Positions 1-64,000 of a stretch of 64,000 nt of DNA are shown in pieces (the first letter of the stretch is position 1; every line of letters begins with the position of its first letter). This stretch comes from Mobula hypostoma. Taxonomy: Eukaryota. The notes beneath the pieces are model-generated. The model was given only the letters and a program-made list of their open reading frames with translations. It did not search any database and had not been told where the DNA came from. The stretch covers positions 89,220,001-89,284,000 of the forward strand of contig NC_086097.1 of the NCBI RefSeq assembly GCF_963921235.1. The letters run 5' to 3'. The position numbers and the translations under genes were made by a program.

Positions 1-654
1 CTGGAAATTGCTCTTAGTGGCACTGTTTGAGACTAAGAGGTTTAATTATATTTTCTCATTCCTGGGGAATAAGACAACACTGGGGAATGTTCAAACCAGT
101 GACTTTGCAGTTATTGTCAAAGAGTTGAATCATTAGAGTTGCTTCAGCTCTATCCATGATATCAAAAGAGATCACTGGTGATCAGAAAACTGGAGAATAA
201 TTAATGCAAAGTAGTGACTAATGCTCAGCAAGGGCTCAGATGGGGAAAGTGCTTCGCAATCAGTATTGACACCTCCATTTGCAGCTAAGTATACAAAACT
301 TTACTTCATAGTGTACCATTGTAACGTTCCCAACAAAGTAATTCCAGTTCAATTCAAATCAGGGAGTGCTGAGAATCGAGGAGGAATTGAGGCCATGCAA
401 GGTGGAAAATGCTGCGTGTTCCTCTATCTCCCACTGATTGGACCACTTTGTTCCAGGTGTGAATACATGATTTAAGTGTGGGATCTCAATGTGTTGGAAC
501 TCGCAAGTGATGCATATTTTATAGGAGAAGCTCAGAAATTATACAGTGAGTTTGCTAAGCTGCAAGTGGGGGATACATTGCCCTCCATTTATTTGGCACC
601 TTTCTTGACCATAAGACTGCGAAAGGAGCTGTACAGCTAATAAGGTGTACCATA

Positions 655-766
655 GGGTGTCATTGTAAATTGTCCAGTGATTAGGCTTGGATTAAATTGG
701 GGGATTGTCAGGTGTTGCAACTCAAAGGGCCTAATCCACACTGTTTGTCAATAAAAAATAAATAAA
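655..766 (+). mobile_element. 3' part of a V-SINE-type element with A-rich tail
   Basis: Similar to the SINE 3' half at 32811-32920 (gtcattgt...gattag...attaaattgg...ctcaaagggcc...aataaa tail). Confidence 0.55.
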
Positions 767-1111
767 GTGTTTTAGATTTGCTTAGCTGCATGTGATGTAG
801 TGTTGGTAAACTACAATAAACTAAATAATTTGTTCCCCTGATTCTGGTAGAAGGATAGATTTTGTCAACATACTAAAAGAACTTCTGTGCTCGTCCTTAA
901 GGTAATTTTGTGTGTATTTTTTAAGTCAACAGGCAAATGGGACCCATGTTTAACATCTTACCTGAAAGTTGTCATCCAAAAATGTTGAGATCCTCCAGTG
1001 CTGCACTGGGAGTTCCACTTCTGATCTTATGGTCCTGGAATAAACTTGAACCTGCAGCCATTTGATTGAAGTGCTCTACTAAGTAGGACCTGACAGCAGC
1101 AGCTGATTTTC

Positions 1112-2710
1112 TTTTTTTTCTTTTTTTTTAATTTTATTTTTATTTGGATAAGGAATTCACAATTATCATGTACTTTTTTCACACATATAACCTTTTCCAT
1201 TTTTTTTATATGTATAAAACTACAATTATTTATACATTCTTAAGTACACATTGAGATGATATAAAAGGAAAATAAACATTTAAATAGATAATTATGTACT
1301 GTGGTAAATCTAACCTATTAGGCTAAGTAATGAAATTAGTTGTTAAGAAAAATGGTAATAATAGTTCCCATACAACCCTTCTGGACCATTTCCACTGGTC
1401 CAAGATGTTGCATACAAGCCTATATACCAACCATTGTAGGTGTTTATATCCCAATTTGTTCGTGCTTGTTCCTGCCCGCAGACATAATTATCCAATCCCT
1501 ATGTACTTATTTACTTAATTTTTTCATTTTTTTTATCCCTTTCCCAAATCTTTCCCTTTACTTGTGTTAATTCTCTATTTTCCAAAAAAAAAACAAACAT
1601 TTAGACTAGGGGTGCTTACGTTAGCAATATTACTGTGTTGATGAGAAGAGCAATATAAATCATTAGGAGAGTCATCTAAAGTCTGCTCGCATTGGGGTTA
1701 TATATTCAATCCATTTATTCCAGATTTGATAAAATGTTTCTTTTTGAGTTCTCAGGGAGTAAGTCAACTTTTCCATTTTAAATATTTCCAAGATAATTTC
1801 GTACCAATCTTCTAATGTAGGTGGTATTGGATTTAGCCATTTTCTAGTGATTGATTTCTTACTTGCCGCTAAGAGGGCCTGCAGCAACTTTATATCTTCC
1901 TTCTGTTCAAGGAACAATACATGCCCCAAATAGAGCGTCTCAAAGTTCAGAGGTATCTGGGACCTAAGTACCTTAACTAATGTTCTATGAATACCTTCCC
2001 AAAATAGACTTAATTTAGGGCAATCCCAGAAAATATGAAAATGATTTGCCTCCTTGGAGCCGCACCTTCTCCAACACATCACATTTGTATCTTTATATTT
2101 TTCCTGATATGGGGTCTTGAAGTATCATAATGTTTTTCCAACGATGTTCTCTCCAAGTCAAAGAATTAGTCGAGGACCATTGAAAGCTGCAGATTTTCCC
2201 CCAAGCCTCCTCTGAAAGTACCAACCCCGCTTCTTTCTCCCACTTCTCTTTAATATACAGTGTATTTACATTTTTAGCATGGGAGAGTGCAGTATATAGG
2301 CAAGAAACTGATTTACTAGGTATTGAACTGCAAGCCGAATTCAGAATCTTGAAAAATTCTAATTCTACTGTTGATAGGTCTGTATATCTACAACTCTGAT
2401 TAACATAGTTTCGTATTTGAAGGTACCTAAAAAAGTCATTATGTTCTAGGCCATGTTTGTCCTGCAGGATTTGGAAACTTTGTAATACTCTTTTATCTAT
2501 AAATGAGAGGTAGGTTGTAAGACCTTTCTTTATCCATAGCTCAAATCTTTTATCTCCTCTGTTGGGAAGGAATTTGGTATCATATGCACACCATCTAAAG
2601 AGTTTTAACATGTTATTAATTCCACATGAATTAACCACCTTCTGCCATACTTTTAATGTAAGATTTATCCAAGCATTATTAAATTTTTCCAACTGGGCCA
2701 TCAATCCTTT
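1112..2710 (-). mobile_element. 5'-truncated L1/Tx1-clade LINE (ORF2 C-terminus, 3'UTR, poly-A)
   Basis: ORFs 2093-2704 and 1672-2082 carry the L1 C-terminal CWRRC...HIFWDC motif; poly-T from 1112; exact 14-bp TSD agcagctgattttc at 1098-1111 and 2711-2724; TT/GAAAA-type target. Confidence 0.92.
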
Positions 2711-3435
2711 AGCAGCTGATTTTCAATACAGGCAAATGTATATAAACAAGGTACTGGAAAGAATAGGAGCATTGTAGGATTTGAGGATGTTCGGGTAGTC
2801 AACAATGGTACTAAGGTAAGAGAAGATAAATCGGGAAGACCTCCAGAAGTCAATTAGTGTAGCTAATAAATATTTTGCAACATGACTGAAGCAAAGAAAC
2901 ATAAATTGGAAGCCACTGTAATCTTTAGCCATCTGGGCTAATGATCACAAGCAAGTGAGAGAGATTCAAACCTTGGAAATGTCATGTTGTAGAATGGGTC
3001 TAGAAGTAGTGATTCCGGCTGCAATTAACTTCATTGCCAGAAATGGAAATGACAGGTTGTTACCATCCCGGGATAGTTGAACATAGCATGTGGATGTAGG
3101 GTTTGTGACAAACACTGGGCATTGCCTCATTCCACAAGAGATTTCTCAAGAATAGGCTGTGTGTTTCATTTTGGACTCTGCCAGAATGTGAAAACTATCC
3201 CATTGGTTCTGAACTTGTTTCCAACTCCTTCCCACTGTGAATTTTCTACATCCGTATCTCCCTACCCAGCTTTTCGGCTTTCTACCTCAGTAAATTTACT
3301 GCAATTTGGATCAGTGGTGGATTTTACTGGTGTCTTTTGACTTCCTTCCCGCTTGGTGCTTCTCCATGGTTTATCGTGGAGAGAGGGTTAATGAAATTTA
3401 TTGTAACCTGCTTTAATTTTTCTTTTCTTTTCCAG

Positions 3436-3486
3436 TAAGAGACCGATTCAATAGGCTGTTGGACATAGACATCCCTAAAGAGAAAG
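3436..3486 (+). CDS. SPINT1: SPINT1/HAI-1-like internal exon (linker before the Kunitz domain), xRDRFNRLLDIDIPKEK
   Basis: Polypyrimidine tract + ttccag acceptor; AAG/gtaatt donor; 51 nt, phase 1-1, joins the next exon in frame. Resembles the recalled HAI-1 linker (FDELQRIHFPSDKG). Confidence 0.75.
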
Positions 3487-3804
3487 GTAATTTTTTTCAC
3501 AAACCTAAATTAAACCCCCTGGTGCTAGTCAGATAGCCAAGTCCGTCAAATCTAGAGAAATATATTACTGAGTATGTTTCCACGTTCTATTGCATGATGA
3601 TGATTTCAATGAAATGTATGAGAGGTAGGAATTACACCATGTTCAATTCAATTCTGAATCCAATGTTAGATTTTTGGGGTGGGGCAGACAGGGGATGTGA
3701 GGTTAGTGGGGACAGGTGAGAGAAGGTGATAACTGCTGAATAGAGTGACATAATATTTTGGATCTCTTTCTGGTCTGTTTCACATTAACCTATTGGAGTT
3801 ACAT

Positions 3805-4372
3805 CAAAAAGTGCTGGCAGAACTCAGCAGGTCAGGCAGCATCTACAAAGGGAAATGGATAGGAATAAAAAAAAGAGGAGGTAGCCAGTATAAAAGGGGG
3901 GCGGTGATGGGCAGATATTTGGGGTGGTGGGGGGAGGGAGTGGAAAGTGGCAATGATGTCAGAATCTGGGTGGAGATAGGTGGAAATGACAAAAGGCAGA
4001 AGATGGAAGAATCTGATAGAAGAGTATGGAATAAGGTGCGGGAGGTCGGGAGTGAAACTGGTGGGAGGAATATGTGGGTGATGGGCAGATAGGGAGGGTC
4101 AGGAAGGGGAAAAGAGATACAGCACTGGGGCCTTCCTCTGCCTATCACCCCTTCACCTTGATCCACCAATATCACCTGACAGCTCTTACTTCACTATTTC
4201 CCTCCATCTTTTTATACTGCCAATCTCTCCCATTTCTTCTAAGTAGAGATGAAAGGTTTCAACCTGCAAATTCAACTGTCCATTTTCCTCCACAGATGCT
4301 GCCTGACCTGCTGAGTCCCTCCAGCACCTTTTGTGTTGCTGCAGATTCCAGCACTTGTAGCCTTTCATGTCT
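3805..4372. mobile_element. Two degraded Penelope-like (PLE) terminal fragments in inverted orientation
   Basis: gtgctggcagaactcagcaggtcaggcagcatct at about 3811 and its reverse complement at about 4295-4330, each next to a purine- or pyrimidine-rich PLE tail. Confidence 0.6.
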
Positions 4373-4991
4373 CCTCCTCTTGGAGCCGCCGCCTTTAACT
4401 TTTATAAAGGGACACGCATGGTCCAGAAGCAAAGGTGTGATGCTAAGCCTTTGCAGAATTGTGTCCAATTCTGGATTTTGCAATTTAGGGAAGATGTTCA
4501 GGTCGTGGAAGTGATGAAGAGAAACTTTACCAGAATGCATTATAGAATGAGAATCTCCAGTTATGAGAGAAACTGGGGTTGATCTTCTCAGAGCAGAGAA
4601 AGCTAAGCAGATGATTTATTGAGTTCTTCGAGATGTTTGCAGAGAATGAATGGAGAAAATTTGTTCACACAAGCAGAGGAATGAAGTGAGTTAATTGTGA
4701 GCAATCACAATGCACTGAATAATTGTCCAAGGAACATGGAACAAAGAGCAGTACATCTCAGGAATAGGCTCTTTAGCCTATAATATCTCTGCTGAGCTGA
4801 TGCCAACTTAAACTAATCTCTTCTGCCTGCACATGATCGATATTCCTCCGTTCCTTGCAATATTCATGTGCCCTTCTAAAAGCCTCATGAACACCACTAT
4901 TCTATCTGCTTCCACTACCACCCTAGGCAGTGAGTTTCATGCACCTATCACACTGTGGGGGAGAAAAACGTCCCACACATCTCCCTTAAAC

Positions 4992-5600
4992 TTTTTCAAA
5001 GGTACATTTAATGTCAGAGAAATATATACAATATACATCTTGAAATTCTTTTTCTTTGCAACCATCCATGAAAACAGAGGAGTGCCCCAAAGAATGAATG
5101 ACAGTTAAATATTAGAACCCCAAAGCTGCCCCCAGCTCTCCTCCCTCTCACACATAATCATCAGCAAAAAAAAAGCATCAGCGCCCCCCACCGAGCACTC
5201 AAGCGTGCAGCAAAGCATCAATAAAGACACAGACTTGCAGTACCCCAAAGACTACTCGTTCACCCAGTAATTCGACGTACCACAGGCTCTCCCTCTCTCC
5301 CTAATAAAGGGAAAGAAGTGTCTTCATTTCACAGCCAGAGGGGAGACAAACAACTTGCTGGTTTATGATCTTGAAAGTCTGTTGCGTCGCTTTTTCCGAA
5401 CACTGTGCCCAAAGAATTCGGGTCTCTGGGCACACAGCCAGAGATCTTCTGTCTCGCACGACACACCGATTTCCTGCAGAGGCACCGACCTCGAGCCCAC
5501 ACCAAGCCATACACTAAGGGTATCACTGTTTGAATGCCGCACAGGATCTGGCCAAGAAGGACATTGTTTTTAATGTAAACAGGGATGCAGCGCACCGCGT
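4992..5600 (-). repeat. Interspersed repeat of unassigned family, interrupting a CR1 3' end
   Basis: The segment around 5040-5190 recurs in the opposite orientation at about 36000-36180 (cattcattcttttggggttctgttcttcgtggatg). Confidence 0.45.
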
Positions 5601-7105
5601 TCAGACTCCTGGACCAAGAGTACTGCAGTGAATCAGCACTCTGCAGGTTATTGCTAAGCAGGGTACGCTTGTGTATTTCTGCAGTAGGTGAGCAGATGCA
5701 AGTTTAGACAGTGCTGTGGGGTCAGAAATAGTAGAGCCCAGTAATGGGGACCACACGAGAGTTGCAAGTTTAGCCAGGAATTGGGGTGAGAAAAGGATAG
5801 AATCCAAGGAAAAAATAAAGATTCTGCCTTGGGCCAGTGCCATAGTGTGAGACGGCATCGATGGCAAGGGAAAGGGGATTTGTCAGGAGAGCCAAACACA
5901 TTGGCTTTGAGCATAAGACTTAGAACACGACAGGCCCTTGGCCCACTATGTTGGGCTGACCTTTTAATCTTCTCAAAGATCAGTCCGAATCTTCTCCCCT
6001 ACATAGACCTCCATTTTTCTATCATACGTTTGTACTTATGCTTACCTAAGAGTTCCTTAAATGTCCCTAATGTATCTGCCTCTCATACCGCCCCTGGCAG
6101 GATGTTCTACACAGCCATCACAATCTGTGTTTTATTTTTTTTTTAAAAAACTTATCTCACTTTAAAAATGATGCTCCATTTTGATCTTCCCACGTTGAAT
6201 TTAGGGAAAAATATGGATCATTTAGAGGTGAATATCCGGCAAGCAAACTGAAGAGTGAAGAGGTGGTGCTGGGCATGCAAGTGGAACCCATGTCACTGAT
6301 GAGGTTACTAACTGGTGGCATGCAGTTGAAAGATGAAGGGTGCGTGAGAAGGATCTCAGCCTGAAATGTCAACTCTTGATTCCTTTCCATAGATGCTGCC
6401 TGATTTGCTGAGTTCCTCCAGTATTTTGGATGTGTACATTTACCTTCCTTTTTTCACTCTTGGGGTTGCTCGTTTTTTTTGTTCCTTTTCATTAATTCAC
6501 AGCAAGTGAACAATGCTGACGAGGCCAGCAGGTACTACCCATCCCCTCTCGACCCCAGAGAAAGTGTTGGTGTGCTGCCTCTTTAAACTGCTGCACTTCT
6601 TCCACTGAAGGTACTTGCAAAAGTTCCTTTGGGCAGGGAGTTGCAGGGTTCCAACCTTGTATCAGTGAAGGACTGCTGATAGATTTTCCAATCAGGACAT
6701 CGTGTGACTTGGAGGGAATCTAGAGGGAGTTTCATTCCCATATATCTGGTTCCCTCGTCCTCTTCAGCATTAGTGCTTGTGGGTCTGGGAGGTGATGATA
6801 ATCTTCGATCTCACAGGGCAAGCGATGAATTTCAAGGTTGCGATGGCCCAGCACGAGCTTAGTGTGGACATAATCTACACCTTAGTAACTCAAACCTGAG
6901 TCATCTCCAGGGTTTGCTGTGTGTGAATACACGCCCGAGGAACTGCAAATGAAGCCTCTATCTCCCGTTCTCCTTTTCTGTTACCGTTTCCCTCTCTCTT
7001 TCACTGGAGGAAATGATCAGTCTAATAAGGACGCTGTCATGGGGACTGCAGTCAGCATTTTGGAGAGTTCACTGTGACCCTTCCGTTGCTGTCTCACCTC
7101 TCCAG

Positions 7106-7276
7106 CTCGCTGCATCTACCCTCCGGAGACTGGCCCCTGCCGAGCAGACTTAAGCTTCTTCTACTACAACCCCTTCAGCAAGTCGTGTGAGCGCTTCACA
7201 TACGGAGGCTGTTTTGGCAACGAGAACCGTTTCCAGGAGGAGAGCAAATGCATGAAAGCTTGCCGAGGAGTGTCAG
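7106..7276 (+). CDS. SPINT1: Kunitz/BPTI domain exon of SPINT1-like gene (probably KD2): ARCIYPPETGPCRADLSFFYYNPFSKSCERFTYGGCFGNENRFQEESKCMKACRGVS
   Basis: Six Cys in Kunitz spacing, GPCR and F-x-YGGC-x-GN-x-N-x-F motifs; ctctccag acceptor and CAG/gtaggg donor; 171 nt, phase 1-1. Missed by the ORF track. Confidence 0.93.
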
Positions 7277-7396
7277 GTAGGGCCTCTTCATCTGCAGACC
7301 CGAGGTAATTGGTTTATTATTGTCACACGTACTGAGGTGCGGTGAGAAACGTTGTTTTGCATGTCGCCCATACAGATAATTTTATAGCAACAGTGT

Positions 7397-10300
7397 ACAT
7401 AGAACATAGAAGAGTACAGCACAGAAGCAGAGCCTTTGGCCCAGAATGTTGTGCTGAACCAATTACACTAGTAATCAAAAGTCTAAACGAACGCTTCTGC
7501 CTACTCAATGCCCATATCCTTCCATTCCCCTTGTATTCACATGCCTAATTAAACATTTGAAAGTCCCTAATGTATCTGCCTCTATCACCACCCCAGCCAG
7601 TACATACAAGCCACCTACAAGTCTCTGTGTTTCAAAAATAACTTGCCCTTCATCTCTCCTTTAAACTTACCCCCTCTCACGTTTAGTATGAGATATTTCA
7701 ACCCTTGAAAAAAGATACTGCCTGTCTACTCTGTCTCTGCCTCTCATAATCTTATAAACCTCTATCAGGTCTCCCATCAGCCTCTGCTGCTCCAGAGAAA
7801 ACAACCCAAGTTTGTCCAACCCCTCGTTATAACACGTGCCCTCTAATCCAGGCAGCATTCTGGTAAACTGCTTCTGCACCCTCTCCAAAGCCTCGACATC
7901 CTTCTTGTAATGAGGCGACCAGAATTGCATGCAATACTCCAGATGTGGCCTAACCAGAGTTTTATAAAGCTGCAATATAACTTCTCAACTTTTGAACTCA
8001 AATGCCTCAACTAATAAAGACAAGCATGCCGTATGCCTTCTTAACCACCCTATCGACCTGCGTAGTCACTTACAGGGAGCAATGAACTTGGATCCCAAGA
8101 TACCTCTGCTCATCAACACTGTTAAGGGTCTTGTCCGTAACAGCGCACTGTCTCTTTACATTTGACTCACCAAGGTGCAACACTTCACATTTTGCTGGGT
8201 TAAACTCCTTCTGCCATTTCTCCATCCATATGTGAAACTGATCTATGTCCTGCTGTATTCTTTGCCAGTCTTCTACACTATCTATAACACCACCAATCTT
8301 CATGTCATCTGAAAATTTACGAACCCATCCAGGCCATTTATATACATCTCAAACAGCAGAGGTCTCAGCACCGATCCCAGTGGAAAACCACTAATCACAG
8401 ACCTCCAGCTAGAGTAAGTCCCTTCAACCACTACATTCTGTGGGCAAGCCAACTCTGAATCCAAATGGACAATTCACCGTGGATCTTGTGAAACGTCTTA
8501 CTAAAATCTAAGTAGACAATATCCACAGATCTATCTTCATCAATGACCCTCGTCACCTTGTCAAAAAAACTCAATCAAGTTAGTAAATCACGACTTACTC
8601 CACACAAAGCCATGCTGTCTCTCCCTAATTAGGCAATGGTTTTCCAAAAGCTCATAAATCCTATCACTAAGATTTCTCTCAGTATCTTCCCTGCTACGGA
8701 TGTGAGACTCACCATCTATAGTTTCCAGGATTATTCCTGGTTCCCTTTTGAATAATGGAACAACATTAGCTATTTGTCAGTCCTCTGGGACCTCGCCTGT
8801 GGCTAGAGCAGACATGAATATATTGGTCAAGGCCCCAGCAATCATATCTCTTGCCTCTCCCAATAACCTGGGGTATATCGCATCGCTCTGTGGGGACTTA
8901 ACCACCTTAGTGCTCTTTAAGAAACCCCACAATACCTTCTTTACCTCGAAATGCCGGAGCATATGAATACACGCAGCACTGATCTCCCTGTACTTTTCTT
9001 TGGTAAATACTGATAACAAGTACTCATTGCGGACCTCACCCACATCCTCTACCTCCAAGCAAATGTTCCTCTCTTTATCCTTGAGTGGTCGTACCCTCTC
9101 CCTAGTTATCCTCTTGCTCTTAATATGTGTATAGAATGTCTTGGGATTCTCTTTAATCCTACTTTCCAAGGGCTTTTCATAGCCCCTCCTGACTTTCCTA
9201 ATTCTCTTCTTGAGTTCTTCTCTGCCTTTTTTATATTCTTCATGGTCTCTGTTTGATTCTAGCTTCCTAAGCTTTGCATACTTTCCTTTTACTTCTTGAC
9301 TTAATTCATCACTTCTCTCGATATCCAAGGTCCTCTTACCTTGCCATTCTTGACCTTCCTTCTGACTGGAACATACATGTGCTATATTCTGTACAGCGGG
9401 TCCTTAAACACCCTCCACATGTCAAGTGTGGATTTGCCCAAAAACACTTGTTCCCAATTAATTCTGCCTAGTTTCTGCTTAATGCTGTCATAATTTGCCC
9501 TGCTCCACTTTAATACTCTCCTGCAAGGTTCATGCTTGTCCTTAGCAATAGCTATCTTAAAACTTAATGAGTTGTGGTCACGGTTCACCCACTGAAAGGT
9601 CAGTCATCTGGACAGGCTCATTACCCAAAACCTTGTCCAGTACAGCCCCTCCCCTTGTTGCACTACCTACATACGGATTTATGAAACCCTCCTGGATGCA
9701 CCTAATAATTTCTGCCCCATCTGAACCTCTTGAACTCAGAAGGTCCCGGTTTATATTCGGGAAATTGAAGCCCCTCATGACAACACCTTTCCTTACTCTG
9801 TCTCCATATCTGTTCCTCAATGTCCCAGTAGCTACTGGGCAATGATCCCTCTAATTTTTTCTTAACAGCTGCGTGGAGCAATCATTGCTCTGAGCAGGAA
9901 ATTTTTACATGGGCTGAAAGCTGTGCGGCACTTTAATAAAACGTTATATACAGGAAAACTCTGGCTGCAAGGCAACAAAAGCTTTGTGCACGGGAGCAGT
10001 CATTGCACACACACACAGCTTAGAGGGAACAATGCTATTGGGAGGGTGGGTCTCCAGTACAATCCCTTTCACCTTTCCCATTTTTGAGCTCTACCCAATC
10101 AGACTCAGTGGACAGGCCCTCCATTTTGGCCCCTCTGAATACAGCTGTAATACTGTCCTGGACAAGTAGAGCAATTCCCACCCCCACCTCCTTTACCTCT
10201 CTCTCTATCTTTTCTAAAGTATCGACACCCTACACCCTGAACATTAAGTACCCATTTCTGTCCCTCCCTCAACCAAGTCTCCATAATGGCCACATCATCA

Positions 10301-11010
10301 CCTTTACTCATAATACTCCTAGCATTAAAACACACGCACTTCACTCTGTTCATCCTATTGTATCTATTACCTTGCTCCTGTTTCTTTTTACTGGCCCCAA
10401 TATTTATCTTCCTCTCCATCCCTCCACTTTCTGACCTAGTTCACATTCCCCTGCCAAACTAGTGTAAGCTCTCCCGAGTAGCACTCACAAGCCTCCCAGC
10501 CAGGATGTTGGTTCTCCTCCAGTTTATATGCAAACTGTCCCTCCTGTACAGGTCACTGCTATCCCCAAGAGGTTCCAATTATCTAAAAACCTGAAACACA
10601 GTCCCCTGCACCAGTTCCTCATCTGTACTGTCATCCTATTCTTGCCCTGACTAGTACGTGGCACCAGGAGTAACCCAGAGATTACTAGCTTGGATGTCCT
10701 ACCCTTCAGCCTCCTTCCCAACTCCCTTATATTCACTGCACAGGACCTATTCCCCCTTTTTACTTATGACATGGGTGCCAATGTGCACCACAATCTCTGG
10801 CTCACACCCTCACTCATGAAAATATCTGCAGCAACTCTGAGACATCCTGGACTCTAGCACCGAGGAGGCAACCCACTATCCTGGTGAATCTTTCGTGGTC
10901 ACAGAATCTGCTGTCCGTCCCCCTAGCTATTGAGTCTCCTAACACAATCGCTCTGCCTGACTTTACTCTTCCCTGCTGAGCCTCAGAGCCGGCCACAGTG
11001 CTATTGACCC
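7397..11010 (-). mobile_element. Long, degraded CR1-clade LINE (ORF1 SGNH/GDSL esterase, APE endonuclease, RT, 3' tail)
   Basis: RAIVLGDSIARG (ORF1 esterase); VCFNARS/IMETWL and GFNFPNIN (endonuclease); LYKTLVRPHLEYCMQFWSP (RT C-terminus); (ttctatg)-type tail at about 7397-7410; many frameshifts. Confidence 0.88.
9840..10034. mobile_element. hAT-type MITE nested in the CR1
   Basis: TIRs caatgatccctctaa / ttagagggaacaatg; 8-bp TSD ctactggg (9832-9839) / ctattggg (10035-10042). Confidence 0.8.
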
Positions 11011-11522
11011 TCTTCATGGCCTCCCATCATCCTCGGAGTCAGAATTCTTGCTCAGGTGTTGAATATTTGTGCTCCTTAAACGCTAAATCTCAGTGGATCA
11101 AGCCACTTATTTGCAGGCCCTCACTGTAGATAAATCATTTTTTCATTAACTGTTCCTTTATAAAAATGCAATGCAACAAAAACCTTGTACAGTCCATCTA
11201 ATAAAAAACAGCTTCCCGTTCCTTCCATTATCTCAAATCATGGTAGACCGAACTGGTTACAACTCGAGTTCATTGTCCGGAATCTCGATGAATCAAATAT
11301 GTTTACAGTTAATTCCCAGTGTATAGAACCTTAATGGATTCAACCTCTTTCCCATTATATAAAATCACAAGGGGCCCAATGTTTATAAAAGCATGAAGCG
11401 CATCGATAAGGGATGGTCACTGTCTTTTCCCCTAGAATGTGTGGGTCTATCAGCCTGTAGTGTTTGGTACATGGGAGGAAACGAGCACCTGGAGGAATTC
11501 ATGGGTATTTCACATGGAGACC

Positions 11523-12421
11523 TGATGACACAAATGTGAGGGGTGTTGTGGATGGTGTGGAGTGCTGTCAGAAGTTACAGCGGGACATTGATAGAATGCA
11601 AAACTGGGCTGAGAAGTGGTAGATGGCGTTCAACCCAGATAAATGTGAGGTGGTTCATTTTGTTAGGCCAAATACGATGGCAGAATATAGCATTAATGGT
11701 AAGACTTTTGGCAGTGTGGAGGATCAGAGAGATCTTGGGGTCCGAGTCCATAGGACACTCAAAGCTGTTGCGCAGGTTGACTCTGTAGTTAAGAAGGCAT
11801 AAGGTGGATTGGCCTTCATCAACTGTGGAGTTGAGTTTAAGAGTCGAGAGGTTAAGTTGCAGCTATATAGGACCCTGGTCGGACCCCACTTGGAGTACTG
11901 TACTGAGTTCTGATCACCTCACTACAGGAAGGATGTGGAAATCATAGAAAGGGTGCAGAGGAGATTTACAAGGATGTTGCCTGGATTGGGGAGCATGCCT
12001 TATGAGAATATATTGAGAGAACTTGGCCTTTTCTCCTTGGAGCAACGGAGGATGAGAGGTGACCTGATAGAGGTGTACAAGATGGTGAGAGGCATTGATC
12101 ATGTGGATAGTCAGAGGCTTTTTCCTAGGACTGAAATGGCTATCATGAGAGGGCACAGTTTTAAGGTGCTTGGAAGTAGGTACAGATGGGATATCAGGGG
12201 TAAGTTTTTTACGCAGAGAATGGTGAGTGCGTGGAATGGGCTGCCCGCGACGGTGTTGGAGGTGGATATGATAGGGTCTTTTAAGAAACTCCTGGATAGG
12301 TACATGAATCTTAGAAAAATAGAGGGCTATGGGTAAGCCTAGGTAATTTCTAAAGTAAGTACATGTTCAGCACAGCTTTGTGGGCCGAAGGGCCTGTGTT
12401 GTGCTGTAGTTTTCTATGTTT
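11523..12421 (+). mobile_element. CR1 LINE 3' fragment (RT C-terminus, 3'UTR, ttctatgttt tail)
   Basis: ERVQRRFTRMLPGL...RGDLIEVYK...KFFTQR in ORF 11935-12336; tail at about 12410-12421. Confidence 0.88.
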
Positions 12422-12587
12422 CAATCTCCACGCAGATAGCACCAGGCATCAGGACTGGATCTATGAGACACTGGCTGAACTGTCCAACATGTTCGTACGT
12501 ACAAATATGGAGGGAAATGCACACTGAACAGGTGTGTCTCACCACTTGCACTAGACAAGATAAAGACTCTGTTCTTTCTCTTTTCAG

Positions 12588-12647
12588 AAAAAGAAGTATT
12601 TTACCGAAGTGCTTTTGAGAGGCAGGAGCAAGAAAAATCTTCAAATG
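12588..12647 (+). CDS. SPINT1: SPINT1-like stalk exon EKEVFYRSAFERQEQEKSSN
   Basis: ttctcttttcag acceptor and ATG/gtcagt donor; 60 nt, phase 1-1; in frame between the Kunitz and TM exons. Resembles HAI-1 'SKKDVF'. Confidence 0.8.
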
Positions 12648-12727
12648 GTCAGTATTCTTTGGAAAAGAGGAATGTAATGAAAGGTGGTGGGTGAGGGAGT
12701 GTTTGCGGGGCAGAAATACCAGAAGTA

Positions 12728-13497
12728 CAGTACTGTGCAAAGGTCGTGGGTATGTGTGTATATACACATATCGTACTGCCGCCAGAAAAAACACATTTCA
12801 TAACAGATGTGGGTGGTGATTTACTTGATTCTGATATGGGTCTCTATTGTGGACTGAGAGTGGGAAGGGGGCAGGGAGAGGGATTCACAGTTGGAAAAAG
12901 GCCAAGGGACTGGGCCGGCTAGTGGCACAATGACATCAGCGCCGGATCCCGGAACGGAGGTTCCCGGGTTCGAATGCAGTCGGGGCCACTCCCGAGTTCG
13001 CTTTCCATCCGTGCCGGGTTGAGTCTCGAGATCGCAACTCGACCTCGTAAAAAATAAAGGGAAAAAGACTGTGAAATTGTCTGTGTGAGGAGTGGCGTGC
13101 CACACCGTCTCTCTCTCTCTCGCTCCGCACCTTGTAAAGGCATGAAAAAGACATCATTGCGCGCACGCACATGCCAGAAAAAAGGAAAAAAGGGCAAGGG
13201 AGAGGTGAAGAAGCAAGAAGCATCAGAGATATTCTGTAATGATTAATGAACCAATTGTTGGGAATCAAATGATCTTGCCTGGTGTCTCAGAGCTGGGTGT
13301 GTCTGCACCCTGGCCATCCCCGACTTCGGCACTCCTCCCCTGCCACCTATCCCACAGGGCTGCATCCTCACCATTCCTAACATCCTTTGCTCCTGCCAGA
13401 TTTACAAACTCACTCTCCACTGCACATTGACAAATACAGTACTGTGCGAAAGTCTTAGGGCCCTTAGCTATGTGCTAAAGACTTTTACACAGTATTG
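12728..13497. mobile_element. Tc1-type non-autonomous element in the last SPINT1 intron, with a mini-element forming its right end
   Basis: TA|cagtactgtgcaaaggtc at 12728; second left TIR TA|cagtactgtgcgaaagtc at 13437; right TIR gacttttacacagtattg ending at 13497. Confidence 0.65.
12912..13065 (+). mobile_element. CpG-rich tRNA-derived SINE nested in the Tc1-type element
   Basis: A-box-like tggcacaatgac, B-box-like gggttcgaatg, A-rich end; a diverged relative lies at about 55340-55470 (shared ctttccatccgtg...cgt(g)aaaaaa). Confidence 0.55.
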
Positions 13498-13764
13498 CAT
13501 GGGGCGTTCAAGATTCAAGTTTATCACATGCCTTCAAAACATAGAGTGAAATGCATCGTCTGCATTAACAACCAACACAATCAAAGGTGTGTTGGGGGTA
13601 GCCTGCAAGTAGGGGATGATAAGAGGAAAGCATGAGGAAGTGGTAGGAGGGAGGCTTGTTGCATTTTAGGGGTGGAGTTATTGTGGGTTGGGGGATGGAG
13701 GGATGTAGTATGCTTGAGAACTGCAGAGAAGGGAGCAGTGGAGCATACTTCTCCTCTCCTCCTG

Positions 13765-13795
<31 letters not shown>

Positions 13796-13800
13796 CCTAG

Positions 13801-13964
13801 CTGGCATTGCCATAGCTGTGGTTCTTGCCATTTGCATCACTGTGGTTCTTGCCATCCTGATCTACTACCTGCTGAAAATGAAGAAGCAGAGTCGACATCA
13901 AGCAGGCCCAGTCAGTTCCACCAGCTCCACCATTGAGGAGGCGAAGAGACTGATGCACATGTAA
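13801..13964 (+). CDS. SPINT1: SPINT1-like terminal coding exon: TM helix and short cytoplasmic tail (AGIAIAVVLAICITVVLAILIYYLLKMKKQSRHQAGPVSSTSSTIEEAKRLMHM*)
   Basis: (CT)n tract + ccctag acceptor at 13800; hydrophobic helix followed by basic residues; P-x-SST-x-ST-x-E tail like HAI-1; stop TAA at 13962-13964. Confidence 0.87.
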
Positions 13965-15311
13965 TCGAAGCCCGTCTGATGTGTGAGGTTCCGACGCCTC
14001 CAATGCCATTAAATACTTTCGGTTAGGGGAAGGTCCAACGGGTGGGAAGGGTTTGAAACTGATGGGTTCCTTTTTATAGGTAAAATACTTTTACCGTGCC
14101 TGGATTTCATGTTTCAATGGTATACCAGTGTGCCTCCATTTATCCAGTTGCCAGAGATATTTCCACACACCTCTAAGCTGAATAATGGTTTTGACTCTGC
14201 ACTGGATAAGCACCTCTTTCATTTCTTGTTTTTAAATGATTACACACTCCATTTAGTATCCAGTTGGACCATAAAAACCACAGACTTGCCCTGCAGTGGG
14301 CTTACAGGCTCTTCTAGCGTTTCTTCTGATTGTCTGGTTTCAGGAGGGAGGATCCTGAGCCATGTTTACAGCAGAAATACTGTTTCAGGGATTCAGGGTG
14401 TAAGATTTTGAGGCTGTTGGGATGTCACTGTGGCCTCTGCATTGTTGCTAATAATGCTCTAGTTTACCTTTCAAAATGATTGCCGCATGGCTAAGCTGAA
14501 ACCCCTCATGGTTTCTCAAGGTAAATGCTCCCTCATTCCCATCCTCCTGATGTTCCTTAATCATCCTCTGGCTGGCCCACCATAATTCTGCTCCCTTTGG
14601 CACTCCCTAAACCCTCTGACTCCTTCTGTTTCTGCTTCCTAATTCCCATTCCTCTGACATTTCCCAATCCCCAAACCTCTTACTCTCCTGATCGCTGTTC
14701 CCCTAAACTTCCCAAATCCTTATTTCCATACACCTGGCCATCCTGCCCCCTCGACACTTGCCCCATCTTAGCATCTCCTCTCTCCCTCCCTTCCTTCCTT
14801 TTTACTGGGTCTCTTCTTGCCTCTGTTCTATAATTTGGTCTCCATGGGTCAGCTCCTGGTTCTTTGCTTGGCAAATAACGCTGCTGAGTCCATTTCACAG
14901 TGCGCCTGGGGGACCTTGGCATACAACTAGTTTAACTGGTGGTTAATAATGTAATAACCCCAAGAAATTCTGACATTTGCCCATAGAGAAGCGGGTTGAG
15001 AATGGGACGACAGGAAAATGCACAATGAGAAATATTCTGTATGTACATTTTATTTTCTCGGTTTTTTTTTAGTTGAACTGGAAGAGCTGATAGTCAGTTT
15101 TTGGGCTTCGCATGAGGGAAAATTAGGGTTAAACCAGCCCACCTGCTCATCAAGGACAGAATACCATAATGGTCAGCAGACTAATAATTAGTTCCCCTGT
15201 GGGTGACACTGTGTTCCTTCTCATTGCCATATTTTTGAAGTGGTCTTAAATACAGAGCATATTCTTGCTTTTATTTAGGCAACTGGATATCTTATAAACC
15301 CTACTACACTC

Positions 15312-15695
15312 ACATAGAAACATAGGTGCAGGAGTAGGCCATTTGGCCCTTCGAGCCTGCACCTCCATCCAGTATGATCATGGCTGATCATCCAACTCAG
15401 AACCCTGTACCTGCTTTCTCTCCATACACTCTGATCCCTTTAGCCACAAGGGCCATATCTAACTCCCTCTTAAATATAGCCAATGAACTGGTCTCCACTG
15501 TTTCCTGTGGCAGAGAATTCCACAGATTCACCACTCTGTGTGAAGAAGTTTTTCCTCATCTCGGTCCTAAAAGGCTTCCCCTTTATCCTCAAACTGTGAC
15601 CCCTTGTTCTGGACTTCCCCAACATCGGGAACAATCTTCCTGCATCTAGCCTGTCCAATCCCTTTAGAATTTTATACGTTTCAATAAGATCCCTC
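15312..15695 (-). mobile_element. CR1 3' end, same young subfamily as 22207-23450
   Basis: Near-identical to 22207-22600 (DLIETYKILKGLDRLDAGRLFPMLGKSRTRGHSL); catagaaa tail. Confidence 0.9.
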
Positions 15696-16074
15696 ACAGT
15701 CAAGCTACTCGTGTCTGTACTTAGTTATTGGAGATAATTTTATCCTATTGGCCTAAAATTAAACACCCTCAATCCTAAGAAAAGTTGGTGGAATGACGAT
15801 ATACTACCCCATCCTGAACAATCGTATGCTGGTGATTATAGGTGTCTAACAGTTAAATGTATTTGACTAATTGCTGCAGGTTAATGGTTAATTTTCATTC
15901 TACTCATTTTACCTATTACACATTGATAGCCCCTCTCTCTCCTGTATTGCCAGAATGACAGTCTAAAAGTAACTCCTTGCCCCTATAGTTGTGCAAATGA
16001 AACACAACCGAAGTATGTCTCTAATCAAGCTCAGTTATCTCGATGATTTGTGTCTGCCCTTTGTCATTTGTACT

Positions 16075-16402
16075 GTCACTTACTGACTGCCTGTTATGCC
16101 GCTGGCATTTAGGGCAGCAATGAAGATCCTTCATCTTTGTCTGTGTGGACGGATTCTTCATTGCTGTTTCCCTAACTATTGTTTTTTGACAAGTCAGGGT
16201 TGTCAGTTCTGAGCTGAACCCCCGAACCTGGAGGGTCAGTGGACCACTCTTCACCTAGCCTCTATCCATTGACCTCTTTGGCATGGGTAACCCGACCAAG
16301 AGCCAAAGCACAGGGCCCTGACTCCAGCCAACATAACACTCCGGGTCATTGAGACATGAAAGCCTCCAAGCCCTATGACAAGGTTGTGCTCCTCTTGGAG
16401 GG
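16075..16402 (-). mobile_element. Probable RTE-clade-derived non-autonomous repeat
   Basis: ttatgcc...ggcatttagggcagcaatgaag terminus and gagctgaacccccgaacctggag segment resemble RTE ends; recognition by pattern only. Confidence 0.4.
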
Positions 16403-17169
16403 TGCTGCTGTGAATTGGAAGAAGAATCAAAAACCATAGGAGAAGAGGTCAAGAAATTTCAGTTTGAAGAGAAGTTGTGCAAAGGTGTAGGGTTGGCCAA
16501 TCCTGGCAATGCAAAGTACGGCCTGGCAAGTGTGAATCAATGAGATTTTGAACAATCTTCATTGGTGTTAAGAAATCTTGTGCCAGATTCTAACTGCCAA
16601 CCGATGAATGCGATGCAGGATGCGACTCTTGGTGAACAGTGTGCTTTTACAGCAATGTATTTGCTCTTCAGACAGTCTGCTTAAATAGTGCTTTGTAGCA
16701 AAAGGCCTACAGAGTCTAGCTAAAATGAACTTCTCTACTACAAACAAAAATAGAAAGCCATTCAGCTACATCTGATTAAATGCAAGATGACCTCTCCAGC
16801 AAACACAAGGAATGAAGGCAGATTACCTGATACAAAGAAGGTAAGAAAAAGCAAACCCAGCCACTTATAGATGATGCAATTGATCTAAGAATCGCAATCA
16901 TTGCCCTTCTGACCACAAGTAATGGTATCACTATCTGTAACCATGCCATAATTACACAGAGTAACGTTTGCCAGAGCTTTCAGTTAACAAAGAAAATTTT
17001 GGTTTGCGTTCATAAAAGTTGCAGGTTTGAGGTAACATTAGCAAACATATTTCTGTGTTTTCTTTTGTAAAATTTCTGACTTCTGAGTATTCAGATTTTT
17101 TTTGAGATTGAACTGTCAAATTGTGAATTTATATTTTAATTTTTGCTTCCAACTTTAATGTTTGTATTT

Positions 17170-17175
17170 AATAAA
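17170..17175 (+). terminator. Probable polyadenylation signal of the SPINT1-like gene (implies a ~3.2 kb 3'UTR)
   Basis: AATAAA after a U-rich stretch with TGTA motifs, followed about 30 nt later by a GT/T-rich element (gtgtgtgttttcttt). Confidence 0.5.
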
Positions 17176-17654
17176 TATATATTTCTAGTCTAGGAATCTG
17201 CATGCAGTGTGTGTTTTCTTTGCAAACGTTTGATACCTTGTTGAAGCTGTGTCTGGACTGCTTGCACTTTTGCTTCTGTGTTGAAGGTTGTGGGTTCAAG
17301 TCCTCCCTCCAGCAATACGCAGATAATAACCTCTGGAGATGCCATCTCTCAGCTGAAAGTGAAAACAGTGGGCTGTATACCTTTCCAGATAATGCTAATC
17401 ATTCTGTGGTCATTCTTGTATATAAAAAAAAGAAGAGTTGGAGAATTGTCCCCAACATACTGGCCAATATTAATCTCTCACCAATAATTTTGTCAACAGT
17501 TGACTTGGTTGACGTACATTGTAAACTACCATATTACAGCATTTCAGAATTGACTTTCATAAAAAATAAAGGCCGCTTTAGCTATGTTCAAGTCATGAAG
17601 GATGCTTGATAATAAAAACAGAAAAACGTGTAGTTTTTGTTTGACTATAGTTTT

Positions 17655-18256
17655 TTTAAGACTCGTTTTGCCTAGTGACATGATCTCGGGGGTGGTGCCT
17701 CCTACCCGGCCAAACTTTAGCACTCTCGTTTGGGTGGATGCTGCATGTTGTGTCCCCTGTGTAACGTCTGTACCCCGAAATAACATTCAGTGCACAATGT
17801 GCGGTTAAACAATTAAGATTTTATATTTAAGTATGGGGTTAGTAGAGAAACAAAAGAAAAGGAAAACAAATAAAAGACGCCAATAATCTCACAAACATGT
17901 CCAGTGCGCAATCGTTGGAGCTCACTGTTTCCCTTTCGCTGCTCCTCCGCTAGTCAGCCCCTGCGCTCCCGTCCCGAGCCCAGGCCCAGCAGGTCCAGCA
18001 ACCGTCTCCTCAAGCCACGTCTTCTCTCTTCATCCTCCTCGTGCCTTCTCTCTCAAATCCCATGCAAACAACAGCTTTCAGATACACAAGAAAGAATAAC
18101 ATCTATCCCGATTGGTTAGCAAACAAATTCAAGTCCTGTTATCACTAATTATAATCCAAACATGCTGCTACAGAGAGCATTACCTCATCAGTTAAAATTA
18201 CAGAGAAGCCATTTTATTAGCCTTAGCAAGTAACATGAAACAAGAAATCTCTTACA
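17655..18256 (-). repeat. 3' LTR
   Basis: Colinear with 19432-20038 (roughly 90% identical by eye); ends cttaca at 18256; the outer end reads tttaag instead of tgtaag. Confidence 0.9.
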
Positions 18257-18269
18257 CTCTCCCCCCACC
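18257..18269 (-). promoter_or_regulatory. Polypurine tract
   Basis: Minus strand GGTGGGGGGAGAG abutting the TG of the 3' LTR. Confidence 0.8.
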
Positions 18270-18754
18270 AAACTTAGTCATGTCCTCATGACTTCTAAAT
18301 AACTCGCCAACCCTTCCTGCAGACACAGAAACCCAATCCAGGTACAAACAGTGACATTGCTCCCCAAACAGTAGACCTTACGCCTTGTTCCCCAGGTGCT
18401 ATATAGGCCAACCTCTCTGGGAGTTTTGCTAATCCTCCGAGACCTCCATTCCCCTCACCAAAATCCTTCAGGCTGGGACACTACTGGGGATACCTTGGGT
18501 CTGCTTGCCAAATCCTCTCTCAATCTCTTACTCATGCCCCCACTGCAACTTGGAGCCTCCTGTCCTGTGTCCAGGCACCCCTGCCTCTCCTTCAGGGTCC
18601 TGCAGTAACCCAGGCTGCCCACAGCTAGAGTCCCCTCACCTTACTCAGTGGGAGAAGGGCCAGGAGTCTCTTCATCCCACAGGGGGAAGTTAGCGAAAAG
18701 CAGCGTGTACCACACCTCTATCTCATCATTCGTCGAATCCATATTCTTCCCCTT

Positions 18755-19240
18755 TTCCTCGATTTGTAGCTGCTGGTTGGTTCTCTCCACGCTGGAGCAC
18801 TTGGCCTGGACTGCTTCTGCAGCCTCTTCCGCCTCCTGTAATCGGGACAACAGCTTCTTCTTGGACTCCTCTAACTCTCGCCACAGTCTCAGCAGTTCTG
18901 GCCATCTCAATCAGGGATGCAGTTACTCCACCAGGTTCTTCCACCCTGACCTGAAAAGCAGCAGTTAAAGATTGTTCAGCCTCCAGTTTAGTGTTCACTG
19001 AACTTATCTCCAGCTTTCTCTTCCTAATGGCTTCTTCCAGGTCAGCTTTCAGTTTTTCCACTTCACTTAAGCTGTCAATGGTCATCATCAGGTTCCCTTC
19101 AAGCGTGCGCTTCCCTCTTCCGAGATCTGTCCGCAATTACTTCACCTCCTCGGAAGTGTAGTCAAACTCCCCTCTCTGGGCTCTCGGTTTTCTGTTGGCC
19201 TTAGTCAGAACACTTTTTTTGTCTTCCCCAACTTGCAACT
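18755..19240 (-). pseudogene. Processed, internally deleted sarcomeric myosin heavy-chain rod fragments (MYH16-like) inside the LTR element
   Basis: [15 protein letters not shown]...[57 protein letters not shown] / [15 protein letters not shown] / [12 protein letters not shown] / [35 protein letters not shown] match recalled myosin S2 and LMM motifs; one in-frame stop (19137-19139) and one frameshift near 18900. Confidence 0.85.
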
Positions 19241-19410
19241 GGTTCTGGATCACCTTCTCCAGTCTCTGCTGGGAATTCTGTCTCTCTGACTTCACTTCAG
19301 ACTTGATCCCGTAGAGACAGTCACTCAGCCTGTTACTAACCCCAATCCCACAGAGACACACCAGCACTGATTTTAACAGGGCAAAAACACAGCACCCTAC
19401 AAAAATCCAT

Positions 19411-19428
19411 ATCCCAGACAATCCCTCA
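19411..19428 (-). promoter_or_regulatory. Primer-binding site, tRNA-Pro-like
   Basis: Minus strand TGAGGGATTGTCTGGGAT, 3 nt downstream of the 5' LTR; 14/18 match to the canonical tRNA-Pro PBS TGGGGGCTCGTCCGGGAT, two mismatches being CpG transitions. Confidence 0.7.
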
Positions 19429-19431
19429 CAT

Positions 19432-20038
19432 TGTAAGATTCGTTTTGCCTACTGACATGATCTGGGGGGTGGCACCCCCTACCTGGCCAAACTTTAGCAC
19501 TCTCGTTTGGGTGGATGCTGCATGTTGTGTCCCCTGTGTATCATCAGTACCCCGAAATAACATTCAGTCCACAATGTGAAGTTAAATGATTAAGATTTTA
19601 TATTTAAGTATGGGGTTAGTAGAGAAACAAAAGAAAAGGAAAACAAATAAAAGGCGCCAATAATCACATAAACATGTCCAGTGCACAAACGTTGGAGCTC
19701 ATGGATTCCTTTTACTGCTCCTCCTTTGCTAGTCATCGACCCCTGGGCTCCCACCCCGAGCCCAGGCCCAGCGGGTCCGGCAACCGTCTCCTCAAGCCAC
19801 GTCATCTCTCTTCATCCTCCTCGTGCCTTCTCCCTCAAATCCCGTGCAAACAACAGCTTTCAGATACACCAGGAAGAATAACATCTATCCCAGTTGGTTA
19901 GCAAACAAATACAAGTCCCATTATCACTAATTATAATCCAAACATGTTGCTACAGAGAACATTACCTCATCAGTTAAAATTACAGAGAAGCCGTTTTATT
20001 AGCCTTAGCAAGTAACGTGAAAGAAGAAACCCCTTACA
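19432..20038 (-). repeat. 5' LTR
   Basis: tgtaag (19432-19437) ... cttaca (20033-20038), inverted termini with TG...CA. Confidence 0.9.
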
Positions 20039-20579
20039 TGCACCTACAGGATGCTTCTTAAATTGTCTCCTGCAATCCAGGAACAAACTGCTTACACATA
20101 AAAAGGGGAAATACTCAGAGGGTGAGGCAGCATCTATGAGAAGAGAAGCAGAGTTATTGTTACAGGTAAAAGATCTTTTGTCAGGGAATGCCTCATCCTG
20201 CTTCCCTCCACTTGCAGTGTTTGTGGTGCATTTTATCCCTGTATAGCACCTGAGTGAGTCCATTATATCTGGACATGGAACTGCATCAGTCTTTGTGGTA
20301 GCAACACTGACTAAAATTCAGCATTCGAGGAAGGTCACCAAGTCTGGATGTGATGCATACTAGATTGCTGATGAATGTAAGGAAATTAAGGGCATAAGTT
20401 ATAAAGGGCTCTGCTCACAATCTTCTTCCTTATGTGGGGGTGGTGCTGAAAGGATTTCCTGTGATAGATCACTGTGTAAGAAACAATGATATATCCCTAT
20501 AATTACAGGCTAGTCAACTTTGGTTCGGGCAAAACATTGACACTTGTGTACTGCAAAATTGGAACTATATAGCTTATTG

Positions 20580-20583
<4 letters not shown>

Positions 20584-20618
<35 letters not shown>
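20584..20618. repeat. (AT)n microsatellite
   Basis: Perfect dinucleotide run. Confidence 0.95.
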
Positions 20619-20623
<5 letters not shown>

Positions 20624-22206
20624 CAGATTGAATGTGATTATCTGTATTCTTTGATGTAGTGATGATTGTAATGCATTTGATGATACTTAAGGAGGCATTT
20701 GCTACATAATTGGTGCAATAAAGCTGATAAAAAAAAGTAATACTGCCTATAATTGGAAAAGTATTACTAAATGGTTTTCAGTCAATAGAAAGTGGTTTTG
20801 GAACCAATGTTATTCCTAATATATTAAGTAGCTAAATTTAATTTCACAGTCTGCAGATGGCACAAATCTTGGGAGTATGGTGAGCAATGCGGAAGGTGAT
20901 CAAAGACTTTGAAATGGTGTAGCCTGTGGAAGTATATAAACATGTAGAAAGTGTGTCAGTTTGGTCGGAAGAGTGAAGAGAGGCAATGTGAACTACATTT
21001 TATATGGGTACTGAAATTGACACCCTATTCCCCACCCCACCAGCTGTGTAAAAAGTAGGCATGGTGGTCATGCCAATTCCTCCAAGGGCATAGAGAGAGA
21101 GCAAAAGGCATTTTTGAGAATGATGTGTGAGATAGATGTGCAGTAAAGTTGATGTTCTTCTTAAGAATATGAAGCTTTTTGAAAGAGTAAATTGGGAGAA
21201 GCATTTATTCCAGCAGTGGATGAGTCAATAATGTTGAAATTTTGGGTAATTGCCAAGCGGATCAGAGGCAACATGAGGAAAAATAATTACACAGATCTTT
21301 GTGTAATATGGAATCCACTGCCCAAAACGTAATGGAAATAGACTTAAAAGCAGACTTTAAATGGATTTGGATAAATATTTGAAAAGGACACTTTCATGCC
21401 TTTTGGGAAATGTGTGGGAGACTAACTGGAGAGCATTTACTTCACCACAGTATGTGAATAGCTCTCTTATGCTGCATCTTTTTTATAAATCTGTAGTAAA
21501 TTTTCAAACATTGAAAGGCTGAGTTTCAGAGACATTTAGTGTATCTGCTTTAATGTATATATCATGAAGCTTAACAACAGCTAGTTGTATCTCATTCATA
21601 ACTCAGTGTTATGAATATCATGCCTTCTGACTGTTATGTCAGTAAGGTGAGAGAGGGAAAGCAGGAAATTGGATCAGTTAGTCTCTTATCAAGAACAACT
21701 ACTTAAGAAAAACAGCCTGATTTTTTTTTAGGAAATCAGAGGCTGCAGCATGCTGTTGGAAATCATAGTCAAGTCAGATAAACCTGGATGATTTTATTTT
21801 TGAACAGGTGAGTGGCAGAGAAGGTAGAGGCATTTCCTCTATTCCTATTTTCAAATGTTTGTGGGTACAACTATTAAAGAGCAGATGTTCCATATATGAG
21901 CTAAATACATTTGCACAAGGGGGAGAAGGTAGGGAAACCAACTCTAGTGAGAAGCAGGCTGAATGTAGTAAACTGGAGAAGTGAAAAAGGAAAATAATGA
22001 GTAAAGTGATTATGAGAAGAGTTAATATCAAAAGGAACCCCAAGTCTTGTAAGGGCATGTAGAGGGGATAATTTTTAGATGTGGCTGGTTCGGCACAATG
22101 AAGTTGAACATTGGACAGAGAGAACACAAAATTAAATAATTGTGTTAATTTTTACCAATGACCAGGGTGTTGGTGAAATTTCAGCAGGAGGTTTTAGTTG
22201 TGGCAT

Positions 22207-23450
22207 ATAGAAACATAGAAAATAGGTGCAGGAGTAGGCCATTCGGCCCTTCGAGCCTGCACCGCCATTTATTATGATCATGGCTGATCATCCAACTCAG
22301 AACCCTGCACCAGCCTTCCCTCCATACCCCCTGATCCCCGTAGCCACAAGGGCCATATCTAACTCCCTCTTAAATATAGCCAATGAACTGGCCTCAACTG
22401 TTTCCTGTGGCAGAGAATTCCACAGATTCACCACTCTCTGTGTGAAGAAGTTTTTCCTAATCTCGGTCCTAAAAGGCTTCCCCTTTATCCTCAAACTGTG
22501 ACCCCTCGTTCTGGACTTCCCCAACATCGGGAACAATCTTCCTGCATCTAGCCTGTCCAATCCCTTTAGGATTTTATACGTTTCAATCAGATCCCCCCTC
22601 AATCTTCTAAATTCCAACGAGTACAAGCCCAGCTCATCCAGTCTTTCTTCATATGAAAGACCTGCCATCCCAGGAATCAATCTGGTGAACCTTCTTTGTA
22701 CTCCCTCTATGGCAAGGATGTCTTTCCTCAGATTAGGGGACCAAAACTGCACACAATACTCCAGGTGTGGTCTCACCAAGGCCTTGTACAACTGCAGTAG
22801 TACCTCCCTGCTCCTGTACTCGAATACTCTCGCTATAAATGCCAGCATACCATTCGCCTTTTTCACCGCCTGCTGTACCTGCATGCCCACTTTCAATGAC
22901 TGGTGTATAATGACACCCAGGTCTTGTTGCACCTCCCCTTTTCCTAATCGGCTACCATTCAGATAATAATCTGTTTTCCTATTTTTGCCACCAAAGTGGA
23001 TAACTTCACACTTATCCACATTAAATTGCATCTGCCATGAATTTGCCCACTCACCCAACCTATCCAAGTCACTCTGCATCCTCTTAGCATCCTCCTCACA
23101 GCTAACACTGCCACCCAGCTTCGTGTCATCCGCAAACTTGGAGATGCTGCATTTAATTCCCTCATCCAAGTCATTAATATATATTGTAAACAACTGGGGT
23201 CCCAGCACTGAGCCTTGCGGTACCCCACTAGTCACTGCCTGCCATTCTGAAAAGGTCCCGTTTATTCCCACTCTTAGCTTCCTGTCTGCTAACCAATTCT
23301 CTATCCACATCAATACCTTACCCCCAATACCGTGTGCTTTAAGTTTGCACACTAATCTCCTGTGTGGGACCTTGTCAAAAGCCTTTTGAAAATCCAAATA
23401 TACCACATCCACTGGTTCTCCCCTATCCACTCTACTCGTTACATCCTCAA
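22207..23450 (-). mobile_element. Young 5'-truncated CR1 LINE with an uninterrupted RT reading frame (ORF 22297-23430, 377 aa)
   Basis: YLDFQKAFDKV, GVPQGSVLGP, ISKFADDTKL and RPHLEYCVQFWSP motifs with no stops or frameshifts; (catagaaa)n tail. Confidence 0.95.
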
Positions 23451-24210
23451 TATGTCAATTAACCGCTAATGAAACAGCTGCCTTGAGGCTTGTGCTGTGT
23501 TAGGTGGTTATTTATTGTAATGTTACACAGTTATAGCTGAGTTACCTGGTGACTGCCAAACTTGACACAAATAATTAAATGTGCCAAGTAACCCAATTCG
23601 GCCTGGCTATTTGCTCTCTGCTGCCCTATAACTGGCCCGGGCCTACGCGTTCTCTTCACGATCCTATCTCTGGGTTGGGTGCTTCCCTTGAATTATCAGT
23701 CATTGTGGGACGCTAGTTGGAAAACCAAGCTCATACTGCATTATGCTTCAAATGCTGGGAGTGTATGAGAGACATTAACAAAATGCAGGAGGGCAGGACA
23801 CTCTTTCAATGATGATATTGAAATACTATAGAACAGAACAGTGCGGGGACAGGCACTTCATTACCAACTACTATGCAATCTAACTCGTGCTATCTGCCAG
23901 CATGAGGTCGATGTCCCTCTATTCCATGCCTGTTCAAGTCTGTCTAAATTCCTCTTGAACTTTCCTATCATATCTGCTTCACCACCGACTCTGGCAGCAC
24001 ATTCCAGACAATTGCCATTCTCTGCAAAACAAAACTTGCCTTGCTCGCTTTAAACCTATGTCCTCTAATATCTGACATCTCTGTCTGAAAAAAAGACTCT
24101 GGAGGAGTATAGAAGGATGTCTTGGTGGTAGGGAAGCATGTCAGTATCTGTGGAAAAAAGTACAGTCGACGTTTCGGCCCAAAATGTCGACTCTGCTTTT
24201 TTCCATAGAT

Positions 24211-24900
24211 CGGAATCAGGCTTATTATCACCGGCATGTCTCGTGAAATTTGTTAACTTAGCAGCAGCAGTTTAATGCAATACATAATTTAGAAGAAGAA
24301 GAAAAGTAATAATAAATAAATATGTAAATCAATTCCAGTATACATATATTGAATAGATTAAAAATCATGCAAAAAATACAGAAATAATGTATATTTAAAG
24401 AGTAAGGTAGTGTTCACGGGTTCACTGCCCATTTAGGAATTGGATGGCAGAGGGGAAGGAACTGTTCCCAAATCGCTGAGTGTGTGCCTTCAGGCTTCTG
24501 TACCCCCTACCTGATGGTAACAGTGAGAAAAGGGCATGCCCTGGGTGCCAGAGGTCCTTAATAATGGACGCTGCCTTTCTAAGATACCGCTCCTTGAAGA
24601 TGTCCTGGGTACCTTGTAGGCTAGTACCCAAGATGGAGCCAACTAGATTTACAACCTGCTGCAGCTTCTTTCAGTCCTGTGCAGTAGCCCCATTTCCACC
24701 ACCATACCAGACAGTGATGCAGCCTGTCAGAATGCTCTCCACTCTACATCTATAGAAGTGTTTGAATGTTTTTGTTGACATAACAAATCTCTTCAAACTC
24801 CTAACGAAGTATAGTCGCTGTCTTGCCTTCCTTATAACTGCATCGATATGTTGGGACCAAGTTAAGTCCTCAGAAATCTTGACACCCAGGAACTTGAAAC
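24211..24900 (-). mobile_element. Rex/Babar-type LINE 3' fragment inserted into a PLE mini-element
   Basis: FKFLGVKISEDLTWS, RQRLYF, ESILTGCITVWYG and LLPSGRGYRS motifs; the PLE motif ttccatagat|...|tgcctggcctgctgagtt is split around it. Confidence 0.8.
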
Positions 24901-26338
24901 TGCCTGGCCTGCTGAGTTCATCCAACACTTTGTGTATGTTGCTTGGATTTCCAGCATCTGCAGAATTTCTCTTGTTTGTGATGGAGTGAAGACCTGGAGA
25001 AATGTGGGTTGAGCAGGATTTGTGTTATGGACTGCTAAATGAGAGAAAACCGCCACGACTCTGTCTCTGGCAATGCACGAGGCAGAGAGGAAGGCAGAAG
25101 TCACACAACCTGCTGTCTGGAGCAGGAGCAGCAGCAGCAGAGAGGAGGATTTGGATGAGAAAAAGACTGGTGTGGAAAATTACACTGTAGCTTGAAAAGA
25201 GTTAGGCTAAATAGGAAAACCTTTGAAACAGACCTCTCTGTCACCAGCTAAAGTGATTCTCCTATGAGAACATAGACCACCAGCATCAAGAGGCAGAAAG
25301 TGTATGAAACTTGGTCATATTAGATTAATTCAGCTTTGGTTTTGGTTTGAAACTGCCTTAGGTGAATCAAAACAGACTATCCTACAAAAGAAGAGACTGA
25401 GCATTTTCAGAGTAGTTTATTGAGTGAAAGGCAGATTTCCAGAAATCATATAAAGTATTGCCAATAACTTAATGCTAGAAGAAGAAAGCCTTTCAGTCTA
25501 TACTAAGTTTGGGCATCGTATGAAGTTGGAAGGTTTACAAAGACAAACAGCTGAGCTTTGAGAAATGCCAAAATGACTGAGCTGAGAGTTTCCACGTATG
25601 TAGTTTGGTACTAGAGTGAGTCGGTGCTTCAGTGCAGGTATTTAAGGGGTCCCAATACTTAAGGAAGTGCAGTGAAGGGAAGCGACTTGCCCATGGTAAA
25701 AACTAATAAGACAGAAGGTGATGGAAGTGTACAGGAGTAAAGACAATCCAGAAACGGACTGTGAAAAAATATTTGTCAACAAAACTCCACACAAGATGAT
25801 GTTAGTTGAGAACCAGGAAATCTCTGAGAATGCCCATTTCGTATTTTCAGCTGTTGAATCGGAGAATGAAGTGACTACAAAGCCAGCACTGAGAAGTTCC
25901 CATGTGCTGAAAATGGTCATCTGCCCATCGTTATCCAATTTTAAGGCAATGTCAGTCAACCCAAGATAAAGCTGACGCAAGGTGGGGAATATGCTGATTC
26001 AGTGACACAAATGGAAATGTGAGCATCCTGGGCCAAAGCTGTATGTGATTTTGCTAGGACATCCAACTGCCCTGCACAAGAAGTAGATCAAGAAAGACAG
26101 GGATTTCCAATCTGCTTATAGTAATGAAGATGTAGTGGAGACCACCAAAGCCAATGGATATTTTAGATGTAAAGTGAATAGTTTGGAAGAAGAGTGAAAT
26201 AACCAATGGGAACCACTGCTCATTGTAAAATAACATGCACTCCTGAAGAGGAGGCAGTGCCTGAGACATCATCATAGGTTTTGGACCAGAACAGTCTTAA
26301 AGAATGGAATCAGAGTATAATAGAAACTGATGACAAAG

Positions 26339-27938
26339 CTTTTTGGCACAATTATTTCCTAAAATTTTAACGTCTTTACCTATGATTGACCGAGCTCATA
26401 GATTGCCTGAGCCCAGACCAGCTCCAGGAGCGAGACCCAGATCAGTAATAATCTGTTTTCATGAATTTCAAACAAAGGAACTTTTAATTCGTGAATCCCA
26501 TCGAAAAAGAGGATTGAGGATTTCTCAGCCGAGATCATGGATGAGCGTGCTAAGTTCAAAAAGGTTATGTCGGAACTTTTTAACAAAGGTTTCAAGCCTT
26601 ATCCTGCTTCGCTCAGAATTATACTGAGGGATGGCTCTAAGGAATGGTTCTGTTTGAGTGACGAGGTTCAGGAATTTTTAAAATCAGAAAATTAACTGTT
26701 CAGTATCTTTCTACATAAGTAATTGCTTCTTTTACTTTTGATAAACCTTTGTAGCTAACTCTCTTTTTGAATCTTTTAACGCTTTATTTAGAGAATAAGA
26801 TTCTAACGAGTTAACACCTTGTGTGTTCATGTGTTTTGAATTTTGAAAGGTTTTTTTTATTTTATATTATGCTTAATCTTCTTGAGGTTTTTCTCTATCA
26901 ATAAGGCTCAGTATAGGATTTTTTCATTTTGAAACTGTAATCATTAATTTATATGTGTTTTTGTTATGAGGGTTAAGTTTTTTCTTTCTGTCTGCTGTTT
27001 TGTCTAGGTTGGAATGCAGCTAACCTTGAAATTAATTTGGAGCCAAACCAGTAGGTTTTCGGGGGGATGGTAGTTGTAGCTGCCGAATGTCTATTGGCCG
27101 GCTTTCTGACTTTGGGAGGAGGGACGGGGGATGGATTTTTTTTTCTGGAAGCTGTTCTGGACTCTTAGCCAAATCTGTTGCTTGGTTACCCTATCTCAAG
27201 GTTCATTGTTTGGTTTTAATATACATTCCAGTGGTCATTACTCTAACCTTTCTTTTAAATAGTATTAAAAATGGATCAAACTATTAACTTACTTAGTCTT
27301 AACATGAAAGGATTAAATCACCCTGTGAAATGCAATAAGATTTTTGCCTATATTAAAAAACTTAAGGTCCTAATTTTTTTTACAAGAAACTCACATATGT
27401 AAATGTGACAACTTACGCCTTTTTTGCCGATGGAGAGGACCACATTTTAATTCCTCTTTTCAGGCTATGTCTAGGGGAGTTTCGATTTTTATGGATAACA
27501 CAGTTCCCTTCGTCCAACATAAAGTAGTATCTGATACTAATGACCATTTTGTTATAGTGTCAGGAAAATTAGATAATAAATTAATGGTATTTGCTAATCT
27601 GTATGCCCCGAATATAGATGACCCAGGATTCTTTGAGCGTTTCTGTTTTCGTTTTTGCCAGATTTGAGTCTTTATTCATTTGCGATGGGAGGAGACTTTA
27701 ATTGCTGGTTAGATCCAGTTTTAGACCGGTCATCTTCTAAACCAGCGACACTTAATAAATCAACTTTGTTTATTCAATCTTTTCTAATGAAATGTGGTAT
27801 TGTTGATATCTGGCGTCTTTTATATCCAGTAGACAGGGAGTATTCATTTTTTTCTCATGTCCATCACACGTATGCCAGGATTGATTTTTTTTTATTGATA
27901 GCCAAATGATTCCTGTGAATATAAAGAGATTGCTGTCT
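26339..27938 (+). mobile_element. Internal L1-clade fragment (ORF1 3' part, spacer, ORF2 endonuclease), no 3' end, flanked by a 52-bp direct repeat
   Basis: IDRAHR...PRSVIICF (ORF1); SLNMKGLN, QETH, NLYAPN, GGDFNC and YSFFSHVH (endonuclease); repeats at 26287-26338 and 27939-27990. Confidence 0.85.
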
Positions 27939-28696
27939 CAGAACAGTCTTAAAGAATGGAATCAGAATATAATAGAAACTGATGACAAAGGGTGGTGAAA
28001 ATAAGGGATCAAGGGAAGTTTAAAGAAAACTTAGACAATGATTCATATAGTTTTAGTTTATCCTTTAATGGCATATTGTCCAAGGATGTGCAGGAACAGA
28101 AGAAGCTGAGAGTGGTATATGTCTTTTGAAGGAGGTAATCAAAAACTGGCTGTGGTCCAAGAAAACACGTCACCAATTTCATGGGAATGCTTTCTAGTTA
28201 GCTTGGTGAAGTGAAAGGTGCCATAACCTTTCAATCACTTCTAGATAGGAAGGACATGCCAGAATACTGTGCAAAAAATGTATAAAACACCAGGAACCTA
28301 GACCGGTCGGTTCGACCTCAGACGTGAAGCATCTTTAAGAAACAATGATCATGAAAATAATCTATAGGCATTAGGGAAAACAGGGAACTGGCATGAATTA
28401 AAGTCAAATGTTATTGACTGATAGTTAATAATGAATTTTTAATAAGGTAATGTAGAAGATTGATGAGAATGTGGTGCATGTCACCTCATGAATTTTCAGA
28501 AGGCATTGATAATCATACAGAAAGCCGTGTGCATAGTTAAGGTGCAGGGAATTAAACAGCTCCTATATTGTAACAAAAGCAGCATGGTTATAAAATTGGC
28601 CTAAATGCAGAGAATAGTGGAAATTAGTTGTTTCTCCAGACTGAAAGACAATCAACAGTTTTGTTCATGCATAGTAATTCTGGAAGAGTATTGGGG

Positions 28697-31600
28697 GGTG
28701 GCATGGTAGCGTAGTGGTTAGCACAACGCTTTACAGTACCAGTGACCCAAGTTCAATTCCCATTGCTGCCTGTAAGGAGTTTGTACGTCCTCCTCGTGAC
28801 TGCATGGGTTTCCTCTGGGTGCTCCAGTTTCCTCCCATAGTCTAAAGGTTGGCAGTTTAATTGGTCATTATCTCCTTCTTTTCTTTTCAAATCTTTTTAT
28901 TGTTATACACAGGAAAAATAACATGAGTACATCGAAGTAACAACACTTACAATGCCTCAAAAAAAATTATCTTAAGGATTGAAAAAAAATTTTGTGATAA
29001 CAAAAAAAACCTACTGAGCAGAAAAGTGAGGAAAAAAAAGAACCCATTAGGTATACAACCCCATAGTTATGCGTCATACAAAAAACTTCTAAAAATAAAC
29101 ATCAAACTGCCAGCAAGAAAAGAAAATATACTAAAAAAATTTACAATTAGATCGTGGAAAAATTATATCAATTAACTCAAATGATAATAACGAGCAAATG
29201 AGCCCCATCTTTTCTCAAAATCAAATAAAGGTTCAAAGGTTCAACTTCTAATTTTTTCCAAACTAAGACATAGCATCACTTGAGAGAACCATTGTGACGA
29301 AGTGGGAGCTGATGTATCCTTCCACTTCAACAAAATGGCCCTCCTAGCTATCAATGTAACAAATGCAATAACATGTTGGTCAGACACAGAAATACCATGA
29401 ATATTTTGAGGAACTATTCCAAAGAGCACAGTTAATTTATTAGGTTGTAAATTAATTTTAAGTGCTTTAGAAATTGTTGAGAAAACCGACTTCCAGAACT
29501 GTTCCAATATAGAACAAGACCAAAACATATGTGTCAGTGTAGCTATCTCAGTTTTACATCTATCACAATGACTATCAACATTAGGAATGATTTTAGAAAG
29601 CCTCTCCTTTGTCAAATGATAGTGATGTACAATTTTAAATTGAATCAATGAATGGCTAGCACAAATTGAAGAAGAGTTAACTAACTTCAATATCCGCATC
29701 CAATCCTCCGTCATAAAAGTCAAATTAAGTTCCTTTTCCCAATCCTGTTTAATCTTAGATAATAAATTATAAATTCTTCCAATAGAACACTTAATCAAAG
29801 GATTCATACTCATAATAGTATCTAACAGGTCAGCCTCCAAAATGTAGGGAAAATTGCTTAAATATGTTTGTAAAAAATATCTAACTTGAAAGTATTGCAG
29901 AAAGTGTGAGTATGAAAGAGAATATTTATCAATTAATTGTTCAAAAGACATCAATCTATCTTCTTTAAATAAATCCAAAAAAGAATTAATACCTTTATTT
30001 TTCCAAAGCAAAAAAAATTGGATCACTCAAAGAAAGCTTAAAAAAGTAATTTCGGTAAATTAAACTACAAAGTTTAAATTTTTTAAGATTAAAAAAATTG
30101 CGGAACTGCAGCCAAATTTGTAAAGAATACCTAATCACAGGATATAGGTATAAATTAACAACTTTACCTAATTGCATAGGTAAAGGAGCTCCCAATAATG
30201 AGGTTAAATAAAACTGTTTTACAACTTTCAGTTCCAGGTCTACCCAAATTGGCCGATCACTCTTATCAACCCAGTATAACCAAAAAGACATATATCGTGC
30301 ATTAATAGCCCGATGATACATTCTAAAATTAGGCAAAGCAAGACCTCCATCCTTTTTCAATTTTTGTAAATGACATTTACTAATTCTTGGTCTTTTATTA
30401 TTCCAAATAAAAGATAAAATAATAGAATCAATCCGATCAAAAAACTTACTAGTCAAAAAAACAGGAATATTCTGAAATAAATATAAAAAATTCAATAAAA
30501 TCATCATTTTAACTATATGAATACGACCAACAAGTGAACATGTAAGTGGACTCCATCTACTAAATAAATACATCATACAGTCTACTAAGGGAACAAAATT
30601 TGCTTTATAAAGATCCTTATATTTTTTAGTAATTATAATACCTAAATATCTAAAAGAGTCTGAAACTTTAAAAGGAGTATTATCATATATAGAGACAGAA
30701 TCATTTAAATGAAACAATTCACTTTTACTAAAACTTATTTTATATCCTGAAAAACCTCCAAATTCATTAAATAATTTTAGCAAGGCAGGAATGGATTTGT
30801 CAGGGTTAGATATATAAACCAATAAATCATCAGCATAAAGAGAGCCCTTATGCATGGTCTCATTCACAAAGATCCCATGGATATTTTTAACCTCACGAAG
30901 AGCAATAGCAAGGGGTTCTAATATTAAATTAAACAACAAAGGTCTTAATGGACAGCCTTGCCTTGTCCCCCATGAAAGCTGAAAAAAAGGAGACCTACAA
31001 TTGTTAGTTACAACAGTAGCAATAGGGGCTTTATATATCATTTTAATCCAATTATTAAAATTAACACCAAAGCCAAATCTCTCTAAAACATTGAATAAAT
31101 ATTTCCATTCGACTCGGTCGAACGCTTTTTCAGCATCCAAAGATACAACACATTGTGAAGTTTTAGAAGAGGATGAATATATAATGTTAAATAGTCTCTG
31201 AACATTTGAAAAAAGAATAGCAACCCTTTTTAAAGCCTGTTTGATCTTTACAAATAATTTTACCCAAAATATTCTCCAACCGATTGGCCATTATCTTTGA
31301 CAAAATCTTAGCGTCAACATTCAGTAATGAAATAGGTCTATATGAAGCACAGTCAGTAGGATCTTTATCTTTTTTAAGAATTAAAGAAATAGAAGCCTCA
31401 TAAAAAGTAGAGGATAAGTCACCTTTCACAAAAGAATCCTTAAACATTTCCAACATATACGGAGAGAGCAACTTTCCAAATTTTTTATAAAATTCTACAG
31501 GATAGCCATCAAGTCCTAGGGACTTGACAGATTGCATTGAAAAAATAGCTTTATGAATTTCGGCTTCAGTAATTTGAGCATCGAGAGTTTTTTGATCCTC

Positions 31601-32920
31601 AGCTGAGATTTTAGGAAAAACAATCTTTTATAAAAAAGCATTCATTTTTGAGGAATCTAACAGACATTGAGATTTATATAGCTCAGCATAAAAATCTTGA
31701 AAAATCTTATTAATTTCTTCATATTCCTGAGCTAAGGTACCATCTTTCCTACAAATTTTCATGATTTGCCTTTTGGCTGCAGCCATTTTTAATTGAGATG
31801 TAAGCAGTTTATTATTTTTAACTCCAGACATATAAAATTGGCTCTATAACTTAAGCAAATAACCTTCAATGGGATGAGTTAATAACAGGTTATATTGTGA
31901 TTGAAGTTCCACCCTTTGTTTAAATAAATCAGTATTGGGGGAAATTGCATAAATATTATCTAAATCTTTAATTTGTTTTGAAATTTTATCTAATTCTGCT
32001 TTAGTTTGTTTTTTAAGTTTAGCTGAATAAGAAATAATCTGACCACGTAAAAATGCTTTAAATGTATCCCATATAACTAATTTAGACGTACCCCCTATAT
32101 CATTAAAAAGAAAAAATTCTTTTATCTGGGTTTCAATGAAACTGACCAAGTCAGAGTTTTGCAATAATGTCTGAGACAGGCAAGAATGACATCATCAAAT
32201 TCAAAAGACAAACTCAGAGGCGCATGATCAGATATAGCAATAGCGTCATATTTGCAAGTTTTAACACTAGGCAAGAAGCAGGGATCGATTATAATATAAT
32301 ATTTTTTATAAACATGTGAGAAGAAAGAATATTTTCTATTATTGGGATGAAGATACCTCCACAAACCAATCAACCCAAAATCAATCAAAAAGGAATTAAT
32401 AAATGATGCAGATCGATTTGGAAGTCGCTGATTGGTTGAGCTCTTATCAATCATAGGATTTAAACAGCAATTAAAATCCCCACCCATTATGAGCATATAT
32501 TCATTTAAGTCAGGCAGTAAAGCAAATACCTTTTTAAAAAAAGAAGGATCATCTAAGTTAGGACCATACAAATTAACCAAAACAACTTTTCTGTTACAGA
32601 TTGTTCCTTTAACAATTAAAAATCTACCATTAGAATCTGATTCAATATCCTCTTGAATAAATATATTAGGTTTAATGAAAATAGACACACCTTTTGTTTT
32701 ACTCTGAGAAGTAGAGTGGAATTGCAAACCATTACACCATCTAAAAAATCTATTTTGATCTCCCGCCCTGATATGTGTCTCTTGAGCAAAAATTATATCA
32801 GGTTGGAATCTGGTCATTGTCTCTTGATTAGACTAGAATTAAATTGGATGGGTTGCTGAGCGGCGCAGCTCAAAGGGCCAGATCCACATTGTAGGACAAT
32901 AAATAATAAAATAAATAAAA
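28697..32920 (+). mobile_element. V-SINE (HE1-like) split by an L1: 5' part 28697-28874, 3' part 32811-32920
   Basis: tRNA-like head (tagcgtagtgg / gttcaattccc), V-domain-like ggagtttgtacgt...gggtttcctctgggtgctccagtttcctccca; the tail resumes after the L1. Confidence 0.75.
28875..32810 (-). mobile_element. L1-clade LINE with nearly complete but frameshifted ORF2 (EN, RT, Cys-rich C-terminus)
   Basis: AQETH, NLYGPN, GGDFNC, SDHAP; YRPISLLN, DAEKAFDRV, GTRQGCPL, LYADD; CDRC...HMFWSC; TSD tggtcattatctc (28862-28874) / tggtcattgtctc (32811-32823). Confidence 0.93.
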
Positions 32921-33089
32921 AGCTGCTTTAATCTTCTATCTTTTATTAGCACAAAGGGAAGCCATTCAACCAAATGGTACCATGCTGTTTGCCCGTTCTC
33001 TGCACGCCTGCAATTTATTCCATTTCACACATGCCCATCAACTCTTCTTTATTGAGCACCTCCAGTCCATCCACCAAAAATGGAATTTC

Positions 33090-33602
33090 CTCTCCCCATT
33101 CCCGTTCTGACATGTCGGTCCGTGGCCTCCCCTTTTGCCACGATGAGGCCACTCTCAGGATGGAGGAGCAACGCCTCATATTCCAGCTGGGTGCCCTCCA
33201 ATCTGATGGCATGAACGTCGATTTCTCCTTCCAGTAAAAAAATAATAATAATAAAATAAAAAAATTCCCTCCCCCTTCCCTCTTCTTCCATTCCCCACTC
33301 AGGCAGGTGAGGAGAAGAGATAAGAAGCCAATCGCCTCCACCTAGTGCCCCTCCTCCTTCCCTTTGTCCTCTCCTTTCTTCACAGATCCCTTCTCCTTCT
33401 GCCCTTTGCCTTTCCCACCCAGCTGGCTTCATCTATCATCTTCTTGCTTGTCCTCCTCCCCCTCCCCCCCCCACTTTTATTTCTCTGGCACCTTCCTCCT
33501 TCCTTTCCAGTGCTGAAGAAGGGTCTCAGCCGAAATGTCGACTGTTTATTCATTTCCATAGATGTTGCCTGACCTGCTAAGTTCCTCCAGCACTTTTGTG
33601 TG
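33090..33602 (+). mobile_element. Penelope-like element 3' fragment (GIY-YIG C-terminus, pyrimidine-rich UTR, hammerhead-like motif)
   Basis: EATLRMEEQRLIFQLGALQSDGMNVDF resembles the PLE endonuclease C-terminus; CTGAAGA...GAAATGTC at 33508-33544. Confidence 0.75.
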
Positions 33603-34134
33603 TAACTCTCCTTTGAGTCTTATTATCACTAAGTCAATTAAGGGGTGATTTACAGGAGACAAATAGCCCACCAGCATGTTTTTGGGACTGGAGCACCAGG
33701 AGGGAATCCCACTCAGCTGTGGAGAGAATGTACGAACTCCACTCAGATAGCTTCTGAAGCCAGAATTGAACCCAGAATCCTGCGACGCCACTGTGACTTA
33801 GACAGAATCAAGATCAAAATCAGGTTTATTATCACCGACGTGTCATGAAATTTGCTGTTTTGTGCCAGCAGTACAGTGCAAGATATGAAAATTATCATGA
33901 GTTACAAAAAAATAGATAATACGAAAGAGGAATAATGAGATCATGTTCATTAGTTCATGAACCATTCAGAAACCTGAGGGTGGATAGGAAAAAGCTGTTT
34001 TTAAAACACTGAGTGTGAGCCTTCGGGCTCCTGTATCTCCTCCCGGATGGTAATAACAAGAAGGGGGCAAGTCCCAGATGGTGATGGTCTTCTTGAGGCA
34101 CAGGAACACTAGGATTGCTCTATTAGACAAATAT

Positions 34135-35075
34135 GAACATAAGACATAGGAGTAGAACTAGGCCATTGAGCCCACTGAATCTATTCTGCCATTTGTCCAA
34201 GGTTCATTTATCTTCACTCTCAACCTATTCTCCTACCTTTCTCCATAACTTTGGTACCCTTAGTAATCAAGAAGCTTACAATCTCGGCTTTAGATATATC
34301 CTATGATTTGGCCTACACAGCCAACTGTAGCAATGAATTCCACAGATTCACCACCCTCTGGCCAAAGAAATTCCTCGTTCTCTTTTCTAATTGGATGTCC
34401 TATTCTGAGGCTGGGCTCCTAGACTCCGCCACTATTGGAAACATCCCCGTGATATCCACCCTATCTAGCCTTTCAAAATACAGTAGGTTTCATTGAGTTG
34501 ATTCGTCATTCTTTAAAACTCCAAACAGTACAAGTCCACTGCCCGCAAAATCACCTCATACATTAATCCTTTCATTCTTTGGATCATTTGTGTAAATTTC
34601 CTTTGAAACCTCCCCAATACTAGCACGTCCCTTCTTAGACATGGAGCCCAAAACTTCTCACAATACTCCACAAACCTGAGAAAGTCTGCAGATGCTGGAA
34701 ATCCAAAGCAACACACATAAAATGCTAGAGGAATTCAGCAGACCAGGCAGAATCCATGGAAAAGAGTAAAGAGTCAATGTTTCAAGCCAAGACCCTTCCT
34801 TGGGACTTGAGAAGGGTACTGAGGAAGGGTCTCAGCCTGAAACATCAACTGTTTATTCTTTTCCATAGATGCTGCCTGACCCGTTGAGTTCCTCTTGCAT
34901 TTTGTGTGTGTTGCTCACAATACTCCAAGTGTGGTCTGTCCATTGCCTTATACAAATTCAGCATTGCATTCTTGCTTTTATATATTACTCCTCTCAAAAT
35001 GAATGCTTACGTTGTATTTGTCTTCCATACTACCAGCTCAACCTGCAAGTTAACCTTTCGGGAGTCCTACACTAG
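34135..35075 (-). mobile_element. Degraded CR1 3' fragment interrupted by a palindromic PLE mini-element (34671-34913)
   Basis: CR1 RT remnants (EYCEKFWAP, QRKFTQMI); 14-bp TSD ctcacaatactcca at 34657-34670 and 34914-34927. Confidence 0.8.
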
Positions 35076-35164
35076 ATTGTATCCGTACTTTTATACTGTA
35101 CGTGAAGAAAACTGAGAGGTGATTTTATTGAAATATGCAAATACCCGGAGGACATTTCGCTCAA

Positions 35165-35326
35165 TGCACACAAAATGCTGCAGGAACTCAGCAGGCCAGG
35201 CAGCTTCGCGGAAAAGAGTACAGTCGACATTTCAGGCCAAAAACCTTCGACAGGGCCTGCTGAGTTCCCCCAGCATTTTGTGTGTGTTGCTAGGATTTCC
35301 AGCATCTGCAGATTTTCCTCTTGTTT
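35165..35326. mobile_element. Palindromic PLE-terminus mini-element
   Basis: cacacaaaatgctgcaggaactcagcaggcc ... ggcctgctgagttcccccagcattttgtgtg inverted arms around one hammerhead-like motif. Confidence 0.7.
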
Positions 35327-36682
35327 GTGGGAGGACAGTTCGCCTCTGGTCTTGGGAAAGTAGTTTTAAAAAAGGGGATGAGGGAGAATTTCTTCTTAAA
35401 AATTACCTTTATTTGTCACGTCTTCATTGAAACATCAAAATGTGCAGTGAAATGCATAGGTTGTGCCAACGTCCAACACAGTCTGAAGATGTGCTGGGGG
35501 CAACCTACAAGAGTCACCCTGTTCCAGTGCCAACATCGCATGCCCACCACTTGCTAATCCTGGAATGGGAAAGGAAATAAGAGCACCCAAGGAAACAGAA
35601 TGATCACGGAAAAATGTATAACGTCCTTATAGACAGTGGTGGGAATTGAACCCTGATCTTCCAATTGCTGGTGGTGTGACACCGTTACGGTAAGTGCAAT
35701 GCGCTGCACCACCCTATAGGACGACAGGGGTTGTGAGTGTCGCACAAAGTTGCGGAGGCTGAATTCTTTAACATGTTTAAAACTGATGTAGATTATTATT
35801 CAGTAAGGGAGTCGAGAAATATGGAGAGTGGGGTTGGGTGGGGGCAAAGTGGACCAGGAAGGTTAGGTAAGCTCTGATCTTACTGCATAGCAGAGAGGCC
35901 TCACTGCCTGGGCCTGTCCCTATTTCGTATCTTGTTTCACTGTATAATGCTCATATCGCTCAAGGTTGACCATGGATGTTGTGTCCTAGCTGTCTAGGTA
36001 TCCTTTTTGGTGGGGGGATGGTGGCTGGAGGTTGATGCTTGCTGCTGCTTGCACGGGGGAGGGGGAGAAGGGGGGATTTGGGGTTCTGATGTTTCTCTGT
36101 CATTCATTCTTTTGGGGTTCTGTTCTTCGTGGATGTCTGCGAAGACAAATATTTCAGTTTGTACACTGTATACATAAACAACAACCATTTGAACAGTATG
36201 GAGAGCAAGCTGTTGCCCACGTAGCAGGCTCCCCTTCCCCACACAACTGAGGAACCCAAAGGAAATCATCGCGGGAGCATCGCGGGAGTTGCCAGTCAGT
36301 ATTGAACTCAACGTGGGACTGCCTTAGGGACTCCAGCTCTGGACTCTCCCCTCAGGGTTACTCCCTTCCCCATGAGTGGGTATAGCCTCAAAGCAGTGGA
36401 ATCCTCTGAGATCAGAGTCTTCCTTCTCGATGAGTTACCAATCATGGCCGACGAGCCCCATCTACCTGAAATATAATCCATCCTAAACATGAGAGAGGCA
36501 AATTTATTTTTGTGTATTAATGAGAGGCCGCGTATATTTTCTACACGTATTTGTAATGTGAAGTCATTTCCCTTTGTAAAGTTGGTCTGGATATCCAGAG
36601 TCTCTTCCCCACTGTTGTCACTAGGTGGGGCTGCTGGGACACAACTGTCCTTTGGAGTCTGAGGGGTTTTGATGGAAACATA

Positions 36683-37209
36683 CACTCAGTGGCCACTTTA
36701 CTAGGTACACCTTTGCACACACTTATTCAGTCAGTCACGTGGCAGCAACTCAATGCAAAAAAGCATGCAGACATGGTCAAGAGGTTCAGTTGTTGTTCAG
36801 ACCAAACTCGGAACGCGGAAGGAATGTGATCTAAGTGATTTTGACATTGTTGGTGCCAGACGGGATGGTTTGGGTGTCTCAGGAATTGCTGATCTCCTGG
36901 GATTTTCACTCACAATGGTCCCTAGAGTGTGTGTGGAAACAAAAAACATCCTATGAGCAGCTGTGGATGAAAATGCCTTGTTAATGAGAGAGGTCAGACG
37001 AGAATGGATAGACTGGTTTAAGCTGACAGGAAGGTGACAGTAACTCAAGTAACCATACTTTACGACAGTGGTGTGCAAAAGAACATCTCTGAATGCACAA
37101 CAGGTTGAACCTTGAAGTGGATGGGCTACAGCAGAAGCAGGCCATGAACATACACTCAGTGTCCACATTATTAGGTACAGGAGGTAACTAGTAAAGTGGC
37201 CACTGAATG
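36683..37209 (+). mobile_element. Tc1-derived non-autonomous transposon with transposase HTH remnant
   Basis: TA TSDs; TIRs cactcagtggccactttactag / ctagtaaagtggccactgaatg; DLSDFDIVGARRDGLGVSGIADLLGFS (Tc1 N-terminal HTH); extra left TIR at 37153. Confidence 0.88.
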
Positions 37210-37426
37210 TATCTGTTTTTCAGCCCCAAGGGAAGTCAGCTTTGGGTAACTCCCTTCTTTCCCTTTTGGTAGGTTATGAGCTTAGCCACATATTAGCCTG
37301 CTAACATAGCTGACACTAAAGTGTGTTAGAGGCAGACAGCATTGCGTCAGCAGATGAGGTAGCTGTCAGAGAGGGAGAAAAGTAGATGATGTTTCAGCTT
37401 GTAAACTGTGCTTCTCTCTACAAATG

Positions 37427-37465
37427 TGAGAGAGAGAGAGAGAGAGAGAGATAGATAGATAGATA
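37427..37465. repeat. (GA)n(GATA)n microsatellite
   Basis: Direct reading. Confidence 0.9.
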
Positions 37466-38302
37466 TCATTCAAGTACAGGGACCTTCTTCTGACTGCAGC
37501 CGGTGATTAGCAAACACATCGCCTGCTTTCTCAAGGTTTCTGTCTCTCACGATGCTTCAGTCGGCGAAATCAGCGAGGGACCAGGTCATCCACGGCACCA
37601 CTCCCCGAGGGTGCATGTTTTCCAGGCCATTCCTGGAGGCAGCAAAACACTAGGCTGCACAGCCGGTCTGAAAACCCACCATTTGCCTCAGTTACGTTTA
37701 CCAACTTTGCAACCTGATCCGTCAACCTAGTAAAAATCCAACCAGCTCATTAGAATCATAGATTCTTACATTATGGAAACAGGCCCCCAGCTCCCCAGCT
37801 CCACACTGAGCATCAAGCACAGATTTACATTAATTCTTTTTTATTCTTCCCACATTCCCATCAACTTCCTTTCCCCCTGATTTTATGCTCACCTATAGAC
37901 TTGAGGTAATATATAGCAGCTAGCTAACCTGACAGCCCCACGTTTTTGGGAAGTGGGAGGTAACTGGGGCGCCTGTAGGAAACCCACACAGTCAAGGGAA
38001 AACTTGCAAACACCACACAGGCAGCACCCGATGTCAAGATTTGACCTGGGCTTTCTGGTGCTCTGATACAGTGCTGCCCAAATGGAAATGCTTAAAATCT
38101 CCATTGTGTTTCAGTGTCTCATGTCCTTCTGAGGGAGAGCCTCAGAGCACCAGCAGCTTTTGTGAGATGTCAGGCATTGTGACTTTGTTTCTGATCAGCC
38201 TGGCTCCAGTTTTGCAATACTTCAATTTGATATGTCTAATGATGTCACTTATTTGCCCTCTGAGTTCTGATCACATTAAGCACCAGGTTTCTCAACCTTC
38301 TA

Positions 38303-38924
38303 CGAGGGGTGATTGATAAGTTTGTGGCCTAAGGTAGAAGGAGTCAATTTTAGAAAACCTAGCACATTTATTTTTCATACATTTACACACTTGGCCCAGC
38401 GGTTGTGGAGTTTACGGATCCCTTCTTTGTAGAAGTCGGCGTCTTGGACCTCCAGAAAGTGGTCCACAGCAGGGGTGATCGATAAGTTCGTGGCCTAAGG
38501 TAGAAGGAGATGAGTTATTAACTTCAAACTTTTCTGCATTTTCACTCAAAGAGTTGAACTGCACGTGCAGGTAACAAGAGCTGTATAACTCATTTTCTAC
38601 CTTAGGCCATGAACTTATCAATCACCCCTGCTGTAGACCACCTGGCGGTCCAAGACGCTCTCGTTACATGCAAGTGCAGTTCAACTCTTTGAGTGATAAT
38701 GTAGAAAGTTTGAAGTTAATAACTCATCTCCTTCTACCTTAGGCCACGAACTTATCAATCACCCCTGCTGTTGACTACTTCTATAAATAAGGGATCCGTA
38801 TGCTCCACGACCGCGGGACTAAGTGTGTACATGAAGGAGGGGACTATGTTGAAAAATAAATGTGCTAGGTTTTCTAAAATTGACTTCTTCTACCTTAGGC
38901 CACAAACTTATCAATCACCCCTCC
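38303..38924. mobile_element. Mariner-type foldback MITE, almost fully palindromic
   Basis: TA|cgaggggtgattgataagtttgtggcctaagg ... ccttaggccacaaacttatcaatcacccctcc|TA; long inverted arms. Confidence 0.88.
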
Positions 38925-39279
38925 TAAATTCTGGGCATAGCATGTAGCATGTCCTCATGATTCAAGACTGTTTGCCCCGGTATTATTCTGGTCAACACTG
39001 GAGGCCCCCCAAGGGTAGTATCTTCCTCCTGAGGTACAGTTCACAGAACTAAATGCTATTCTGTTGGTGTCCAAAGATTCCATAACACTGTGTTGCATGA
39101 AGAAGCATAATGTTACAGCCAGTATAGCTGCTGCTTCAGTTGCAGTGACCCAGTGCCAAACTTAATCCGAATCTCAGTCATGCACTGACCCATTCAGTCC
39201 TGATCATCAAAGCCGTCCACGTGGAGTTAGTTTGTGCATTCTCCTTGTCCCCTGATGAATTCATTTACGTATTTGTTGT

Positions 39280-39548
39280 GATACCATGTGCAATAGGTCC
39301 TTACTGGCTCTTCAAGCTGCACCCCACAGCAACTCTTGATTTAACCTAACCGAATCCGGGGACAATTTACAATGACCAATTAACGTCTAAGACGGTATGT
39401 CTTTGGAGCGTGGGAGGACACTATAGCACCCAGAGGAAACCCACGCGCTCATGAGGAAAATGTGCAAACTCCTCACAGACAGTGGCGGGAATTGAACCCA
39501 GGTCTTCGGTACTGTAAAGCGTTCTGCTGACCACTATGCCACTGTGTT
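39280..39548 (-). mobile_element. V-SINE copy (another at about 37750-38080, minus)
   Basis: gggaggacactatagcacccagaggaaacccacgc V-domain complement and gggaattgaaccc B-box complement. Confidence 0.7.
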
Positions 39549-39619
39549 ACCCCAGACTGCTCCTGGCTTCTGTCCACTTCCCAAAGGCATGTAGGATGGT
39601 AGGTAAACTGGCCACTGTT

Positions 39620-40200
39620 AATCACAAACACAAGTCTGCAGATACTGGATGTCCAAACCAACACACGTAAAATGCTGGAGGAACTCAGCAGGTCAGGTAG
39701 CACCTATGGAAATGAATGAACAGTCAATGTTTCAGGCTGAAATGCTTCTACAGGACTGGGGGGAGGGGGCAGACATCAGAATAAAGAGGTGGGGGGAGGG
39801 GAAGGAGGATAGCTAGAAGATGATGGGTGAAGCCATGTGAGTGAAAAAAGTAAAGGGCTAGAGAGGAAGGAAGCAGATAGGAGAGGAGAGTGGATCATCG
39901 GAGAAAGGGAAGAAGGAGGGGATCCAGGAACAAGAGAAGAGGTAAAGGGCCAGACTGGAGAATAGAGGAAAAGGGGAGGCAGAGGGAATTTTTTTTACTG
40001 TAAGGAGAAACTGATATTCATGCCATCAGGTTGGAGGCTACCCAGACAGAATATAAGGAGTTGCTCCTCCACCCTGAAGTGGCTTCATCGTGGCATAAGG
40101 GGCCATAGACTGACATGTTGGAATGGGAATGGGAACCGGAATTAAAAGTGGGAAGTTCCACTGGGAAGTTCCTGTTTTAGCAGATGGAGCGAAGATGCTT
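39620..40200 (-). mobile_element. Penelope-like element 3' fragment
   Basis: Same family as 33090-33602 in reverse orientation (atgccatcaggttggaggctacccag; aaaatgctggaggaactcagcagg). Confidence 0.75.
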
Positions 40201-40559
40201 GACAATTACCTCTAGTTGTAGGTGAGTGGTGAAATCTAGGTAGAATTGACAGGAATATGCACAGAATTAACAAAAAAAAAGTATGTTATTTTTGTCTGCA
40301 GAAACTTGCTGATGCTCTCTCCACAGATGCTGCCCGACCTGACACATATTTTCTGTTTTTAATAGCATTACAATTTAGCACTGAAACCCAAATTTGAAAG
40401 TCCTTCCCTGGATGCACAGCGGGAGACCTTCAACCACACAAGCCAACAGTAATTACAAGAGAGGGCACCACCTCCTTCAGGGCAACCTGTGACCAAGGGG
40501 AGTCTATGCGGCCACAGCCTGTGGCATCAGGCTTGCGTGGAAAATCATTTTAAAAATAC

Positions 40560-41480
40560 TTCCCCGAGAATAAGATTACGAGAGCAGGGGGCGAGGAAGT
40601 GCCCCTTGGGCGGGACCAACAGGGATAATTGGGCAAGATGTTAGCACAGTCTATCCCGAGAGGATATCCCGATGCAAGTTTGGAAGTCTCTCTTGCCAGA
40701 TTTCAACCACGTGCCCAGATTCAAAGCAAGCGCTCCGAACAATGACCAATCAGAGGGAAACTGTAATCCAATAGTCAACTCCCTGTCAGTTTACGAAACT
40801 ATTCTCTATATCTGGTGTATGTTTAACCATGTTGATATAGGAATCACAGCGTTGTGCGTTCATAATAGCAAACGCCTTTTTGTGACCAACTTACTTCCCT
40901 AGACGTTATGAAACGTTGATTTACCGCCGGCAGTGGAATAGTTTAGCAAAAGTTGTTGATGTTCTATCACATTTCATGCCCTTAGTTGTGCCGTTATTTA
41001 CATGAATGTAATTAAAGGTGTAGTGCCCTGCGGTGGGAAAAGGGCAAATCTGTGAGGCGCCGGAGCAGGGCGGAGACGGGAAAACTTTTTTTTTGGAAAA
41101 GTTTTAGCGCATGCTTAGTGCTCCGCTGAAACTGACAAACGAGGTTCGGCTCCAGTGAGTATCAAGGAAGTTAACACAGTCAGCCGAGGGGTGAGGACTG
41201 CTGAGAAGGAAGGGAGGAGCGGTGTTGCAGATTCCCCCGCAATCGCTTCTGGAGTCGGTGTCTGCAGACGGAGGAGCGGCGGCTCGCCCGAGGGCAGATT
41301 CCTGGTAAGGTGCAGCTCCTCCTGTCGCCCTGGTCCCCGCTCCCCTCCGTTCGCCCGGTGCATGCTTGAGATCTTGCGCTGACGTGTTTGAAGTTGCTTC
41401 ACGGTTATACATGAGGAGAAATCCGAGCTCTGTATGTGTATGTGTGTGTGGTGCGCGCTTCCGGTGTTGGACCGGGCAGA
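40560..41480 (+). promoter_or_regulatory. CpG-rich promoter and probable non-coding first exon (ending 41304) of an unidentified + strand gene
   Basis: The clearest non-repeat CpG-dense region in the window; ETS gaggaagtg (~40593), GC boxes (~40608, ~41068), E-box cacgtg (~40708), NF-Y tgaccaatcag (CCAAT 40746-40750); strong donor CTG/gtaagg at 41304/41305. Confidence 0.65.
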
Positions 41481-41902
41481 CACAGTTGGAGGGAATGAAC
41501 AGTCCAAAAGCGCATCACCAGAATAATTTCTGGGATAAGAGTATTGTCCTTTCTAGGAAGGCTAAACAGGTTGTATCTGTTACTCTCTGCCGTTGAGAGG
41601 AGTGACCCCATGGAAACACATAAATTCACAATAGGGTAGATATTGAGTTGTTGGGATCTCAAATGAGGGGACATGGTAAGATCGGGTCATTTAAGACCAA
41701 CGTATGTGGAAAACTTATTTTCAGAGGCAGTTGATGCTCTGGAGTCCTCCGCCCGAGACGGTGGTGGAGACGAGATCATTAGAAGTCTTATAAGGTACAC
41801 TGTCCATGTTTGAAAAATCAAGGAAGAGAGGGTTCTGATGGAACTGGCAGAGAAGGTGGAGGCTTGGAGGAGGTCAGCCATGGTCATATTGAATGAATTA
41901 GA

Positions 41903-42292
41903 ATCAGGTTTAATATCACTGGTATCAATGAGAAGAGGGGCATGCCCTGGGCGATGGGGTCCTTAATGATGGATGCTGCCTTCCTGAGGCATTGCCATTG
42001 GAAGGTATTGGTGATGCTGGGCGGCTAGTGCCCATGATGGAGCTGGCTGAGTTTACAACTTTGTGCAACTTTTCCGATAGTGTGCAGTAGCCCCTCCAAC
42101 ACCAGACGATGCAACCAGTTAGAATGCTCTCTGCAGTACATCTGTAGAAATTTGCCAGTCTCAGGTGACATATCAAATTTCCTCAAACGCCTATTGAAAT
42201 ATAGCTGCTGTTGATCCTTCCTTGTGATTGTATTAACATGTTGCTCCCTGGATAGCTCTTCAGAGATGTTGACACCCAGGAGATTGAAACTG
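41903..42292 (-). mobile_element. Rex/Babar-type LINE fragment
   Basis: FNLLGVNISEELS, QQQLYF and NFYRCTAESILTGCI; related to 24211-24900. Confidence 0.7.
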
Positions 42293-44859
42293 ATTACGAC
42301 TGCTCCCATTTTATTGTGTTCTTATGAACAGGTTATATATACAGCGTGAGGAAGAAGAGGAAGGTTATGGGGCAGAGAGAAGTGTAATGGGACAGAGCAC
42401 CTGGAGGAGGTAAAGGGAAGGGGACAGAAGGGAAAATGAGCAGGGCACAGGGAGAGAGACAGGTGGATGGGGTGAGGCACACACTGAGCTTGGAGAGATG
42501 GGGATGGCTTGACTGGGACGGGGCATAGAGTGAGGTAGGATTGTGTGGGGGGTGGGGGGTGAAGAACCAGGCTGACACTTCTCACAAAAAGGCAGGGTTG
42601 ATGAGAACAGGACAAAGAGGAAGGGCATGTGTGATGGGGAAAGAGCAAAGAGAATATGGGATGGCAGGATAGATGTGAGCATGTGCAGCAGTGGCAGGGG
42701 ATAGAGCTGGGGAAGGGGTAGAGAATGGAGGAGGGGGGTAGTGTTGCTCAGGGGTGCATTGGAATTGGTATATTATGTCACGTGCTGAGATACAGTGGAG
42801 ACTTCTCTTGCATACTGTTCATACAGATCAAATCATTGCACAGTGCATGGGGGGAGAGCAAGGGAGGTAAAACAATAAGTGAACAAGGAACACACATCAA
42901 ATGTGGGCATAGGGTACAGTGGTGCTGACCGGCACTGACAGTCTTGCTTCAGAGCCCTACTTTTAAACAACGAGAAGTTCGAACAATTATCACCACAATT
43001 TTGCTGGCTGACTTCTGGTCAACATCCAGGCTGAACTCAATCCTCATTGATCTGCACAGCGAAGTACATCTTCAAAGTCAAACCGATGTGGCTGTATTGT
43101 TCACTTCTCTGTTTTGCATGTCTTCATTGTTATAATTGTTCTCAACTGTTATAATGGAAAGCTGAAATTAATTATACACTGAATAAGGTGATCTAATGCC
43201 TCTCTTTATCATTATTAATGGATTTAATGTGCAAAGAGGAGATAGTTCCCCGTTGAGTGAATCCAGAATTAGCGAAATCCACTGGGCAATTGAGAGAAAA
43301 GCAAAATCTTTACCCAGATATTTGAACTGTAGAACTCATGACTACATAGAGTGATTGAGGTGAATAGGATGGATGCACTTAATAGGAAGTAAAGGATGAG
43401 AAAGTGCTCCTTTAAGGCAAGTATCATAAATACAAGATGTGGATAGTACTGGAGGAGAATAATGTGGAGTCTTGGCTCTGGCAAAGGTCTGCCGAGCCAG
43501 TATTTGCTTTTCCGTTCTATACATCCTGTGTAGAGAGAGTTAAACTATACAAGTCAGGCTAGTTGAGCCACTGAGCACCCAAGTGTGGTTTAAGTGTACA
43601 AGATCATGACTGGTTTAGAGAGAAGGAAGCAGATGGTTCAATGACCCGAGGATACAGATATTAACGTTTTCAGAAGAAGACACACGTGGCTGTGGGGGAG
43701 GTGAGTATGAGTGAAGCACACTGCTGGCGAGAGTGGTGGGAATAGCGTCGGCAGAGGCTTTCAAAGTGGAACTGAATTGGCACTTGAAGTTAGAAAGCAG
43801 AGTTTTGGGAGAAGAGTGGAGGGTTAGAATGGTCAGGATTGCATGGAGCTGATGGGCCAAGTGGCTTCTAAATCAACATTTTGACTGGTGGGATCCATTC
43901 ACAATTCACACAGATGTAGGGGAATTTGAAAAAGCGTTGAAATCTCAGCCAAATGGGTGTGAGTGTGTTTAAGAAATGTTCATGTTTTTGGTGTGACGAA
44001 TTGAAAACATTCAGAAGATTTTGACCTTTTGACTTGTACCCTATCAGGAGAAAGCATTTTTGACATTGAGCTGAAGTACTGACAGATTTACATCCCATAT
44101 ATATTGCAGAACTGGTTCCAGTGGAACTGAGCTGGATCGCTTGGTGCTCTTAATATCGCAGGATGGAAAGATAAAGAAATTTGCATTTCTACAGTGTTGT
44201 GCATGACCTCAGGATGTGCCAAATGCTTTACAGCCAATTAAATACTTCTGAAGTGTAGTTGCAGGATTAATTTAGGAAACAAGGTGACAAGTTTGTATAA
44301 ACCAAAGCTTTCACAATTCAGTCAGCAGGGAGCAGTAATTGGCTGGAATACTAAAGGGGAAAAAAACACGATTTCTTCAGATAAAACTATAGGATCTTTA
44401 AAATCCATCATATGGAGCTTAGTTTAACATCTCCAAACCAGCAGGTCAGACAAAACTGCACTGAGAGCGTAAGGCTGGATCTTGGCACAGTCAGAGTCGG
44501 GCAACCCTTCTGCCCAAGTCATCCATGCTGACTGAGGGGCCCACCTATGCCAGTCTCATTTATTTATTTACCTTTGCCTGTGTTTGGCCCATAACCCTCT
44601 AAATGTTTCCTATCCATCTCCTTATTCAAATGTTTATTATATATTATACACACACAGAGACACACCTGCCTGACGAAGGGTCTTGTCTCAAGACTGCGAC
44701 TGTTTATATAGATGCTGCCTGACCTTCTCAGTTCCTCCAGCATTTTGTGTGTGTTACGCTGGATTTCCAGCATCTGCAAAATATTCTATGCTATTGTATG
44801 CCTCAAAGACTTTTGCTAGCAGCTCATTCCAAACATGAAGCACGTGGCATCTAAAATTT

Positions 44860-45280
44860 CGACAAACTTCTATCAATGCACAGGTAGTTAAGAGTTGTAG
44901 AGGTATGAGAGGGTTATTGCATGAATGGAGGTGTGAACTGTTGTGGAGATGCCAGGGTAGAGATGTTAGGACTACATTGTAAGTAGCTGATAGGTGGTGT
45001 CGTACCCCATCCCCTCTGTTCCGTTTCCATTTTGACCCCTTTTTCAAACCACCCGTCCTCCCTGTGCAAAATGTGCACATTGTTCTTATCCAAGGAGTGT
45101 CTCTTGTCCTTTAGGTGTAGGTATACTGACATACACTCAAACATAGACACAGCAATATTGTATGTGCTATCCAATGCAGTGAGAACTGCACAGATCTGTA
45201 TATCGGCGAGACAAAACAACCACTTCACAAACAGATGGCTAACACCTCCGGTCAAGACTCAGTTGTATATTTACACCTCC
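44860..45280. mobile_element. Second Penelope-like family: GIY-YIG fragments in diverging orientation
   Basis: Plus strand ~45151-45240: SNIVCAIQCSENCTDLYIGETKQPLHKQMA (GIY-YIG core). Minus strand ~45130-45000: VYLHLKDKRHSLDKNNVHILHREDGWFEKGVK. Confidence 0.7.
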
Positions 45281-45870
45281 GTAAAATAACCTCTTGGTCC
45301 CCTACATTCCAAGAAATAAAGAACTAGCCTGATCAATTTCTCTCTCAGGCCCTCAAGTACTGGCAAAATTCTAGTGAATCATAAACGCAAGAGATTCTGG
45401 AGATGCTGGTAATCTTGAGCAACTCAAAATGCTGACAGTCAGGCAGCACCTGTGGAGGGGAAATAACAGTTAATGTTTCAGACCAATATTCTTCATTAGG
45501 ACTGAAATCAGGGTACGAGCACAAATCTTTGCGCTCCTTCCAGGTTAATGTCATCCTTCCTATAACAGGGTGAGCAAAGCTACTGAATATGCCAAGTACA
45601 GACTAACCAACATATTTTATATCTACAACATAGCTTTTCAATGTCTAAACTTGTGTCATGCAGGGCTGGGGCTTGGGCTCAGGTGCAGGATTGTAAAGAA
45701 TGCACAACTAAGAGCACCAGAAACCCTGTCCTTGTAATCGGAGCCCTCCTTGAGAGGCAGGATGTAAAACAGGTCTTCCTGCTATGGGCTTCAAATGAAT
45801 CAGTCAAAGTTCCTGGAGCTCCGCTTTGTAAAGGTATCTGTGCGGAATGGCTGAGAGGAGAATTGTTTTT

Positions 45871-46285
45871 CCTCCCCTCACCCGCTTCCCTCATCCTCAC
45901 CCCCTTCCCGTTCCCCTTCCCCTCACCCCCTTCCCCTTCCCCTCACCCCTTCCCCTTCCACTTCCCCTCACCCCCTTCCCCATCCCTGACCCAGTCCCCT
46001 TCCCCTCATCCACTCCCCTTCCCCTCACCCATTCTCCCACCCCTCACCCACTCCCCTTCCCCTCACCCCCTTCCCCTTCCCCTCACCTCCTTCCCCTTCC
46101 CCTTCCCACCTCCTTCCCCTTCCCCGTCCCGTCACCTCCTTCCCCTTCCCCTTCCCCTTCCCTTTCCCCTCACTTCCTTCCCTTTCCCCTCACCTCCTTC
46201 CCCTTTTCCTTCCCCTCATCCCCTCACCCTTTCAACCCCACGCACTCAACCTCACCTCTCCCCCTTCCCCTTCCTCCTCCCCTTC
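45871..46285. repeat. C-rich low-complexity satellite (ccccttccc / ccctca units)
   Basis: About 410 bp of nearly pure pyrimidine on +; the Pro-rich ORFs over it are artefacts. Confidence 0.9.
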
Positions 46286-46937
46286 AAGGTTGCTCCACCA
46301 TTCAATCATGGCTGTTTTTTTAACCCCATTCTTTTGCTTTCTCCCTGTTACTCTTAACCCCTTAAGTGATCAAGAACCTTTCAAACTCTGCCTTATACTG
46401 TATGCACCCAAAATCTTGCCTCCACCAACGTCTGCAGCAAAGAATTCCATAGATTCACCTACCTCAGGCTGAAGAAATTTCTCATCACTTCAGTTTTAAA
46501 GGGATATCCTTTTATTCTGAGGCTGTGCCCTTAAACCATAGTCTCTCCTACTACTGGAAACATCCTCTTCATATCCACACTATCCAGGCTTTTCAGTACT
46601 ATATTTCAATGAGGTCTTCCATCATCCTTCTGAACTCCATCAAGTACAGGGCCAGGGGTATCAAATGTACCTCATAGTTTAAGTCTTTCATTCCTAGGGT
46701 CATTCTTGGGTTCTGCACTGCTCCCTCTCCCACAGCTGGGGCAGGATGTGCTTGGTATGGTGGGGTGGACAGTCCATGAGCTAGTTTGCTCCTTTCTCTG
46801 TGTATACAGGAACTTGAGGTCCTCAATATTAGTTGTGTGTTTCCAGAGGGCATAAGTCAAGGAGTAAAAAGTCTAGAGGGCAAATAAGGAGGAATAATTT
46901 TCATCCAGAGATTGGTTGAAGTTTGGAACACACTGCT

Positions 46938-47555
46938 CAGAATCAGGTCTACCATCACCGGCATGTGACGTGAAATTTGTTAACTTAGCAACAGCAGTTC
47001 AATGCAATACATAATCTAGCAGAGAGAGAGAAATTAATAATAATAAATAAAATAAAACAATAATAAATAAACAAGTAAATCAATTACGTATATTGAATAG
47101 ATTTTTTTAAATGTGCAAAAACAGAAATACTATATATTAAAAAAAAGTGAGGTTATGTCCAAAGCTTCAAAGTCCATTTAGGAATCGGATGGCAGAGGGG
47201 AAGAAGCTGTTCCTGAATCGCTGAGTGTGTGCCTTCAGGCTTCTGTACCTCCTACCTGATGGTAACAGTGAGAAAAGGGCATGTCCTGGATGCTAGAGGT
47301 CCTTAATAATGGATGCTGCCTTTCTGAGACACCGCTCCCTGAAGATGTCCTAGGTACTTTGTGGGCCAGTGCCCAAGATGGAGCCAACTAGATTTACAAC
47401 CTTCTGCAGTTTCTTTCGGTCCTGTGTAGTAGCCCCCACCCCCCCCACCCCCAATACCAGACAGTGATGCAGCCTGTCAGAATGCTCTCCACAGTACAAT
47501 TATAGAAGTTTTTGAGTGCATTTATTGACATGCCGAATCTCTTCAAGCTCCTAAT
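46938..47555 (-). mobile_element. Rex/Babar-type LINE 3' fragment, same subfamily as 24211-24900
   Basis: Near-identical 3'UTR (atcaccggcatgt...gtgaaatttgttaacttagcaa/gcagcagtt) and RT C-terminal coding sequence. Confidence 0.8.
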
Positions 47556-50490
47556 CCTGTCATACTATGCTGAAGGTAGTGAAGGCAGGTTCTCTCACAA
47601 CGTTGAATGAACATGTAAAGGAGCATTAAAATCACCAAGGCATAAAAGGCTACGGGCTAAGTGCTGATAATTGGGGACACTATAAATGGGTGCTTGATGG
47701 TCATCAGGGACAGAGTGGGCCAAAGGGTCTATTTCTGTGCCAAATTGTTACACACACCCCTAATTTTCTCTCTTCTATTTGAGCAGTCATGGGCTAGAGG
47801 TTCCTACTCGAGGTTTTTATAGCTCTACAGGGAGCAGTTTAGTGTTCCTGTGATCACTTGATAATGCCTTCCCGTGCACTGCTCAGAAATGGAGTGTCTG
47901 TCTGAGTCTGCTGCAAGGCAGGCGATCAATGTGTCTGTCTGACGGAGCTGACTGAGGCCATTCCTGCGAGTCAGATGCAGAAACTTCAAGCTACCGTGTT
48001 TGTATCGGGACTGGAGCAGCACCTGACAAGAAGAAAAAAACAAATATAACACCAGAGCATTACATTCCAAAGCACTTACATTTCATCCAAGACTTCTGAA
48101 CGGAGATCACTGTTGGTTAAATAAACACAACAGCCAAGTACACACAGCAGGGTGGATCAAGTGAAACAAGCAAGGGGTAACTTTACTTTGGTGATGTCAG
48201 CTGATGGACAAGGTCTGCCCAGGAGGCAGGAAGAGCACTGCTGTTCTTTCAAACAGGATATTTTGCAGAAGGCAGGTGTGGTCTTGGTTTAATGTCAGCC
48301 CAGTATTTCTGCTACTGCGCTCCCCTGATGTTGTACAGGCAAAGTCTAAGGAACTTTAGGGGAGAAAACTTCAGAAGTGGGGGGTGTATGACAAGCTTCT
48401 CTTTATTAGTCAAGTACCGAGTTTAGGAGTCAGTAATAATAATAGACATCCATTAGTCTCGTGAGACCATGGATTTGCACCTTGGTAGATTTCCAGGGCG
48501 CAGGCCTGGGCAAGTTTGTATGGAAGACCGGCAGTTGCCCATGCTGCAAGTCTCCCCTCTCCACGACACCGATGTTGTCCAAGGGAAGGGCATTAGGACC
48601 CATACAGCTTGGCACTGGTGTCGTCGCAGAACAATGTGTGATTAAGTGCTTACTCAAGCTGAGGCTCAAACTAGTGACCTTCAGATCACTAGACCGACAC
48701 ATTAACCACTTGGCCACATGCCAACACAGTAGTCTGTAATCTGAGGAATAACCATCACTTCTATAGTGACCTGGGGGTATAATCCTTGTTTTTTTACAGT
48801 GACTTGGGACAAAATTCCAGCACATCCTCTTTCGTAGCCCCTACATATTCCAGCACTCTAGCCTGTACTGTGCTGATCTCACATTAGTCAATGTTTATTA
48901 GCTTTCCTTCTCTCTTGCTTTCTCTGTCTGTGTTGCCGAGTATTTTCAGGCATTCTACTTTGATGTTATTTACCCAACCCATGCAGTTTACCCTAAGAAT
49001 GTTGTTGACAGAAGCCAGCTCATCTACAGAAGGAAGCATTTGATCCATTTGACAGGAGGTTAAGATGGACAGCAGCAGGTTAGAGCCATTTTGCATTTGT
49101 GACGGACCAGACCCCTACCCCCACCACTGCAGCAAGGAAGACACCAAAGAGCAGAGCCAATTGTTACATAGACCAAATATTGACTGTGGCAGATCTTGAT
49201 GGCCCCCTGAAGGGAAGGCTGTGACACCCCACTGTGCTCGAGACTCACTGTGTCCTCAATAGGCCCTTCCTCTGCAGCATCCTTTCATTTTGGAGATTGC
49301 AGCAGACAGGTGTTGGGGAGAAACCTGGAGCTTTAAGAGTAGGAAGAGTAGGAAGAGCTGGGAGCCGGAGAGAGGCTTAGTTGGTAGGGGTGAACAAGTA
49401 GTTGGGGTGGTGTGGATTGCTGCAGATTTTGAGCGGTAGAGCTTGTGTCAGCAAGATGTACTGGGGCACCTGAAACGTTGGGGTCTTTAATGGGGAGGAC
49501 GGAGGGTGCGGTTTCAGACAGTTGATTGGGTATTTTGGCCACATGATTAGCGGTGCTGAGAGTATTGTAGTGATTGGGGGTGGTGAGGGTGTTCAATAAT
49601 CCTGGGAAGACAGAGTGGGGATACTGGTCAGGAGAATTTTGCTGCTGTCCTGCCACCAATATCTAAAAAGAGATTATCTGATTCTGATCTTATTGCTGTT
49701 TTGAGGACCTTAATTACTTCAGTTGAGGGTAAAAGTACATAATTAGCTTAAGGTCCTATGGTTGCAAACGATGTTATATAACCATAAGTTGCTTCTCCTT
49801 TTCTTCCCTGGTGCCCTCTACACTACACAGGCTGCAGAACAGAATGGCTCTGCTTGGTGCTGCCAACCATTGCTGCCTTTGTATTGACACTGGGCTACAA
49901 GGAGACCATTGTTTAAGAGGGAAGCTGCTCATGCATACAGAGCTGGTGCTGTTGGAATCAATGGGAGCAGTGTTGGTGAGAGCTTGGCTGCCTCAGCAGC
50001 AGCCTTTTAGAGTGGGCAGAGTTTGCAAGAGCTGGGGCTGTTTGCTTTGCATCCGACTGCGAGGAAGCAGAATTATATTGGCACAAAATACTGGCATCTT
50101 GGCAGTGTGTCATATGTAGTGGTAGGACTAGTTCTGGCTTCTGTTTTCCTTGAAACTGTCCTGTGAGGTTACTGACCATATCAGGAATGGCCAGAGACAT
50201 CCTTGTGGTAAGAATGAATATGAGGAGTTGGTGGCAGAGCCTTTCGGAATCCTCATTCCATGTTAACAACATGAGAAATAGAAGAAGAAATTGATCCTTG
50301 AATCTGGTCTGTCATTCAAGATGATCGTGGCTGTTATGATCTTGCTGTCTGCTCCACTTTCCCACCTGTTCTCCATAACCCATGGTTCCTTGGTAGCTCA
50401 AAAATCTATTGATCATTGAATACAAGCAATGATTTTACTTTGGCTCCCTAGGGTAACAAAAAAGTTCCAGAAATTCATAACCCTCTAACA

Positions 50491-50569
50491 CAGGGCTTCC
50501 CAACCTTTTCTATGCATGGACCCCAAACATTAACCGAGGGGTCCATGAACCCTACATTGGGAACCCCTG
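50491..50569. mobile_element. Tiny hAT (Charlie-type) MITE
   Basis: TIRs cagggcttcccaa / ttgggaacccctg; 8-bp TSD ctctaaca / ctctaaaa. Confidence 0.8.
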
Positions 50570-51038
50570 CTCTAAAACAAGGTCATCTTCATCTCTCATC
50601 TTCTAGTCTTTGTCACAAATGCATGAGCCCTTATTCTTTGTCACTTTCTAGATTCCGATTTCCCCATGAGGGGAAATTACCTGCCCCTATCTACCTTGTC
50701 TCTTGGTACCTAATGTTTCAATGAGACCACCTCTTAGTTTTACCGTAATGAATGAACATTGCCTCCACCATTTCTCATAAATCATTGACTTCCTTCTAGG
50801 AATCAAGGCACGTGAATTGCCATTAATATATCTTCCCCAGAATGAGAGAAAAACTGCATGCAGTACTCCACCTGTGATCTTGCCAAGGCCCTGTACAGTT
50901 GTAGCAAAACCCCCCTATTTGTATTCAACATTCTCTTTGCAAGAAAAAAACCAACATTCAATTTGCCTTCCTAATTCCTTGCAGTTTCTGCATGCTGACT
51001 CCACATTTCATATACAAGGAGACCAAATCCCTTCATAG

Positions 51039-51105
51039 CAGGGGTTCCCAACCTATGTTATGCCATGGAGCCTTACCGTTAACCAAGGGGTCCGCAGGAA
51101 CCCTG
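51039..51105. mobile_element. Tiny hAT MITE, same family as 50491-50569
   Basis: caggggttcccaacc...ttaaccaaggggtcc...ggaaccctg; TSD cttcatag / ctttatag. Confidence 0.78.
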
Positions 51106-53404
51106 CTTTATAGCCACGTTCTGCATTCTCGCTCAATTGAAACAATATTCTTCCATTCTATTCTTCGTACCAGAAGGGATAACCTCACATTTTCACATAT
51201 TACCCTCAATCTGGACTCTGCATACACTCCTTGCTGCCCAGCAAAGCAGCTGGCATAATCAAAAACTCCATTCACTCTGGACATCATCTCTTCTCTCCCT
51301 CCTATTAAGCAGAAAGTACAGAATCCTGAAAGCATGTACCACCGAGCTCAAGGACATTCAATGTCATCACGTCCTTACACCATATGGTCTGTCTGCACTG
51401 CATTTTTTCTCTGTTACTGCAACACGTTATTCTGAATTCTGTTATTGTTTTACCTTGTATACTTCAATGTAATGATGTGTTATAATGTTCTGTTTGGATA
51501 CCATGCAAAACAAAATCTTTCACTGTACCTTGGTACATGTGACAATAATAAACCAATTTGCAAAGTTTAAATCCACTGATTTGGAGTGCAGGCTTTCAAA
51601 GGAATATAATGAAAGGCAGATGGCATGCTATATAATTTTGGTTAAGCACTGATTAAATACTGTATATTGTACCTATTTCTATATTGTAGGAAATAATACA
51701 ATGTATTATGGGTATAGTTAACCAGAGTAATGGATAACATTAACTAGTCATCTAACCAAGTTGGAATCCTTTCAATAAAGAGGATGAGCCAATTAGAATA
51801 TTAAAATACAGAAGTGTTTCCTTGCGATATTTTCATTTTTGAAAATGGCAATTGCTGGAAATGACACCAGATTGGGCAGCATCTGTGGAAAGAAAAAAGA
51901 GAGTTAATGTCTCAGCTCGACACCTTTTCCTTCTTTAATGGCTGAAGTCATAAGTTTAAGATCCAATGTATTTATGAATGTATATATGGACTCCTATCTT
52001 TATACACAAGGTCCAAAATAGATATTATGTTTATGCATAGATTATATATTTCTCTAAGAAGTAGACGAGAACAGGGAATGGCACCATTTGTAGAGGTCAA
52101 CATGGGTAGCAGAGATGGATTTAAGGATATGGTCAAATATATAAAGGACAATGAGATCTACTATTAGTGTCAAATAAAGTTGGGTGAATGGAAGCTCTTA
52201 TGGAGCATATTAAACAGCTGGACAGAATGACCTGATCGTGTGCTCCAAAATGTATTCATTTCTCTGCCAGTCCCATGATGTCCTTTGAAAATAATGCAAA
52301 AGGAATCAGAGGATGGTTCCAAGTAATGGGGGTGGTGCAGTTCTCTAGTTTAATAGTGTTTGTTTTGGAAATATCTTCCGTGTGCCAAAGTTTGAGATAT
52401 TGACTCCGTTTCTGGAGGTCGGGTGATGCACTTGGTGGGTCCGTTTACACCGCTGAGACCAACACTTATGAAAGTCTTCTCTGTCTGCTGGCTGTAGCAA
52501 ACTGCACAAAGTACCTCTGGGGATGCCTCGACCCAAGGACTATGCGTCCATGGCATTAAACCAGCCATAAATCCAGCATTGCTGGAGGCTAATTTATTTC
52601 TCCAAGGGCCTCGAGTGGCATTGTTATGACAAAGGATAGATGTTAGCTTTGTGTTGTAAAAGTGTTGAGGGAGATGGTCTTTGGAGCTGGGGCTTCTTAT
52701 TGGTTCAGTGTAAATGGAGCCTTAAACCTGAGTCTAATTTTAATATAAAGTTATAGGTGGGATAATATCATTAGTGCATAAGACACAGGAACAAAATCAG
52801 GCTTTTTGACCCGTTGAGTCTTATCTGCTATTCAATCATGGCTGATATTTTTTTCAACCCCATTCTCCTGCCTTCTGCCCACAACCTTTGGCACTCTTAC
52901 TAATAATGAATCTATCAACTTCTGCTTTAAGTGTATCCAATGACTTTGCCTCCACAGTCATCTGTGGCAGTTAATTACACAGATTCACCACTTTATTCGC
53001 CTCTGTTCTTTAGGGACATCTTTTATTCTGATGTTGTGTCCTCTTGTCCTAGACTCTCTCACTAATGGAAACATTCTCTCCGCAGCCACACTATCCAGTC
53101 CCTTCAATATTTGGTAGGCTTCAGTGAGATCCCCCGTTATCATTCTGAATCTAGAATGATGGTGGGGAATCCCATTGAAACCTATTCTATATCTAGAAGG
53201 AAATTGTAAACTTTGAAGCTTTGGCATCTGAAAGTCCACTAGAGGAGGGCATACAAGGTGTGTAAGGGAGAACCAGAGATGGAGGACTATGGAGAGCTCG
53301 TAGAACTAAACTTCAAAAACAGAAGTTGGGAAGGGAAGGCTCTGGGTTTGTCTATCGTGAAGAATGATCATAGGAGATGCTCAAATTTAGCATCCTCTCC
53401 ATGG

Positions 53405-54015
53405 CAAAAAGTGGTATTTCCCGGTGGCCAGCCATTTTAATTCCTATCCCTGTTCCCATTCTGACATTTTGGTCCATGGCCTCCTCTTTTGCCTGATGTG
53501 GTCACTCTCAGGTTGGAGGAGCAATATCTCATATTCTCTCTAGATGGCCACTAACTTGATGGTGTGAACATTGATTTCTCCTGGTAATTTTTCTTCTCTT
53601 TCTCTTTCCCTCTTTTTCTGTTCCCCATTCTGGCTTCTTATCTCTTCTCCTCACCTCCCTTGGTGCCCCTTCTCCTTTTCTTCCTCCTATGGTCCATTCT
53701 ACTCCCATATCAGATTCCTTTGCCTCTTCCAACTATCGTATCCCAGCTTCTACTTCATCCCCTCTTACATCCCCAACCTGTCTGGCTTCACCTATCAACT
53801 TCTAGCTTGTCCTCCTATCCCTTCCCCTCCTCCTCCCCCTCCCTGACCTCCTTATTCTTGCATCTTCCCCCTTTCTTTCCAGGTTGATGAAGGGTCTCAG
53901 CCAGAAACGCCAATTGCTGATTCACTTCCGCAGATGCTGCCTGGCCTGCTGAGTTCCTCTAGCATTTTGTGTGTGTTTCTCTGGATTTCCATCATCTGCA
54001 GAATCTCTTGTGTTT
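53405..54015 (+). mobile_element. Penelope-like element 3' fragment
   Basis: gtggccagccattttaattcc...cactctcaggttggaggagcaa (VASHFNS...LRLEEQ) followed by the PLE tail. Confidence 0.75.
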
Positions 54016-55921
54016 ATGACAATTACTCAGATTTCTTGACAAAAAAAAATCTATCTCTCTTTGATTAGGCTTCTCATGGCTCTGTGGGGTGGAGAACTCT
54101 GATGATTCACTCCCCCTGGAGCTTCCATTTAACTTGGTGCCTCATGCCTGATCCATTTTCCAAAACCTATGGCACCTGATTTCAAATTCCAGCTTGGCAT
54201 TTTGGACTTTGCTGGAAGAAACTAGCAGGTAACTGTGAACTTCTTAAAATCTCAATGCTGAATTTTAAAGGGTGGATCACTGATAGTATTTACAGAGGAA
54301 GCTGATAAAATGATAAAGCATTGGGGCCTATGTAATATCGACATAAGAAGAGAAGTTGATTCCTGGGACAGATCAGCCATGATCACATTGGGGCAGAATT
54401 GAGGAGCTGGATGGCCTACTATGGCTCCTATTCTCCTGTGCTTTTGTATTAAGCTAAGCAGACTGTTGTTAAAAACATCCAACTTTTCAAAAATATCCTT
54501 CAGGGAAGCTAGTCTGACCTGAGCCATGACAACATGACTAACTGAAGTTTAACTTCAGCTTCAGAAATGGGCTAGTCCCTTTGTTGAAAGGTAATTATAT
54601 TCTGCCCTATTCAAAGCAAAAAAAACAACTCCCTTTCAAACTCTCAAGGCATGTTATGATGAGGTCACCTTTCATTCTTCCACACCCTTCTTTTTCTGTC
54701 ATTACTGGGATAGATAATGTAGAAAGTGAGAATATTTTTCCCTTTGTGGGCATGTCTAAAACAAGATGACATTGGTATGAAACAAGAGATAGAATGTTTT
54801 AAGGAGATCTGCAAACATTCAGATCTCATTTTGCATCCACACATTGGTGTTGTCAATCTGTCCAGCGGTTCACTAACCAATCTTTGTTTATGTATAGTTT
54901 TTCCATAAATTCTATTGTTTTCTTTATTTTCCTATAAACTTCATCTCCATGCCTTGTGGAATCTGGAATATGCTACCCGAGGAGATGATGGAGGCAGGTA
55001 GTCTCACAACTCTTAAGAAGCATATAGACAAGCACTTGAATCACAAAGGCCCAGAGGGCTATGAAACTGAGGCTGCTAAACAGGACTTCGATAGTTAAGT
55101 ATGGTGGCCAGTATGAACATGGTGGGCAGAATGGCTTGCTTCTGTGTTGTATGGCTCTATGACATTGTTGTAAATACAAGCTGGATCCTGGAAGGTTCCA
55201 ACAATGAACAACTCAAAGGCAAAGTAAATTTATTATCAAAGTATGCATGTGTCACCATGTACTACCTTGCCATCCATTTTCTTGTGGGCATTGCTAGGAA
55301 CTTTCTGGCCAGTGGTGTAGTGGCATTGCCAGGAAGTTTCTGGCCAGTGGTGGGGTGGCATTCGCACCAGACTCCGAGCTGTGTGGTCTCAGGTTCAGAG
55401 CTGTCTGGCTGCTTGCACTCTTTCCATCCGTGTGGGATTGAGCTTGTGTCTGGGCTTCGTGAAAAAAAACAGACAATTGCTAAAGAAATGGCAAAGTTGC
55501 CACCTAGTGTGCCACAGGGCCCGGAGAGGAACTCAAATTTACAGGAAAATAAAGAAAACAATAGTATTTATTGAAAAACAACACACAAACAAAGATTGGC
55601 CAGTGAATTGCTGGACAGATTGACACCACCAACGTGTTGATGCAAAATGAGTTGTGCATGTTTGGTTAGATATACGGAGAGAGATTTTCTCTGTACCTTA
55701 CCCCAGTCTGGCTCTGGGCTATTGATGGGATTATAGACAAATAGCTCAACTCCATGATATAATCTGTCCTTAAATTAATTTCCAGTTTCAAACCCAACCC
55801 CTCTTTAATATCTATGCTGGCTTGTCATTCCATTTTAGGGGATCAGGAGTACAGGCTGCGATATTCCTAGTTGGTTATATTACAGTTTCACCCAAAAGAA
55901 TATAATGATGTGGTGGGCCAA

Positions 55922-56775
55922 TCACAAACAAGAGAAAATCTGCAGACTCTGGAAATCACACACAAAATACTAGAGGAACTCAGCAGGCCAGGCAGCATCT
56001 ATGGTAAAGAGTACAGTTGACGTTTCGGGCTGAGACCCTTCCTCAGGACTGGGGAAAACAAGTCAGAGTAAGAAAATGAAGGGAGGGAGGAAGAAGCACA
56101 AGGTGATAGAAATTGGGAGGTGGGACGTGGTGAAGCAAGAGCTGGGAAGTAGATTGGTGAAAGAGATACAGGGCTGGAGAAGGGGCGATAGACAGACAAG
56201 GAGATAGGGAGAGAGGGAAATGGGAATGGGGAATGGTGAAGGGGGGTGCATCACCGGAAGCTCGAGAAATCAATGTTCATGCCATCAGGTTGGAGGCTAC
56301 CTAGTTGGAATAAAAGGAATATAATACCTTATATTCTGTCTGGGTAGCCCCCAACCCGATGGGAATGAACATCGGTTTCTTGAACTTCCGGTAATGCCCC
56401 TCCCCCGCTTCACCATTGCCCATTCTCATTTCCCGCTCCCACCTTATCTCCTTACCTGCCCATCACCTCCCTCTGGTGCTCCTCCCCCTTTTCGTTCTTC
56501 CCTGGCCTTCTGTCCTCTCCTATCAGATTCCCCATTCTCCAGCCTTGTATTTTTTTCACCAATCGACTTCCCAGCTCATTATTTCACCCCGCCACCCCTC
56601 CTGGTTTCACCTATCACCTTGTGATTTTTCCTCCTTTTCCTCCCCTCATTTTCTTACTCTGACTCCTTATCCTTTTTCCTCCAGTCCTGATGAAGGGTCT
56701 TGGCCTGAACCGTCAACTGTGCTCATTTCCACGGATGCTGTCTGGCCTGCTGAGTTCCTCCAGCATATTTTGTGT
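55922..56775. mobile_element. Inverted pair of Penelope-like 3' fragments (55922-56310 minus, 56330-56775 plus)
   Basis: Mutually reverse-complementary arms, each ending in a hammerhead-like motif (56014-56051 minus; 56682-56719 plus). Confidence 0.8.
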
Positions 56776-57317
56776 TTTGATGCAGAGGGATTGTGTAATT
56801 CATTTTGGCCATTATACATATCCCTTGTTATTTAACTTCCAGCTGCTTTTACATCTGCGCCATGGAAGAAGTGTTAGTGTCTGGTGATCTTGAGCTGTTG
56901 TTTTGCTGCTGTCCCTCAAAACCTAGTTCGCATTTGTAACAAGTTCTTTCCTCCAGGTTGTTTCCCACAGGGTGGGTTGTGTGAATGTAGGTCTAGCACA
57001 GCTAAGATATGTCCTTCCATGGAGCATTCTAAGTGGCGGCAGGGCTGGTGGGCACCTGCCAGAGATGATGTATTCAAAGTTAGGTAAAATTTGCATGTAT
57101 GTGGTTCACCTTCATATACCCAGCACATCTGGAGCGCCTGATAGGTATTTGCATTCTTGAAGTAAACATAGCTGCAGGAAAAAGTGTTACCAGTGCACAC
57201 TCATTACACTTCACATCCAACAGTACGATCAGTTATGCAAGGGATTCTGCAGGTGCCAGAAATCTTGAGCAACACAGAGTTACAAAATACACGTGGACTA
57301 AGATGTTAACTGTTCTG

Positions 57318-57882
57318 TGCTATCACCAGTGAGATCATCAGTTGATCTGCCACCTGTCTTCAGGAGTTTCGGCCCGCTTATGATCAAGACTCCCTCGAGG
57401 TGGTGGGCCAGCAGTGCTAAAGCACAACCTCCCACTGGTGAGCTTAAAAACTTGGCATCTGCCTCTATCAGAGTTGTTGGTCACTTCCATCCAACAGATA
57501 GTCTGCTCTTCAGGTGTCTATGCAACTACTGAAGGGTTTGCAAGACTATATCTGCCCCCTGGACATACTTGGTCCACACCCATGCTGATCCTTTCTCTGC
57601 TGCCTCAGCTACAGCCCTGCTGGTTGACTTGATCTCTCTTCTAGTGAAGCCAAGGTCATGCAGCCACTTCTGGAAAGTGAACGCAATAAACCCACGGCAG
57701 CCTACTTCGAATGGATAGCATGAGACTTTCCACCCTCTGTCTCTGCACTCTGATCTTAATTCTGCATACCTGGTTAACTTGCACTCATAGGCTTCATTGA
57801 TGTTGTCTTCCCAGGGGACTGTGAGTTCACCAATAACCACTTCTCTACTGGTGTCAGACCGTACGATTATATCTGGATGCAA
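57318..57882 (-). mobile_element. 3' end of an RLE-type non-LTR retrotransposon (HERO/NeSL-like): restriction-like endonuclease and 3'UTR
   Basis: LHPDIIV...ELTVPWE...EAYECKLTRYAEL...C...GW...FEVGCRGF...AEKGSAWVW, the PD-(D/E)xK RLE signature seen in HERO-type elements. Confidence 0.8.
57326..57393 (-). ncRNA. Candidate hammerhead ribozyme with permuted strand order in the retrotransposon 3'UTR
   Basis: GGAG-UC-UUGAUC ... GAAA-CUCC ... GAUCAA-CUGAUGA; stems I and III pair perfectly, stem II is weak in this copy. Confidence 0.45.
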
Positions 57883-60554
57883 TTGGGCAACACACACAAA
57901 ATGCTGGAGGAACTCAGCAAGACAGGCAACATCCATGGAAGTGAATAAACCGTTGAAGTTTCAGGCCAAGACCCTTCATTAGGACTGGAAAGTTAATCCA
58001 TATTTATTGAAGCTGAACAAGGGATAGGTATTGTCAAACACACTACAATCCTGGTGCGTTATATTCTGTTCATCTGAAAAGGAACCGAGTCTAATGTCTC
58101 ATTTAATGCAAAGCATCTCCAACAAAGCCTGCCCTTGTCCAAACACATTAATGCCTCAGCCAAAAAAAGGCTTAGCAGTGCCTCTACTTCCCCAGGAGGC
58201 AAAAAAATTTGGCATGTTTCCTTTGGCCCTCACCAATTTTCATTGATTACCATAGAAAGCAATCTATTCAGCCGCTCTACTCATGCCTGCAAGAAACTGC
58301 AGCTCATCACGTCATGTTACCCAGCCTCCCGTCCATGGACTCTGCCTACATTTCTCATTGTTGTGGTAAAACAGCCAGCGTCCATCCTGGACATTTTCTC
58401 TTCTCCCCTCTCTCATCAGGCAGAAGAAAAAACGCTGAAAGCACGTGCTACCACACCAGGCTGTTATAAGACTACTGAGTGCTTCCCTAATATGATGAGA
58501 TGGACTCTAGATCTCACAATCTAACTCAGTGTGATCCTGCACCTTATTGTCTTCCTGTACTGCAGCTCTTCTTTAACTTTAACACTTCAGTCTGCACTCT
58601 ATTATTGATTTTCTTTTGTACCACCTCAATGCACTTCTGTAATGAACTGCTCTGCAAGAACGCCTTGCAAGACAAGTTTTTCATTATACCTCTTGATGTG
58701 ACACTAATAAACCAATTTTCCAAGAACTATTTCCACCATGGTCCTGATAGTGTTAACCCAAATTTCTTGCTCAACTCCCTTGAGTGAGACTTGAACCATT
58801 GACATGCTGATGCAGAGTGGTGTCCATTGAGTCAAGGCTGACACCAAGTGATCCGGTGAGCAGAAACAGCTGGGTTGGCAATGTTAAAGCAATAAGAATA
58901 TAGTATTTTCAATATGACAACTTGAGTGGAGAATACTCCTTCCAGATGTTCCACTCCAGCTATCCAAGGCCTTTGCTAACAGTTGCATTGCACTTCTGGA
59001 ACGTGCCTTTTGCAAGTCACTCATACCAGATGCTGCCTTGCTTGTCTAAGCATGACACAATTGCCAAATGTTTTTGGGCTGTGCGCATCAATTATTTGGG
59101 GTGAAATCATTTACAGTGTTTCTTATCACATAGCTCCTTGTTGCAGTGCCTTACTCAGCACCTGAACTCTTCCATCATCCCCTTGCCACCTTTGAGTCAC
59201 TCTGGTGCTCTGCTGGCTGTTTATCCCGCCTTGCATCCTCGGTAAGATGTTCATTCACAACTGCGTCCCGTATCCACTTCATCCAATAACTTGAATGAAC
59301 TCTGTTGCAATGCCTGGGGATCCAAATGGCCCTTACAACTGATGCTGTTGCTATTTCCCAGCTACAAGATAATCCTGGGGTAAGGAGAGGAATTTTAAAG
59401 CACACAACAAAAAAACTCTGTCAAAATGTCTTTTTTTTGAGAGCCTATGTTCTCACATTAGTGTTTCCCTTCCCATCTCCTCCTCTGCTTCCTCTCCGTG
59501 TTCCACTTCTATGTTCTGCCCATCTCTTCCAATATCCTCTACTTTCCTTCATTGTGTGTCCCCTCACAACGTTCTCCGACAAAGCCCAATCCTTGAATAT
59601 TTAGAATTCTCCCTTCCCTTGCGTGTTGGATCCCACCTGCCTCTTTGTGCATGCTTGGCTCACGTGGAAGTGACTTTCTGTACTTCGGGCAGTTTTCTGA
59701 GCTCTCTTCATCCTCGTCCTTCCCCAGAGGTAAGCAGGTCAGAGCTCCCATCACTCCCACCCTCCATTGCTTTACCAAAGTGTATTTGTTTCATTGGAAA
59801 TATTTTTAATTTTTTCCTGCCCTCATTTATTGTGTTCATGTGGAATAGGATCGGGGTGCAGTGAACACTTAGCATAGTTTTACCTTTTGTAGCCACTGTA
59901 ATCACTCCTGATCACTCAGCTGCATTCCGATCTCTGCAGGAAGGCATACCGTAGGCTTACTTTAGATTCCATGAAGGAGAAAAAAAAACTTGTATTTCTG
60001 TGGCCTCTTTAGGAACTTTGCTCAGCTCTTGAAGGCCAATAAAGTATTTTTAAAAATAGATTGGTTGCTATAATGTAGAAACAGCAGCTAAATTGCCAAC
60101 AGATACAAACAGCAGTGCAACGATCAGGTACTCTGTTTTTGTCATTTTGTTTGTGGAATAAATATTGGGCAAGATGGTAAAGAACCGCTGTCCCCTACTC
60201 TACAGAGAGACCTGTGTGTTTCTTTATGCCCACCTATTGCCTCAGCTGAACGATGTCACCTTCCAATTGTGTACCACCCCACCAAGTCTCTAGTGTGGAG
60301 CTTCAACTTGGGATGTCTTCAACTGGGGGACATTTTGTCCAGAAAATTTTTTTTAAAACTGCCAGCTGTTAGAAATCTGAAATGAAAATCTGAAATAAAA
60401 TGCTGGAAACACTCAGTAGGCCGGGCGGCATTTGTGAAGAGAAAGGTGAAAGGTGGAGATAATGTGATAGGATGTTGAGCCCTCATCCACAACAGAACCA
60501 CGATGACCTACTGGGACAATGCCTCTCATTCTGTTTCCCTTCTTGCTGGGCAAG

Positions 60555-60613
60555 ATTTTCTTTGCACCCTGTGCCTCTACCATGAAGCTCTTCCGTCGGA
60601 ACGCTAAGATTCG
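60555..60613 (+). CDS. Possible first coding exon of the downstream gene (ATG at 60582, MKLFRRNAKIR...)
   Basis: Pyrimidine-rich acceptor ...ggcaag, accATG Kozak context, local CpG retention, donor TCG/gtatgt; the protein is not recognised. Confidence 0.35.
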
Positions 60614-60889
60614 GTATGTTGCAAGGATCAGTGTTAGTATATTTGTAATTGTGCCAGCACACGCAATTGGTAATTGGCTTTTCATGTCACACTTACTGTG
60701 ATACAGTGAAAAAGTTCTGTCTGCTTCCATCCAGACAGATCATTCCATCGTGGTTGTGCAAAAGGGGCAAAACAGAATGCTGACTGTATTTAAAAATGCA
60801 AACACGAGGAAATCACCAGCAACTTTGATGTGTGTTGCAGACTCAGAAGAGTAGCAGTGCAGGTAGAAAGTAAAGTGTAAGGGTCATGA

Positions 60890-62440
60890 CTATAAGGCAT
60901 AGGAGCAGAATTTTGGCCATTCAGCCCATTAAGTCTGCTTTGACATTCAATCATAGCTGATTTATTATTCCATCTCAAACTCATCCTGCTGCTTTTTTAT
61001 CGTAACCTTTGACATTCTTAGTAATTAAGAACCCATCAACCTCTGTTTAAATGTACCCAGTGACTTGACTTTCACTTGGTCTGTGGCAATGAGTTCCACA
61101 GATTCACCCCCTCTGGCTAAAGAAATTTCTCTTCATCTCTGTTCCAAAGGGGCATCCTTGTATTCTGAGGCCGTGCCCTCTGGTCCTCGGTTCTCTGTGC
61201 ACTGGAAAGATCCTCTCCATGTCTGCACTATCCACGCCTTTCAATATTCTAGACATCGATTCAGTGGATGCTGGATATCTTGAGCAAAACACACATTGCT
61301 GGAGGAACTCAGCAAGACAGGCAGCGTTTATGGAGGGAATTAAACAGTCGATTTTTCAGGCTGAGACTCCTCATCAGGACTGGAAAAGAAGGGGGCAGAA
61401 TCCATAATGAGAAAGTAGGGGGAGAGGGAGTAATACAAGCTGGCAGGTAATAACTAAGGCCAGGTGAGGGAGATGAAGTAAGAAGCCTAGAGATGATAGG
61501 TGGAAGAGGTAAAGGGCTGAAAAAGGAAGAATTTATTAAGAGAGGACAATGGACCATGGATATTTCAGTATTCTGTAGTTTTCAATGAAATGACCCTCAT
61601 CATTCCAAATTCCAGCAAGTGCAGATACAGAACCATCAAACAGTCCTCGTACATTAACCCTTTCATTCCCGGGATCATTCTCATGAACCTCATCTGGACC
61701 CTCTCCAATGCTAGCAAGTCCTTTCTCAGATAGGGGCCCAAAACCGCTCACAATACTCCAAGTGCAGTCTAACCAATGTCTTATAAAGCCTCAGCATCAC
61801 ATCCTTGTCCTTGTATTCTAGTCTTTGCAAATTGAATGCCAGCATTGTATTTGCCCCCCCCACCACCAACACGACGTGCAAGTTAACCTTTAGAGTGTCC
61901 TGCACGAGGACACACAAGTCCCCTTGCACCTTTGATTTCTGAATTAGCTCCTTGTCTAGAAAATAGTCTAGCCTTTATTCCACTACCAAAGTGCATGACC
62001 ATACACTTCCCTCCACTGTGTTCCAACTTCTGCTTCTTTGCCAATTCACTTAATCCTTGTGCAGACTCTCTACTTCCTCAACATTACCTACCCCTCCACC
62101 TACCTTTGTATCATCTTCAAACCTGGTCACAAGGTCATTAATTTTATCATCGTGAACATTTACATGCAGTATTGGTCCCTGGCAGCTCACCAGGAAAGGT
62201 CAACTTTATTCCCGCTATTTGGCTTCTACCAATGCTAGTACCTTTCCTGTAATACCAAGGGCTCCTATTTTGTTAAGCTGCCTCATGTGAGGCACCTTGT
62301 CAAAGATGTTCTGAAAATCCAAGTAAACAACATCCACCAATCCTCCTTTGTCTATCCCGCTTGTTATTTCTTCAAAGAATTCTCAACAGATTTGCGAGGC
62401 AAGATTAAACCATGCTGACCTCAGCCTGTATTATCATGTG
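60890..62440 (-). mobile_element. Degraded CR1 3' portion interrupted by a PLE fragment (~61265-61560)
   Basis: LYKTLVRLHLEYCERFWAP and TRGHGLRI...KRNFFSQR remnants; PLE tail with hammerhead-like motif at 61345-61382. Confidence 0.75.
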
Positions 62441-64000
62441 CTTCATGGTGAGGTGGACTGAGAGAAAATGAGTTCATTTTTATTTGTAAGACGTCTGCTC
62501 AAGAGTGGGGTAAAAGTTGACCTTGAATCCTGGTGTTCTTACTGTGAGTTTGTGTATGTTTTGCCCTGTGGAAGGAGGTGGAGGAGAAGGTAGAATGACC
62601 TGGGGTAGGGGTCTTTGATTATACTGGCTGGTAGGGGAAAGGGTAACAGAACCTGTGGAAGATGGTGGCTTTTGTGATAGACAAGAACATGTTGAAGCTC
62701 TGTAATTTCTTGCTGTCTTGGATAGAACAGCTGCCAAATAAAGCTGTAATGTATGTTGATAGGAAGCTTTCTATGGTACAGATGGTTTATGTATAAGCAG
62801 GTTGGACATAGAGTCTGATAGGAACAGAAATGGCCTTTAAGTTACCAACCAATACTTAGTTGCAATTGTATGACTTTCCAGATCCTGCTTCTCTTCAGCT
62901 CCCTCCCCATAATTACCATTCCTTCGTCCTTCTGGATGGTTTCCTAAGTCCCTGCCTTGCTTTCTTGTTCAGATTCTGCTGCCACTGTCCAAACCTGTTT
63001 TTAACTCTCCTTCCTATACCTGTGTAGCCAAAAGCTTCTTGCCAAACTTGCATGACATTGTGTGGAGGGCTATCCCTCCCCTTCCTGGTGACCTGTTTCT
63101 GACAGGGTTGACCAAGCCTGCATCCAGCCTTCTCCTGATTCCACTCTCACCTGTCATTCTAGTTCGAGAGGTCTCTTCCTGCTCCTTCCTCAGTGGCTCT
63201 GGGAATTCTACTGACCCTTCCTACTGCTCATCAGTGCACTGTCTCTATGTTATCTTATTCTCTCAATTTGTGGGCATCACTGGGAAAGGACCCATGCCCA
63301 ATACCTACACTCTGCCCTTTCTCCATCTCAAACTGTCAGACTTCCTGTGTGTAGAAATTCCCCCATGGAGAGAACAGGTGCTTTAGTCTTCAATCGGTCC
63401 CTGGAAACTCCATTCTCTGAATGCTGGTCGGTCCAGCTCTGAGGTCAGCCACAAGCTGCACCAGATGGTTTACAACTTTGGTGGTGTTGTTCACCCCAAG
63501 GGGAGCAACTGACCTCTTATCATGACATCACTATGAACCCTTATTGCCTGCTCAGTAACATATCCTGCTATGCTGAAACCTTGACCCTGGCTTTTGATAG
63601 CTCTGAGTTTTACTATTCTGGTGCACTCCAGCTGTTCTCCTTACTTCCCACAGCCCTGCTCTCTGGTCTAACTCACGACTCCTTTTTTCACATTACCTTT
63701 TTGGGCTTCGATCTGTATCTGATTCTGGTGCTGAACCAATTCTGAACCAATGCTTCAGTTTAAAAAAAAAGTCCCGTTCCTTCTTTTAAATAATTCCACG
63801 CAATTGTTTCTCTCCATCTCTGCAGCCATCACCGGTCCTAAACTCTGAACATACTTGTGCTATTCCAGTCCTGGCCTCTTGAATATTGTCTGACTTAATT
63901 TTTTTCCATTTGGCAGTTCTTGGGAGTGAGAAGCCCGGGGACAGAAGGGCAGTGTGAATTTAGGAATGATGAAAGAAGGTGGGCAGTTTGTGAGAAGAAG

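What the first reader, a model, noticed from the sequence alone, without database searches (positions are those of the whole stretch)
17655..20038. LTR retroelement whose cargo is spliced sarcomeric myosin (MYH16-like) rod sequence instead of gag/pol
Seen: two ~600-bp LTRs with TG..CA ends, a tRNA-Pro-like PBS and a PPT, all on the minus strand. Between them are 1175 bp with no retroviral protein motifs, but about 490 bp translate to myosin coiled-coil motifs in the element's sense orientation. Knowledge: these resemble class II sarcomeric myosin rod segments (LQAEEDK...[56 protein letters not shown]). The residues MTIDSL, LEISSVN and ELLRL.RELEE fit recalled MYH16 better than other MYHs. The first block runs across positions where MYH genes normally have introns. 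Inference: a host mRNA was captured by template switching during reverse transcription, giving a mobilisable non-autonomous family that spreads myosin coding sequence, comparable to retroviral oncogene transduction. The frame starts just after the PBS with a hydrophobic stretch and has only one stop and one frameshift, so the ancestor may have encoded a chimeric membrane-anchored coiled-coil protein.
Basis: partly seen in the sequence, partly recalled or inferred. Interest (0 to 1): 0.87.

Follow-up and report, generated by a model that had tools for sequence, protein, structure and literature searches.

The report
Ray retrotransposon carrying spliced myosin fragment
This is one shortened, decayed copy of a ray retrotransposon family, found at many places in the genome, whose protein-coding frame holds an intron-free piece of a host muscle-myosin gene, likely picked up from that gene's messenger RNA by a copying slip and then likely carried along as a passenger; the source is a second MYH16-like gene rather than MYH16 itself.

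Summary
In detail: two LTRs (92% alike) flank spliced sarcomeric-myosin rod sequence. The reading "instead of gag/pol" does not. The window copy has lost about 1.9 kb. Typical copies are Gypsy elements of about 4.3 kb (older ones 5-6 kb) with PNMA-like gag, protease, broken RT and an RNase H remnant, then myosin in the same frame, then the pol tail. They have 4-bp target-site duplications; two searches gave 784 and 705 candidates (40 scored each), and copies are annotated as false genes in four stingray and devil-ray species. The donor is not the MYH16 orthologue (60% DNA identity) but another intron-bearing MYH16-type gene on G000:C68 (up to 93%), whose exons span 182 kb and are joined in the cargo. 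Both capture junctions show 12-13 nt microhomology. An integrase-less, myosin-free sister shares the cargo's integrase-deletion junction, so integrase loss likely came first. Later deletions mostly keep the frame, but amino-acid constraint on the cargo is not significant (p=0.08). This is known LTR-mediated retroposition at an unusual scale. The scan noted the family before on another copy (e1-7808887); donor and order of events are new here.

The parts
19432..20038 (-). 5' LTR (TGTAAG...TTACA)
19411..19428 (-). degenerate primer-binding site, 3 nt after the LTR; clean in copies L033, L035, L051 (tRNA-Pro fit is recalled)
19328..19410 (-). leader before gag; source of the 'hydrophobic stretch', no Met in frame
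19322..19327 (-). deletion junction of this copy: 6-nt microhomology, about 1.93 kb of gag-protease-RT missing relative to L037
19271..19321 (-). RNase H remnant (matches residues about 729-749 of the autonomous Gypsy pol P0274)
18951..19270 (-). myosin block A, donor codons 988-1097 (P0082 numbering), 85% identity; crosses exon junctions 996, 1025, 1074; stop at 19137-19139
18862..18943 (-). myosin block B, donor codons 1142-1173, 76%; crosses junction 1152; private 14-nt deletion shifts the frame
18751..18877 (-). myosin block C, donor codons 1377-1412 plus the 12-nt 3' capture microhomology, 88%; crosses junction 1382
18271..18750 (-). Gypsy pol C-terminal tail (acidic stretch and VWY motif onward), homologous to the post-integrase tail of P0274 and of sister elements
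18257..18270 (-). polypurine tract
17655..18256 (-). 3' LTR (ends TTAAA; no target-site duplication in this copy)

Best explanation
The element is a deleted copy of a Gypsy LTR retrotransposon family without integrase whose pol frame holds spliced rod sequence of a host MYH16-like gene on G000:C68, likely captured by a double template switch during reverse transcription and then likely copied in trans by integrase-bearing relatives. Steps: (1) a Gypsy element lost its integrase by an in-frame deletion (shown: myosin-free relatives with that junction exist; order inferred); (2) reverse transcriptase jumped onto a co-packaged myosin mRNA at a 13-nt microhomology just after RNase H and jumped back about 527 codons later at a 12-nt microhomology, replacing about 57 nt of linker (junctions shown; mechanism inferred); (3) the chimera spread and split into subfamilies that deleted different parts of gag, RT, RNase H and the cargo, mostly in frame (shown); (4) the frame was probably kept because the RNA had to be translated through (for example to escape nonsense-mediated decay or for cis-packaging), while the myosin residues drifted almost neutrally (inferred); (5) the sampled copies then decayed, LTR pairs now differing by 5-12% (shown); the window copy additionally lost gag-protease-RT.
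For: Multi-copy: 784 candidates, all 40 scored match; 705 candidates with an upstream cargo part, 40 scored. Anatomy: 19 of 20 fetched copies show 5' LTR sequence 2-4 kb upstream of the cargo; 4-bp TSD exact in 9 and one mismatch in 3 of 14 copies with both ends printed; PNMA gag E 7e-13, RVT_1 E 2e-12; natural single frames RT-RNase H-myosin (P0003, 390 aa), RT-myosin-tail (L112, 425 aa) and gag-to-tail in a stingray (P0005, 729 aa). Donor: nine cargo-overlapping exons colinear on C68:14,524,967-14,707,480 with AG/GT ends and an open frame; oldest copies 90-93% identical, L053 crossing 8 exon junctions. Junction microhomologies 12 of 13 and 10 of 12 nt. Integrase-less myosin-free relatives: 4 of 25 RNase H hits lacked an integrase core; L165, L146, L149 show the same linker-to-tail junction as the cargo. 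Integrase-bearing sisters: 78-86% in RNase H and tail, 66-75% in LTR. Frame: 17 of 21 junction classes seen in 3 or more copies are mostly in frame. Mechanism known from Tan et al. 2016 (PMC5131818, abstract, sections 6 and 9 read).
Against: Sister LTRs are only 66-75% alike, so the actual helper is not identified. The DNA-level frame test against decayed sisters gave only 9 of 16 and 4 of 16 shared deletions in frame; those references carry frameshifts of their own, but the test does not support the claim. Four of 21 junction classes were not mostly in frame, gag was not tested there, and private cargo deletions were in frame in 4 of 8, so microhomology in repetitive coiled-coil codons may explain part of the bias. 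The 5' junction lies at a donor exon start, so splicing from an element inserted upstream is not excluded there. No copy carries donor codons 1174-1376; the 527-codon original is inferred.
Confidence: 0.88

Rival explanations
1. The myosin coiled coil was useful to the element: the Gag-protease-RT-myosin fusion was translated and the rod helped it oligomerise or co-assemble with helper particles, which explains the family's spread.
For: Capture in frame at both ends; every cargo-bearing subfamily keeps some rod, and block C is seen in nearly all of 62 loci; 17 of 21 junction classes in frame; block 988-1096 shows fewer non-synonymous shared changes than private ones (22 syn/41 non-syn against 36/162); myosin-bearing hits outnumber the myosin-free integrase-less ones seen.
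Against: Over all four blocks shared changes are 52 syn/115 non-syn against private 113/358, p=0.08; block 886-985 shows no constraint (12/43 against 49/119); shared stops 4 of 171 against 24 of 495, p=0.19. Subfamilies delete different and large parts of the rod. Pol deletions that wreck RT are also in frame, so frame keeping is not specific to the myosin.
Confidence: 0.15
2. A LINE-made retrocopy of the myosin mRNA landed inside an existing LTR element, which then multiplied.
For: LINE remnants are common in this window; the cargo is spliced.
Against: No poly(A) or duplication at the cargo ends; element sequence is replaced, not interrupted; both ends are internal to the mRNA and sit on microhomology.
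Confidence: 0.03
3. The 5' junction arose by read-through and splicing from an element inserted in the donor's intron (the oncogene-transduction route), and only the 3' junction by template switch.
For: The cargo begins at the first base of donor exon 886-961.
Against: The element has no GT donor at that point in the relatives shown, and homology runs 11 nt into the exon, as a template switch predicts.
Confidence: 0.08
4. One reading: MYH16 mRNA replaced gag and pol outright, giving a membrane-anchored coiled-coil gene.
For: The window copy alone looks like this; MYH16 proteins are the best database hits.
Against: Full copies keep gag-protease-RT; identity to the C36 MYH16 gene is about 60% with saturated third positions against up to 93% to the C68 gene; no Met in the hydrophobic frame.
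Confidence: 0.02

Closest known systems
LTR-mediated retroposition in metazoans (Tan et al. 2016, PMC5131818; abstract, sections 6 and 9 read)
   Same: Partial, spliced mRNA between LTR-element halves; microsimilarity at both switch points; no poly(A); secondary retroposition as a non-autonomous element; sense orientation.
   Different: Their cases are young single or few-copy loci (5 in zebrafish, 8 in mouse); here one capture founded several subfamilies with hundreds of candidate copies, present in two ray families, fused in frame into the polyprotein.
Maize Bs1 (as described in Tan et al. 2016, Discussion)
   Same: LTR element carrying host exons, with shared switch points in all copies.
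   Different: Bs1 has 1-5 copies and three parent genes; this has one parent, a vertebrate host and far more copies.
Gypsy elements with PNMA-type gag (Barthez lineage per the table in Kokosar and Kordis 2013, PMC3670739; passages read)
   Same: PF14893 gag, protease-RT-RNase H-integrase order in sisters and in P0274, 4-bp TSD.
   Different: Integrase absent, RT and RNase H internally deleted, host myosin in pol. Lineage name rests on the PNMA hit only; no RT tree was built.
Acutely transforming retroviruses / oncogene transduction (recalled)
   Same: Defective element, host coding sequence fused in frame to viral genes, helper-dependent.
   Different: Germline retrotransposon without env; no evidence that the cargo gives an advantage.
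MYH16 (Lee et al. 2019 review, PMC6402096; passages read)
   Same: The donor has MYH16's rod exon sizes and groups on the MYH16 side of the tree (100/100).
   Different: The donor is 56% identical to this genome's MYH16 and at most 59% to any myosin fetched, falls outside the gnathostome MYH16 group (90/96, long branch), and no motor-domain exon was found near it.

Membership tests
Ty3/Gypsy LTR retrotransposon | LTRs with TG...CA ends, PBS, PPT | tested here: met
   the window's 3' LTR end is mutated
Ty3/Gypsy LTR retrotransposon | short target-site duplication | tested here: met
   4 bp, exact in 9 and near in 3 of 14 copies; absent in the window copy
Ty3/Gypsy LTR retrotransposon | gag, then protease-RT-RNase H-integrase order | tested here: met
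   gag-protease-RT-RNase H in cargo copies; integrase after RNase H in sisters and P0274
Ty3/Gypsy LTR retrotransposon | RT phylogeny places it in a named Gypsy clade (Barthez) | not tested
   only the PNMA gag hit and a literature table
Autonomous LTR retrotransposon | integrase and complete RT/RNase H | tested here: not met
   no integrase between RNase H and tail in L051, L053, L043 or the window; RT deletions shared by many copies
LTR-mediated retrocopy (Tan et al. 2016) | partial mRNA, introns absent | tested here: met
   up to 8 exon junctions crossed; 182 kb of gene in under 1 kb of cargo
LTR-mediated retrocopy (Tan et al. 2016) | microsimilarity at both switch points, no L1 hallmarks | tested here: met
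   12 of 13 and 10 of 12 nt
LTR-mediated retrocopy (Tan et al. 2016) | secondary retroposition of the chimera | tested here: met
   62 loci compared, shared junctions, separate TSDs
LTR-mediated retrocopy (Tan et al. 2016) | co-transcription from the LTR | tested here: inconclusive
   only contigs of runs guessed to be RNA
MYH16 orthologue as donor | cargo closest to the genome's MYH16 gene | tested here: not met
   about 60% to C36 MYH16 against 76-94% to the C68 gene
Sarcomeric myosin heavy chain (donor gene) | motor domain upstream of the rod | tested here: inconclusive
   conserved motor exon found at 11 sarcomeric-type loci, none near C68:14.5 Mb, 54 of 54 candidates scored; no neck exon in 19.5 kb upstream; introns here reach 39 kb and the assembly may have gaps

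The most novel reading that the evidence does not exclude
A retrotransposon domesticated a host gene: after losing integrase, a ray Gypsy element took up the coiled-coil rod of an undescribed, possibly headless MYH16 paralogue, kept it translated in frame in its polyprotein through a dozen later rearrangements, and owed its spread to hundreds of copies across stingrays and devil rays to that fusion.
Probability: 0.15. Interest if true: 0.85.

Novelty: new variant of a known kind. Interest (0 to 1): 0.58.

Why it matters
It is a vertebrate case in which every stage of gene capture by an LTR element is still in one genome: integrase-bearing sister, integrase-less intermediate, intron-bearing donor, longest cargo and its deletion series. 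That makes two open points testable with many replicates: whether defective elements are selected to keep an open frame regardless of what it encodes, and whether captured host sequence can help an element. It exposes a second MYH16-type gene in rays that none of three protein searches returned and that may lack a motor domain. It also explains false 'myosin-like', 'MYH16' and 'TMEM192 isoform' gene models in ray annotations, and the repeats may hide the donor's exons from annotation (inference).

Tried and rejected
Pfam on the window's three frames: no myosin or retroelement family at threshold. Hypothesis of horizontal transfer from a bony fish, or of long purifying selection inside the element: raised by saturated third positions against C36 MYH16, by the tree (AU p=0.13 and 0.048) and by mixed diagnostic residues (18 MYH16, 14 other-MYH, 14 neither of 46); dropped when the C68 donor was found. 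Those dN/dS figures against C36 are void as tests of selection on the cargo. 'Myosin replaced integrase in one step': held, dropped. (shared against private changes by region) was mixed: myosin 985-1095 p=0.002, protease p=0.025, myosin 890-985 opposite p=0.005, four regions not significant; CpG sites were not set apart although its header says so; superseded. The 106-nt out-of-frame deletion is an alignment artefact: the three copies read in frame. First set of 20 integrase-bearing loci: no LTR homology seen in the stretches held, 65-79% elsewhere; not the helper. Sequencing runs: no RNA holder listed; four runs guessed to be RNA cover all 30 bins as contigs, and loose ends in X18 and X20 continue into donor-gene sequence, but contigs cannot show transcription. 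Atlas searches gave only generic myosin-tail clusters. No tRNA gene in the window. Literature searches for a prior description listed none; Repbase and Dfam could not be searched, and no supplements were read, so a deposited repeat entry or a gene name in a supplement may exist. No structure or complex prediction was run.

Full report
Observation. The minus strand holds two LTRs, 19432-20038 and 17655-18256, identical at 554 of 602 aligned bases, a polypurine tract and a degenerate PBS. The 3' LTR ends in TAAA and there is no target-site duplication in this copy. Frames between them hit sarcomeric myosin rods in the PDB. The myosin is real, but about half of the interior is retroelement pol (below).

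The family. The window lies at G000:C1:89,220,001-89,284,000. A search with the interior gave 784 first-look candidates; all 40 scored matched at 80-100%. A search with a more upstream part of the cargo gave 705 candidates, 40 scored. These are not copy numbers, but hundreds of copies are likely. Of 20 copies fetched with long flanks, 19 show 5' LTR sequence 2-4 kb upstream, with about 2 kb that the window copy lacks. That stretch holds PNMA-type gag, a protease motif and part of RT. Target-site duplications are 4 bp: exact in 9 and one mismatch in 3 of the 14 copies with both ends printed. The window's deletion of about 1.93 kb sits on a 6-nt microhomology and was seen in 1 of the 30 best loci. 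LTR pairs differ by 5.4-11.8% in the 27 of 36 copies where a pair could be measured, 8.1% in the window; the sample is best hits, not a census. Database proteins from Hypanus sabinus, Hemitrygon akajei, Mobula hypostoma and M. birostris are copies; the two species looked up belong to two families of Myliobatiformes, so the host is most likely a ray of that order and the capture likely predates their split.

Where the cargo sits. The closest intact relative, P0274, has RT, RNase H and integrase domains and shares both the RNase H end and the C-terminal tail with the element. In older copies the order is gag, protease, RT, RNase H, myosin, tail. Of 25 RNase H relatives without myosin, 21 have an integrase core and 4 do not. 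Full sisters L164 and L166-L168 are 78-86% alike in RNase H and tail and 66-75% in the LTR: plausible helpers by descent, though the actual helper is not shown. The integrase-less relatives L165, L146 and L149 join linker to tail at the same place as the cargo's 3' side. So the myosin replaced about 57 nt of linker in an element that had likely already lost integrase. This corrects my own earlier reading and that of note e1-7808887, which found the family on another copy.

The donor. Protein searches rank MYH16 first (120-139 bits against at most 108 for other myosins), but never above 48% identity. The genome's MYH16 on C36 is only about 60% identical in DNA, with third positions near saturation, and the cargo carried 18 MYH16, 14 other-myosin and 14 other residues at 46 diagnostic sites. 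A second gene on C68 explains this. Patterns made of cargo sequence plus a splice dinucleotide located its exons in order. They have MYH16's exon sizes, AG/GT ends and an open frame, and span 182 kb. The oldest copies match it at 90-93%; L053 runs 886-1173 and 1377-1412 across 8 exon junctions; the window copy crosses 5. Both capture points show microhomology between donor and element: 12 of 13 nt at the 5' side and 10 of 12 at the 3' side, with no poly(A). The donor groups on the MYH16 side of the tree (100/100) but outside gnathostome MYH16 (90/96) on a long branch whose place is unsure. A conserved motor exon was found at 11 sarcomeric-type loci and none near it; 19.5 kb upstream held no neck exon. 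It may be headless; this is open.

Frame and selection. Natural single frames run RT-RNase H-myosin, RT-myosin-tail and, in a stingray, gag to tail. Subfamilies deleted different parts of the cargo. Of 21 junction classes seen in 3 or more copies, 17 are mostly in frame (classes are not independent, gag not covered; two of the four exceptions flank one short off-frame match that I did not check further). Against the intact donor, 5 of 6 shared deletions were in frame, the sixth also on inspection, against 4 of 8 private ones. Against decayed sisters the count was 9 of 16 and 4 of 16, which does not support the claim, though those references have frameshifts. With the donor as reference, changes shared by subfamilies were 52 synonymous and 115 non-synonymous, private ones 113 and 358 (p=0.08; non-CpG p=0.06); only block 988-1096 shows constraint. 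The frame most often ends about 62 codons after the tail motif, in cargo and cargo-free copies alike (32 of 62 copies had the motif). I read this as selection for read-through with a nearly neutral passenger; why read-through mattered is inference from general knowledge of nonsense-mediated decay and cis-packaging.

Comparison. Tan et al. 2016 (PMC5131818; abstract, sections 6 and 9 read) describe this mechanism in animals, with partial mRNAs, microsimilarity and secondary retroposition, and give 1-5 copies for maize Bs1. Kokosar and Kordis 2013 (PMC3670739; passages) list PNMA under the Barthez lineage. Lee et al. 2019 (PMC6402096; passages) call MYH16 the most distant vertebrate sarcomeric myosin and, in the passages seen, name no second gene of its type. 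PxyMasc retrocopies and crocodilian ERV gene capture were seen as search listings only. Nine searches listed no paper on this family or donor; repeat databases and supplements were not seen.

Verdict. Real; a known mechanism; unusual in scale, in-frame fusion, the preserved intermediate and the donor. New variant of a known kind, interest 0.58.

Noticed in passing
G000:C68:14,524,967-14,707,480 (+); loci L091, L169, L070, L177, L179-L183: An MYH16-type rod gene with open frame and AG/GT exon ends, introns of 3-39 kb, 56% identical to this genome's MYH16 and at most 59% to any myosin fetched; not returned by three protein searches; no motor-domain exon found nearby, so it may be headless or lie over an assembly gap.
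   Followed up: partly
G000:C36:112,708,001-112,766,823 (-); L077-L083: The MYH16 orthologue, 41 exon matches in the 70 kb fetched, 89% identical to a shark MYH16 over residues 827-1497.
   Followed up: yes
G000:C68:15.30-15.90 Mb: Tandem cluster of at least 8 fast-type myosin genes, 0.6 Mb from the donor.
   Followed up: no
L165, L146, L149, L159: Integrase-less Gypsy relatives without myosin; L146 shows the in-frame linker-to-tail junction clearly.
   Followed up: partly
P0001, P0002, P0005, P0125-P0127, P0129-P0131, P0134: Database proteins from Mobula hypostoma, M. birostris, Hypanus sabinus and Hemitrygon akajei named as myosin-like, MYH16 or a TMEM192 isoform are copies of this element; P0135 joins an unrelated N-terminus to cargo and tail, perhaps an exonised copy.
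   Followed up: partly
window 29244-32832 (-) and 22300-23454 (-): Long frames that look like LINE endonuclease/RT remnants (family names not tested); a 390-bp direct repeat at 15319-15693 and 22219-22595.
   Followed up: no
L167:5836-7401 against donor codons 886-1412: The linker-plus-integrase segment of the sister (about 1,565 bp) and the inferred original cargo (about 1,580 bp) have nearly the same length; probably chance, but a size constraint on packaging is possible.
   Followed up: no
L017: Another copy with the 5' LTR directly before the cargo, by a different deletion from the window's.
   Followed up: no
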